A DNA stretch of 62,464 nt, filler included, from Stramenopiles sp. TOSAG23-6 (lineage: Eukaryota), in assembly GCA_900128565.1 (NCBI GenBank). It is 25 parts of 25 records of this genome, joined end to end, with 100 filler letters (N's around TTAATTAATTAA, not from the genome) between each part and the next. Parts side by side here need not be neighbours in the genome. Positions count along the whole stretch, not along the records: positions 35,149 to 37,548 come from LT638070.1; 24 more parts are not named here. One strand, written 5' to 3'. The notes beneath the pieces are model-generated. The model did no database searches and had not been told where the DNA came from. It saw only the letters and a list, made by a program, of their open reading frames with translations. The translations under genes and the position numbers were made by a program. Positions 1 to 62,464 of the stretch are shown here, in pieces (position 1 is the first letter of the stretch; each line of letters opens with the position of its first letter).

Positions 1-180
1 TATTTTTGTATAGATATTTTTGTATAGATATTTGTAGTATTATTATTTGTAGTATTATTATTTGTAGTATAGATATTTTTGTATAGATATTTGTAGTATA
101 GATATTTTTGTATAGATATTTTTGTATAGACATTTTTGTATAGATATTTGTAGTATTATTATTTGTAGTATAGATATTTT
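1..180. repeat. AT-rich minisatellite (TATAGATATTTTTG / TAGTATTATTATTTG variants); same array at 2527-2706
   Basis: Tandem 14-15-nt units are directly visible. Confidence 0.9.
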
Positions 181-829
181 TTATCTCCTTTTTGCACTGT
201 GTGTAGGTGTGCTGCGGGGGGGTAATTTGTGGGTTTGGATTAGGGTTGTTGTTTCTTGAGGATTTGATATTTATGGTGTATTATTAATAGTATAATAATA
301 TATAATACTGTAGTGGTGATGTTGTATACTAGTATTGAGATATTATTATACGGGTATAATTGATATAGTAGTGTAATATAGATATATTTTAAGACTATGC
401 TTTGAAGTTTTAATATGTTGAATAATTCATTGTACTATTGAACATTTTTAGTATAGGCTGGTTATTTTTATTTACAACAGATGTGTATTATTTGCACCAT
501 TTAACTATAAATTTCTACAAAGTTAAAAATTTTGAAATTCGGGTGAAAGTAAACTGATATTGGAGTGTTTTGATAAATCAAGTACCAAGTGAAAAATTTG
601 AGGTAAAATCGGAGTGGGGAAATCCTTGTTTTATTTTTGTTAAGTAGAAAANTTNGTATGAAAAAAAAAANTNANCAANTNGAANCATTCTGAAATGTAT
701 TTTGTTGTGTACTTACAACCATCTCGGAACAAACATTATGCTGCTATATTTAGAGATTTTTTAACACTACAAACTCAACCACAACCACAACCATTCTTCC
801 GACGACGACGTATTTTACCAGATAGTTTG

Positions 830-2427
830 TTATCTTCCAAGTGCAATTGTGTAAGATTTTTTAATTGACCAACCAGATAAGTTGTTGTTATTCAAGTTCA
901 AATATTCAAGATTTTTTAATTGACCAATTTGCTTTGGAATTGGACCAGATAGTTCGTTGAATATCAAGTTCAAAGCTGTAAGGTTTGTTAGTTGACCAAT
1001 TTCCTTTGGTATTGAACCAGATAGGTTGTTGCGGTACAAACACAAATGTTCAAGATTTTTTAGTTGACCAATTTCACTCGGAATTGAACCAGATAGATTG
1101 TTGTTGAACAACCACAGATTTTCGAGCTTTGTTAGTTGACCAATTTCAGTTGAAATTGAACCAGATAGTTCGTTGTTGTTCAACCACAACTTTTCGAGTT
1201 TTGATAATTTACCAATTTCCTTTGGTATTGAACCACATAGTTGGTTGCCTGGCAAGTACAAATCTTTGAGATTTGTTAGTTGACCAATTTCACTTGGTAT
1301 TTCACCAGATAGGTTGTTGTTAGACAAGTACAAAATTTTGAGATTTGTTACTTGACCAATTTCCGTTGGTATTGAACCAGATAGTGTGTTGCTGTACAAC
1401 CACAAATGTTCAAGATTTTTTAGTTGACCAATTTCACTCGGAATTGCACCAGATAGNTGGTTGTAGTCCAAGTGCAATTTTTCGAGTTTTGTTAGTTGAC
1501 CAATTTCCGTTGGTATTGCACCAGAATGGATGTTGCCTTCCAAGATCAATCCTTTTAGCTTTTCTAGTTGACCAATTTCCGTTGGTATTGAACCAGATAG
1601 TTCGTTGTCATACAAGTACAATCCTTCGAGATTTGTTAGTTGACCAATTTCCGTTGGTATTGAACCAGATAGGTTGTTTTTTGACAAATTTAATTTAGTA
1701 ACACTTTCTTCAGTACACCCGACTCCATACCATGTACAAATATTCGTATTTGTGTTCCAATTTGTATTAACCGACCAATTATCTCCATTTGTATTGATAT
1801 ACAACGCAGTCAAAGCTTCCCTTTCCAATAGCCGCAATAATGTGCTTTCTATACGGTTTAACCAAACATCACGGCTTTCGTTTTCTTTCTTTGTAAGAGT
1901 GTTTGTTTCTGCTTTGAAGTAATTAGAAGTTCGAGCAATCATTTTTTCAATTCTTTGTATACGATATAACATTTCTAATGAAGTTTCGCTTTCTGTGTTT
2001 TCAGAAGAATCTTTTATTTGTTCTTCAGCAGTGTATCGTCCAATTTCTCTGGCAAATTTCGTAATCATTGATTCAGCATTGTCACTGACTAGCTCATACA
2101 TCTCTTTATTTATAGCGGAAAGAGATACCATATCAGGTACAGAAAGAAAACGAGTTAAAAATTCTACTGAATACATAATATTCGTCAAAGTCGGACTTTC
2201 TCCATCCACTTCTTCAGGGGTAAAAACGGTTGCGTCCGTTTCATTTAACTCTTCCATGGCAGGTTTTCGAAAAGTTTCGGAAGTAGCGGCTTTGAAAATA
2301 ATTGATGATTCTGGTTCTGGTTCTGGTTGTTGAGATTGAGTTTTTTCATCCATTTCTTTAGCCTTCCACGCAGCCTTAATGATTCGCGCACCAGCCCGAC
2401 GTTCCTCCTCTTCCGCAGCCGCCGCAN
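830..2427 (-). CDS. LRR protein: F-box-like segment, LRRNT cap and about 12 plant-type 24-aa LRRs (5' partial)
   Basis: LxLxxNxLSGxIPxEIGQLxxL repeats, cap ALYxxTNGDNW...CTWYGVGC, and F-box-like FLTRFLSVPDMVSLSAINKEMY. The frame stays open upstream of ATG 2353 to the contig edge. Confidence 0.88.
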
Positions 2428-2526
2428 NNNNNNNNNNNNNNNNNNNNNNNNNNNNNNNNNNNNNNNNNNNTTAATTAATTAANNNNNNNNNNNNNNNNNN
2501 NNNNNNNNNNNNNNNNNNNNNNNNNN
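2428..2526. other. Artificial contig spacer (N-run, TTAATTAATTAA, N-run); recurs about every 2.5 kb, 24 times
   Basis: An identical six-frame-stop linker flanked by Ns occurs at regular intervals, and the flanking sequences are unrelated. Confidence 0.98.
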
Positions 2527-3355
2527 TATTTTTGTATAGATATTTTTGTATAGATATTTGTAGTATTATTATTTGTAGTATTATTATTTGTAGTATAGAT
2601 ATTTTTGTATAGATATTTGTAGTATAGATATTTTTGTATAGATATTTTTGTATAGACATTTTTGTATAGATATTTGTAGTATTATTATTTGTAGTATAGA
2701 TATTTTTTATCTCCTTTTTGCACTGTGTGTAGGTGTGCTGCGGGGGGGTAATTTGTGGGTTTGGATTAGGGTTGTTGTTTCTTGAGGATTTGATATTTAT
2801 GGTGTATTATTAATAGTATAATAATATATAATACTGTAGTGGTGATGTTGTATACTAGTATTGAGATATTATTATACGGGTATAATTGATATAGTAGTGT
2901 AATATAGATATATTTTAAGACTATGCTTTGAAGTTTTAATATGTTGAATAATTCATTGTACTATTGAACATTTTTAGTATAGGCTGGTTATTTTTATTTA
3001 CAACAGATGTGTATTATTTGCACCATTTAACTATAAATTTCTACAAAGTTAAAAATTTTGAAATTCGGGTGAAAGTAAACTGATATTGGAGTGTTTTGAT
3101 AAATCAAGTACCAAGTGAAAAATTTGAGGTAAAATCGGAGTGGGGAAATCCTTGTTTTATTTTTGTTAAGTAGAAAANTTNGTATGAAAAAAAAAANTNA
3201 NCAANTNGAANCATTCTGAAATGTATTTTGTTGTGTACTTACAACCATCTCGGAACAAACATTATGCTGCTATATTTAGAGATTTTTTAACACTACAAAC
3301 TCAACCACAACCACAACCATTCTTCCGACGACGACGTATTTTACCAGATAGTTTG

Positions 3356-4952
3356 TTATCTTCCAAGTGCAATTGTGTAAGATTTTTTAATTGACCAACC
3401 AGATAAGTTGTTGTTATTCAAGTTCAAATATTCAAGATTTTTTAATTGACCAATTTGCTTTGGAATTGGACCAGATAGTTCGTTGAATATCAAGTTCAAA
3501 GCTGTAAGGTTTGTTAGTTGACCAATTTCCTTTGGTATTGAACCAGATAGGTTGTTGCGGTACAAACACAAATGTTCAAGATTTTTTAGTTGACCAATTT
3601 CACTCGGAATTGAACCAGATAGATTGTTGTTGAACAACCACAGATTTTCGAGCTTTGTTAGTTGACCAATTTCAGTTGAAATTGAACCAGATAGTTCGTT
3701 GTTGTTCAACCACAACTTTTCGAGTTTTGATAATTTACCAATTTCCTTTGGTATTGAACCACATAGTTGGTTGCCTGGCAAGTACAAATCTTTGAGATTT
3801 GTTAGTTGACCAATTTCACTTGGTATTTCACCAGATAGGTTGTTGTTAGACAAGTACAAAATTTTGAGATTTGTTACTTGACCAATTTCCGTTGGTATTG
3901 AACCAGATAGTGTGTTGCTGTACAACCACAAATGTTCAAGATTTTTTAGTTGACCAATTTCACTCGGAATTGCACCAGATAGNTGGTTGTAGTCCAAGTG
4001 CAATTTTTCGAGTTTTGTTAGTTGACCAATTTCCGTTGGTATTGCACCAGAATGGATGTTGCCTTCCAAGATCAATCCTTTTAGCTTTTCTAGTTGACCA
4101 ATTTCCGTTGGTATTGAACCAGATAGTTCGTTGTCATACAAGTACAATCCTTCGAGATTTGTTAGTTGACCAATTTCCGTTGGTATTGAACCAGATAGGT
4201 TGTTTTTTGACAAATTTAATTTAGTAACACTTTCTTCAGTACACCCGACTCCATACCATGTACAAATATTCGTATTTGTGTTCCAATTTGTATTAACCGA
4301 CCAATTATCTCCATTTGTATTGATATACAACGCAGTCAAAGCTTCCCTTTCCAATAGCCGCAATAATGTGCTTTCTATACGGTTTAACCAAACATCACGG
4401 CTTTCGTTTTCTTTCTTTGTAAGAGTGTTTGTTTCTGCTTTGAAGTAATTAGAAGTTCGAGCAATCATTTTTTCAATTCTTTGTATACGATATAACATTT
4501 CTAATGAAGTTTCGCTTTCTGTGTTTTCAGAAGAATCTTTTATTTGTTCTTCAGCAGTGTATCGTCCAATTTCTCTGGCAAATTTCGTAATCATTGATTC
4601 AGCATTGTCACTGACTAGCTCATACATCTCTTTATTTATAGCGGAAAGAGATACCATATCAGGTACAGAAAGAAAACGAGTTAAAAATTCTACTGAATAC
4701 ATAATATTCGTCAAAGTCGGACTTTCTCCATCCACTTCTTCAGGGGTAAAAACGGTTGCGTCCGTTTCATTTAACTCTTCCATGGCAGGTTTTCGAAAAG
4801 TTTCGGAAGTAGCGGCTTTGAAAATAATTGATGATTCTGGTTCTGGTTCTGGTTGTTGAGATTGAGTTTTTTCATCCATTTCTTTAGCCTTCCACGCAGC
4901 CTTAATGATTCGCGCACCAGCCCGACGTTCCTCCTCTTCCGCAGCCGCCGCA
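3356..4952 (-). CDS. Duplicate of the LRR gene in contig 1
   Basis: Contig 2527-4952 repeats contig 1, including the positions of ambiguous bases. Confidence 0.85.
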
Positions 4953-5052
4953 NNNNNNNNNNNNNNNNNNNNNNNNNNNNNNNNNNNNNNNNNNNNTTAA
5001 TTAATTAANNNNNNNNNNNNNNNNNNNNNNNNNNNNNNNNNNNNNNNNNNNN

Positions 5053-7473
5053 TGATCAAAAATGTACGGAGTGTAATAGCAACAATACACTTGAAAGTAA
5101 TGGAACATGTACATGTAAACCTGGTTTCTACAAAGATGGCGATGCATGCAAAGAATGTACTTCACAGAAGGGAACTACCTTTGATGGTAACATGGCTGAT
5201 AAACCATGTATTTATGGAGGATTAGACGTTGGAGTTGGGTTACCTAATAATGCAAAGAAAGTTGAAGCAGGTGTACTAACATCTGTTCCAGTGTACTATG
5301 CGAATGAAGCATGACTCCCATGGATCAAAAATATGCAAGGTGAAGAGTACTAACGATAATCCTTGGCCTAATTTAGGGGCAGGGAATATAGTTTGCACGA
5401 CGCCAACGCTGATACCACTATATCATAATATGATTATTTTCAAGCTAAATGGAGCCAAGACTAAAAGAAAATCACAAGGACACCATGCCAATTATTACAA
5501 AGATCAAGATGGTTTACTGCATTTATGTGGGTATTGCTCAAAAGGTTATGAAAGTAGCAGTTCATGTCCCGAAAAAGAGGGAGGTTGTACAAAATGTTCC
5601 ATCGGGAAATATCAGGACAGTGTGGATAGAAAAGTAAGCTGCAAAGCATGTTCTACAGTTGATGATTGTGCTGATGATAAAACTACATGTACTACAGGAA
5701 GCGACTCGACGTGCATTGAATGCTCAACAGGTTTCCACGTAAGCTTCTCCTCGGATACGTGTTCAAGGACGTGTAGTACGACATACAATGGCAATGGCGA
5801 AGTAATTGACGGTGCCACTGGTAAATATGTAGGGACCCAGGGAGATGTTGATGAGCTCTGTGTTCGTACGTTTTCAAGGACAAGTTATGGTCACGATTGT
5901 AAGCCTGCAAATGCTTTTGCATGTGGGAGTGGTTATGTAAAATGTCGAAACCGCGACAGATCAACACAAAGTTGCACCGCCTGTGCACCTGTTGCCGGTT
6001 GTAAAGCAGGTAAAACAATATGCTCTGACAAGAATAGTTCAGAGTGTACTGAGTGTGATGATAATATGTCTGGTACTGATTGTGCATGCATTGCAGGCTT
6101 CTACAAAGATGGAAATACGTGTAAAGCATGTAAAGCTCTTACAAACTGTGGTGTTGGGCACCTTTCATGTACCAACAGCAACGATTCAAAATGTGGCGAT
6201 TGTGCGGATGGTTATTTTGAGCATAGTGATGGTAGCTGTGATCTATGTACCGCTGTTCCTGGTTGTGCTGCTGGAAAAACAACTTGTACGAATGATCAGG
6301 ATCAAAAATGTACTGAGTGTAATAGCAACAGTACACTTGAAAATAATGGAACATGTACATGTAAACTTGGATTCTATGACACGGATTGTAGTAAAACATG
6401 TGGAGATGTCAGTGGTTGCAAAGATGGAAAAACAACATGTACAAATGACCAGGACCAAAAATGCAATAAATGTGCTGATGCAAATGCGGATGTTACGTAC
6501 AAATGTATGACTGGTTCTGTATGGAAGGCGATACCCGGATGGAACGGCAATCCTGCCCAACAGAAAGTGGCTTNNNNNNNNNNNNNNNNNNNNNNNNNNN
6601 NNNNNNNNNNNNNNNNNNNNNNNNNNNNNNNNNNNNNNNNNNNNNNNNNNNNNNNNNNNNNNNNNNGTGTACATGCAAAGATGGATTCTACGTTGATGGA
6701 GAGACTTGTAAACAATGTACAGCTATCCCTGGGTGTGATTCTGATAACATCACTTGTTCATCATCAAGTGGACAAAAATGTTCATCCTGTACGGACTCCA
6801 AAGCAACGGGTGATACATGTCAAAATTGTCCTGCCGAGTATTATAATGAAGCAGGTGAATGTAAACAGTGTACTACTATTCAAGGTTGTAAGGCTGGAAA
6901 AACGACGTGTACGAATCAAAATGATCAAAAATGTAGCGAATGTTCANNNNNNNNNNNNNNNNNNNNNNNNNNNNNNNNNNNNNNNNNNNNNNNNNNNNNN
7001 NNNNNNNNNNNNNNNNTTCTTGTACTGCTGCATACTACAAAGGATTTGCAACAGGCGTATGTACTAAAAAGTGCAGTGCAACGTACTCTGGAAACGGGGC
7101 TACAAAACATGGTATCAATGGTAAATACAATAACGGTGCATCCGATTCTGATAAAAATATTTGCGTTCGTAAAAATTATGATTCTAATTTCGGATTCTAT
7201 TGTATCAAAGCATCCCCAAATTGCCCTTCTGATTTTACAAAATGTGAAAATCAAGCTTCAGCTGCGCAAACGTGCAACAGCTGTACACCTGTTCCGGCGT
7301 GTAAACAAGACAAAACAATATGTACAACCGGCAGTAATGAAACATGTACTGAGTGTAATAGCAACAGTACACTTGAAAGTAATGGAACATGTGCATGTAA
7401 ACTTGGATTCTATGACAGTGACTGTAGTAAAACATGTACTGCTGTTCCTGGTTGTGCTGCTGGAAAAACAACT
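5053..7473 (+). CDS. Large cysteine-rich repeat (furin/TNFR/VSP-like) surface protein, internal fragment with gaps and a frame break near 5300
   Basis: Recurrent CxxC, CxCxxGFY and GKTTCTNDQDQKCTEC modules across ORFs 5298, 6503 and 6940. An upstream frame from 5054 stops near 5312. Confidence 0.8.
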
Positions 7474-7575
7474 NNNNNNNNNNNNNNNNNNNNNNNNNNN
7501 NNNNNNNNNNNNNNNNNTTAATTAATTAANNNNNNNNNNNNNNNNNNNNNNNNNNNNNNNNNNNNNNNNNNNNAC

Positions 7576-8598
7576 CTAACAATTTTTTTTTAAATTTTCT
7601 TTCAAATAATGTTGTTTCTCTGATATAGATTTTGGTGAGTAATTGATACCAGGAACATTAAAGTGGTCAAATCTTCCGATACGCAATAGCGGTGATGATT
7701 CATCTATTTCGTGTATTATTGGGGATGGGATATTAAGTAAAAGATGGTTTTCTTGTGGCGTAGTTATCTTCAAATTACTATATTGTAAATATTTCATTTC
7801 AGATTTTAAATTTTTTGCATCTCGAATTAAATACAAGTATACTTCTGCTTGAATGAGTGCCTTTCGTCTCAAGTCTAAAACCTGGATGACAAAATATAGC
7901 TTCCCACGATGTTCTCTAATAATAGCTCTATCACTAAATATAATAGATAAATCACGACTTGTACCATTTGATAACTGTGCGCATATTATCCCAAATAATA
8001 CTGCATCTAAAAGAGTGTACTGTGAAAAAATATGTTAAATTTTAGTGTTTTGTTAGCTTAGTATGTACAAATTTTAGTATGAAAAAAAGTATTTTAATTT
8101 TTTAATGTAAATAACGTACATTCCCAATAGACTTTGAAACATAATTAACATTGCCGGTTCCCAGCAATGACCAAAGTTTGGGTCATCTACGCCATACCCG
8201 ATAGTCATCATTGTTATGAGCGAGAAATAGTATGCTTCAAGTATGTTGTTGACGTTGATGCTACATTTTTCTGATAGATAAAGGTAAACTATGGCAAATA
8301 GTATCATTACAATGTTATACACGACTAAACAAACAACAAGAGTACTGAAAACACCTTTATCAGAAATAGTATGATACCAATCTTGATATTGAAAGTTCTG
8401 AGTCGTATTTTTATGTTGGAGGTTAAAATGTTTGTTACTTTGCTTCGAAGAACGATTCCGGCTAAGAAATCGCGTGACGCCGTCATCAATTGGAACTGTT
8501 TGCATTGAATCATAAGAATTTTGCTGGGAGCTTGAAGGTTGCACCAGATAAGTCGTATCATGATCTTCAAAACTTCTAATTCTTCCTCTTGTACTCAT
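7576..8598 (-). CDS. Inward-rectifier K+ channel (Kir); exons 8598-8120 and 8014 to about 7600; 3' partial
   Basis: TIGYG filter, QSLLG|ILLDAVLFG...IIFSDRAII and IIHEIDESSPL motifs. The intron is 8015-8119. Confidence 0.9.
8015..8119 (-). other. Non-canonical intron, GT-AC (AT-AC if shifted 2 nt)
   Basis: Removal restores Kir TM2 as QSLLGILLDA. The nearby CAG would cause a frameshift. Confidence 0.75.
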
Positions 8599-8908
8599 TT
8601 TAACTTATTTGTTACAGCTAAATAATTTATATAAGTTGTTGTAATGATGTTGTTGTTTTGAACTAAAAAATGGGTAATAATAATACGAGGTAATGTGTGA
8701 AGGTAGTGAAAACTGAAAAGAACCGGAACGAAAAAAAAATTTTAAATTTCAAAATTTTTTAAAAATTTCGGAATTCAAATCTAAATCTAAATCAAATCGA
8801 AATCTATCCATAAATAAATAAAACACGAAATAGTTACAAATCAAATCGAAATATAAACTATTTCGTATTACATTACATTTATTATAAAAAGCCTATATAA
8901 CTAAACGA

Positions 8909-9992
8909 CTATTTGTTTGTATTTTTTAATTTTTCAGCATTTACTCTTTGTACTGCATCATTCGTTGCAGTAAATAATTCAGTGTCTTCAGCATTTAGCC
9001 TCCGAATCTCCTTTTGAAACATAACAAAATAAGGTAGTGCATTTTGAACCATATCAAATTCAGGATCAAGTTGGCGAATCAAACCTTCTGATATACTAAT
9101 AGTAACTAACGAAGATGCTACATCTCCTTTCAAGCGAACATTATGCTTATGTAAATTAAATAATAGTTCGCCCATCAAATCACCAACTGAAATAGGACCC
9201 CCATCAGGTGCACAGGTACCCGACGGGCCAACCCAATGAGATGCAATTTCCTTTATATCTTTCTCAAGAGCTAAAACATCAATCGGATCCTCAGTACCTT
9301 CAATCTTTTCACTAAATTGCACAAGTCGATTAGCCATTCCAGCAGCATCACCAGTACACATTGCATATAAAAATCCCATGAATGGGGCACGCATTTCATC
9401 TGATAATGATGTTGTCACACCAGCATCAATAACAGTAAGTGTCATGTGATCAGGATTCTCATTAAAAAGTAAATTACCTGCGTGTAAGTCTCCATGCACA
9501 AGATTATCCCGAATCATCATTTTAATATTCACATCAAAAATTATACGCGCCAATTGTTGTTGTTTGGCTTTCAACTTACTAGACGTCATATCTTGCACAG
9601 TTTTAAATGCGGTTTTGATAACTTCNNNNNNNNNNNNNNNNNNNNNNNNNNNNNNNNNNNNNNNNNNNNNNNNNNNNNNNNNNNNNNNNNNNNNNNNNNN
9701 NNNNNNNNNNNNNNNNNNTTTCTTCATTGTTTCAATTGTTTCATCAACAGCGAGGGATTTCTTCATTGTTTCAATTGTTTCATCAACAGCTTTACCGGAT
9801 TTCTTCATTGTTTCAATTGTTTCATCAACAGCTTTACTTACGGCCTGTTCCACACGAGACCAACCCTCAGTCACTACCTCAAATATATTGGCAACCGATC
9901 GAGCATCACACCAAGACTCGACTAATACGGTAGATGATAATAACTCTGGTGATACTTCAGGGAAGTATACTTCACCCGCTTCGAATTTTTTG
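8909..9992 (-). CDS. ABC1/ADCK atypical kinase, C-terminal part (5' partial)
   Basis: KMMIRDNLVHGDLHAGNLL, IDAG and EGLIRQLDPEFD motifs. Confidence 0.88.
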
Positions 9993-10237
9993 NNNNNNNN
10001 NNNNNNNNNNNNNNNNNNNNNNNNNNNNNNNNNNNNTTAATTAATTAANNNNNNNNNNNNNNNNNNNNNNNNNNNNNNNNNNNNNNNNNNNNTTGGCGCC
10101 AAAAATGTAGGGTACCAAAATATATCTTGTACCCGAAGTCCACAGGAACCTTGCTGAGCAAGACATTGGTTGACGTAAACTATTCATCACTTACAAAAAG
10201 TTCTTGTTTTTAAATCAACAAGAAGAAAAGGAGAAAA

Positions 10238-11773
10238 ATGACTGCTTCTTATCTTACGGATGATTATGTATGGCTCGTTGTTATGGGTGCGCTTGCGAGT
10301 TTCTCTGCTGCATTCGGCATTGGTGCTAATGACGTTGCAAACTCACTTGCTACGGCTGTTGGTTCCANAGCCATTACCAAAACGCAAGCCGTCTTTCTTG
10401 CGGCATTCTTCGAATTCTTTGGAAGTATTTTACTCGGGAACCATGTAACAAAGACTATTCGCAAAGGTATTGCNGACCAAGAATGCTTTGAAGACAATCC
10501 TGCTCTGCTCATGTATGGAATGATGTGTGTTCTTTTCGCTGTTGCAATCTGGCTTTACTTGGCGACTAAATGGAGAATGCCTGTAAGTACAACTCATTCT
10601 TGTGTCGGTGGTATTGTTGGTATGACTATGGTATTAGTCGGTACCGGATGTGTTACCTGGTATAAAAAGAAAGATGACTTCCCATTTGTTGGTGGTGTTG
10701 CTGGAATTGTCGTCAGTTGGTTTGTTGCTCCTGTGCTATCATGTGCCTTTGCAACGGTTCTCTTTTTGTTTGTTCGTACATTCATTCTTCGATCTGAACA
10801 CTCTTATGAACGTGCATATAAGTTTTATCCATTCCTCGTATTTGTAACACTGACCGTTTGTGGCCTTTTTATTATCTTTAAAGGAGCAAAAGGAACAGAC
10901 CTTGATTTAAGTCTTGGTGAAGCCTTTGCTGTTTCTACAGGTTTTGCCTTTGTAGTTGCTATGGTAATGATACCAACTGTTCTACCTTGGATTCGTAGAA
11001 GAATTGATGAACAAATGGCAGAAAGAGAGAATGCTCTTGAAGCTGGNGAAAAACAAGTTGAAATGACTGAACCAGAAAAGAAAAACGTAGGTGTACTTAG
11101 NAAAATTTCTCATCATGTATCAAAGAATCTTAATAGAGATTCCCATGCTATTGTCCTCGAAGATGCAACAACGGCTGCNGTTCACGATAACTGTGAAGTA
11201 TTTGATGAAAAAACTGAAATGTTTTTCAGGTATGTACAAGTATTTACTTGCTGTTGCGATAGTTTTTCTCATGGTGCAAATGACGTTGCTAACTCTATTG
11301 GTCCGTTTGCTGCAATTTATGTGGTTTATAATGCAGGAGAGGTTTCTAAGAAAAATGAACTTGGAGATGACGCATATTGGATTCTTGCTCTCGGTGCTGT
11401 TGGGATTGTAATTGGGTTAGCTATTTATGGTTACAAGATTATGGAAGTTCTTGGTACACAAATGGTGAAATGCACTCCTTCAAGAGGATTTTCTATTGAA
11501 TTAGGTGCCGTTGCTGTAATCATTATGGGTACAAGACTCGGAATTCCACTTTCGACAACACATTGCCAAGTAGGTGCTACGTGTGGTGTAGCCTGGTGTG
11601 AAGGTAGGCAGGGTATTAACTACAAAGTTCTTTTTACAGTTATAGCCGGATGGGTTCTCACTTTGCTTGTTGCCGGTGGAACTGCTGGAATCTTTTCTGC
11701 GATGGGAGCATATGCCCCAAGTGCACACGGAGTTACATTTGAGGGAATGAAAGTTGCGGTACCAGTTGCTTAG
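10238..11773 (+). CDS. PHO4: PHO4/PiT (SLC20) phosphate transporter
   Basis: Two GANDVANS signatures, PVSTTHS and PLSTTHCQVG motifs, many TM helices. Intronless and complete. Confidence 0.95.
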   Translation: MTASYLTDDYVWLVVMGALASFSAAFGIGANDVANSLATAVGSXAITKTQAVFLAAFFEFFGSILLGNHVTKTIRKGIXDQECFEDNPALLMYGMMCVLFAVAIWLYLATKWRMPVSTTHSCVGGIVGMTMVLVGTGCVTWYKKKDDFPFVGGVAGIVVSWFVAPVLSCAFATVLFLFVRTFILRSEHSYERAYKFYPFLVFVTLTVCGLFIIFKGAKGTDLDLSLGEAFAVSTGFAFVVAMVMIPTVLPWIRRRIDEQMAERENALEAXEKQVEMTEPEKKNVGVLXKISHHVSKNLNRDSHAIVLEDATTAXVHDNCEVFDEKTEMFFRYVQVFTCCCDSFSHGANDVANSIGPFAAIYVVYNAGEVSKKNELGDDAYWILALGAVGIVIGLAIYGYKIMEVLGTQMVKCTPSRGFSIELGAVAVIIMGTRLGIPLSTTHCQVGATCGVAWCEGRQGINYKVLFTVIAGWVLTLLVAGGTAGIFSAMGAYAPSAHGVTFEGMKVAVPVA

Positions 11774-12607
11774 TTTAGTNTAGTGTTACAATTTAGGGAT
11801 AATTTATACATCGATGTATTATTGTTTTAATTGAAAACTGTATATCAATTTGACTTTGGAAATATACAACATATTCGTATATGAAAAAATAAAAGAATTC
11901 CTAACTATATTATACATTTTTATTGTTTTACTCAAAAATTTATTCAGATAGTAATCATAATCACTCTTGATTGTAGAAACAAACACATTTTGATGTACAA
12001 TACAGGTTGAAATATTATTGAATGAATATTTTACATTAAATATTTATACAACAGAAATCAACTCATTTTAAATAATAGATGAAAATATACAAATAGTAAT
12101 GACACTGAAATCATCAAAAATAAACAATAAAAAAATAAATATACACAACAATACTTTTTTTGGCGGACCTCATTGTTTATTATTAATATTAAATTAACTC
12201 AATCCTAAGAGAATTACTCTCCTATTTTTTTTTTTTTTCCTATTTTTTTTGTAATATATCTCATTTCGTCGTTTTCTTCACACACTCTTTTTTATGTGTA
12301 CTCTTCCAATGTATTTTCTGACACTTTTTTGAACAATACGCAACACAATAACACCGACTACAAAGAAGCATTTTTTGATGTGTGCCCTCTTTACCACATG
12401 TAAAACATGTTGATTTGTTGTGTTTAATTATTAATCTCTTTGTTTCATCATTTTCTACATCTTTTATCTGCTTTAATGCTTTTGCATTCCACTTTGATGC
12501 AGTTTTCNNNNNNNNNNNNNNNNNNNNNNNNNNNNNNNNNNNNNNNNNNNNTTAATTAATTAANNNNNNNNNNNNNNNNNNNNNNNNNNNNNNNNNNNNN
12601 NNNNNNN

Positions 12608-14039
12608 ACTGCCACTAGAGCCCGAAGCGCCGCTTGACCCTGAAATATTGCTTTGTCCGGAACAACCTCTTGGAGTAACAGTGGTAGTGGTGATAGTCGA
12701 TCCGGTCTTCATTGTGGTGGTAGTAGCTGCTCCACATGGTCCTGAACTACCACTTGGTCCTGAACTACCACTAGATCCTGAACCACCACTTGGTCCTGAA
12801 CTAGATGCAGAACCACCACTTGGTCCTGAACTACCACTAGATCCTGAACCACCACTTGGTGCTGAACTAACCACCACTTGGTCCTGAACTACTACTAGAT
12901 CCTGAACCACCACTTGGTCCTGAACTACCACTAGATCCTGAACCACCACTAGTTGCTGAACTACTACTTGGTCCTGCACCACCACTAGATCCTGAACCAC
13001 CACTTGGTCCTGAACTAGATGCAGAACCACCACTAGATGCTGAACCACCACTTGGTCCTGAACTACCGCTGGATCCTAAACCACCACTTGGTCCTGAACT
13101 AGATACTGAACCACCACTTGGTTCTGAACCACCACTAGATACTGAACCACCGTTAGATCCTGAACCACCACTTGGTCCTGAACTACCACTAGATGCTGAA
13201 CCACCACTTGGTCCTGAACTACCACTAGATCCTGAACCATCACTTGGTCCTGAACTAGATCCTGAACCACCACTTGGTCCTGGACTAGATCCTGAACCAC
13301 CACTCGGTCCTGAACTACCACTAGATTCTGAACCACCAATAGATGATGAACCACCGCTTGGGCTTGAAGAATGACTTTGTCCAGAACTACCACTAGAACC
13401 TGAAGCACCATTGAATCCCGAAGTATTCCTTTGTCCAGAACCACCGTTAGATCCTGAACCACTACTAGATTCTGAATCACCACTAGATTCTAAACCACGA
13501 CTAGATGCTGAACCACTAAAAGTTCCTGTACCTTTATTAGATCTTGAACCACCATTAGAGTCTAAACCTTTATTAGATTCTGAACCATTACTGGATCCTA
13601 AACGACTACGGCTTTCAGGTGAGATATTACTTTGTCCTGAATCACCAGTGCTTCCTGGCATATTATTTGTTGTAGATCCACCCTTACTTCCTGAAGTATT
13701 AATTTGACCTGATTCGCCACCAGTTTTTGAATCATCAGTGTCATTCGTTGGTATAAATACTTCTATTGTAGTACGTAGATCATTTCCCGGTTCGGGGGCA
13801 ATATCGCTGTTACGTTTTCTTAAAAGATTCATATCATTTAATACACTCGAAGCGAATCTGGGTTCCAAGGAATTCACTCCTTTATGAACCGATTGAACAC
13901 CACTTCGACGTAGGCCAAATGCATGCAATTTTACTTTTTGTTTCAAAGGATTAGAATTCATGGCTAAAGTATTGATTATACCAATCAACGAGAAGCACGT
14001 TGCAAAGAAGTAAATTGCACAACATAGACGTAAACTCAT
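12608..14039 (-). CDS. Secreted or membrane Gly/Ser-rich low-complexity protein (SSGPSGGSG repeats); frameshift near 12867; 3' partial
   Basis: Hydrophobic N-terminus. The G/S repeat continues in a second frame after 12867. Confidence 0.75.
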
Positions 14040-14478
14040 CTTTTAGAAGTCAAATATCAACTTGAAACTAATATTAAATATTTATGTACTGGTAGATGGA
14101 AAAATTGGTTGAAACATATACAATTTAATAAAGTATACTATATTATCTGCTCAAATTTAGAAATCTTTGCGTATCTTTGGAACTTTCAATGTAATTTTTA
14201 AATTCCAATGGTAACAATCTCTCAACACAACACGACGAAAAGCGTTTGAAAATTAAAATTTCAAATTTCAAATTTCAAATCTTCGTTATAAACCATTTAA
14301 ATTGTAAATTCGCGAATCGCGATATAATATTTTGAATCTTGACCTCGATTTACCGGAGCGACGAAGACATCAGATTGAGAGAGAGCGAGTTAACATGACT
14401 CTGTCCTCCGTGAGCAAACGCTCCTTGTGTTAAACTTTGTATATAGAACTACTATTCGGTACTGGCCTAGGAGTAAAC

Positions 14479-14979
14479 ATGCCAAGTCCACAGAAAATCT
14501 TGAAAGAAATAGCACATTTAGAGCAAACAATACAAAAAAGTGTTGGAAATGATTTAAGGCACAAAAGAATTGCACTGAGAAAAAAAATTACCCGGTTACA
14601 CGCTGTTTTGAAGGGAAAACTTCGTAGAAATTCAAAGAAAGCTTCAAAAGAGAAAACCAACCAAGAATACGAATTACAAATGGATGAAACATCTGATAAA
14701 GACCAAAAAAAAACAAAAGGGAGGTAGTGGTGGGAAAAAGAATGCCATAAACAAGAATTTTTAAAAAATAGCCCCGAACAAATTGTCGAACAAATTGACG
14801 AACAAATTGACAGTGAAGAAATATCAGTTGATAGTGAAATGTCAGAAGCCTTTGAAAAAAGCCTTCGTGAAATGAAGAGTGAAAAAGAACTCCTCCGACA
14901 AAAAGAACTTGCTCGCAAACAATCAGAACTTAATTGTGCTTCTAGAGAAAATCGTAAAGATCTTAAACAAAAGTTAGAT
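14479..14979 (+). CDS. Charged coiled-coil hypothetical protein, first exon, with one in-frame TAG at 14725-14727
   Basis: ORFs 14437 and 14839 are in the same frame. A family intron donor AT|GTACGTTTT starts at 14980. Confidence 0.5.
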
Positions 14980-15170
14980 GTACGTTTTCATCATGAATTT
15001 CAAAGTTTTTTTTTTNNNNNNNNNNNNNNNNNNNNNNNNNNNNNNNNNNNNNNNNNNNNTTAATTAATTAANNNNNNNNNNNNNNNNNNNNNNNNNNNNN
15101 NNNNNNNNNNNNNNNCGTACGAAATTTTGTACCTAACGTTTTTTTTTTCAAATATTTTTCCAAAATACAT

Positions 15171-15581
15171 GGAATTTGGTATATTTGCCCACCAAATATT
15201 GAAGATGCTATGAATATTGTTGCATTCCCAAGGCATTTTATTACAAAACAATTCGTTGATGGTATGTTTTCATCTTTTTGAAATCTTTTTTTTTTTTTTG
15301 GTAAAAAAAAATTGTACCTAACAAAAAAAATCAAATAATTTTTAATTTTTTTTTTTTGGTAAAAAATTTTGTACCTAACAAAAAAAATCAAATAATTGAA
15401 ATATTTTTTTAGGAATACATGACCAATTCATATTAGTATTGAGGACTCACAAAATTTTAATTATTCGTTATTTCAAACAATAAAGCTTTGTATTGAAACA
15501 CCGAATAAATCTCACATAGATGATTTGTTTAATTGTGGAGTAGTAGCTGCCCTTAAATATGCAGAAAACAATAAAAATTGA
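15171..15581 (+). CDS. 3' exons of an unknown protein, possibly patatin-like; exons 15171-15261 and 15421-15581
   Basis: An open frame is obtained after removing 15262-15420 as GT-AT. The C-terminal resemblance to PNPLA is weak. Confidence 0.5.
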
Positions 15582-16049
15582 AACAATAAAAATTGAAACA
15601 AAAAAAAAAATTTCAAGTTTTTTTTTCGTAGTAAATTTTATACCTAACATTTTTTTTCCATAATTGTATACCTAACTTTTTTTTTTTTTTCATCATTTGT
15701 TTGTATACATTCACTTTTTCAACAGATGTAATTTTTTAAGGATATGAACCGATTATTGAATATATATAAATACTATGCTGTAGTATTGATATTGTGGCTG
15801 TGTTTGCTATAAATTTTATTATTTTTGAACTTTGACTTTTTTAATTTGTAAAGTTTTTTGTCTCTCCAGTAACCCTAACCCTTACACTTATATGTACTAG
15901 GGTTAGGGTTTTTTTTTTTTGATAAATGTAAAAAAATGGTCAAAAATTCCAAAAAAAAAAAAAAAGGCAAAACAACAAAGTGGTGTTGTGGTAAATCGTC
16001 TAAAATAGTCAACACAAATAGTTCTTTCTATACTTTGCTATTGATATCA

Positions 16050-17389
16050 ATGGGAGGTAGAAGTAGTAAAAAGAATACAGGTGGCAATGCTAAACCACCA
16101 CAACCTCCAAAAAATAGTAAAAGTCCAAATGGGAAACATTGCAACAATGCAGATCCCTTTCCTCGTTCGGAAGAGCTGTCAAAAAATAGTACAGTCCATC
16201 GACGAAATGCAACAGCAGTTGGCTTAGCGGACTTTACGCTCATCAAAACTGTTGGAAAGGGTTCCTTTGGTAAAGTAATGACAGTACGCAAAAATGATAC
16301 TGGTAAAACATACGCTATGAAGGTTTTGAACAAGGAAAAAGTCATTAGCAGAAAACAATACGCGCATACTCTCTCAGAACGTCGCATATTGGAGGACATT
16401 TCTCATCCATTTTTGGTTGGTTTACATTATTCGTTTCAAACACGAACAAAACTCTATATGGTGTTTGATTTCTTCAACGGTGGGGAGTTATATCATTATA
16501 TTTCTCGTGGGAAGTTTTCAGAAGCTAGAGGTCGATTTTATGCAGCCGAAATTATCTTAGGCTTGAAGCATTTACATGATAATAATATTGTTTATCGTGA
16601 TCTAAAACCTGAAAATCTTTTATTAGATGCTCGTGGTCATGTGAAAATATGTGATTTTGGATTATCAAAGGAAAATGTTGTCCATAATAATGTAAAATCG
16701 ATTTGTGGAACCCCAGAATATTTAGCCCCAGAGTACCTTTTNTTTATTATTTTTTTTAATTTTTTTTTTATTTATTTTTTTCGTAGTTAATTTTGTACCT
16801 AACAAAAACATTTTACTCTAAAAAAAAAAAAAATATTTTTTTACAATTCATGGTTATACAAAGAAAACCATATGGTAAACCAGTTGATTGGTGGAGCTTG
16901 GGTACACTTATTTACGAAATGCTTGCAGGTTTACCTCCGTTTTATCATCAAAATCGGCAGGTCATGTACAGAAAAATTCTCAGAGATAAATGTAAATTTT
17001 TTTTATACAAAATTTCGTACCTAACAAAATTGTAACAAAAAAAAAAAAAAAAATTAATTTTTTTGTAACAAATTGTATTTTTTTGTATTTTTTTAACAGT
17101 ATAGTACGTCGTCATAAGGCAATGAATAATTTATCATTTTCTCTATGTGTGGGTTTGCTTAATCGAGATCCATCACGGAGGTTAGGATCGAATGGGGCTG
17201 AAGAAATCATGAACGTTTTATTTTTTTTCAATTTCGAATTTATTTTTTTTCAATTTCGAATTTATTTTTTTTATAGTAAATTTTGTACCTAACAATTTTT
17301 TAGATTTTTTTTTGAAATATTTTTTCAAAATACATGAACCATATTTGGTTTAAAGATATCGATTGGGAAAAACTTTTGAAGTATGAAGT
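16050..17389 (+). CDS. AGC Ser/Thr kinase (SGK/Akt/S6K-like); exons 16050-16732, 16852-16991, 17105-17210, 17336-17389; 3' partial
   Basis: [42 protein letters not shown] and IDWEKL motifs. Confidence 0.95.
16733..16851 (+). other. Non-canonical intron, GT-AT
   Basis: CCA GA|GTACC...TTCAT|G GTT keeps the invariant kinase APE motif. A 2-nt left shift would lose the Glu. Confidence 0.88.
16992..17104 (+). other. Family intron with canonical GT-AG ends
   Basis: Has the same AAATTTCGTACCTAAC core; splicing gives KILRDKLR. Confidence 0.75.
17211..17335 (+). other. Non-canonical intron, GA-AT in family register (slides to GT-AC within a CATGAAC direct repeat)
   Basis: Removal gives [19 protein letters not shown]. 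Confidence 0.8.
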
Positions 17390-17659
17390 GTACGTTTTTT
17401 ATTTGTATAGTAGCCATTTTGTTAGCCATTTTATTTTTTTTTTCATTTCTTAAGTATAAAAATTTAAAAAAAAAATGTAAAAAAAAAAAAAGAAGAAGAA
17501 AAAAATAAAAACGCAAACTCAANNNNNNNNNNNNNNNNNNNNNNNNNNNNNNNNNNNNNNNNNNNNTTAATTAATTAANNNNNNNNNNNNNNNNNNNNNN
17601 NNNNNNNNNNNNNNNNNNNNNNAAAAAAAATTCGAAATTGAAAAAAAAATAAAACATAC

Positions 17660-18740
17660 ATGGCTTCGTCATTACTTCTGATTCTTCTTCTGATTCTGGT
17701 GTAATTGTAGAAAATTTTTTAAGTACGCGTATAAAGACTTTGACAGGATTAGAAAAACATTTAAGCCTTTCAAATCGAAGTATCGCCCCATCTTTGACTT
17801 GTGTCTCTTCGTCAGAGCCTTTCCACCCAAAATAGGTTTTTTGAATTTTTTCGTCAAACTCTATTTTTTGACGCTTGTCTGCTTTCTCATTCAATATCAC
17901 TGCATTTGCAAAAAGTTTCTGCCAAAAGCTTGAGTTACAGTTACATTCCATTAGAAAACTGGAATGCCAAATATAATTTGGATAGAATTCAATAGCCGCT
18001 TTTAAAACGGTCTCATTTCTAACCCCTCCAGGTGGATAATTCTTTTTTTTGTGAGGCAACTTTTGAACACGAAATAGTTGGAACTTTTCACTNAGACGCA
18101 GACGCAACGAAGCGTCGTCATATATGTCTGGATACAATTCCATCGCTGCAAACATCACATCAGGATCATCATTCCATTCCCCCTCAATAAGCATATATCT
18201 TACATCCTTAATAGTACTTCTATCTTTAGCTTTCTGCGTATATCTGAAGGATACTTCACCTNTGGGACTGCCAAGTTCTCGTATTTGTTGTAATACTTCA
18301 TTTTTCTCATCTGAAAATTCAGTTTCCTCGCCAAATACGACATCAAATATTTCAGTAACTCTCGAAAAGTCTTTAGTTGCCCTTAAACGATCAGAAGCAT
18401 ACAAAGAAAGTATTGGTTCAATCTTCATCGCTTCCATCATAAAATCAGCATCATCAAAAAAACGGCAGAAATCAGTAAAAATAGCAAAAGATGTGTCTTT
18501 TGCTTCTAGCCACTGAGGAGTCAAAGAAAACATTCGCTTAAGTTCATCAAGCAAATCTCTCTGACTTTTAGATAAACGAGCACTTTGTGGAACCGGGAGA
18601 GAAAGAGCTTCAGTAGTTATGTCAGTGGATGCTTTAGTAGACTCAACTTGAGGCTCTGGAGAAGCATCTTTGGTATCTGCAGCGAGTGTACTAGTTGATA
18701 AAACAAAACATATCATCATGGTTGAGAGTAATCTTATCAT
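17660..18740 (-). CDS. Signal-peptide protein with DUF4116-like repeats; first exon
   Basis: N-terminal hydrophobic leader and repeats such as DADFMMEAM...YASDRLR and DPDVMFAAM...DASLRLR. Donor at 17659. Confidence 0.6.
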
Positions 18741-19016
18741 TATGCTTCGCCTTATGGCTTGGGTCCTTTATCTTTGACTCGCGTTTTAGTTTTTGACTTT
18801 TTGTACCTGAAGACAAAAGTGAAAGTTGGTGGATGACGCGCTGAATGCATCAGGTGCATCAATAAAAAAACTGAACCCGGTTCCTCGATGACGATGACGA
18901 TGACACGTGGCTATATAAAATCAAAAATCTTTTCGATGGCGGAGAAGTCGGAGTTAACGAACTGTTGCTATCAGGAACACATAATATAACACACAAAACT
19001 AGCAAAAAAACTGCAC

Positions 19017-20029
19017 ATGGTCACTCGAATGGCATCATCAATTGTGTGGTTTAGAAAGGGATTGCGTCTGCATGATAATACTGCATTATTGCAAGGTATT
19101 TCTGGCGCCAAACATACCGCTTGTGTATTCATTCTTGACCCACATTTTTGTAAACCTAAATATGTGGGGAAGAACAGAATGGCTTTCCTCCTAGAATCGC
19201 TCGTGGAACTTGATGATCTTTTACAAAGTAACTATCAGACACGACTAATTGTTTTGAGGGGGAAACCTGAAAGAGTGCTTTCGAAAAAGGTAAAGGAATG
19301 GGGAGTAAATAAAGTATCCTTTGAAATGGATACTGAACCATATGCACGACGACGCGATAAGACAGTCACCTTGTCTTTGGAAAAAGTTGGTGTGGAAGTT
19401 TGTTGCACAAGTGGACATACTCTTTATGACATGGAAAAGTTATTTGCTCTCAACAAAGGCNTAACGCCCACTACAATGCGAAGTTTTCAAAAGCTTCTTC
19501 AGAAGGCAGGTCCCCCGGATAAACCTAAAAATGCTCCTTCTTCAATCCCTACCTTACTCCCAGAAATTGATTATTCTGAAGAACTTCATGGAGTACCGAC
19601 ACTTAAAAGTTTAGGATACTCTACCCCTGCAACAACCCCATTCAAAGGTGGCGAATCTGAAGGTCTGCGAATGATGGAAGCTTTTATAAAAGATAAAAAA
19701 CGTGTCATCAATTTTGAAAAGCCGAAAACGTCNCCAGCGGAACTTTATCCAAAAATATCAACTACTGGCCTATCACCCTATATGAAATTTGGTTGCGTAT
19801 CTGCACGAAAATTTTTCTACAGATTAGACAAGATACTTTCAAAGAACAAGAAGCATACGCTACCTCCTGTTTCCCTTGTTGGGCAATTGTATTGGCGAGA
19901 TTTTAATTATTTAGTCGCAAGTACAACACCAAACTTTGATACTATGAAAGGAAATCCTCGTTGTCGGCAGATTCCTTGGGTTCAGAATAAATCTAATCTT
20001 TCAGCATGGGAAAAAGGAGAAACGGGTTT
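19017..20029 (+). CDS. (6-4) photolyase / animal-like cryptochrome (3' partial)
   Basis: WFRKGLRLHDN, TTGLSPYMKFGCVS, PPVSLVGQLYWRDF and WEKGETG motifs. Confidence 0.95.
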
Positions 20030-20215
20030 NNNNNNNNNNNNNNNNNNNNNNNNNNNNNNNNNNNNNNNNNNNNTTAATTAATTAANNNNNNNNNNNNNNN
20101 NNNNNNNNNNNNNNNNNNNNNNNNNNNNNTTTATATGAATTTCTAATTTAATTTTTTTTTCATACGAAATTTCGTACCTAACAATTTTTTTTTGAAATAT
20201 TTTTCCAAAATACAT

Positions 20216-21291
20216 GTATTTGTGATTTAGAATTGAAAGTAAAATCACTTGAAAATGAAATTCAATCTATACATAAAAGCCACACACAGCAGAAGGAGCA
20301 TTGGAAGTGTCGAGAAAATGATTTTTTATCAGACGCAGTTGATGTCACAGATATAAAGGCAGGTTACGAATCTCAAATTATGGATTTAGTACAGAAACGT
20401 ACGTCTGCTGCTGAAGCTGCTAGTAAAAGACATGCTGAAACTCTTGCTAAGATTCAGACATTCGAAAAAGAGTTAAATGAGAAAACTAGAGAAAATGAAA
20501 CATTGCAAAAAGAGTTAAATGAGAAAAATAGAGAAAATGCAACATTGCACCATGGAATAGCAGGATATGAAGAAAACTTGCTTCTTAGTCAAAAAGTTTT
20601 AGATAAAACATTACTTGATTTAGAAGAGAGTAAAAATGTTCAAGAAAAGTTACGAGAAGATCTTATTATTAAATCACAGTCTCTTGAGAAACGGTGTATA
20701 AAAAATGATTCTGGCAAAGAAGATCAATATAAAAAAATGCACGCAGAATTAGAAGAAAAAGTATCAGATATTGCACTATTAAAGAAAAGACTTGATTTAA
20801 TAACTGAAAGTGTCAAAACTCACATTCGAATGGCAGTGAATGCAACAGCAGAAGAAGTAGAAACACGAGTTCGGAAAGAATGTGAGTCTAAGTATAAGGA
20901 TAAACTACACGAATTTGCTCTTGAAATGAATCGTCGGAAAAATTTATTTCTTGCAGAGAAGAGTGCTTTACAAAACCAGTTTGTACAAGAAAATAGAAAG
21001 CTGAATGAGGACGCAAAATTAAAAATGGACCGAATTTCGAATTTATTAGTGAGTACACAAGCTCATCTAGAAGCGACTGAGCAACGTAATTCGATTCTTG
21101 AACAAAAAATCTCAGAAAAATTTACGCAACATCAGAAAATAAATGTGGAGTTTAAAGCAAATCAACAAGATATTGATCAAATTTCAGCTTTTGATGATGA
21201 AAAAATTGCATCAATGCAATTGCAATTAGCTTCTCTTCACAAAGAATGTCAAGATGTCCTTTCAGAGTGTGATCCGTATGCTTGGAATTGA
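20216..21291 (+). CDS. Coiled-coil protein, last exon
   Basis: Long E/K/L-rich ORF preceded by a family acceptor CAAAATACAT ending at 20215. Confidence 0.75.
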
Positions 21292-21405
21292 ATTTTAAAA
21301 AAATGAATAATATAATTATGAATTTATGTCGTTTTTTTTGTTTTTCAAAATTTTATAATTTGGTTCATCTATTTATAATTTGCATTTAATTGTTATATTG
21401 TACCA

Positions 21406-22535
21406 TTACATCTTCTGCAATCTTGCCCTCTCCTTCTTTGCCCTTTTTCTTGCTTTTTTCAGGCGAGATCTTTCTCGATCTTCCTCTGTCCGTTTGCTTT
21501 TATCATACATGACAAATTTATCTCGGTCATTTAGCCATCGGGCTCTATCAGCGAGCATTTTCCATTTTTCACGTTCTTTTTTAATGGCCTCTTGTTGTCC
21601 TTTATTCAGATTTTTTCCATCAATGTGTAATGCTTCAATTGAGTCATTCATTTCTATATCGCGTCCTTCTTCTTTATATACACGTAGGACAGCTTCAATC
21701 ACATCATCATCGTTTCTCTCGTCTAATTTAGCAAGCATTTTTGCACTCATTTTTTTCCTATCACTCCGAGCTTCCACCCAAACTCTATCAAATTTTGATG
21801 CAGAGCAATAATTTTGAGTGACTGCAATAGTTGCGTCTATATTAAGCACAGCATGCCACCAACCACCAGGTATATACACTGTTTCACCTGGATATTGAAT
21901 GAATGTAATACATTGAATATCAGGATGATTCGCTCTGATTCGAGGTAGAATGTTAAAAAAGTAATCAATGGCTTCATCATCCTCATTTGGCCTTACATAA
22001 TGTTTTCCCTTTACTATATTGCCAGGGGCAGAGGGAGGAAATAGAACCCAATACTTACGCCCTCTTATTAGTGCATTCCATGCCGATGTACCCAACGGGT
22101 CAATGTGTAAACAAGAACCAGAACGTTCAGGTCCAATGAGAAACCATCTATACGGTGGACGTCTTCTCTCGCCTGATAATCTAAAAAAATCGTCTAAAAA
22201 ATATCTAGGTACTTTATAATCTTCACCCATTTCTTCTGTTTCTTCATCGGAATCAGCAAAATCTGGATCGAACACATACAGTGGTGAATCATCTGAATTA
22301 TGCAAGAGATATCGGAAAAAGGATGCTAAATGGACACGAATTGATGCTTGATCATCATCTTCCCCACAGCGAACCTTTGCACCTTTGAACCTATGTAGAA
22401 GATTGTGCCAACTCCATGCTTGTCGCGCCGGCCAATTATCAGCGAGACCATTGATAACTACAGGCAATGCAGGTTTCTCGAAACGAGATATAAAATCTTT
22501 GACTGTTAGTTGCTTTTCGTGCACTCGTGGAATAG
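21406..22535 (-). CDS. JMJD6: JmjC protein JMJD6/PSR (5' partial)
   Basis: RRPPYRWFLIGPERSGSCLHIDPLGTSAWN and PGGWWHAVLN...AVTQNY motifs. Confidence 0.93.
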
Positions 22536-22634
22536 NNNNNNNNNNNNNNNNNNNNNNNNNNNNNNNNNNNNNNNNNNNNTTAATTAATTAANNNNNNNNN
22601 NNNNNNNNNNNNNNNNNNNNNNNNNNNNNNNNNN

Positions 22635-23953
22635 NCCCATGGACAAGGTGGATTTTGACTTCTTGCCCATTTCAATACTTCCAAGTGACCTTTTTCAGCT
22701 GCCCAACTACACGTACCTTCATTCCATGGACAAGGTGGATTTTGACATCTTAACCACTGTAATACTTCTAATTTACCACCAGAAGCTGCTAAATAACACG
22801 TACTTTCATGCCAACGACAAGGTGGATTTTGATTTCTTGCCCATTTCAATACTTCTAAGTGACCATTTTCAGCTGCTAAAGAACATGTTCCTCCATCCCA
22901 AGGACAAGGTGGATTTTGACTTCTTAACCATTTCAATGCTTCTAAGTGACCATTTCCAGCTGCTTTCCAACACGTCATTTCATCCCATGGACAAGGTGGA
23001 TTTTGACTTTTTACCCATTTGAATACTTCTAAGTGACCATTTTCAGCTGCTGCAATACACATATTATATTCATTCCAAGGACAAGGTGGATTTTGACTTG
23101 TTACCCATTTCAATACTTCCAAGTGACCACCAAACGCCGCAGCCCTACATGTTTCATCATCCCAAGGACAAGGTGGATTTTGACTTCTTGACCATTTCAA
23201 TACTTCTACATGACCATTTTGTGCAGCATTAACACATGTCCATTTATCCCAAGGACAAGGTGGATTTTGACTTCTTAACCATTTCAATACTTCTAATTGA
23301 CCAGTAAAAGCTGAATCAGCACATATCATCTCAATATTCCATGGACAAGGTGGATTTTGACTTCTTAACCACTGTAATACTTCTAAGTGACCCTTTCTAG
23401 CTGCCATAGAGCAAGTACGTTGATCCCATGGACAAGGTGGATTTTGACTTCTTAACCATTGTAATATTTCTAAACTTCCAATATGAGCTGCACAAGAACA
23501 TGTCCATTCATTCCATGGACAAGGAGGATTCTGACTTCTTACCCATTGTAATACTTCTAATTGACCATGACTCGCTGCCCACTGACAAGTCTTTTGATTC
23601 CACGGACAAGGTGGATTTTGACTTCTTAACCATTGTAATACGTCCAAGTGACCAGATGAAGCAGCATTACCGCACGTATCTTCATCCCACGGACAAGGTG
23701 GCTTTCTAGATCTCAAATATTTTAAAAAAATCAAGTCACCATGTTTAGCTGTTTCAGTACAACTTACGCTACCCCAATCAACACCAACCATCCAAGGTCG
23801 ATTTTTGTCCTTTGACACAAGTCTCCCAGAAAGTCTTTCTTTCAGTGTTAAATGGCTTACAATCAAGACTGCGGGGCCTAACCCGCTAAATACTCTTTGG
23901 AGAACTTCTTCTTGATGTTTTGTTCGTTTTTGGCGGTTAATCATCCTATTCAT
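22635..23953 (-). CDS. Ankyrin-like 25-aa repeat protein (AAxxGHLEVLxWLRSQNPPCPW) with an F-box-like N-terminus; 3' partial
   Basis: About 15 tandem repeats of ~75 nt. Confidence 0.88.
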
Positions 23954-24191
23954 TGTAAGAAAATAATCAAGATATGTTGTGTAGAAAGATACTAATCTTT
24001 TTATATTTTAGATTTGATTGAGATTTTTTTGACTTTTTCATCGAGCGAAAAAAGAAAAATAATCTTTCTAAAGAAGAAAAATATTTCGTGTTTTTTTCTG
24101 AACTTGGCCAAAAACGAAACGGAAAAAGTGTGTCAACTCTGATCTGATCTGATCAATCATAATATCATATATATGAAAGTTGAAACCAATA

Positions 24192-24955
24192 ATGGCAATT
24201 AATAATAAAAAGAGAAAACACCCAACAAGGATGTCATATTTCCGGCGTTCATTGACTGCATGTATTGCTATACCTTTTTTGTTATTTATATTCTCATCGA
24301 GTCGAAGGGTTTTATTATTATCGATAAGTCTATCTTTCTGGGGTACTATAGAATGGGAACGTTTGCGAAGTGCCATCATTCGCCAGCTTGTAGAAAGTCT
24401 TGGTATGCACATGAATTATCCTACACCAACAAACTGTGATATTTTAGCTTTATTTTCTTCAACAGTGTGTGCTATTGTATGGTATATACCTAATTGGTTA
24501 ATCATGTATCAGGTGAATAGTATTGTTGTTGCGATTATTATAGTCCTACACGTGAGGCAGTGGATCAACTTTAGAATTGTACAAAGAGGGCCAAAGAAAA
24601 CTGCGATAAAGTCACGCAATTTATTTGTGTACAGTATATGCATCATGGCGATTGATATTTTTGGTATACTATACATACCTTTTTCAATATCGCACATTGT
24701 CTTATTATATTCTGATCCACAATTAGGTGAAAGTGGCATGTATGATTTATTTTTTTCAATTTCGATTTTATTTTTCGTACGAAATTTTGTACCTAACGAT
24801 TTTTTTTCGAAATATTTTTCCAAACTACATGGGTAATTTGATTCTTTTAATTACTTTTGTTTTTCAATGTGATAACGGAGCTCTTTTCGCTGGGCGACTA
24901 TACGGTCAACATAAACTTGCTAAATCATTATCACCTGGTAAAACATGGGAAGGTT
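24192..24955 (+). CDS. Phosphatidate cytidylyltransferase (CdsA-like); exons 24192-24739 and 24831-24955; 3' partial
   Basis: CDNGALFAGRLYGQHKLAKSLSPGKTWEG signature and TM helices. Confidence 0.9.
24740..24830 (+). other. Non-canonical intron, GT-AT, near-consensus copy (91 nt)
   Basis: GGCAT|GTATG...TTCGTACGAAATTTTGTACCTAAC...CCAAACTACAT|GGGT. There is no AG in the intron. Confidence 0.88.
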
Positions 24956-25234
24956 GTATGTTTTATATGAATTTCTAAAATTTAATTTTTTTTTCATACG
25001 AAATTTCGTACCTAACGATTTTTTTTTGAAATATTTTTTNNNNNNNNNNNNNNNNNNNNNNNNNNNNNNNNNNNNNNNNNNNNTTAATTAATTAANNNNN
25101 NNNNNNNNNNNNNNNNNNNNNNNNNNNNNNNNNNNNNNNTACAAAAAAATCGATTTTTTTTTTCGTACGAAATTTCGTACCTAACAAATTTTTTTTTGGT
25201 AAAATTTTTTTTGAAATATTTTTCCAAAATATAG

Positions 25235-26179
25235 GTAGTGAATCTTTTACAAAGAAACAAAGGAATTATAAGAGAAATGGAGATTGAAATGAATTTATTA
25301 GTTACTGCAGTGATGTTAGTTATCATACTTTATTTCAAAGTTTTTTTTTTTTTTTTTTTTGGATAATTTTGTACCTAATGTTTTGTTTTTTTTTAGATAT
25401 TGTTTCATATTTTATGAATCTCGGAAATCCGTTACATAATGACAAGGGACCTTTATCTACTCGTATGCATAAAGATGGTTCGATATTTGACGACTTCACG
25501 AATTTATTTTCTTTTACAAATCAAAAAAATCTAAAAAATCAAAAAAATCAAAAAAATCAAAAAAATCAAAAAAATCAAAAAAATCAAACAAATGGATTTT
25601 CATATACTTCTTCACAACAGAATGAACTAAGTACTGCAAATGTATTGAATAAAATGATAAAATATGTCGTGGATAGTGTGTCAAATACAATTGAAGGCTC
25701 ATTTCGAAAACAAATAAGCTTTAAAAATAGTAAAATAGCATTGATCACTTTGGAGTTTCTGCAAGCTTTTGTGACCAGAGATCGGTATACAACAGATCAA
25801 ATACCTCAAAAAAGTATTAAACGTCAATTATGTATGTTTTTTTTTTTTTCAATTTTTTTGACTACATTTTTTTTTTTTTGGTTTTCATACGAAATTTTGT
25901 ACCTAACAAATTTTTTTTTTGGTAAATTTTGAAATATTTTTTCATACTATATTTAAAGTTGGTATATTTGATTTGATTATTGTTTTAATTGCGTCTGGTA
26001 TCCCTCGACGTTTACAACTATTAGCAATGAAAATAGGAATTATTATGCTTTCATCTGGAAGTACAAAAAAACATCAAACAAAACAAAATTCAGAAAATGA
26101 CTTGAGAATTTATCAAGAGGAAATGTAATTTTTTCAATTTTTTCAATTTTTTTTTTTTTTTACAATTTTTTCAATTTTT

Positions 26180-26229
<50 letters not shown>

Positions 26230-26470
26230 TTTTTCATAAATTTTTTTTTTTTTTTTTTTTTAAATTTTTTTCAAANNNNNNNNNNNNNNNNNNNNNNNNN
26301 NNNNNNNNNNNNNNNNNNNNNNNNNNNNNNNNNNNNNNNNNNNNNNNNNNNNNNNNNNNNNNNNNNNNNNNNNNNNNNNNNNNNNNNNNNNNNNNNNNNN
26401 NNNNNNNNNNNNNNNNNNNNNNNNNNNNNNNNNNNNNNNNNTTTTTTTTCAAAAAAAAAAAAAAAAAAAT

Positions 26471-26501
<31 letters not shown>

Positions 26502-27376
26502 GAAAAAAAAAAAATTGTACCTAACAATTTTTTTAGATTTTTTTTGAAATATTTTTCCAAAATACATGATTGTAATACAATTCATTCAGAGACTCATGGA
26601 ATCTCATTTCAAACCTATTCAAAATATATTACGACAACAACCTAAAAACACAATATCGATAAATATAATCAGCTCCCTTTCAGAGTATGTGAAACAATTT
26701 CAACAATATTTGACTATAAAAAAACAACTCCATACAGAGGAAAGCAACGTCTTGATTTCTTTGTTTTCATGTTTGATTGAATCAGTACAGGGTCCATGTG
26801 AGGAAAATCAAGAGTTCATTGCTTTGAATACAGAACTTTTGGATTCTTGTAATAAAATTTTACATCTTCAATTGAGTCATATCCGAGCACCAAATACATG
26901 TAATGCTGGTGATGAAACGTTTTCAAATTTACAAATCAGTATCATCGATCTATTGATGGGTATCATTGAAGGTCGAAATGATAATGTAGTACATTCCATG
27001 ATACTTGGTGTGATTGATGTATTGTACTTACTCGAGCATCTCAAAAGTCTTCGAGTGTACCTACGTAAACATGTATGTTTTTTTTTTTTATTTTTTTTTT
27101 AATAGTAAATTTCGTACCTAACAAGTTTTTTTTTTTTTTTTTTTGAAATATTTTTCCAAAATACATACCACATCAACGAATCGATTTCGTGTATATCAAT
27201 TAAGTAGTGGTACATTAATGTCATCAAGTGTAGATGACAAACGTAGAGATAAGTTAGTTTTTCAACAAGGAATATCCATGACGGCATTCATACTCACTCT
27301 TGGTGATTTTGATAAAGTTTGGTTTTCAAAAAACACAGGAGCAATATCTAAGAGGCCACGAAGTTTCACCTCATAA
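25235..27376 (+). CDS. IP3 receptor/ryanodine receptor-like channel fragment (RIH-associated domain); introns include 25832-25952 and 27073-27166
   Basis: FIQRLMESHFKPIQNILRQQ...LIESVQGPCEENQ matches the RIH_assoc pattern. Confidence 0.85.
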
Positions 27377-27453
27377 TTATCTCGATCACAATTTTGTACA
27401 AATTTATCCATCGTTTCTTGGACTCTAAAATTATATATTTCCGGAATTGGAAA
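27262..27453 (-). CDS. Inverted exon resembling the IP3R pre-transmembrane segment
   Basis: FPIPEIYNFRVQETMDKFVQNCDRDNYEVKLRGLL, preceded by a minus-strand family acceptor at 27454. Confidence 0.55.
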   Translation of the reverse strand, partial: FPIPEIYNFRVQETMDKFVQNCDRDNYEVKLRGLLDIAPVFFENQTLSKSPRVSMNAVMDIPC

Positions 27454-27763
27454 ATGTATTTTGGAAAAATATTTCAAAAAAATATTTTGAAAATTTGTTA
27501 GGTACAAAATTTACTATTAAAAAAAAAATAAAAAAAAAAACATNNNNNNNNNNNNNNNNNNNNNNNNNNNNNNNNNNNNNNNNNNNNTTAATTAATTAAN
27601 NNNNNNNNNNNNNNNNNNNNNNNNNNNNNNNNNNNNNNNNNNNAAATATTTTTTTTTTAGTATTTTTTTTGTTAGGTGCAAAATTTCATACAAAAAAAAA
27701 AACTCATCGATGGTGTTTCTTTATTTTTATTTTCTAAAATCAATTTTAAATTATCCAGGAATT

Positions 27764-30046
27764 TTATTTTACTTGTTCATTTTGTTTACACACATTCTGG
27801 TAATATTTTAATGCTGCAGGGCTAACAAAGTCGCCATTATCACAAACAAAATCTGGTATTACCACATTTATTTTGTTTCTTTCAGCAAATGGAGGAAATA
27901 TTTCTCCGGCAGCAACATGTTCTTGAATCCCAGCAATTCGCTTATCAGCATATTCGTCAAATATAATGATATTTTTTTCCTGCACTTTCAATAAATTAAC
28001 GCCTTTATATTGCATATATGAATCCATATATTGTTGCCACATATGACTTTTCAACACCCGTCTAATAAAATCATGTTTATCAGTAGATACACGACCTTCA
28101 AGATTTAATTCTTTCTCTTTTTCATGTGCTGCTGCAGCTTCATGAACGTGAAAATTTCCAATTAATTGAAACAATAAATTTAAAAACACACTTCTTACTT
28201 TACAAATAACTTCATATGAAAGGAGATTTGAAAAAGAACTACTACGCACCATCATTGGCTCAGGACCGTATCTTTTAACTAATATATCGAATAAATCAGA
28301 TACTCGACCTTTATAATGTTGTTGCAGAATATGTAAATGGGGTAACCCAGATTGTCCTCGTGAAAACAGTTTCTCTGGTGCCCAATGACGATAGAATGCT
28401 CTTAATCTTCGGTTTAGTTTAAAATCTTCTGGTTTGGGAGATGTTTTAAAATTTTGATTTTTTGGGGGAATAGGAGTAATATTCACCAAATGGCAAACCC
28501 TTCGACACGTATTTTCCCTTAAAGAATCAGGTAATCGTATACTTTTCCATGTTTTGGAATGTTCCGGAGTGAATCCCATTTTATTAGGTTTTCTCTTAAA
28601 TATTCTTCTTTTTCTATTTACCGCATTTATTCTTTCAACATGAGATTTATCATTCGTAATAAAGCGAATTGTGTCATCCATTATGACACTTGAATGTACA
28701 GGTCGTACAACTGAATCGTCGTCAATATCTACAACAGTAACATTCTCAAATCGACGCTGTTTTATGTCAATTCCTGAAGAAATAAATTGATGTTTTTCTA
28801 TGCCAATGAGGTATGGAACCGGACAATCGATCATACCTGACATAAGTCTTGGTAATACTGGTATGTAAACTTGTGACCATTGTAATGGAAATATCAAACA
28901 TAACAAACTATTAGCGATATGCATTAAACAACTGGCATCATTAGTTATTAAAAGAACACTTTCTTCAGTTAGTAAACAACTTATTATTTCTACTACATTT
29001 GGAACAGAAAGACAAGAAAATAAAATATTAAAACCATATGTTTCTACCCACATTGGCATTGTGGCTGATGGCTTATATAACGTAAATAGATACGAGATAT
29101 CTTCTGTTTTGTAGTTTGAATGGCTTGCCATCTGATTATTACTACCAACATCATTATCATTATCTAAGAAAAAGCATAATTCATCACAACAGCCTATTTT
29201 TAAAGAAACAATTTCCCGTGCAATACGTAATACTCGACATGCGATTAAAGCAGTATTACTTGGCGTTTCATGTATTTTGGAAAAATATTTCAAAAAAAAA
29301 ATCGTCAGGTACAAAAAATAAATTCGAAATTGACAAAAATAAAACGTACATGAGGACTCATTCTACCAGCATTATACATCAAGTTTAAAATATTCTTATG
29401 AAAGCAAGGTATACAGAATCGCGAAAAGACACATATTGATCGTACTCTTGCAGGATAATTTGATGTTTCGAATGAAAACGAGCTACAATAAAACAATTCT
29501 GTACCTAAAGTTAGAGAAAAACTCTGAAATGATGGAGAGCCAGCAAACACACCAGGTCTATGGGCAGCAGCAGCATTTGCACTTGAAGGTAAGAATGGAG
29601 CAATTTTATGCGACACATTTGTGAATATTTCTATGTATTGTGAAAAATATTCTACATTTTAGTTAGGTCCACAATTATCGCCGAAAAAAAATAAATTTGA
29701 AATGAATGATTAAGACATATAGAAATAAAAACTCAAAAAAAAAATCTTCTTTGTTTAGGTACAAAATTTCGTACGAAAAAAAAAAATTTGAAATGAATGA
29801 TTAAGACATACATATTTTCATTCGGAGTTTGAAACGTTGGTTCAATTTCTCCATATTTTGTACAGAATAATTCAGTTGTCAGAGATTGAAACTTACTACA
29901 GGGTTTAATTTTACACCCAACTGTAGCAAAACTAAGTATTACAATTAACTCAATTACTTCTACTTTTGTATCAGAGACATTTTTAGGTATATTAGGGTTA
30001 GGGTTAATTAACTCAATTACTTCTACTTTTGTATCAGAGACATTTT
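27764..30046 (-). CDS. DENN-domain protein (Rab GEF); GT-AT introns 29633-29811 and 29270-29349; 5' partial
   Basis: LFSCLSVPNVVEIISCLLTEESVLL...LIFPLQWSQVYIPVLP...CPVPYLIGI is the cDENN core. Confidence 0.9.
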
Positions 30047-30211
30047 NNNNNNNNNNNNNNNNNNNNNNNNNNNNNNNNNNNNNNNNNNNNTTAATTAATT
30101 AANNNNNNNNNNNNNNNNNNNNNNNNNNNNNNNNNNNNNNNNNNNNTTAGGTACAAAATTTCGTACGAAAAAAAAAATTCGATTTTTTTGTAAAAAAAAA
30201 ATAAAACATAC

Positions 30212-31650
30212 ATACATTGATTTGTCTAATTTGCGGTTCACAAGTCCAACACTAGACATAGTTAATGTATGAAGAGCTTTATTTATTTCAAGAGCTCCAC
30301 ATAATTTTCTTATTCCTCGAAAGTCTTCCCCCTTGTTTGTAAGAGGATTATGATCAAGAAGAAGTGTGCACATATATTGTAAAAAAAATTAAATTCGAAA
30401 TTTGTTAGGTACGAAATTTCGTACGAAAAAAAAACAATTTGAAATTCATAATGAAAATGTACATTCTTAAAGTAGTAGACTTCAAAGCAACCGCCAAATC
30501 AATGAGCCCATCAGGTCCAATAGTATTGACACTTAAATCCAACTCAGTAATACTTTTTGCTCCCTTACGCAATGCTAATGATATTAGCCCCGCACCATGT
30601 ATTTTGGAACAATATTTGAAAAAAAAATCGTTAGGTACAAAATTTTTATAAAAAAAAAACTTCGATTTTTTTGTTAAAAAAAAAAATAAAACATACATAG
30701 TCTTTTATACTATTTCCTCTTAGACAAAGAGTCTGGAGACAATCATTGAAAGTTAGGGGGTTACTGATCATCTGTATTCCTATATCTTTCAACTGACAAG
30801 AGCGAATACATTATGAAAAAATATTTCAAAAGAAAAATTGTTAGGTATAAAATTTCGTACGAAACCAAAAAAAAAAATAAATTTAAAATTAAGTATGAGA
30901 ACCTACATGTCAAGAGTTCGGATGGCACGATTAATTTGAATAAACTTTGCTAACATTATTGAACCTTTGATGCCTAATTTATTACATGAAATATCTAATG
31001 AACGAATTCCAGGATGTACAAGTAGAACTTTAAATGTTCCTTCTAGTTGAGTTGCATTCAAGTTATTTTTACATAAATTTAGGTGTCGGAAGTATGTATT
31101 GTGAAATTATTTTTTTTACAATTGTTTTTTGTTAGGTACGAATTTAGGTACGAAAAAAAAAAACTTAAATTTTTTTTACGTTCAATTTTTAAAACGTACA
31201 TCGATTGTTTCTGATCCATTTTTCTAATGTTTCTAGACCCGCATAGTCAAGTTCATATGTAGCATGACCTCCCGCATCACAACCCTCATATTCACCACGA
31301 GTTATCGTATTACAACCCAAGTCTAATATTTTTAAGTTGGTACAACTGTCAATTGCATGACAAATTGTCTCTAATATTGAGCTATCACACTGAGAGTTAC
31401 TAATGACAAGTTCTTGTAGGTTTACATTTTGTGCAATCGCATTTGCTAATCGACTAGTTTCCTGTTCTGTAAACTGGGCAGCATTGACTATAGCTACTCT
31501 TGAGAAACTTCGTGCTTCTCGGATACAATCATCATTTATCTTGGAGTGATAGCCAAATTCTCGAAGTTTCTCCATTGTGTTTGGAGCTTTGCCTTTCTTT
31601 TTTCTCTTTTTGCTCTCCAAATCACGCATTTTTTTCGTCATGCCTGCCAT
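30212..31650 (-). CDS. RI-like (NLRC3-type) LRR protein; GT-AT introns 31094-31199, 30806-30906, 30597-30696, 30372-30462; 3' partial
   Basis: LRR register is restored across the junctions: RYFRHLNLCKNN, TLDIRSCQLKDIG and GNSIKDYGAGLI. Confidence 0.88.
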
Positions 31651-32036
31651 TATACACACGAAGTTTCCCGTTTAATGACTACTTGTTAATTTTGTTGAAT
31701 CATTCATTCATTACTATACATTGCTTAACTTTAGGATTGTACTAGCTATAGGTAACACTAATGTAAAAAAAAAAAAAATGAAACTGTTTTTGACAAGAGA
31801 ACAGTAGCAAATTTCGTGTTCTCCTTCTCGCGCATAGTATTATACAAGGTATATGACACGATCGACGACACTATTAATACTTATAGCTAGTGTCCCTCAT
31901 TGAAAAGGCCAATAAACCGCAATAAACTGTTTGTTTTATCCAGTGGTTTGCTGATTTCATCAAAAGGACTACAAAAGGAGTCAAGTGTTAAATATTTGCC
32001 AATGCTATAGCTATTGATTTTTTCAAATAAAATAGC

Positions 32037-32483
32037 ATGAATATCCAAATGTTCTCGTTGAAGTTTGTTCTGTTTTTCTTTGTTTTCGTGACTGACATTG
32101 ATGGCGAAGAAGACAATGACGAACTCGAGTGTTACGAAGGTAACGACTTTACGGGAGACCCTCGCTGTTTCATTAAAAAATATAAAACAACAACAACCCC
32201 AGTGCATGGTAAAAAAGAAAAGTGTACCATATCCGGTCATACTTGTCTGAGTGGAAAATATATGTATGTTTTATGTTTTTTCAAATTCGAATTTTTTTTC
32301 GTACGAAAGTTTGTACCTAACGATTTTTCTTTCAAATATTTTTCCAAAATATATGTTCAATAAAAATGTTGGTTACGGATGTTATAAAAAGGGAGAGGAG
32401 GTAGAAGAGGCAAAAAAATTTTATACTTCTCATTGTATAGGTGTCAAAGAATGTAATTTATTGAACAAAAATGGAGTGCCCAC
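32037..32483 (+). CDS. Small secreted Cys-rich protein; exons 32037-32263 and 32355-32483; 3' partial
   Basis: Signal peptide, GT-AT intron 32264-32354, and an AT-type donor (ATACGTTTC) at 32484. Confidence 0.65.
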
Positions 32484-32744
32484 ATACGTTTCATTTTTTT
32501 TTCAAATTCGAATTTTTTTTTCGTACGAAATTTTGTACCTAACGATTNNNNNNNNNNNNNNNNNNNNNNNNNNNNNNNNNNNNNNNNNNNNTTAATTAAT
32601 TAANNNNNNNNNNNNNNNNNNNNNNNNNNNNNNNNNNNNNNNNNNNNAAAATATTTTTTAAAATTTTTTTGTAATTTGTTTTGTTAGGTACAAAATTTCG
32701 TATGAAAAAAAAATAAATTTGAAATTTAAAAAAAAAAAACGTAC

Positions 32745-33221
32745 ATCCTTTGCGAAGTGTCTCACTGAAGTTGTCGCCACAAGACTTGCCCAAAATAGAA
32801 AACTCGTCAATGTTAGGCGTTGCATAATTCTATCTGCGGATTTTATCACAAGAAAAATGAAAACTCCAAGAGAAATAATAGACTGACCACAAATTCTAGC
32901 AATATTAAGTTTAGAAAGTTGCATTCTCTTCATGGGAACCTCCGGAAAAAAGCAGAAGGCGAATCCCGAATTAAAAGCCAGAATTGAACCAATAAAGAGT
33001 ATATATGTCTCAGGATTAAATAGATGACTATTGTTTTGTGACGGAAAAAACCCTCCTTTGGCCTTTCTTAAAAAATCTTTGAAAGCTTTTACTTTAGATT
33101 GAACTTTTCTAGCTGCTACAGGCTTTCTAATTTGAGATGATTCTTTCCCAATTTTTTTACCATCCGCAATGTTCTGCTTCATTTTGATGCGACGCTTTGC
33201 CTTGATTTTGTTCATTGACAT
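32745..33221 (-). CDS. Hypothetical membrane protein, first exon
   Basis: Basic N-terminus, three hydrophobic segments, donor at 32744. Confidence 0.6.
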
Positions 33222-33460
33222 GTTTCACAAGGTTGATGTAGAAACAATCTAATCTTGAGATCAAATCTTACTCTCAAACCACTATTGAAATGGTTATATG
33301 ATGAAACATTTGAAGTCAACGCGATAATTTTTTTTATTGATTTTCATTGATTTAATTTGATGGCCGATGGAATAAACCTGCTATTGGAAACCAAGCGCGG
33401 TTGTTCGGTTGTTGTTTTTCGACTCCAGAGACTTCATCGAGTGATACTATTTTATGCAGA

Positions 33461-34240
33461 ATGGATAATTTAGGAGGTAAAGGCAATGACTTTCCAAAGG
33501 CCCAATCTCGGATGTCTTCACTTCCTCGACTAGAGGTGCCACAGTCGTCACCACCTCCTGTACCATACCTCCCCACTCAAGCTGATGTGATTAGTTCTGC
33601 AAGATACTTTTGGCAGCATAAAAAGCATGATTGTAATTTAAATTCAATTTATTGGCAGTTAGTTGAAAAATTTGGAGCTGCCATAATTTCTCAGCATAAA
33701 GGTGTAGTAAAACAAATTTTAACCCGTTTTGCGGGTGAGAATAATATAGCGACTTGTGCAACATGTAATAGACCAGAACTCATTCTAAATTTACTATCTC
33801 AAGGCAAAACCGTAGAAGAATTTGATCCAAAAACTGGACTAAATGCACTGCATACGTCTGCAAGGGATGGAAATTTACGTTTATTACAACTTTTAGTCGA
33901 TCAAGGCGTGGACGTCAATGTCACTGCAAAAACAGCTACCGATGATATGGCTTGGATGACTGCTGGGAAAACCCCTATTACTTTAGCGTTAGAAAACAAA
34001 AAGACAAATGCAGTATATTTACTAATAAAAGCTGGAGCCAGGGTGTCTCTCGAGGACTGTGATCTAGTTTGTTCGAATGAAGAACCAGTACTAAAACTCC
34101 GCATGCTTGTCGCAGCATCAAGATACGCTACTACAAATTATGATGTGTATTGGTGTTCAGCTTTTGCAGAGTTAATTCAAGCAGCTCTCACTGAGCAACA
34201 TCTACATGAACGTTTATCTTCAATATATTACATACAGTAG
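33461..34240 (+). CDS. Ankyrin repeat protein
   Basis: GLNALHTSARDGNLRLLQLLVDQGVDVN and GKTPITLAL...LLIKAGA. Confidence 0.8.
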   Translation: MDNLGGKGNDFPKAQSRMSSLPRLEVPQSSPPPVPYLPTQADVISSARYFWQHKKHDCNLNSIYWQLVEKFGAAIISQHKGVVKQILTRFAGENNIATCATCNRPELILNLLSQGKTVEEFDPKTGLNALHTSARDGNLRLLQLLVDQGVDVNVTAKTATDDMAWMTAGKTPITLALENKKTNAVYLLIKAGARVSLEDCDLVCSNEEPVLKLRMLVAASRYATTNYDVYWCSAFAELIQAALTEQHLHERLSSIYYIQ

Positions 34241-35048
34241 TAGTACCGGAAGTTATTCAAATAGTTATACAGATGATAGTGATGATTTTGATGAGAAGGG
34301 GACATCTTCAATCAATCCAAATACAATACAACAGACCCTTGAAACCACTTGTGTAGAAAATTTACCTCATCAGAACCAAAATAAATTTGAGCTTGATATG
34401 AGTGTTGAAAACCAAAATAGTCTTTCAGCAAAAAGACTCTCTACTATTCATACTAGTCATAGTTTTCATAACTCAGTAGAAAATTCATATAATTCATATA
34501 ATGATGAGTCCTTCATACGAGAGGACAAAACGTCGAGGGAAAACAGGAAAAGATCTTTCCTTGATACATGTGATGAATCTAATGAAATTGTGAAAGAATC
34601 TTTATCTGATGGTAGAGACATAAAAACTCGGAGAATATCGAGGAATATAGGTTCATCAACTAATGGGGGCCTTTTTGTTTTGAATAGAAAAACAGAAATT
34701 AGTAAAACTGGAAATAGTAAAATGTTTAATGAATCTCAAACAGAGAAAGTTGACCCTAAGAATTTCACTACTACAAATGAGAATATATTTCGTGAAATTC
34801 TTGNNNNNNTCAATGATCCAATTGTAGATGATGTCAATGATCCAATTGTAGATGATGACATATTTAACCAATTTGAGTATGCTGCTGCTGAAGCACAAGC
34901 TGGATTGAGTGAAGAATCCGATGAAGAGTCTGGAAATAATATGTTTAGTGATACTAGTAATGATAATATTCAAAATAATAATGATGATAATATTCAAAAT
35001 AATAATGATAATAATAATCAAAATAATAATGATAATAATAATCAAAAT
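34206..35048 (+). CDS. Low-complexity S/N/D-rich ORF, probably the frameshifted continuation of the ankyrin gene
   Basis: Overlaps the previous ORF end in another frame and stays open to the contig edge. Confidence 0.55.
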
Positions 35049-35204
35049 NNNNNNNNNNNNNNNNNNNNNNNNNNNNNNNNNNNNNNNNNNNNTTAATTAA
35101 TTAANNNNNNNNNNNNNNNNNNNNNNNNNNNNNNNNNNNNNNNNNNNNATTTTGTACCTAACAAATTTAAGTTTTTTTTTTTGAAATATTTTTCCAAAAT
35201 ACAT

Positions 35205-35698
35205 GTCTACTTGTCTTACACAAACAAAACAAACAAAACAAACATAAAAAACATAAAAAACATAAAAAATCAACTCATATGCATAGAGATACAGATACTC
35301 CTAATACTCCTAATACACCTTATACAGATTCAGATAGTGAATTTTCTTGTGATAGTGACGATGATATTCATATAACACGAAATAAAGCATTTCGAGATAA
35401 GCAAAATAATGAATATATGGAGTGTGCTCAAAACGAATATACGTTTTATTTTTTTTTTCACAAAAAAATTGATTTTTTTTTTTCAAAAAATTTTGTACCT
35501 AATGATTTTTTTTTTTGAAATATTTTTCCAAAACGAATGGAGCTCAATTTCAGAATTATGTCTTTTATCTGAAACATTACAGTTATTAAAGGCGGGTGGA
35601 AATCATCAAAAACATCAACAAAAACATGAAAATACTCAAAATGGAACTGTACCGACAACAATTGATATAAATGAAATCAAGTTTGTTATTAAGGATAT
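35205..35698 (+). CDS. Internal exons of an unknown protein (35205-35438 and 35539-35698)
   Basis: Open frame across the AT-AT intron 35439-35538. Confidence 0.6.
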
Positions 35699-35782
35699 GT
35701 ATGTTTATTTTCTTATTTTTTTTAAATATGAAATTGATTTTTTATTTTTTTTTTTTTTTTTTTTTAAAAAATTTTTTTCCCA

Positions 35783-35831
<49 letters not shown>

Positions 35832-35887
35832 ATACACATTGTATACCTAACAATACTTTTTACTTTTTTTTTTTGTTCATCATACAT

Positions 35888-36583
35888 GTATGGAGAGGTA
35901 TACCATTAGATATGGCACAATATGAAAAAATGTTTGGATCTAGTAGAATTGCTCACAGTAATGCAGATGTATATTTTTAATATTTCCAAATTTGTTTTTC
36001 ATAGTAAATTTCGTACCTAACAATTTTTTTTTTTTTTTTTTTTAACATTTCCAATTTTTTTTTTCATAGTAAATTTCGTACCTAACAAAAATTTTTTTTT
36101 TTTTTTTTTNTCACAGTACATGAATTAGTTACCTTTTCACATGAGGATTCTCGTCATATTGCAATCATGTCAAAAGGTAAAATTTATTACTTTACTGTTC
36201 TTAATTCGGATGATAGAGTTGGAATTTCTGAATCTGATTTGGCTTCAAATTTTTGTGCAATTGTAAAAAATTCAAAAAGCCCTAACCCTAAGGATACTAT
36301 AAATAACCCTAACCCTAATGATACGGTAGGTGTCTTGACAACATTACCTAGAAGTCGTTGGGCCATCAATAGATCAAATATTTCTAGCTTATCAAAAACA
36401 AACGCTGAATGTTTACGTATAGTAAGTTTTTTTTTTTTTTTTTTTTNTAGTACATTTTTTTAGAAAAAAAAAAAAAATTATATGAAAATTTTATATGAAA
36501 TTTTTTTTTTAGAAAACAAAAAATAATATTGAATGACATATTTTTTTTTTTTTTTTTTTTTTTTTTTATACAAAATTTTTTAC

Positions 36584-36618
<35 letters not shown>

Positions 36619-36660
36619 TTTTTTTTTTTTTTAAAAAAAATTTTAAACGAAATTTTTTAC

Positions 36661-36695
<35 letters not shown>

Positions 36696-36955
36696 TTTTA
36701 CAAAATATATCCAGATAAACATCCAAATGATCGAGAAGCTGCAAATGAAGTGTTTGTACGTATTAATCAAGCATATGAAATTCTATCCAATCCAAAAGCT
36801 AGAGCAAGATATGATAAGGGAACAGGACCTAGAAGTACATCAAAATTTCATTTTGAATATCAAAAATGGCAAGCAGAGCAATGGCAAAAAGAGCAACAGA
36901 TGAAGTATGTTTTTTTTTTTTTTTTTTTCATACGAAATTTTGTACCTAAAAAAAA

Positions 36956-36986
<31 letters not shown>

Positions 36987-37453
36987 TTCATACGAAATTT
37001 TGTACCTAAACAAAAAATAATATTGAATGACATATTTTTCATACTATAGGTAGATAGTGCACTTTTTATTGTATGCTTAGATGATCATTCACCAAGTGTA
37101 GCATCTGACTTGGCATCATCAGCTTTACATGGTACATATACGTTGACATTATTAAAATTATATTTGTATAATTTTTTTTTCATAGATTTTTGAACTACAA
37201 AATTAAAAAAAAAATTTAAAAAAAAAAAAAAAAAATTAAAAAAAAAATTCATAGAAATTTCATAAAAAATTCCGTACCTAATATTTTTTTTTTTTTTGAA
37301 ATATTTTTTACATAACACATATCATTGATGAAAACAATACTCAAATAGGGACATGTATAAACCGCTGGTTTGATAAACTACAATTAATTATTTATGAAAA
37401 TGGAAAAAGTGCCGTAAATTTTGAGCATACTGCAGTAGATGGACATTCAGTAT
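35888..37453 (+). CDS. Carnitine/choline O-acyltransferase (YAT1-like); exons 35888-35968, 36122-36421, 37050-37137, 37319-37453
   Basis: PLDMAQYEKMFGSSRI, VDSALFIVCLDD, NRWFDKLQ and catalytic FEHTAVDGH motifs. Confidence 0.92.
36711..36904 (+). CDS. Isolated J-domain (DnaJ) exon
   Basis: PDKHPND...FVRINQAYEILSNPKARARYD, bounded by a family acceptor (AAAATATAT) and donor (GTATGTTTT). Confidence 0.8.
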
Positions 37454-37725
37454 GTACGTTTTCATTTCATTTCAATTTTTTTTTTTTTTTCTATTTTTTT
37501 TTTTCGTACGAAATTTTGTACCTAACAAAAAAAAAAAAAAAAAAAAAANNNNNNNNNNNNNNNNNNNNNNNNNNNNNNNNNNNNNNNNNNNNTTAATTAA
37601 TTAANNNNNNNNNNNNNNNNNNNNNNNNNNNNNNNNNNNNNNNNNNNNAATATATTTCAAAATTGAAAATGGGGTCGTAATTAGAAATAAAACTTTAAAA
37701 ATAAATGGGTTCAATATGTACGTAC

Positions 37726-38362
37726 CTGTAACATCATCTATTAAGTATTCGGGGGGTAATAAAACAAATTCTGCTTGTTAGGGTTCGGTTTTGAGGTACA
37801 CTGGGATTATAGTGAATACATGGGGTAAGTTTGAAAAATATCATCACACAGAAAGAGGTATACGAAATTAGGGCTATAATTGGGGTTTATTAGGGGAATT
37901 GGATTCTGTGACTTACCTTGGGTATCTGTATAGTTTATAATACAAAGGGTTTCAATTATTTAGATTAGTTGGGGTAAAACGTTCATGAACAAATAAGGAA
38001 AACCTGCGTTATAACTCAACTGGGGTAAATTCCGGAAGCAAACAAAAGGGATTGGAGTAATACTGGATAGTAGGGTTAGGGTTGGGGTTTATGTAGTTAC
38101 GTACTTATTGTTGGGTCTTCTGTGTCTGGGATGTGTTAGGTTTTTGTTTTGTTTGAAGTTAAGTAAAGTAAAGTATGTTGTGAACGTTGAGTGTTGATGG
38201 AGGGTGAGGGAAAAATAAAGAATTGAGAACATAAGAAATGAAAAGGGCATAATATTGTTTTACAGCTAGAAACAGAGATTGATTCGTTCACTTACCTTGT
38301 GCATGACCTAACTGTGCTGTGATTAAAAGTATTAAAAGAAGATTTTGTTTCAACATCTGCAT
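37726..38362 (-). CDS. Candidate secreted micro-exon gene; exons 38362-38296, 38125-38105, 37925-37917, 37737-37726; 3' partial
   Basis: A signal-peptide exon, then 21-, 9- and 12-nt exons each bounded by YAG and GTAAGT/GTACGT, all phase 1. Confidence 0.6.
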
Positions 38363-38555
38363 TTGTGATTACTGTTTATAATATTCAACTATAGCTTTGA
38401 AGATAAAAAGTGCATGACATGACAGGCAATGACAGTTTCATTACCGTTGAATAATTGTTACCGGGTAACGTTCTTTTTTAAGAGAAAAAGAAGAAAATAA
38501 TATTCAAAATATGATATATCAACAAGGAGATATCAAATCATTCATTAGCTGCAGT

Positions 38556-40005
<1,450 letters not shown>

Positions 40006-40471
40006 TCAAAAAAAATCTAAAAAAAATTGTTAGGTACAAAATTTCGTANNNNNNNNNNNNNNNNNNNNNNNNNNNNNNNNNNNNNNNNNNNNTTAATTAA
40101 TTAANNNNNNNNNNNNNNNNNNNNNNNNNNNNNNNNNNNNNNNNNNNNTATAGAATTTCAAAGGTTGAGATTATATTAGGTAAAATGGAGACATCTTGTG
40201 ATGAGTATCAAGTTACAGAAGAAGATACAGGGTTCAACCTTAGAAGTACCTTACTGACAAGTTGCTTTATATTTTTTGTTATTGCATCTGCTATTGCCCT
40301 ACACGATTTCTGTGTTCATCAAGACGAATGTCCTGTTTTTATGTGGCGTTACCCGGTAACTCATTATTTCGTGGGTGGATTTCGTGACACGTCAACAACG
40401 GTTGAAAGTCAGTGCAAAGGACGAGTGTGACTGCCATTGTGAGACTTCAAACTAAGATAATTCATCGAACA

Positions 40472-41914
40472 ATGAAAATACGCACTATCTCTCGTTCAGT
40501 GCGAGAGCACACTCGCGAGCGCCCTCAAGATTTGCAGCGTGTCCATCGTAACTTAGATCCAGCATTGCACCCATTTTCAAAACAACGGGAATTTGTTCGT
40601 GCTGTAAATGCTTCAAAACTCAATAAAATATTTGCCAAGCCGTTCATTGCCCAGTTAGAAGGTCACTCTGACGGCGTATACAGTTGTGCGACTAGTCCTT
40701 GCAGTTTAGTTGCATTTATATCTGGAGATGGTCAAGGTGTTGTTAAAGTGTGGGATTTGGCGCATAAAAAAGAACTATGGTCGGTCAATGCGCATCGTGG
40801 TGTTGTACAAGGTCTGAAAGTCTCTTCTGATGGTCGTTTTTTCTTTTCTTGTGGTAAAGATAAGACCGTGCAACAATACCGACTTGGTGTCCGCGATGCG
40901 GATTCTGCAGTATTAGATACTAGTGATTTCGAAGAAGACAGTGATTCCGATGATGAATTTGATAGAAAAAGACTGAAAGGCAAGGGACACGCCAGTGGTA
41001 ACGGAAAGTGGCAAGCAAAGGCTGTGAATTCTTGGACTGGAACAACTCCGTTTAATGGTATTGATCACCATTGGCGTACAAACACATTTGCAACTTGCAG
41101 TGACAAGATTGAAGTGTGGGATCATAGTCGAAGTTCGGCCCTTTCTTCTTTCACATGGGGGGCTGATAAAATCCGCTCGTGTAAGTTCAATCCTGCAGAA
41201 GCAACACTCCTTGGTAGTGTAGCAAATGACAGAAATATAGTACTTTATGATGTCCGTGGGAACACCCCAATGAAAAAAATTATAATGGAAATGAGTAGTA
41301 ATGCACTTGCCTGGAATCCTATGGAGCCGATGAATTTTACAGTGGCCAATGAAGATAATAATTTATATACTTTTGATATGCGTAAAATGGAATCTGCACT
41401 CATGGTACACAAAGATCACTTGAGTGCTGTCATGGATATTGCGTATTCACCAACGGGTCGTGAATTTGTCTCTGGTGGATATGATCGCACAGTAAGAATA
41501 TTTAATGCTCGCAAGGGTAAAAGTAGAGAAGTGTACCACACAAGGAGAATGCAACGCATATTTTGTGTTAAATTTAGTGCTGATGCCCAATATGTCCTCT
41601 CTGGTTCAGATGATACGAATGTTCGTATTTGGAAGGCACAAGCATCGAAGGCACTTGGTCGACTTTTACCCCGCGAAAAGAATAAACAGAAATATCATAG
41701 TGCTATTGTAAAGAAATATTCTGAAGTTGGAGATATTAAGAGAATATCTGGACATAGACATTTGCCAAAGGTTCTGTTGAAAATGAGGATGAGAAAAGAT
41801 GAACAATTGAAAAAGAACACAAGAAAGCTTAAAAACAGAAGGAAACATTCGAAACCTGGAAGTGTTGTCACCTTACCTGAAAGAAAGAAACAAATTGTGA
41901 GAACATTTGACTAA
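40472..41914 (+). CDS. DCAF13: DCAF13/Sof1 WD40 protein (U3 snoRNP, SSU processome)
   Basis: MKIRTISRS, RNLDPALHPF, WNPMEPMNFTVANED and YHTRRMQR motifs. Intronless and complete. Confidence 0.96.
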   Translation: MKIRTISRSVREHTRERPQDLQRVHRNLDPALHPFSKQREFVRAVNASKLNKIFAKPFIAQLEGHSDGVYSCATSPCSLVAFISGDGQGVVKVWDLAHKKELWSVNAHRGVVQGLKVSSDGRFFFSCGKDKTVQQYRLGVRDADSAVLDTSDFEEDSDSDDEFDRKRLKGKGHASGNGKWQAKAVNSWTGTTPFNGIDHHWRTNTFATCSDKIEVWDHSRSSALSSFTWGADKIRSCKFNPAEATLLGSVANDRNIVLYDVRGNTPMKKIIMEMSSNALAWNPMEPMNFTVANEDNNLYTFDMRKMESALMVHKDHLSAVMDIAYSPTGREFVSGGYDRTVRIFNARKGKSREVYHTRRMQRIFCVKFSADAQYVLSGSDDTNVRIWKAQASKALGRLLPREKNKQKYHSAIVKKYSEVGDIKRISGHRHLPKVLLKMRMRKDEQLKKNTRKLKNRRKHSKPGSVVTLPERKKQIVRTFD

Positions 41915-41964
41915 AATAGTTCAATAAAAGACATTGAACAAACACATTTTTATTTTTTATTTTC

Positions 41965-42547
41965 TTAGGATCTTTTACTTTCCTCATATTTAAGAAATTG
42001 TTCATATCGTTTTCCAAAGTTTTTCAAATTAGTTTCTTTTTTATTCAGGTCACTACCTTTCTCTATCACATCGAGCAGTCCCTGAAATTTTCGAGGGTAT
42101 TTTCTATTTTTTTTCAGATCTAAATATTTTTTCCCTGATAAATCTGCTCCAGGTGCTTCAACTAATGAAAATATATCTTCTAACAATTTATCTGTACTTT
42201 TAACTAATCCTAACTCATTTCCTTGATGTGATATCATACTTCTTTGTTTTTGATGTTTAGAAATTTGTTTTTTTCTAGGATTTCTTGTAGCAGTTGAAAA
42301 TTGATTGTTTCTATCCAATGAATGTGTTAGTTTTGATTCTATTTCTAGCAATTTTTTTTTTTTTAACTGCAAAGTCTTCATTCGAGAGGACATACTTTTA
42401 AATCTTTTTATTTTCGGAATACTACAACTACTAATATGACCTTTGGATATGAGATTTTGATCCAATTCATTTGTATTACCTACAGTATTTATTTGAAATT
42501 CAAATGGTTTCAATAAATATTTTTTGTTTCTCTTATATTGTCTGTTC
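41965..42547 (-). CDS. Hypothetical basic protein, C-terminal part
   Basis: ORF of more than 180 aa, convergent with DCAF13. Confidence 0.5.
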
Positions 42548-42931
42548 NNNNNNNNNNNNNNNNNNNNNNNNNNNNNNNNNNNNNNNNNNNNTTAATTAAT
42601 TAANNNNNNNNNNNNNNNNNNNNNNNNNNNNNNNNNNNNNNNNNNNNGTACAAAATTTCGTATGAAAAAATAAATAAATTTGAAATTCATTATGAAAACG
42701 TAAAAAAACAAACTCAAAAAAAATCTTTTTTGTTTTTTTGTTTTTTTGTTTTTTTGTTTAGGTACAAAATTTCGTATGAAAAAATAAATAAATTTGAAAT
42801 TCATTATGAAAACGTAAAAAAACAAACTCAAAAAAAATCTTTTTTGTTTTTTTGTTTTTTTGTTTTTTTGTTTAGGTACAAAATTTCGTATGAAAAAATA
42901 AATAAATTTGAAATTCATTATGAAAACGTAC

Positions 42932-44553
42932 AGGGGGCACACAATGTAAAACTTCTTCAAATCTCTTGATAATGTCATTCGGAGAGATTGGGATGAAATG
43001 AATATTTTCATTGATGTGTAAGTCATTTTGATTATTTGTATACTTTTTTGTATTTTGATTATTTGTATACTTTTTTGTATTTTGATTATTTTTATAATTT
43101 TTTGTATTTTGATTATTTTTATAATTTTTTGTTTGAGGGTTAGGGTTAGAGTTAGGGCTGCTCTTGCCAACATTCGATTTCGAAATTGAATCTGGATCCA
43201 ACTGTAACGATTTCGTGCCTAGAGAATTTTGCTGATTTTTTCGATTTTTCCGTTTTGATGATTTTGAGGAGAGAACTGTTGTGAAAAAATATTTTTTTTT
43301 TCCGTAAAAAAAAATTTGTTAGGTACAAAATTTTGTACCAAAAAACAATATATCAAATTTAATTTTGAAAACGTACATGAACGGATGGAAGAAAGAGATT
43401 TTGACTTTGCAGGGAGAGATTGTTGTTCCACAGACATGCAATGTGTAGAAATATTAAACGAAAAAAATCAGTTAGGTACGAAATTTTGTAACGAAAAAAA
43501 AATAAAATTCATCATGAACCCTAACCCTAACGTACATAACACCAGTAATAAGTTCCATCTGAAGTTTTTCAATTTTGGAGAAAACCAAATCTCCACCAAA
43601 ATATTCAATGTATTTTGGGTAAATATTTCAAAACTGTACAATGCATTAGGTAAAAAATTTTTTTAGTAAAAAAAATGTAAAAAAAGGTAGGTATGAAATT
43701 TCGTATAAAACAATTTAAAATTTGAAATGAAACGTTAAAACATGCATACATTCTTTTTGAAGAGTTTTTAAAACGGCCAATTTTTCATTCTTTTTTTTCT
43801 GTTCAGTCTGTTCAGTAGTACATATTGTATTCAAGTCATTACATTTTGTATCGGTTTTTGTAGTAAACTCTGTATTAGGGTTATTAGGGTTATTAGGGTT
43901 AGGGTTATCCTGATCAACACATTCTAAGATATGTTTGTATTTATTAGAATTCCAAATCTCTTCGGTTTCATTCATAACTAAAATAGACCCTAACCCTATT
44001 GAATCTATATACTCTTTAGGGTTGGGTAGCATTTGTAATTTTGACGTACAATTTAATATTTCGTGCTTTTCCCGTCGAGCCATTCCAATGTCAGTGTATC
44101 TCTCTGCCAAAACAGTTTTATTCCATATCAAATGTTTGGAATCCAATTTTTTTTTTTTATTACTTTTTGTATTAAAATTATGACTTTTTTTACTATTACA
44201 CTCAAATTCTTCATTATAGAGCGACTTTGATGCACAATCTACAGTATCTCTTGCTTCCTCATCTTCAAACAATTCATAACCAAGACCAAGTTTTGACGCA
44301 ATAACATGTTGGAAAAAAAATATGTTGTAGACGTTGAAAAATTCGTTAGGTACAAAATTTCGTACGAAAAAAAAATTATAAATTTTAAATTCAATTAGGG
44401 TTAGGGTTATGTACACTTTGTAAACTAGAATCTTGAAGTAATGGTTCAAGTAAGTCCGAAGACCGATCTAATACAAGCATTGTTGCTCTATCATCATGAA
44501 ACCAAAATTCACTTGAATCTGCTATTTTTCCTTGTACGGATTCGTCAATTTGA
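42932..44553 (-). CDS. Sec1/Munc18-family protein, internal exons; introns 44306-44414 (GT-AT), 43608-43745 (GC-AT), 43436-43535 (GT-AT), 43276-43376 (GT-AG)
   Basis: ATMLVLDRSSDLLEPLLQDSSLQS resembles the Sec1 LLILDR..D...PLLH motif, and KIEKLQMELITG resembles LEQ.L.TG. Confidence 0.7.
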
Positions 44554-44659
44554 ATGTATTTTGGAAAAATATTTCAAAAAAAAAAAACTAAAATTTGTTA
44601 GGTACGAAATTTCGTACGAAAAATAAATTCGATTTTTTTGTAAAAAAAAAAATAAGTAC

Positions 44660-44991
44660 ATGTTTCTAAATGCTTCGATATCACCAAGTACACCAGGATT
44701 TACAAAATTGATCATGGCCCAAAATTCTTCTAAATTATTTTGTAATGGTGTGCCTGTTAAAATGAGTCGTTTCGCAGATTTAAACTTAGCTAAGGCACGC
44801 ATGGATTTTCGAAAAATATTTCAAAAAAAAATCGTTAGGTACAAAATTTCGTACGAAAACAAAAATCAAATTTGAAAAAAAATAAAACATACATTGTTTT
44901 TGTCGATGATTTACTTTTCAATCGATGGCCTTCATCACATACTAAAACTGCATTTTGTAAAGTTTTCAGCAAATCAGAATGTTTCCTGTAC
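44660..44991 (-). CDS. SNF2-family (RAD54-like) helicase exons 44991-44893 and 44800-44660
   Basis: VCDEGHRLKS and LTGTPLQNNLEEFWAMINFVNPG motifs. GT-AT intron at 44801-44892. Confidence 0.9.
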
Positions 44992-45224
44992 ATATATTGT
45001 AAAAAAAATTAAATTCGAAATTTGTTAGGTACAAAATTTCGTANNNNNNNNNNNNNNNNNNNNNNNNNNNNNNNNNNNNNNNNNNNNTTAATTAATTAAN
45101 NNNNNNNNNNNNNNNNNNNNNNNNNNNNNNNNNNNNNNNNNNNAAAAAATCTAAAAAAATTTGTTAGGTACAAAATTTCGTATGAAAAAAAATAAATTCG
45201 AAATTCAAAAAAAATAAAACATAC

Positions 45225-46466
45225 ATGACAAATCGTCGATAAAATATTACGAATAATTACAAGAACTTTCTGAATCGGCAAGTTATCATTCTCTGCACAA
45301 TAATATGTGTGTGTGTCGATTGTTTGATAAAAAGAGGGTTTTGCCGCTACACGAAATAATTTTTCGAGATGTTTTATTGTTTCATCTCGAAGATTTCTTG
45401 GATGTTTTAAGAGAGTACGGATTTCATTTGGAAAATTTAAATTGTTTATGGTAACCAGCATCAAATCATGTAAAACTGTATGAACTGCAGTAAAATTACC
45501 ATTGATAAGTAATGTATTGGACAGTAATACAAGATATTTCTCATCTCGTAGTAAAATTTCTTTTTTTTGAAAACCATACTTATTATTAGGGTTAGGGCTA
45601 TTTTTGCTTCTCATATTTTCCAAAGTACGAATTTGATGATCAATATACAATGCATCTTTATTATCAATGCACCAATGATTTAGCATTGTGATACATTGTG
45701 ACGTATGTAACTCATCGAATTCAATTATTTGATTAAATAAGTTAATGGCACGATTTCGACCTGGTAGAAGTTCAAATGCACTGTTAAAGCGAACTAACTT
45801 GTTATTTCTGAGGGAGGCTACCCATTTTTCATTGCCGAGCTTTTTCTTGATAAAAGCTTCAACTTCCACATTAAGTATATCCGACTTATTCATTGAATGA
45901 TCAGATAAGAACATTCGAAGTTTCTCCTGGGCGTTCTTCGTAGGGGTTGAGGTAGGTTCAAAAATTGCAAGTTGTTTACCATATTTCTTAACAATGTTTG
46001 CAACTGCTAAGCATTCGGCGTTTAATTCTTTTTTACATTTCTGAACATTCGTTTTCGATGTGGATGAATCATAACGCATCATATTCAAAAGCGAAAGTGC
46101 ATGATTTGTTATTGTAGTAGCGTCAGCGGAAGTCTGACTATGCCATAGTAGCGTGGTGCAATCACTACTGTCAGCCTCACCCTTGGCAACCCACATGTTA
46201 AACAATCGAATAGCCTCTCTACGTCCACTATCACCTCTAGAACCAAGTATATCAAGCAACTTGCTTCGTTTATGAATATCTATAACTACATCTTTATCAA
46301 TATAGTCAGATGAACGGAAGTCTGTCGGAAGTTGCGTGAGCGAAGGCAAAGTCAATTCTTCAAGTCGAAAGAGTTTGGGAACGAGCCATGAAAACGTGGA
46401 CCTAGCATAACTACCGAGAACAACATGGTTAATTTTCATTCTCGCTGCGGGAACCATGCGAAACAT
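45225..46466 (-). CDS. Hypothetical helical-repeat protein, first exon
   Basis: ORF of more than 400 aa with an internal repeat (GRREAIRLFN / GRNRAINLFN). Donor at 45224. Confidence 0.65.
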
Positions 46467-46788
46467 TATTAATAGGTTGAAGAGGCGACCACTATGATAC
46501 TTTCTAAAACAATACACATTGGAAGAAGATTTGGAAACTAGTAATTACACTATAGGTACTGTGAAAGCACTACCTACGTACTACTACGAATTCCAATGAA
46601 CTAGCTCTTTGGTCAAAATGGCAGATTTTTGAATTGACCGCGATTTTCAAATATTCCGTCCATCAAAAAAATCACGAAACCTGAAATCCATCACCACATA
46701 GCTACTCAAGAATTATAGTAGGATTGATTAGTTAGCTTAGCCTTATAGTGTAGGATCAGCGCGATGGAGTGACTTTACAAATGCTTTA

Positions 46789-47480
46789 ATGTCCCTACAG
46801 CAATACAGCATTGTTTTAAAGAGGCTTGTGCAGAGAGCCCCGTGTAGAGTTTCGTGGGTAAATGGAATAAATAATACGGAAGATGACTCTGCTGATGTAA
46901 CAGATTTTTTGTCTGATTCGTTTGGTCAAAAGTGTCATCATTACTGGAATCCTACGAATGGCTTAACTTTCGGTACTCCATTGGAAGATTTATGGGAATC
47001 AGCGACATTGAAACTTGGTTTCGATACGCCCACTATACATGGTTTAGCCGATCACTTGTCAAATCTTGTGTCAAGTCTGGATGGTGTTCCGGATGGAAGA
47101 GTTGTACACGTAGCTCACAGTCAGGGTGCTCTCCTAACTTGGCGAGCAGCTGCTCTTCTAACAGCACAGCAAAAATCACGTATTGAAGTTCTGACATTTG
47201 GTGCTGCGCATTCCATTGACGCGTCTGCAGGATTTCGACGAGTGATGAATTACTACAGTATGGACGACCCCTGTCTTCGACTGGACAAAGCTGCTTTTAG
47301 TGCATGGTCTAAAGTTTCGAAAGCACAGATAAAAGAGGCTTCCAAATATGTTAAAAACAAAAATATAGGTTTAGATATGCTTTCATGGAGTGATTATTCA
47401 ATGGATAATAATAGAGAACTAATATCTGTTTCAGAAAAGTTGAAGGCAATGCAGGAAATAGCTATACAGAATGAAAATTG
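46789..47480 (+). CDS. Alpha/beta-hydrolase-like protein (DUF687-like), first exon
   Basis: VNGINNT and HVAHSQGAL nucleophile elbow. Donor at 47481. Confidence 0.7.
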
Positions 47481-47638
47481 GTACGTTTTCAAAATTGAAT
47501 TTCAAATTTTTTCGTACGAAATTCCGTACCTAACAAATNNNNNNNNNNNNNNNNNNNNNNNNNNNNNNNNNNNNNNNNNNNNTTAATTAATTAANNNNNN
47601 NNNNNNNNNNNNNNNNNNNNNNNNNNNNNNNNNNNNNN

Positions 47639-48461
47639 CATAAAATAATGAAACCCCGTCAAATTTTGTTACGTAGTTTTCTACCTAAACATTTAATTAT
47701 TGATATTTGGGACACAGAAGAAAATCTACACAAAAATAAGACTGTACCGGAACAGAATGGTTCGTGTAATGGTTTTGATGATGATAATGATGATAGTGAT
47801 GATGATGAAGTAGAAGATCAACCTGGTCTACCTGTGATATTGACACGAGGTAGTTGTTGTGATGGTCATCAATGTCATGTGACATGTACGTTTTCATCAT
47901 GAATTTCAAATGTATTGTTTAAATGTATTGTTTAAATGTATTGTTTAAATGTATTGTTCAAATGCATTGTTCAAATATATTTGTTTACATTTATTCATTT
48001 TGTACTAAATTATTCACCTGACAAATTTTGAATGTGACATATTTTTCACCAATTTATGTAACGCCCAGGAAACATTACCATATGTATTAAAACACTTATC
48101 CAAATTATCCGATTACTCTGTTACAAAAGAAAATTCGATTCAAATGAATGCGACGTTACATCGTATTTGTACTGACATTTTGACATTACAACTTGAGCAT
48201 GTCATGACCGCCATATGTAATTCAAAGCTTGAAGCTAAAGATATTCAGCGAATACGTGTGTATTTTAACAAGAAAATTAGTAACATGATGAGTAAGTGTA
48301 ATGTTGATGCTGAAGAAATATTGAAGAAAGCAGTTTTATCAGAACTAAATCAATCTATACCCGATTCCCAATCCCAATGTGTTGTGATATCTGTATTACC
48401 TGTAACAAACTTGTCTCACAAGGCAGCGTTTGCCCTTCACGTGGAAGTTCAACGAGGATAA
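47639..48461 (+). CDS. 3' exons of an unknown protein (possible YjgF-like C-terminus); GT-AT intron 47886-48057
   Basis: Frame is continuous after intron removal (HVTCNAQETL). Confidence 0.55.
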
Positions 48462-48544
48462 ATGTATGTATACTAAGTTTTAGGTACGGACGACATTGTT
48501 TATGAAAAAAATGTTTTATTATCACACAATAAAAAAAAGATTCT

Positions 48545-49072
48545 TCAACCGAATAATTCGTATAATTGAGCCCTCAATGCTAACATCTCCGCAGAACTTA
48601 GAAATGGTTTTCTTGGCGTGTTTTGAGCAGTTTCACGAATGAATTCCCAAAATGCCTGTCTCTCTTGCCGTTCCCTTTCATCTTTTTCGTCTGCGTCTAA
48701 GTTTGCTTGTCTGGCTGCTAAACGTCCTTTAGAATCTAGTTTTGGTTTCTTTGGCGGTTTTTGAAGGTAATACCAAAATAAGTCCTCTAATGTTTTAGCT
48801 GCTTTAAGTCCCTGTTTTTCCCTCTCTTTAGCATGACCTTTTAGAGCAGGACTATACCACCTATTATTCGTCTGACTCAACAAGGCTTTCCAACCTTTTT
48901 CCGGCGGCATTTGTTTTATGTAATTCGTTATATCCTCAATTGAAAGCTGAGAATTAAGTGGCTGAGTTCCAGCCTTAATTACTAAAAAGTAAAAAGATAA
49001 ATTCAATATTTTGATCAAGAGCATTGAAATAATGATATTTTGAAAGTGATGATAAGTTTTATAAAAATGCAA
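48545..49072 (-). CDS. Hypothetical protein with hydrophobic leader
   Basis: 175-aa ORF; start uncertain. Confidence 0.55.
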   Translation of the reverse strand: MHFYKTYHHFQNIIISMLLIKILNLSFYFLVIKAGTQPLNSQLSIEDITNYIKQMPPEKGWKALLSQTNNRWYSPALKGHAKEREKQGLKAAKTLEDLFWYYLQKPPKKPKLDSKGRLAARQANLDADEKDERERQERQAFWEFIRETAQNTPRKPFLSSAEMLALRAQLYELFG

Positions 49073-49265
49073 AAAAGCGTATGGTATCTTACTGGTACCC
49101 CGAACATGTAAAACAAAAAAGCGAACGTTTATTAATTAAGTTTTTTAACGGAAAAAAATTCAAATCCATATGGTGTTGACACAACAGATATAGATACATC
49201 ACACACACGGAACACATAGTAGTACATTTTGAATATTACATGCTAATGCTGACCAATAGATAAAT

Positions 49266-49712
49266 ATGCACCGTGCACTTAAACTTGCTAGAGCTAGTGG
49301 CGAAACTATAGTGTTAGATCGCGGGAAGCACGTGCCTGCTAAAATCTGCGTTGTATGTAAGAGACTTTTTACTTGGAGAAAGAAATGGGAAAGATGTTGG
49401 GATGAGGTGTCAACCTGCTCAAAGCAATGTAACAAACAGAGAAAACGAGAACTGCGGAATGCAAAACGTAATACTGATAGAGCCACGAAAGTGTCATTGG
49501 AACCAAAGATAAAGGGACAAAAACGTTGTACGTTGTGCTCAAAGTATTCCAATACACTTATTAGATGTTCCATATCTCCTGGAGGTAAAAAATGGATTTT
49601 CTCATGTGGTTCCTGTTGGAGAAAACCAGAAGTTGCAAACGGTGTAATCGATGGTCATAAATCAAATCCACATTATAGATATGGTGGTCTCTGGAAAAAT
49701 CTTCATGTTTAA
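49266..49712 (+). CDS. DUF2256-domain protein with a second Cys-rich domain
   Basis: PAKICVVCKRLFTWRKKWERCWDEVSTCSKQC and YRYGGLWK. Confidence 0.85.
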   Translation: MHRALKLARASGETIVLDRGKHVPAKICVVCKRLFTWRKKWERCWDEVSTCSKQCNKQRKRELRNAKRNTDRATKVSLEPKIKGQKRCTLCSKYSNTLIRCSISPGGKKWIFSCGSCWRKPEVANGVIDGHKSNPHYRYGGLWKNLHV

Positions 49713-50172
49713 ATGTATGTGCACTTAAAAGTAGAACCATTGTTTTATTTAAATAATACAAAAGTTCAAAAAAGAATAATAAAAAATAGTTCCGACATAT
49801 TTCGTACAGTTGCGCCCTGTTTTTTTTTTGTAGTTAATTTTGTACCTAACAAAAACCAAAAAAAATATATATTTCATACAGTTGCATCTTGAACAATAAT
49901 GAAATTAGTCTTTATCGTACTATCAAAATCGCATCACCTGAAATTGAAATCATTGAGTAAATGTGATTACTATCGACACGTATTTTGGAAAAATATTTGA
50001 AAAAAAAATCGTTAGGTACAAAATTTCGTANNNNNNNNNNNNNNNNNNNNNNNNNNNNNNNNNNNNNNNNNNNNTTAATTAATTAANNNNNNNNNNNNNN
50101 NNNNNNNNNNNNNNNNNNNNNNNNNNNNNNAATAAATTCGATTTTTTTTGTTTAAAAAAAAATAAAACATAC

Positions 50173-52428
50173 ATTCTTCTAATAAAAAAATTCCAATGTG
50201 AATATTTCCACTATCCACCGCCTGTTTACACACTATTTCATGATTTATTGTAGATGTCACATCATTTCCAGAATAATTACGTACAGTTATAAGACTGAGG
50301 TGCAATAAACATGTGTTGTGAAAAAATATTTTAGAAAAACAAATGTTAGGTACAAATGTTAGGTACGAAATTTCATACAAAAAAAAATGTTAGGTACGAT
50401 ATTTCATACAAAAAAAAAAAATGAAAAAAAACATACATCCAACCACTTCACTATTTCCTCTTGATGCTGATAAATTATTCTTTACATTCTCATAAATTTG
50501 ACACTTTACAGTAGTAATTTCATCTTCTTTTGACTTTGAATCAATACAAGCACCACCAATCATATCTTCATTAAAATTTGAATTTCCTATATTATATGTA
50601 TTATTTGAAACTAAACCAGAAAATAATAATGAGAATAATTCGGATGAAATAGTGACGTCTGCTTCACATAATGCACGTAATGGAGCAAGAATATCCTGAA
50701 GAGGAATTTGAATATCTGGAACTTCGCCTTTTCTATACCTTCTATATAAATGAATGTTACGCTTCCGTGCGGCTGCATGAGATTTTTGTCTTGCTAACCT
50801 CTGTTTTCGAGTAGTCTGAAACCTTCGCATAGAAAGGCCTTGATTTGAAGATAAATTATCCTGATTATTTTGGCTTTGAGTGCTATTACTCCTAAATTGC
50901 TTTGAACGGTAATGTTGACTGAAACGAGATTGAGATGATCCAAATGTACCAAATTTTTGATTTTCGCTTGAAGATTTTTTAGATATGCCAACATATGATT
51001 GGCCTTCGGTAAACACTGGAACTCGAGGTAAAGAATTAATACCAATAATGTTATTATTATTTTCTCCAAGCTGACTTGCACTAAATGAACCAAATCCTTC
51101 AGAAACATTTGTCAATTTATTTTCAAGTTGTTGAGTAGGTTCCCATGACGGTGCTTGTGTAGCACGAACAAGGCCAATATTCATATTTTGCGATGTTTGT
51201 GATAAGGCTTGTGAAATATTTTGTGATGAGTTCATTTGACTCAACGAAATGCTATGTGCATATGCAGAAAAAGTTGGCTCTAATGCTGATGATGTCCCAC
51301 CAGCCATTATATTTACATTCATCAAAGAAAAAGCACAATCGGATAAAGAATCATCAAAAAGAGGCCTCGTGTAATCTTGAGTAGAAGTGCTTAAATTTAT
51401 CATAAGATGAGCAGCATATTGAAGCCATTGTTCTTCACTAGATGGATGATAAAACGTGTTTAAAATACTTTCTAAACGATATAGAGCCTTTTTGGGTAAC
51501 TTTTTATCCCAAAAAAAGTACAATATTTCTCTAATACTTTGATCTTTATCACCAAGACCTTGTAGAAGAAGACTATGTAGATGTTGGTTTAAATCAATTC
51601 CGCCACTGATACAATAAAATGCATTTTCAGTATTTGTTCTTGGTACTGGGATTTTGGTTGCAGGATGATCTGAGATAATAAGCATTAATATTTGATATAG
51701 TAATATACGGCATTGTGACGATTTATGATCACAAAATAAATTTGGGAGTGAAAGTGCAGATGCGGGATTCACTAAATCCCACAATTGCTGAACATGTATT
51801 TTGGAAAAATATTTCAAAAACAAAAATTTGTTTGGTACAAAAATTTTTGAAAAAAAATAAATTCGAAATTGAAAAAAAATAAATTCGAAATTGAAAAAAA
51901 ATAAAACATACATTTGTTACAGAAATAATAGACATCAGAAATTCCAAAGAAGCCACTTGAGCAGGTTCGTGTCGAGATGACAAACAACGTGTAATTCCTT
52001 TCATTCCAATAAGTTTAAGTATATCAACTTTTGAAATTGAATCTGAATCTGAATTAGTTTTTTTTTTTTTTGTTTCAGTATTTTCAATTTTTTTACCAAA
52101 TTTCAAATGTAGAATTCCTAAACACAATTCAAGAAAAACTGCCGACACTTTCTTCAACATTTGACTAACATGAGATATTACTGAATCATTTAAAATGGCT
52201 TGATAGGATTGACTAATGTTATACACACATCGAAGGTAACGATCTTTTTTGTCTGAATGTTGCATGTATTTTGAAAAAATATTTCAAAAAAAATCTAAAA
52301 AAAATTGTTAGGTACGAAATTTTTATAAAAAAAAAAAACGAATTTGAAAATAAAAGATACATTTCTTGTATTTTTTTAGTGATAGCTGAATGGATTGCAT
52401 CAAGTGATATACTCTTATCATTCGATGT
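50173..52428 (-). CDS. PRKDC: DNA-dependent protein kinase catalytic subunit, internal exons; GT-AT introns 52264-52360, 51794-51911, 50311-50436
   Basis: LLLQGLGDKD, DYTRPLFDDSLSDCAF and LYRRYRKGEVPDIQI motifs, plus an S/TQ cluster. Confidence 0.88.
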
Positions 52429-52621
52429 AAGTATTTTGGAAAAATATTTTAAAAATTTTCTATAAAAAATTTGTTAGGTACAAAATTTCGTATGAAAAAT
52501 AAATTCGATTTTTTTTTACCGNNNNNNNNNNNNNNNNNNNNNNNNNNNNNNNNNNNNNNNNNNNNTTAATTAATTAANNNNNNNNNNNNNNNNNNNNNNN
52601 NNNNNNNNNNNNNNNNNNNNN

Positions 52622-55010
52622 CAAATAATGAAACAGCTCCGACAAATTGTGCACCTCTAGGTAAATCTTTCCAAGCTATACCTTGATCTATACCATTCAA
52701 ATAAAAGCGAAGTGTTCCCATTGTTGCATCTAATTCAACATCTATCACACTACCAGGTTCCTTGAATTTTTGACCATATGGTGTACTTGCCGGACCACCA
52801 TGTCCTTTCTTACCGTTAGATTGATAATATCCCCAGCCTTTATTAGTTTTATTAACATAACTATCCATATCAACATCACGAAGACATACACCAACAGTAG
52901 CTTTTGTCCCCTTATCAATACGAATTCTCCATTTGGCTTTCCCCGAAGATATAACTGGTCCAAAAATTCCTAAACCATGGCTCCATCCCGATACAGTATT
53001 CTTGGTCAAAATATTATTTTCTACAGTAATATTCTGACCTTTTTTAAGGACATCAACTGGCCGAAGCGCAAAGTCTTCATTAAGTTCAACTGCATTAAGT
53101 CTCGGATCGGCAACGGCAACATGGCTTCGTTTTATACCTACAATAGTTGCCATATCACCAACATCAAATAATGAAACTGCTCCGACAAATTGTGCACCTC
53201 TAGGTAAATCTGTCCAAGCTACACCTTGATCTACACCATTCAAATAAAAGCGAAGTGTTCCCATTGTTGCATCTAATTCAACATCTACAACACTTCTACA
53301 TTCCCGATAACGTTCGCCATACGGTGTGCTTGCCGGGCCTCCGTGGCCTTTCTTACCATTTGATTGATAATATCCCCAACCTTTTTCAGTCTGATTTACA
53401 TAACTATCCATATCAACATCACGGAGACATACACCAACAGTTGCCTTCGTTCCCTTCTCAAGACGAAAACTCCACATTGCTTTCCCAGAAGATACTGGAG
53501 CGCCGACAAGTATCATTCCGTTTTCCCAACTACGCGTTGATTTGGAAAGAACGTTTCCAGAAACTTTCGTCGCAGCACCTTTAGCAAATACCAATGAAGC
53601 AGCAGCAGATGAGGCTTTTTTATGCTTCTGAACGCTAGAACTTCGACGACGAGCTTTGTTATTGATAACATCTTCGTGCTTTTCATCGTGAATATTTTGG
53701 TGAGGTGATATCAAAGGAGCTACATCTTTTTTTTTTACATCTATAATAGTTACCATATCACCAACATCAAATAATGAAACAGCTCCGACAAATTGTGCAC
53801 CTCTAGGTAAATCTTTCCAAGCTATACCTTGATCTATACCATTCAAATAAAAGCGAAGTGTTCCCATTGTTGCATCTAATTCAACATCTATCACACTACC
53901 AGGTTCCTTGAATTTTTGACCATATGGTGTACTTGCCGGACCACCATGTCCTTTCTTACCGTTAGATTGATAATATCCCCAGCCTTTATTAGTTTTATTA
54001 ACATAACTATCCATATCAACATCACGAAGACATACACCAACAGTAGCTTTTGTCCCCTTATCAATACGAACTCTCCATTTGGCTTTCCCCGAAGATACAA
54101 CTGGTCCAAAAATTACTAAACCATTTTCCCAGCTTCTAGATATTTTTATGAATCCGCTTGCAGGTAAGGCTTCAATTGCTGAACCATGTGATATAACTAA
54201 CGCCGCCTCATTTAGATTTTTCATTACGGGTAAAGCAATTGGAACAATTGGAGGGCCATTAGCGTCCCCTATTACAATGTGTTTAGGAGATTGAGGATCA
54301 TCAACATTATAATGACGATGAACATGAATATGATACTCATTTTTTGTATCTATAACAGTTACCATATCACCAACATCAAATAATGAAACAGCTCCGACAA
54401 ATTGTGCACCTCTAGGTAAATCTTTCCAAGCTATACCTTGATCTATACCATTCAAATAAAAGCGAAGTGTTCCCATTGTTGCATCTAATTCAACATCTAT
54501 CACACTACCAGGTTCCTTGAATTTTTGACCATATGGTGTACTTGCCGGACCACCATGTCCTTTCTTACCGTTAGATTGATAATATCCCCAGCCTTTATTA
54601 GTTTTATTAACATAACTATCCATATCAACATCACGAAGACATACACCAACAGTAGCTTTTGTCCCCTTATCAATACGAAATCCCCATTTGGCTTTCCCCG
54701 AAGATACAACTGGTCCAATAATTACTAAACCTTTTCCCCAACTTTTAGAAATCTTTTTGAATTGATTTCCATTCTGTTGAATTTGTGTACCTTTAGCTAA
54801 AATTTCAGGAGATACTAAAACACGAGGATCTGGAACGTTTGGAGGAACTATACGAGGATCACGTGGTACAGGCACAATTGCAGGGGGCGGCGATACATTG
54901 TGGTTTCTTCTTTGTTCGTATCTGCATCCCATTAAAGTGACTTGATCACCTAAAGCAAATAATGAAACAGCTCCGACAAATTGTGCACCTCTAGGTAAAT
55001 CTTTCCAAGC
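52622..55010 (-). CDS. Tandem SPRY/B30.2-domain protein (at least 5 repeats), internal fragment
   Basis: Repeated SGKAKW...VGVC...GWGYYQSNG...VELDATMGTLRFYLNG...GAVSLF units. Confidence 0.88.
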
Positions 55011-55210
55011 NNNNNNNNNNNNNNNNNNNNNNNNNNNNNNNNNNNNNNNNNNNNTTAATTAATTAANNNNNNNNNNNNNNNNNNNNNNNNNNNNNNNNNN
55101 NNNNNNNNNNAAAATTGAAAAAAAAAATGAAAAAAAAAATTGAAAAAAAAAATTGAAAAAAAAAAATTGAAAAATTTGTTAGGTATACAATTTCGTATAA
55201 AAAAACGTAC

Positions 55211-56205
55211 ATAAATGTTGGATATGTGGCTTGTACTGACTTTGATTGTAATGCAAAGAAATGAAATGAATCTTTAAATATATCTTTAGTAAGGCTTTGT
55301 GGTACCGGGATAGAAATTATTTTTTTTTGGGAACATGCATTTCACAACTTTTCGTATCGTTTTCCTATCATAGTTTAAACTAGGGTTAGGGTTAGTACAT
55401 GATTTTTTTTGATTTTTTTGACTTTTTTGATTTTTTTGATTTTGATGATCTACAAAAGATTTTTTTTGTGTTGTATTATCATTCAATGAATCTTCAAAAT
55501 CTTCAAAAAAAGTTCCAGGTAGCCCAGAAGGACATTTGTTTAGTTGTGTTGGATGTTTTGGTGTTTCAGCAGTATTTGCTGTTGTTGTTGATAAGGCATG
55601 TAAAATAGATGGTGTGAACCGGGTACCATCCAGTGCTTTTTCTTTATTGATACTAAATCTACATTGTTCATTATTTAAACCAGCAAATGTAACGTGTTGA
55701 ATAAGTGGTACAAATGAATTACTTGTTGTGTTTTTCGTGTTTTGATTCATCGTTTCTATTTTTTGTTCATCATCTGAAAAATTCAAATTTGTATTTTTTG
55801 ATGATTTTTTTTTTAATGATTTTGATGATTTTGATGATTTAAATGAATTTATTTTTGTTTCATCATTTACAGTAGTATTTTTTGATTTCTTTGTTTTTTT
55901 AGAGTGTTTATCTGTATTTGTATCTTGCATTGAAACAGATGTTGTAGATGATGCAGAATTATTATGTATAGAATGTTCTACCATTTTTCTCATATGAAGA
56001 GATTGGTTTAAAATACCTACTGCACGAAATGTCGCACGGATTCGTTTCCATAATATTGGCGCTGATCGTTCCGTAATTGACTCATTATTTTGTAATGTTT
56101 TTGTTGCAGACCGCATTGCTTCACGATTGTATTGTCTATGTAATCGCCTTTTGACTAAAGGTGTTATTTCGTGTTTGAGTTGTTTATTTTTATTTGTAGG
56201 GAAAA

Positions 56206-56236
<31 letters not shown>

Positions 56237-57073
56237 TGGATCATTTGTTAAATTGGTTGAATTGGTTGTATTGGTTGTACTTTTTGTATTATCTTGTTGA
56301 ACATCAACAACAAAATCAATATCTTCGGTAAAAATATCTTCGATTTGTGGACAGCCACGTGAATGCATTGGTGGGGTACATGCAGCTGCGAGTAATTTTT
56401 GCATACTTGATGTCCGTCGTCGTTTCACTGGAGGGGCCTTTTCCGTGTTAGGGTTAGGGATTGTACCTTTTTTCTTATGTACATTTGTAAGTGTTTGTAC
56501 GTTTTGTAGTTGTTTTATTTTTTGATGTTTTCGTGGTGTTAGATAATTTGGTGTTCCATTTTGTTTTGATGTACTACAAGAACTGTCGTCAAGAGTTGCA
56601 TCAATACCAAGTTTCTTTTTTTCGTGATGAAAATTTGTCATTATATTATCGTCATCTTTAGACTCTTTAGACACAATTGATGGCGTTGTTGTCGTTGCTG
56701 TATGTTTACTTGTATCGATTGAATGTACGTTATCTATTGTAGCACTGGGTGGTGCAATATCCTCCAGATCGTCCATAATAGAAGAGGAAGTATACGAAAT
56801 ATTTTTGTCATTTCTTCCGAAACAGTTTTCCTCTTTTTCTTTCAATTCCGACTCAGATACCAATTCGACAAAATTACTGGGAAATACACCATGTAAAATT
56901 TCTCCATTCTCCATTTCAGATATACCTTCCCACCAACCATCGCTATGTTTAAATAAGACTTGAACCAATTGACCCTGTGCCAAAGTTATTTCATCTGCCA
57001 TTTGAGGTACATGGTTATGAACTGCCACATACAGTTCCGAGTGTTGAGATGGTGCAGAGTGTACTCTACTCAT
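55211..57073 (-). CDS. N-terminal SH3-domain protein with a long disordered region; 3' partial
   Basis: YVAVHNH...DEITL...DGWWEG...GVFPSNFVE. Probable GC donor at 55338 and GT donor at 55210. Confidence 0.85.
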
Positions 57074-57763
57074 GACTTACTATACTCTATACACTAGCAA
57101 GGTATACATACACAGATATGCAAAAAGATAATCGCACACAAGAATTGAATTATGCCAAGAAATAACAAAGCAATGGCGGTCTTTTTCTTTTACAGAATTA
57201 GTTTGCGCAGTGTTGTTTTTTTTTTGCAATAAGATATCGATTTAGATTTGGAGAGATTTCGACAACCGACCACAAAAAAAAGTTTCAAAATGGATAACCC
57301 GACAGGTTTGTCCAACCCTAACCCTAGTATAGTCAGTGATTAAAAATTTTTTTATTTTTTTTTATTGTTTTGAAAATATTTGAAATTTCTTTATTTTTGT
57401 TTCATTCGAAATTCTGCTGCTAAGACTCTTCGATGTCGTCCAACACATTTTGAACTACAGTATGATAATCCATTTGCATGAAAAATATCATTTTTNNNNN
57501 NNNNNNNNNNNNNNNNNNNNNNNNNNNNNNNNNNNNNNNTTAATTAATTAANNNNNNNNNNNNNNNNNNNNNNNNNNNNNNNNNNNNNNNNNNNNCCGGG
57601 TCGAAAAAAAAAACAAATTTTTTCGCTGAATCGATCTATGCACTATTTTTGTTTTCTTTCGATACTTGTACTACTAACAACAAAACAAAAATAGATTCTT
57701 TTGCATCTACTTTGTAGCATAATTATACAAGCTTTGAAGTACCAGCATTCAAGTTTCAACAAA

Positions 57764-59116
57764 ATGATTCAATTTCACAGTAGTACTAATTCATTAGCCA
57801 TTGCATCTTCCACGCGACTACTACTTTTTTCACCTACTCCTCTCACTTCTTCGGATGACCCTGCTCGGTGTATTATCGATGGTATGGAGCAAGCTCACGA
57901 GGGAAAGATCGTGGGTATCTGTTTTGGCCCAGAAGGTAAAGTATTAGCATCAATATGCGATGCCAAGGTTGTTAAACTTTGGTGTTGTAAAACTGGAAAA
58001 GTGTTATCCCAGAGGGTATTACCAAAGAAGCCCTCCGCAATTACATTTGGTTCTATAGGTGGTAGTGAAGAAAAACCTAAAGTCCCAGTGTTAATAGTTG
58101 CTGATCGTGTTGGTGATGTATCTGCAATGTCAGTACCTGATATCACATCGAACTATCAACTTTTATGTGGTCATACAGGCTCAATTGTNACTCAAACGCT
58201 TGTGACTTCTAACTTGAAGTATTTGGTGACGGCCGATAGAGATGAAAAGATTCGCGTTTCTCATTTTCCAAGCACTAACGAGTTGAAGTGTTTTTGTCTT
58301 GGCCATTCAACATATGTAACTGCAATTCACGAACTATCAGGTTGTTCAGATACGCTTATTTCCGGTGATGGCAATGGTAACATGGCTGTGTGGAAGTTAA
58401 GTGAAGGTACACTTACACAAAAAGTTTTGTTGCCTGAGTGTGGTGGTGACGTTGCAGCTCTGCAGCGAGCAAATGAAAAAAAAGAGAAACGAAAAGGCAA
58501 AAAAAAGAATGAGAAATGTACAGAGTCTGAAGATGTTATTCCTCAATGCATTGACAAGATCGATGTGATAAGTTATTGTAGTATTAATAATGTTATTGCC
58601 GTCTTAGTCTCAAAGAGGTCAATGATCTTCTGTTATAAAGTTGCGGATGAAGGTGTCTCTCCAAGAATTTCTCATATATCTACGATACCAATTGATATAT
58701 CAAAGAAATCAGTGATACGTGGGATTGTATTTGTTGATGATGGTTCACTTCTTGTTCAAGTGGTGGGAGATACACCTGATATTATTCAAATGAAGCCTAA
58801 GTTTAATAGCGAGGATAATAGTATTGTAACATACTCACCAGGCAGCGATGAAAATATTGCATGGATGGCAATCAAAGCTCAATGGTTTGCTTCTCAAACT
58901 GCTGAAGGTGATATTGTTGACAATGAAATAAACTCAATTGATTATGGATTCGAAAGAACATCCTGTGGTGACCTTGCGGAACGAAAATACGAAGAACTTC
59001 GAGTATTGACTGAAGGAACTGCAAAAAGAGAGAGAAAAGAAAAACTTAGAATTAGCAAAGAGAAAGAGAGAAAAGAAAANGCTAAGAAACGTAAAATTTC
59101 ATCTGTGAATGAATAA
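57764..59116 (+). CDS. WDR4: WDR4/Trm82, tRNA m7G46 methyltransferase subunit
   Basis: VADRVGDV, LCGH and TADRDEKIRVSHFP...FCLGH motifs. Confidence 0.92.
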   Translation: MIQFHSSTNSLAIASSTRLLLFSPTPLTSSDDPARCIIDGMEQAHEGKIVGICFGPEGKVLASICDAKVVKLWCCKTGKVLSQRVLPKKPSAITFGSIGGSEEKPKVPVLIVADRVGDVSAMSVPDITSNYQLLCGHTGSIXTQTLVTSNLKYLVTADRDEKIRVSHFPSTNELKCFCLGHSTYVTAIHELSGCSDTLISGDGNGNMAVWKLSEGTLTQKVLLPECGGDVAALQRANEKKEKRKGKKKNEKCTESEDVIPQCIDKIDVISYCSINNVIAVLVSKRSMIFCYKVADEGVSPRISHISTIPIDISKKSVIRGIVFVDDGSLLVQVVGDTPDIIQMKPKFNSEDNSIVTYSPGSDENIAWMAIKAQWFASQTAEGDIVDNEINSIDYGFERTSCGDLAERKYEELRVLTEGTAKRERKEKLRISKEKERKEXAKKRKISSVNE

Positions 59117-59416
59117 ACTCGATGATATGTAATATTAAATAATAAATTTGAGATTTTCATACTTTTTTTATGTACAGTAGGCGACAACTGGTAGGATATA
59201 AAAAAGTTCAAAATTAACTCATTTCAGTCATTTCAATTCTTGAAAAGTATTAATTTATAAATTTATGTGGAACAAAAATATTTTCAATTAAACTTTTGTG
59301 GTTTTCATTTTAGTTAATTTATTCTTGAAAATGACATACACTTTACCGTAAGTTTTTGTTTTGAGTCAAAAACATCGTTACGTACGAAATTCCGTACAAA
59401 AAAACAAGTATATACA

Positions 59417-59980
59417 CTACACATTTGTATAAATACCAGAGACAACTGTTGGCTTATCTACTGTTGGCTTATCTCCTTTCTCAGCGTTGGCTTTTTGTCG
59501 GCGGCACCAGCAGAATATAAATACAATTACTAGTAAAACACTTAAACCACTTCCAATAATAACAAATGGTAACCATCGTTGTTTTGAGACTTTTGTTGCA
59601 TTGTTTCCTTTACTTTTTTTTGTTTTTTTCATAATCACTGGTTTACACTTGTCATAAATACCTTCACCTTCAGAACTATACGATACCCAACATTCAGACA
59701 CATCTCTACAAAAATGATTTCGATAAAGATTTGTGCATAACTGTAAGTTGTTTGACAAATTCAAATATGTGAGATTCGATAATTGATCAATTTCAGAAGG
59801 AATTTCACCAAATAAATTGTTGTTTGACAAGTCCAAATGTTTGAGCTTTGTTAGTTTCCCAATTTCAGAAGGAATTGAACCAGTTAGCTTGTTGGTTGAC
59901 AAGTCCAAAACTTCAAGATTTGTCAGTTGATCAGATGCAGCAGGAGATATTGAGCCAGTTAGTTTATTGTTGTTCAAATG
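59417..59980 (-). CDS. LRR receptor-like protein C-terminus (LRRs, TM helix, short tail ending YTNV); 5' partial
   Basis: Plant-type LRRs followed by a hydrophobic helix and basic residues. Confidence 0.8.
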   Translation of the reverse strand, partial: HLNNNKLTGSISPAASDQLTNLEVLDLSTNKLTGSIPSEIGKLTKLKHLDLSNNNLFGEIPSEIDQLSNLTYLNLSNNLQLCTNLYRNHFCRDVSECWVSYSSEGEGIYDKCKPVIMKKTKKSKGNNATKVSKQRWLPFVIIGSGLSVLLVIVFIFCWCRRQKANAEKGDKPTVDKPTVVSGIYTNV

Positions 59981-60162
59981 NNNNNNNNNNNNNNNNNNNN
60001 NNNNNNNNNNNNNNNNNNNNNNNNTTAATTAATTAANNNNNNNNNNNNNNNNNNNNNNNNNNNNNNNNNNNNNNNNNNNNTTTTTTTTCAATTTCGAATT
60101 TATTTTTCGTACGAAAATTTGTACCTAACGATTTTCTTTTGAAATATTTTTCCAAAGTACAT

Positions 60163-60744
60163 GCAGGTTTTTCAAGTGTTGATACGGAAAAAGTTAGAGA
60201 TCAGTTTTCGTTTATTGATAAAGATGGTGACGGAATTTACTCGAAAGAAGAAGTATTGCAATTTACTAATGGAAATTCATCATTAAAATCTCATCCTCCT
60301 AACAGAAAAAATAGAATATCTAATTGTATAACCGAAAATGAAAGAATAAAAAGTTCTAAAAGTTCAATATCTCAACGGGCAAATAAAAAAAGTTCAATAT
60401 CTCAACGGGCAAATAAAAAAAGTTCAATATCTCAACGAAAAAGGGCAAGTAGTGCCTCGGCTTCAAGAAAGAGTTGTGAAGTCATTAGTAACGGTATCAG
60501 TAATGGTAGTATAAGTAGTACTGACACGATTAAAATGTTTGAGTTTGATGTAAATAAATTTTGTGATTTTTATGATCGAGCTGAAAGAAATCATAAATTA
60601 GGAAAATATCGAAGTCGCTTTTTAATCCAAAATTCAGATTTGAAAAGGCGAGCAAAAAAATTACTTCAATTTGCTACAACGGTCGGTAAAAGCCAAGTAA
60701 AGGAAAATCTTGCTAAGTTGCAATATCGTTTTGGTTGTTGGTGA
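60163..60744 (+). CDS. EF-hand-containing protein, last exon
   Basis: FIDKDGDGIYSKEE loop, preceded by a family acceptor ending at 60162. Confidence 0.65.
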   Translation, partial: AGFSSVDTEKVRDQFSFIDKDGDGIYSKEEVLQFTNGNSSLKSHPPNRKNRISNCITENERIKSSKSSISQRANKKSSISQRANKKSSISQRKRASSASASRKSCEVISNGISNGSISSTDTIKMFEFDVNKFCDFYDRAERNHKLGKYRSRFLIQNSDLKRRAKKLLQFATTVGKSQVKENLAKLQYRFGCW

Positions 60745-60816
60745 TAGCGTTAATTAATTAAGAGTAACATAACTACCATATTATACTTATTTTATGTATC
60801 ATAAACTTGAAAAATA

Positions 60817-61605
60817 TCATATACTTTGTTGTTCTTCAGTCCATAAAGTTAAATTATCACGTAATAGTTGCATGATTAGGGTTGCATCTTTGTACGAACA
60901 CTCTTCGAGAGTATCTAATTCCGACACAGCCGCGTCGAAACTTTCTCTTGCTATTCGACAAGCTTCTTCTGCGTCATTGATGATTTCATACTGAAATACA
61001 GACATATTTAATGCCAGCCCCAAGACCATGGGGGAAGTAGGTTGTAACTTTGACTCAACTGAAACTGATTTTGCTTCTTCATAAAATTTTCTTGCTGATG
61101 ATATTATTTCAATGCCTCTCTCTGAAGTACTCTTTACGATTTCGGATTGGTAACGCTTATAGTCGGCACACATTTTAAAATAAAAAAGTTTTTCCTCCGG
61201 CATTACTGCAGAGGGAATAAGCACACTTTGAAGTAAAGATGTTACACGGTCACATACTTTATCCAATTCGTCTCCTACAGATGTTTTGTAGCTTAATAAC
61301 GCACCAACCTCCCAGTCTTTCTCACTCGCATCCAATAAGGAAGTCAATATACGCCATGATGCACGTTGACCACCTGCTACATTTTTATACGCAACAGAAA
61401 ATAAATTACGCTCTTCTACGTCCAACGTTCCCTTAGATTCTGCTACGCGATTCATATATGAAATCATATCTTCGTAACGGTCACACTGCTCTGCCAAACG
61501 AGCCATAAAAATAAGGTCAGGATTACTCAAGTTTTCTATATCAGGCACATAATATGGTGCAGGCTTCCCCACGCATAAATCTAGTGACACTGTTGGGGAT
61601 TCCAT
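60817..61605 (-). CDS. 14-3-3 protein (divergent)
   Basis: ERNLFSVAYKN, LGLALNMSVF and SYKDATLIMQLLRDNLTLW motifs. Confidence 0.96.
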   Translation of the reverse strand: MESPTVSLDLCVGKPAPYYVPDIENLSNPDLIFMARLAEQCDRYEDMISYMNRVAESKGTLDVEERNLFSVAYKNVAGGQRASWRILTSLLDASEKDWEVGALLSYKTSVGDELDKVCDRVTSLLQSVLIPSAVMPEEKLFYFKMCADYKRYQSEIVKSTSERGIEIISSARKFYEEAKSVSVESKLQPTSPMVLGLALNMSVFQYEIINDAEEACRIARESFDAAVSELDTLEECSYKDATLIMQLLRDNLTLWTEEQQSI

Positions 61606-61775
61606 TTAAACACAAAAAATTACGTATAAAATGATGAGAATGTGTTTTGTTGATTTTTCGGGAATCAACTTGACCTTTTTTTTTTGCTGTCATTTTTGAG
61701 CAAATTAGTCAAGACTGACAGTATAGGGCTAAGACTTTGCTCTTCTCGCATTTTCTAGTTTTCCAATAGCATAAT

Positions 61776-62096
61776 ATGAATAATAATGCAAAAACTGAAA
61801 GAATGGAAACAAAAAGCTTGAATCCTTCGTCAAACACAAACGTAGCTCAAGATCAGACTACCCAGAGTAAAGTAGGCGTTTCAAGTTGGAACAGTCTGAG
61901 GCAGGATTGGTCTCTAGACAAGTCCATCAGACACGAACCACCTGTTGTGAAAAGAACATCAACCGTCAAAACGGAAGACATTCTAGAAACATTATACTCT
62001 AAATCTCCGGATAGAAAATTTTCTGCACCAATCCCGCTATCCCAACTGATTGATGTCTTAGTTGACACGTGGGAGGCGGAAGGGTTATATGACTGA
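61776..62096 (+). CDS. Small hypothetical protein
   Basis: 106-aa ATG-initiated ORF between two genes. Confidence 0.45.
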   Translation: MNNNAKTERMETKSLNPSSNTNVAQDQTTQSKVGVSSWNSLRQDWSLDKSIRHEPPVVKRTSTVKTEDILETLYSKSPDRKFSAPIPLSQLIDVLVDTWEAEGLYD

Positions 62097-62150
62097 CAAA
62101 ACGAATATATATATAAGAAAAATAACTTGCATAACCTTTACTGATTAACC

Positions 62151-62464
62151 TTAATCGGAATTTACGATACGTTGCCTAGTGTATTCCCACAAAAGTATTG
62201 CGCCACTTACATGAACATTTAAAGATCGAATGATTCCTAACTGAGGAATTTCAATACATGCATCAACATTTTTTAGATACTCTGCAGGAACGCCCTTACC
62301 TTCCATGCCTAGAATTAATACTGTCTGTTCAGGAAATTTATATTCTGTAATACATTGACTAGTTGAAGTCTGTTCCAAGCCAATAATATTGTATCCTTCA
62401 CTCCGTTTTTTATTTAAAAAATTGTGAAGTTGAACACCAGGAGGAATAGCTTTGGTTTATATTG
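62151..62464 (-). CDS. TARBP1: Trm3/TARBP1 SpoU tRNA Gm18 methyltransferase, C-terminus (5' partial)
   Basis: LEQT...LGMEGKGVP...IPQLGIIRSLNVHVS. Confidence 0.9.

Follow-up and report, generated by a model that had tools for sequence, protein, structure and literature searches.

Why nearly all eukaryotes keep an AG at the very end of their introns is an open question, and the lineages that have abandoned it are few, namely larvacean tunicates, some dinoflagellates and euglenozoans. Among the larvaceans, non-canonical, transposon-derived introns were reportedly documented in Fritillaria borealis by Henriet et al. in 2019. The Fritillaria introns are described as transposon-derived, with AT or AC 3' ends that follow a Y-A-Y rule, and their U2-type removal was concluded (Soo et al. 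2026, PMC13326754; PMC11282704). Introners are reported from Micromonas, Aureococcus, dinoflagellates (Polarella) and Amoebophrya (PMC9860276, PMC12130899, PMC11282704, PMC7789003), and a preprint on Physarum polycephalum describes an expansion of U12-type introns, the U12 donor being RTATCCTT (bioRxiv 10.1101/2020.10.12.336362). The intron analysed here (the target intron) is probably a copy of a transposon-like intron family, or 'introner', dispersed among the genes of a marine, AT-rich stramenopile, with a non-AG end set by the tail of the element itself.

The window, that is, the whole stretch of 62,464 nucleotides analysed, consists of about 25 separate contigs of roughly 2.4 kb each, sorted by length, separated by N44-TTAATTAATTAA-N44 linkers and rich in AT (GC content of 22-39%). 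The target intron lies on the contig at 35149-37548, and a second intron of the same kind, in a Kir channel gene, on the contig at 7574-9992. Positions 1-2426 and 2527-4952 agree in their ORFs, with a shift of 2526 bases, and in the placement of single Ns; this contig, which encodes an LRR protein, appears to be present twice. The best match to an ORF encoding Sof1, a EukProt entry named GSMAST32..., has 81% identity, with oomycetes next at 53-55%, and the best CPT homologue comes from the stramenopile Chrysoparadoxa. Judged by these best protein matches, which derive from two contigs (that of Sof1 being devoid of family introns), the host would be a stramenopile and not a tunicate. An origin from a larvacean tunicate was also considered, and was rejected on the same stramenopile matches.

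The target intron interrupts a carnitine palmitoyltransferase-2 (CPT2)-like gene with Pfam Carn_acyltransf matches on four consecutive exons. Its features are the following (a slash marks a splice junction):

35888-35968, plus strand: upstream exon A, carnitine palmitoyltransferase-2-like (VWRGIPLDMAQYEKMFGSSRIAHSNAD); Pfam Carn_acyltransf positions 129-152, PDB 2h4t_A residues 179-202, homologue alignment
35969-36121, plus strand: target intron, 153 nt, GAT/GTATATTTTT...TCACAGTACAT/GAA in the GT..AT register, with one N at 36110
35974-36109, plus strand: tandem duplication of the target intron core, 65-nt unit in 2.1 copies
36013-36021, plus strand: first branch-site-like GTACCTAAC of the target intron, from the motif scan
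36078-36086, plus strand: second branch-site-like GTACCTAAC, its branch-like A 36 nt from the 3' end
36114-36116, plus strand: CAG predicted to be bypassed, with the inferred 3' splice site 5 nt downstream; a stop follows after 3 codons if it is used with the GT donor
36122-36421, plus strand: downstream exon B (ELVTFSHEDSRHIAIM...AECLRI); Pfam Carn_acyltransf positions 162-247, homologue alignments

The sequences and coordinates quoted in the original prediction for the target and Kir introns are correct, and its central statement, that use of the CAG leads to a frameshift and a stop while the AT end yields NAD/ELVTF, agrees with both the translations and the CPT homologues. From the donor GAT/GTATAT, an end at the AT of 36121 gives RIAHSNAD/ELVTFSHEDSRHIAIM (translation ...SNADELVTFSHEDSRHIAIM), and the same donor joined to the CAG at 36114-36116 gives ...SNADYMN*. 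ATG is present at both junctions, so that four boundary registers (AT..AC, TG..CA, GT..AT and TA..TG) lead to an identical mRNA; none of them is AG-terminal. In nine CPT homologues of 30-43% identity, recovered from a representative protein library (best 43%), the junction falls within a conserved D-E-x-V-T-F motif, represented by sequences such as DDEHVTF, RDELVSS and KDKFVVF. The loop at the junction counts 9 residues with the AT end, as in 2/9 homologues, versus 7 in the other 7/9, and length alone therefore cannot fix the junction; the comparison of loop length with the solved CPT2 structure was likewise indecisive, and the Pfam coordinates left 2 profile positions without a residue. Protein searches with exon B returned no same-species match among proteins of similar length and none of significance among longer ones.

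The Kir gene, encoded on the opposite strand, offers an intron of unambiguous register:

8120-8604, minus strand: upstream exon, pore and M2 helix, ending ...QSLLG plus 2 nt; Pfam IRK positions 73-123, 9mh8_A up to G180
8015-8119, minus strand: Kir intron, 105 nt, AAT/GTACGTTATT...CACAGTACAC/TCT, GT..AC, a diverged family member with a CAG at 8020-8022
7579-8014, minus strand: downstream exon, LLDAVLFG..., IRK_C domain; Pfam IRK_C, 9mh8_A from residue 183 at query residue 2

Here too the reading frame favours the predicted bypass. The GT..AC translation reads ...QSLLGILLDAVLFG, while GT..CAG runs into a stop after 4 codons (...LLGITLF*). In the alignment to the solved GIRK2 chain 9mh8_A, upstream residue 161 corresponds to G180 and downstream residue 2 to residue 183; as downstream residue 1 aligns to 182, the split codon alone fills 181 and leaves no gap.

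Both introns belong to a family with the pattern NAT/GTAYGTTTTA … GTACCTAAC – T-run – (GAAATATTTTT)CCAAAATACAT/G, found in at least 41 copies in the window, and with the fuller consensus NAT/GTATGTTTTATTTTTTTTC-AATTTCGAATTTATTTTT-CGTACGAAATTTT-GTACCTAAC-(G/A)A-T(n)-GAAATATTTTT-CCAAAATACAT/G; the usual length is 80-126 nt. Allowing at most one mismatch, GTACCTAAC occurs 72 times in the 62-kb window and GAAATATTTTT 58 times, versus 14.7 expected (0/100 shuffles reach 58), with 22/24 exact copies of the latter placed within family context. A set of 41 3' ends, chosen by eye from a raw motif scan (232 matches, 73 with the branch-like motif upstream) and including the end at 37049, which was added by hand, could be aligned nearly without gaps, and 21 introns were aligned from end to end. 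Their host genes comprise CPT2, Kir, DNA-PKcs, DENN, Erv1 and others. With the 5' end located by motif alone, family boundaries are frame-compatible in 20 of the 23 copies that have both ends on the contig, against an expectation of 1/3 (P = 1.6e-7), and in 17/19 where the flanking ORFs are clear on both sides; the frame is not kept at 35887, 43436 and 37049, the last when joined to the donor of a nested DnaJ exon. The family thus shows one attribute of introners, many near-identical copies acting as introns in unrelated genes.

The 3' ends depart from the AG of U2-type introns in 39/41 copies. The last three intron bases are CAT in 26, TAT in 7, TAG in 2 and CAC in 1, followed by AAT, CTT, CGT, GTT and TTT with one each, so that 34/41 are AT-terminal and 2/41 AG-terminal; A occupies position -2 in 37/41, and the first exon base is G in 28/41. 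An AG is found between the branch-like motif and the end in 14/41 copies, including the TTTTAG/A copies, where it lies about 31 nt upstream. The target and Kir introns are members of a TCACAAUACAU subfamily and have in common a G at -6. A third copy with AG at -5 ends at 60162 (CCAAAGTACAT), and copy 43274 has AG at -2. A metagenome scan with GTACCTAAC..TCACAGTACA yielded 24 loci, all of them unrelated chance matches, and no further CAG-bearing copies. This one window holds a natural mutational series, with AG at -5 or -2, ends in AC, AG or TT, and the upstream motif present or absent. One of the ends listed originally, CACAATATTT (38891, minus strand), could not be established, since an in-frame CAG lies 6 nt downstream.

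Several structural peculiarities of the family introns were noted. The core has grown by internal tandem duplication that includes the branch-like motif at 35974-36109 (+), 36915-37039 and 42648-42930, with units of 65, 60 and 114 nt in 2.1-2.5 copies. Also, the core contains two perfect 12-nt palindromes, AAATTCGAATTT and TTTCGTACGAAA (e.g. 24770-24790 (+)), and the 3' motif GAAATATTTC is palindromic as well; these palindromes might be protein-binding sites of the parent element. Two family copies, at 27114-27166 (+) and 27454-27505 (-), point towards each other across about 290 nt in which open frames of opposite strands overlap, and at least one of the two may not be an intron of a coding gene. 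Telomere-like blocks CCCTAACCCTA, with at most one mismatch, occur at 18 sites versus 0.17 expected (e.g. 36280-36290, 36307-36317, 43519-43529 and 44396-44406 (-)); two lie in a CPT coding exon, where they encode PNP repeats, and two in family introns, shortly downstream of the 5' end (GTACGTTAGGGTTAGGG, GTACATAACCCTAACCCTAA).

A GUAUGU or GUACGU donor, a UACCUAAC motif and a U-run constitute the classical U2-type set (yeast consensus). In the family, GTATGT, GTACGT or a close variant starts 21/21 aligned introns, with G at +5 in 15/21, a donor of the GTRNGT-like U2 type; the target starts GTATAT. GTACCTAAC followed by the U-run lies 33-50 nt from the end in 36/41 copies, the rest being four regex artefacts and one variant motif. 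This CTAAC motif with its pyrimidine tract matches what is expected of U2-type introns, and its A is a putative branch point; the distance to the end varies with the length of the U-run, and the end is thus not at a fixed distance from the branch-like site. AT precedes the donor in 21/21 aligned introns, a figure that is partly circular as the donor search motif included AT. At base -3 the two junctions match in 6/21 pairs, about the level given by base composition, and hence share no third base. Neither an empty insertion site nor an autonomous element was seen in the 62-kb window.

The neighboring introns of the CPT gene show how the end is placed when the tail differs. The target itself, a TCACA[A/G]TACAT subfamily member, lacks the GAAATATTTTT/GAAATATTTTTC motif and has a T-run in its place, and so does the preceding intron, which ends at 35887 before an exon start backed by homologues; both end in ...ACAT/. 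Further downstream are:

36422-37049, plus strand: next CPT intron, GTAAGT...CATACTATAG, one of the 2/41 AG ends, with 1 nt less between ATATTTTT and the end
36711-36904, plus strand: DnaJ-domain exon inside this intron (Pfam DnaJ positions 30-63, E = 1.8e-9), preceded by a family 3' end ...ACAAAATATAT/ and followed by a GTATGT donor

The junction 36421/37050 is gap-free against 9/9 homologues and agrees with the local TATAG rather than with the family distance. The point at which one RNA contig stops had suggested a different donor, at 36417, but this was rejected, as it needs a gap against 9/9 homologues. The DnaJ exon, which is covered by RNA contigs, is out of frame with the CPT exon that follows; it may represent a nested gene, an alternative exon or a chimera of the assembly. 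Between CPT exons C and D, the intron at 37140-37322 (+) has no GT donor in phase with the family-aligned end ACACAT/, and a fit is obtained when both the GT donor and the end are moved 2 nt downstream, to GTTGAC and CATAT/; its tail carries a 1-nt insertion, which makes this copy a natural test of position versus local sequence.

RNA evidence comes from Logan contigs of seawater metatranscriptomes, mapped to positions 35149-37548. No RNA contig within this interval bridges the target intron, and exon A is without cover; the bypass of the CAG is therefore deduced and not observed directly. One contig extends from exon B through the last 11 bases of the target intron, and must represent unspliced RNA or DNA. 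Two contigs of one sample start their exact match at 36711, directly after the family end ...ACAAAATATAT/ (...ATATAT/), with 18 and 22 more letters upstream, which fits splicing at the AT end. Another contig stops matching at 36416, 5 nt before the homology-backed donor, which counts against the favoured explanation. Summed depth over the intron module reaches 3066-9196 in three runs and 17.7 in a fourth, versus 1-7 on those unique exon bins that are covered, as would fit a very high copy number, although the summed depths may include other organisms.

Taken as an introner family, each copy would bring its own U2-type signals: a GUAUGU or GUACGU donor, the branch-like UACCUAAC, a U-run and a conserved tail of the form ...(GAAAUAUUUUU)C[C/A]A[A/C]A[A/G]UAC. 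At the very end of the intron, an AU would repeat the AU before the donor, and may represent a target-site duplication of 2 bp (AT). On this view the element itself would span GTAYG...ATAC, and the gene would be restored by its precise excision together with one AT. If the AT is indeed a target-site duplication, the frame is restored only by a cut exactly after the second AU. The spliceosome would accordingly be expected to pass over the AG 5 nt upstream and to use an A-N end, AU or more rarely AC or AG, that the element tail determines. The 2-bp AT repeat is short and palindromic, and could also reflect a splicing preference rather than a target-site duplication.

A wider reading is that the 3' splice site has been re-specified genome-wide from AG to A-U in this uncultured lineage of marine stramenopiles, driven by one transposon-like family whose AT target-site copy supplies the last two intron bases. 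We put it forward tentatively, as a real possibility that falls somewhat short of probable. Under such a re-specification, the acceptor would be chosen by the context of the tail (the U-run and about 10 A-rich bases, perhaps with pairing of the AUGUA/UACAU ends), and AG dinucleotides would be invisible to the second splicing step. It could account for poor gene prediction in such single-cell genomes.

One alternative is that the CAG is really used, either because the two copies are mis-spliced and their genes decaying, or because a shifted donor restores the frame. The last option, if seen in reads, is what the original prediction had named as grounds for abandoning it, and for Kir such a donor does exist: a GT 4 nt further in (GTTATT) is in frame with the CAG and gives LLGMYYTLLD. 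This product was rejected, since it places MYYT where the GT..AC product has I and so adds 3 residues to the inner helix, while the GT..AC product is exactly colinear with GIRK2. In the target, the four donors tested as in-frame partners of the CAG (AT, TA, AT and TT) are all non-GT, and their products gain 1-3 residues or lose the conserved D, which is kept in 8/9 homologues. Unspliced family copies are plentiful in the RNA libraries, as the module depths attest, in line with mis-splicing, but both genes are otherwise open and conserved. Use of the CAG is accordingly unlikely, and the bypass of the AG, as predicted from sequence, is well supported by homology.

How the end is chosen once the AG is passed over can be viewed in several ways. 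The original proposal takes the GAAAUAUUUUUC motif as the reference from which distance or local RNA structure defines the 3' splice site. The alignment on which it drew largely stands: spacing from ATATTTTT to the end is a constant 10-11 nt, and 38/41 rows are ungapped between the two. Also, UAU and AAU triplets lie upstream, in the motif and tail of every copy, and remain unused, so that a bare triplet rule is insufficient and some context borne by the tail must matter. But constant spacing is expected from the common descent of a transposon-like element and cannot by itself show measuring, the target and 35887 introns end as they do without the GAAATATTTTTC motif, and the 37049 copy keeps to its local end despite a spacing shorter by 1 nt. 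The GAAATATTTC motif is a palindrome, and a GAAA/UUUC hairpin with U4/A4, paired in 76.7% of cells, scores 0.116 for covariation vs 0.075 in shuffles (1/500 reach 0.116); yet this modest signal comes mostly from one pair, G-C vs A-U, by which two subfamilies differ, a pattern that may arise from descent alone. RNAalifold gave no consensus structure for the family. In single-sequence folds, AUGUA/UACAU closes the intron in 5/6 cases (z-scores -0.1 to -2.05) and is absent in the Kir copy; this terminal pairing is found in 14/15 scored rows, but comprises 5 bp only, 2 of them the flanking AT, and shows no covariation beyond shuffles. Folding and covariation, suggested at the outset as a check, thus leave RNA structure as a selector of the acceptor weakly supported at best. 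The part of the proposal that survives is that the acceptor is not the first AG, as borne out by homology at both junctions and by 39/41 non-AG ends; that it is measured from the motif seems improbable.

The minor spliceosome tolerates non-AG ends and locates the 3' site by its distance to the branch site, and a transformed version of it (U12-type) could splice the family with the TTCCAAAAT tail as branch site. This tail, at -13..-5, resembles the U12 branch motif TTCCTTRAC at about 6/9 positions, and position -9, an A, is the one column without variation across the 41 ends. The donor argues otherwise, since the family consensus GTATGTTTT, with GTATGT/GTACGT, G at +5 and a variable +4, is not the [G/A]TATCCTT of U12-type introns, and a long U-run and UACCUAAC lie upstream. 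An Rfam search of the 62-kb window returned no matches, and hence no minor-spliceosome snRNA, although a window this small says little. The U12-type expansion in Physarum offers a genuine competing model; taken together, we give this explanation little credence. Far less probable still is that the elements are removed from DNA, as are the internal eliminated sequences of ciliates, which short elements flanked by TA/AT and with inverted ends resemble in outline: the elements have a donor, a branch motif and a U-run, their modules abound in RNA libraries, and the best protein matches are to stramenopiles. We know of no such DNA elimination in stramenopiles. An introner family with its end set by the element tail remains the preferred explanation.

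In the literature searched, no report of such introns in this group was found, and term searches of two papers on marine stramenopile single-cell genomes revealed no discussion of non-canonical introns. The family is best read as a splice cassette carried by a transposon and lacking a terminal AG, for which, as far as found, there is no earlier description in this lineage. It would offer a clean substrate to address what positions the second splicing step, and gene finders bound to GT-AG would break most genes of such genomes.

The family resembles several known systems, each in part. With the nonconventional introns of euglenids (PMC11282704) it has in common non-GT/AG borders and a predicted pairing of the ends (AUGUA/UACAU in 5/6 folds), but it differs in its U-run and branch motif, and in an end pairing that is without covariation and absent from the Kir copy. 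The expansion in Physarum parallels it in massive intron gain, possibly through a transposon with a 2-bp duplication, in the occurrence of GT-AT introns and in a 3' end not bound to AG; its U12-type signals differ from the U2-like donor and branch motifs found here, with 33-50 nt between branch and end. Introners, as described in the papers cited above, occur mainly in marine hosts as hundreds to thousands of near-identical copies in unrelated genes, which recalls the present family, and their inverted ends and target-site duplications, which supply part of the splice site, have putative counterparts in it; most of those described there restore GT-AG, in contrast to the 2/41 AG ends reported here.

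A further likeness is to Fritillaria, whose introns also have AT or AC in place of AG at their 3' ends, a short direct repeat at the exon borders and a uridine-rich tract, and whose inverted ends have a putative counterpart here; the Y-A-Y rule holds for the last three bases of 34/41 copies here. However, the first bases are GT in 21/21 aligned introns, within a strong GTAYGT, whereas the major Fritillaria classes start with AG, and only 12/21 have a Y at -3 before the donor. Also, a single homogeneous family is found here, in a host that by best matches is a stramenopile and not a larvacean. A stramenopile with one young, homogeneous, AT-ending family would represent an independent case of AG abandonment and, if the change from AG to A-U holds genome-wide, an independent protist counterpart of Fritillaria.
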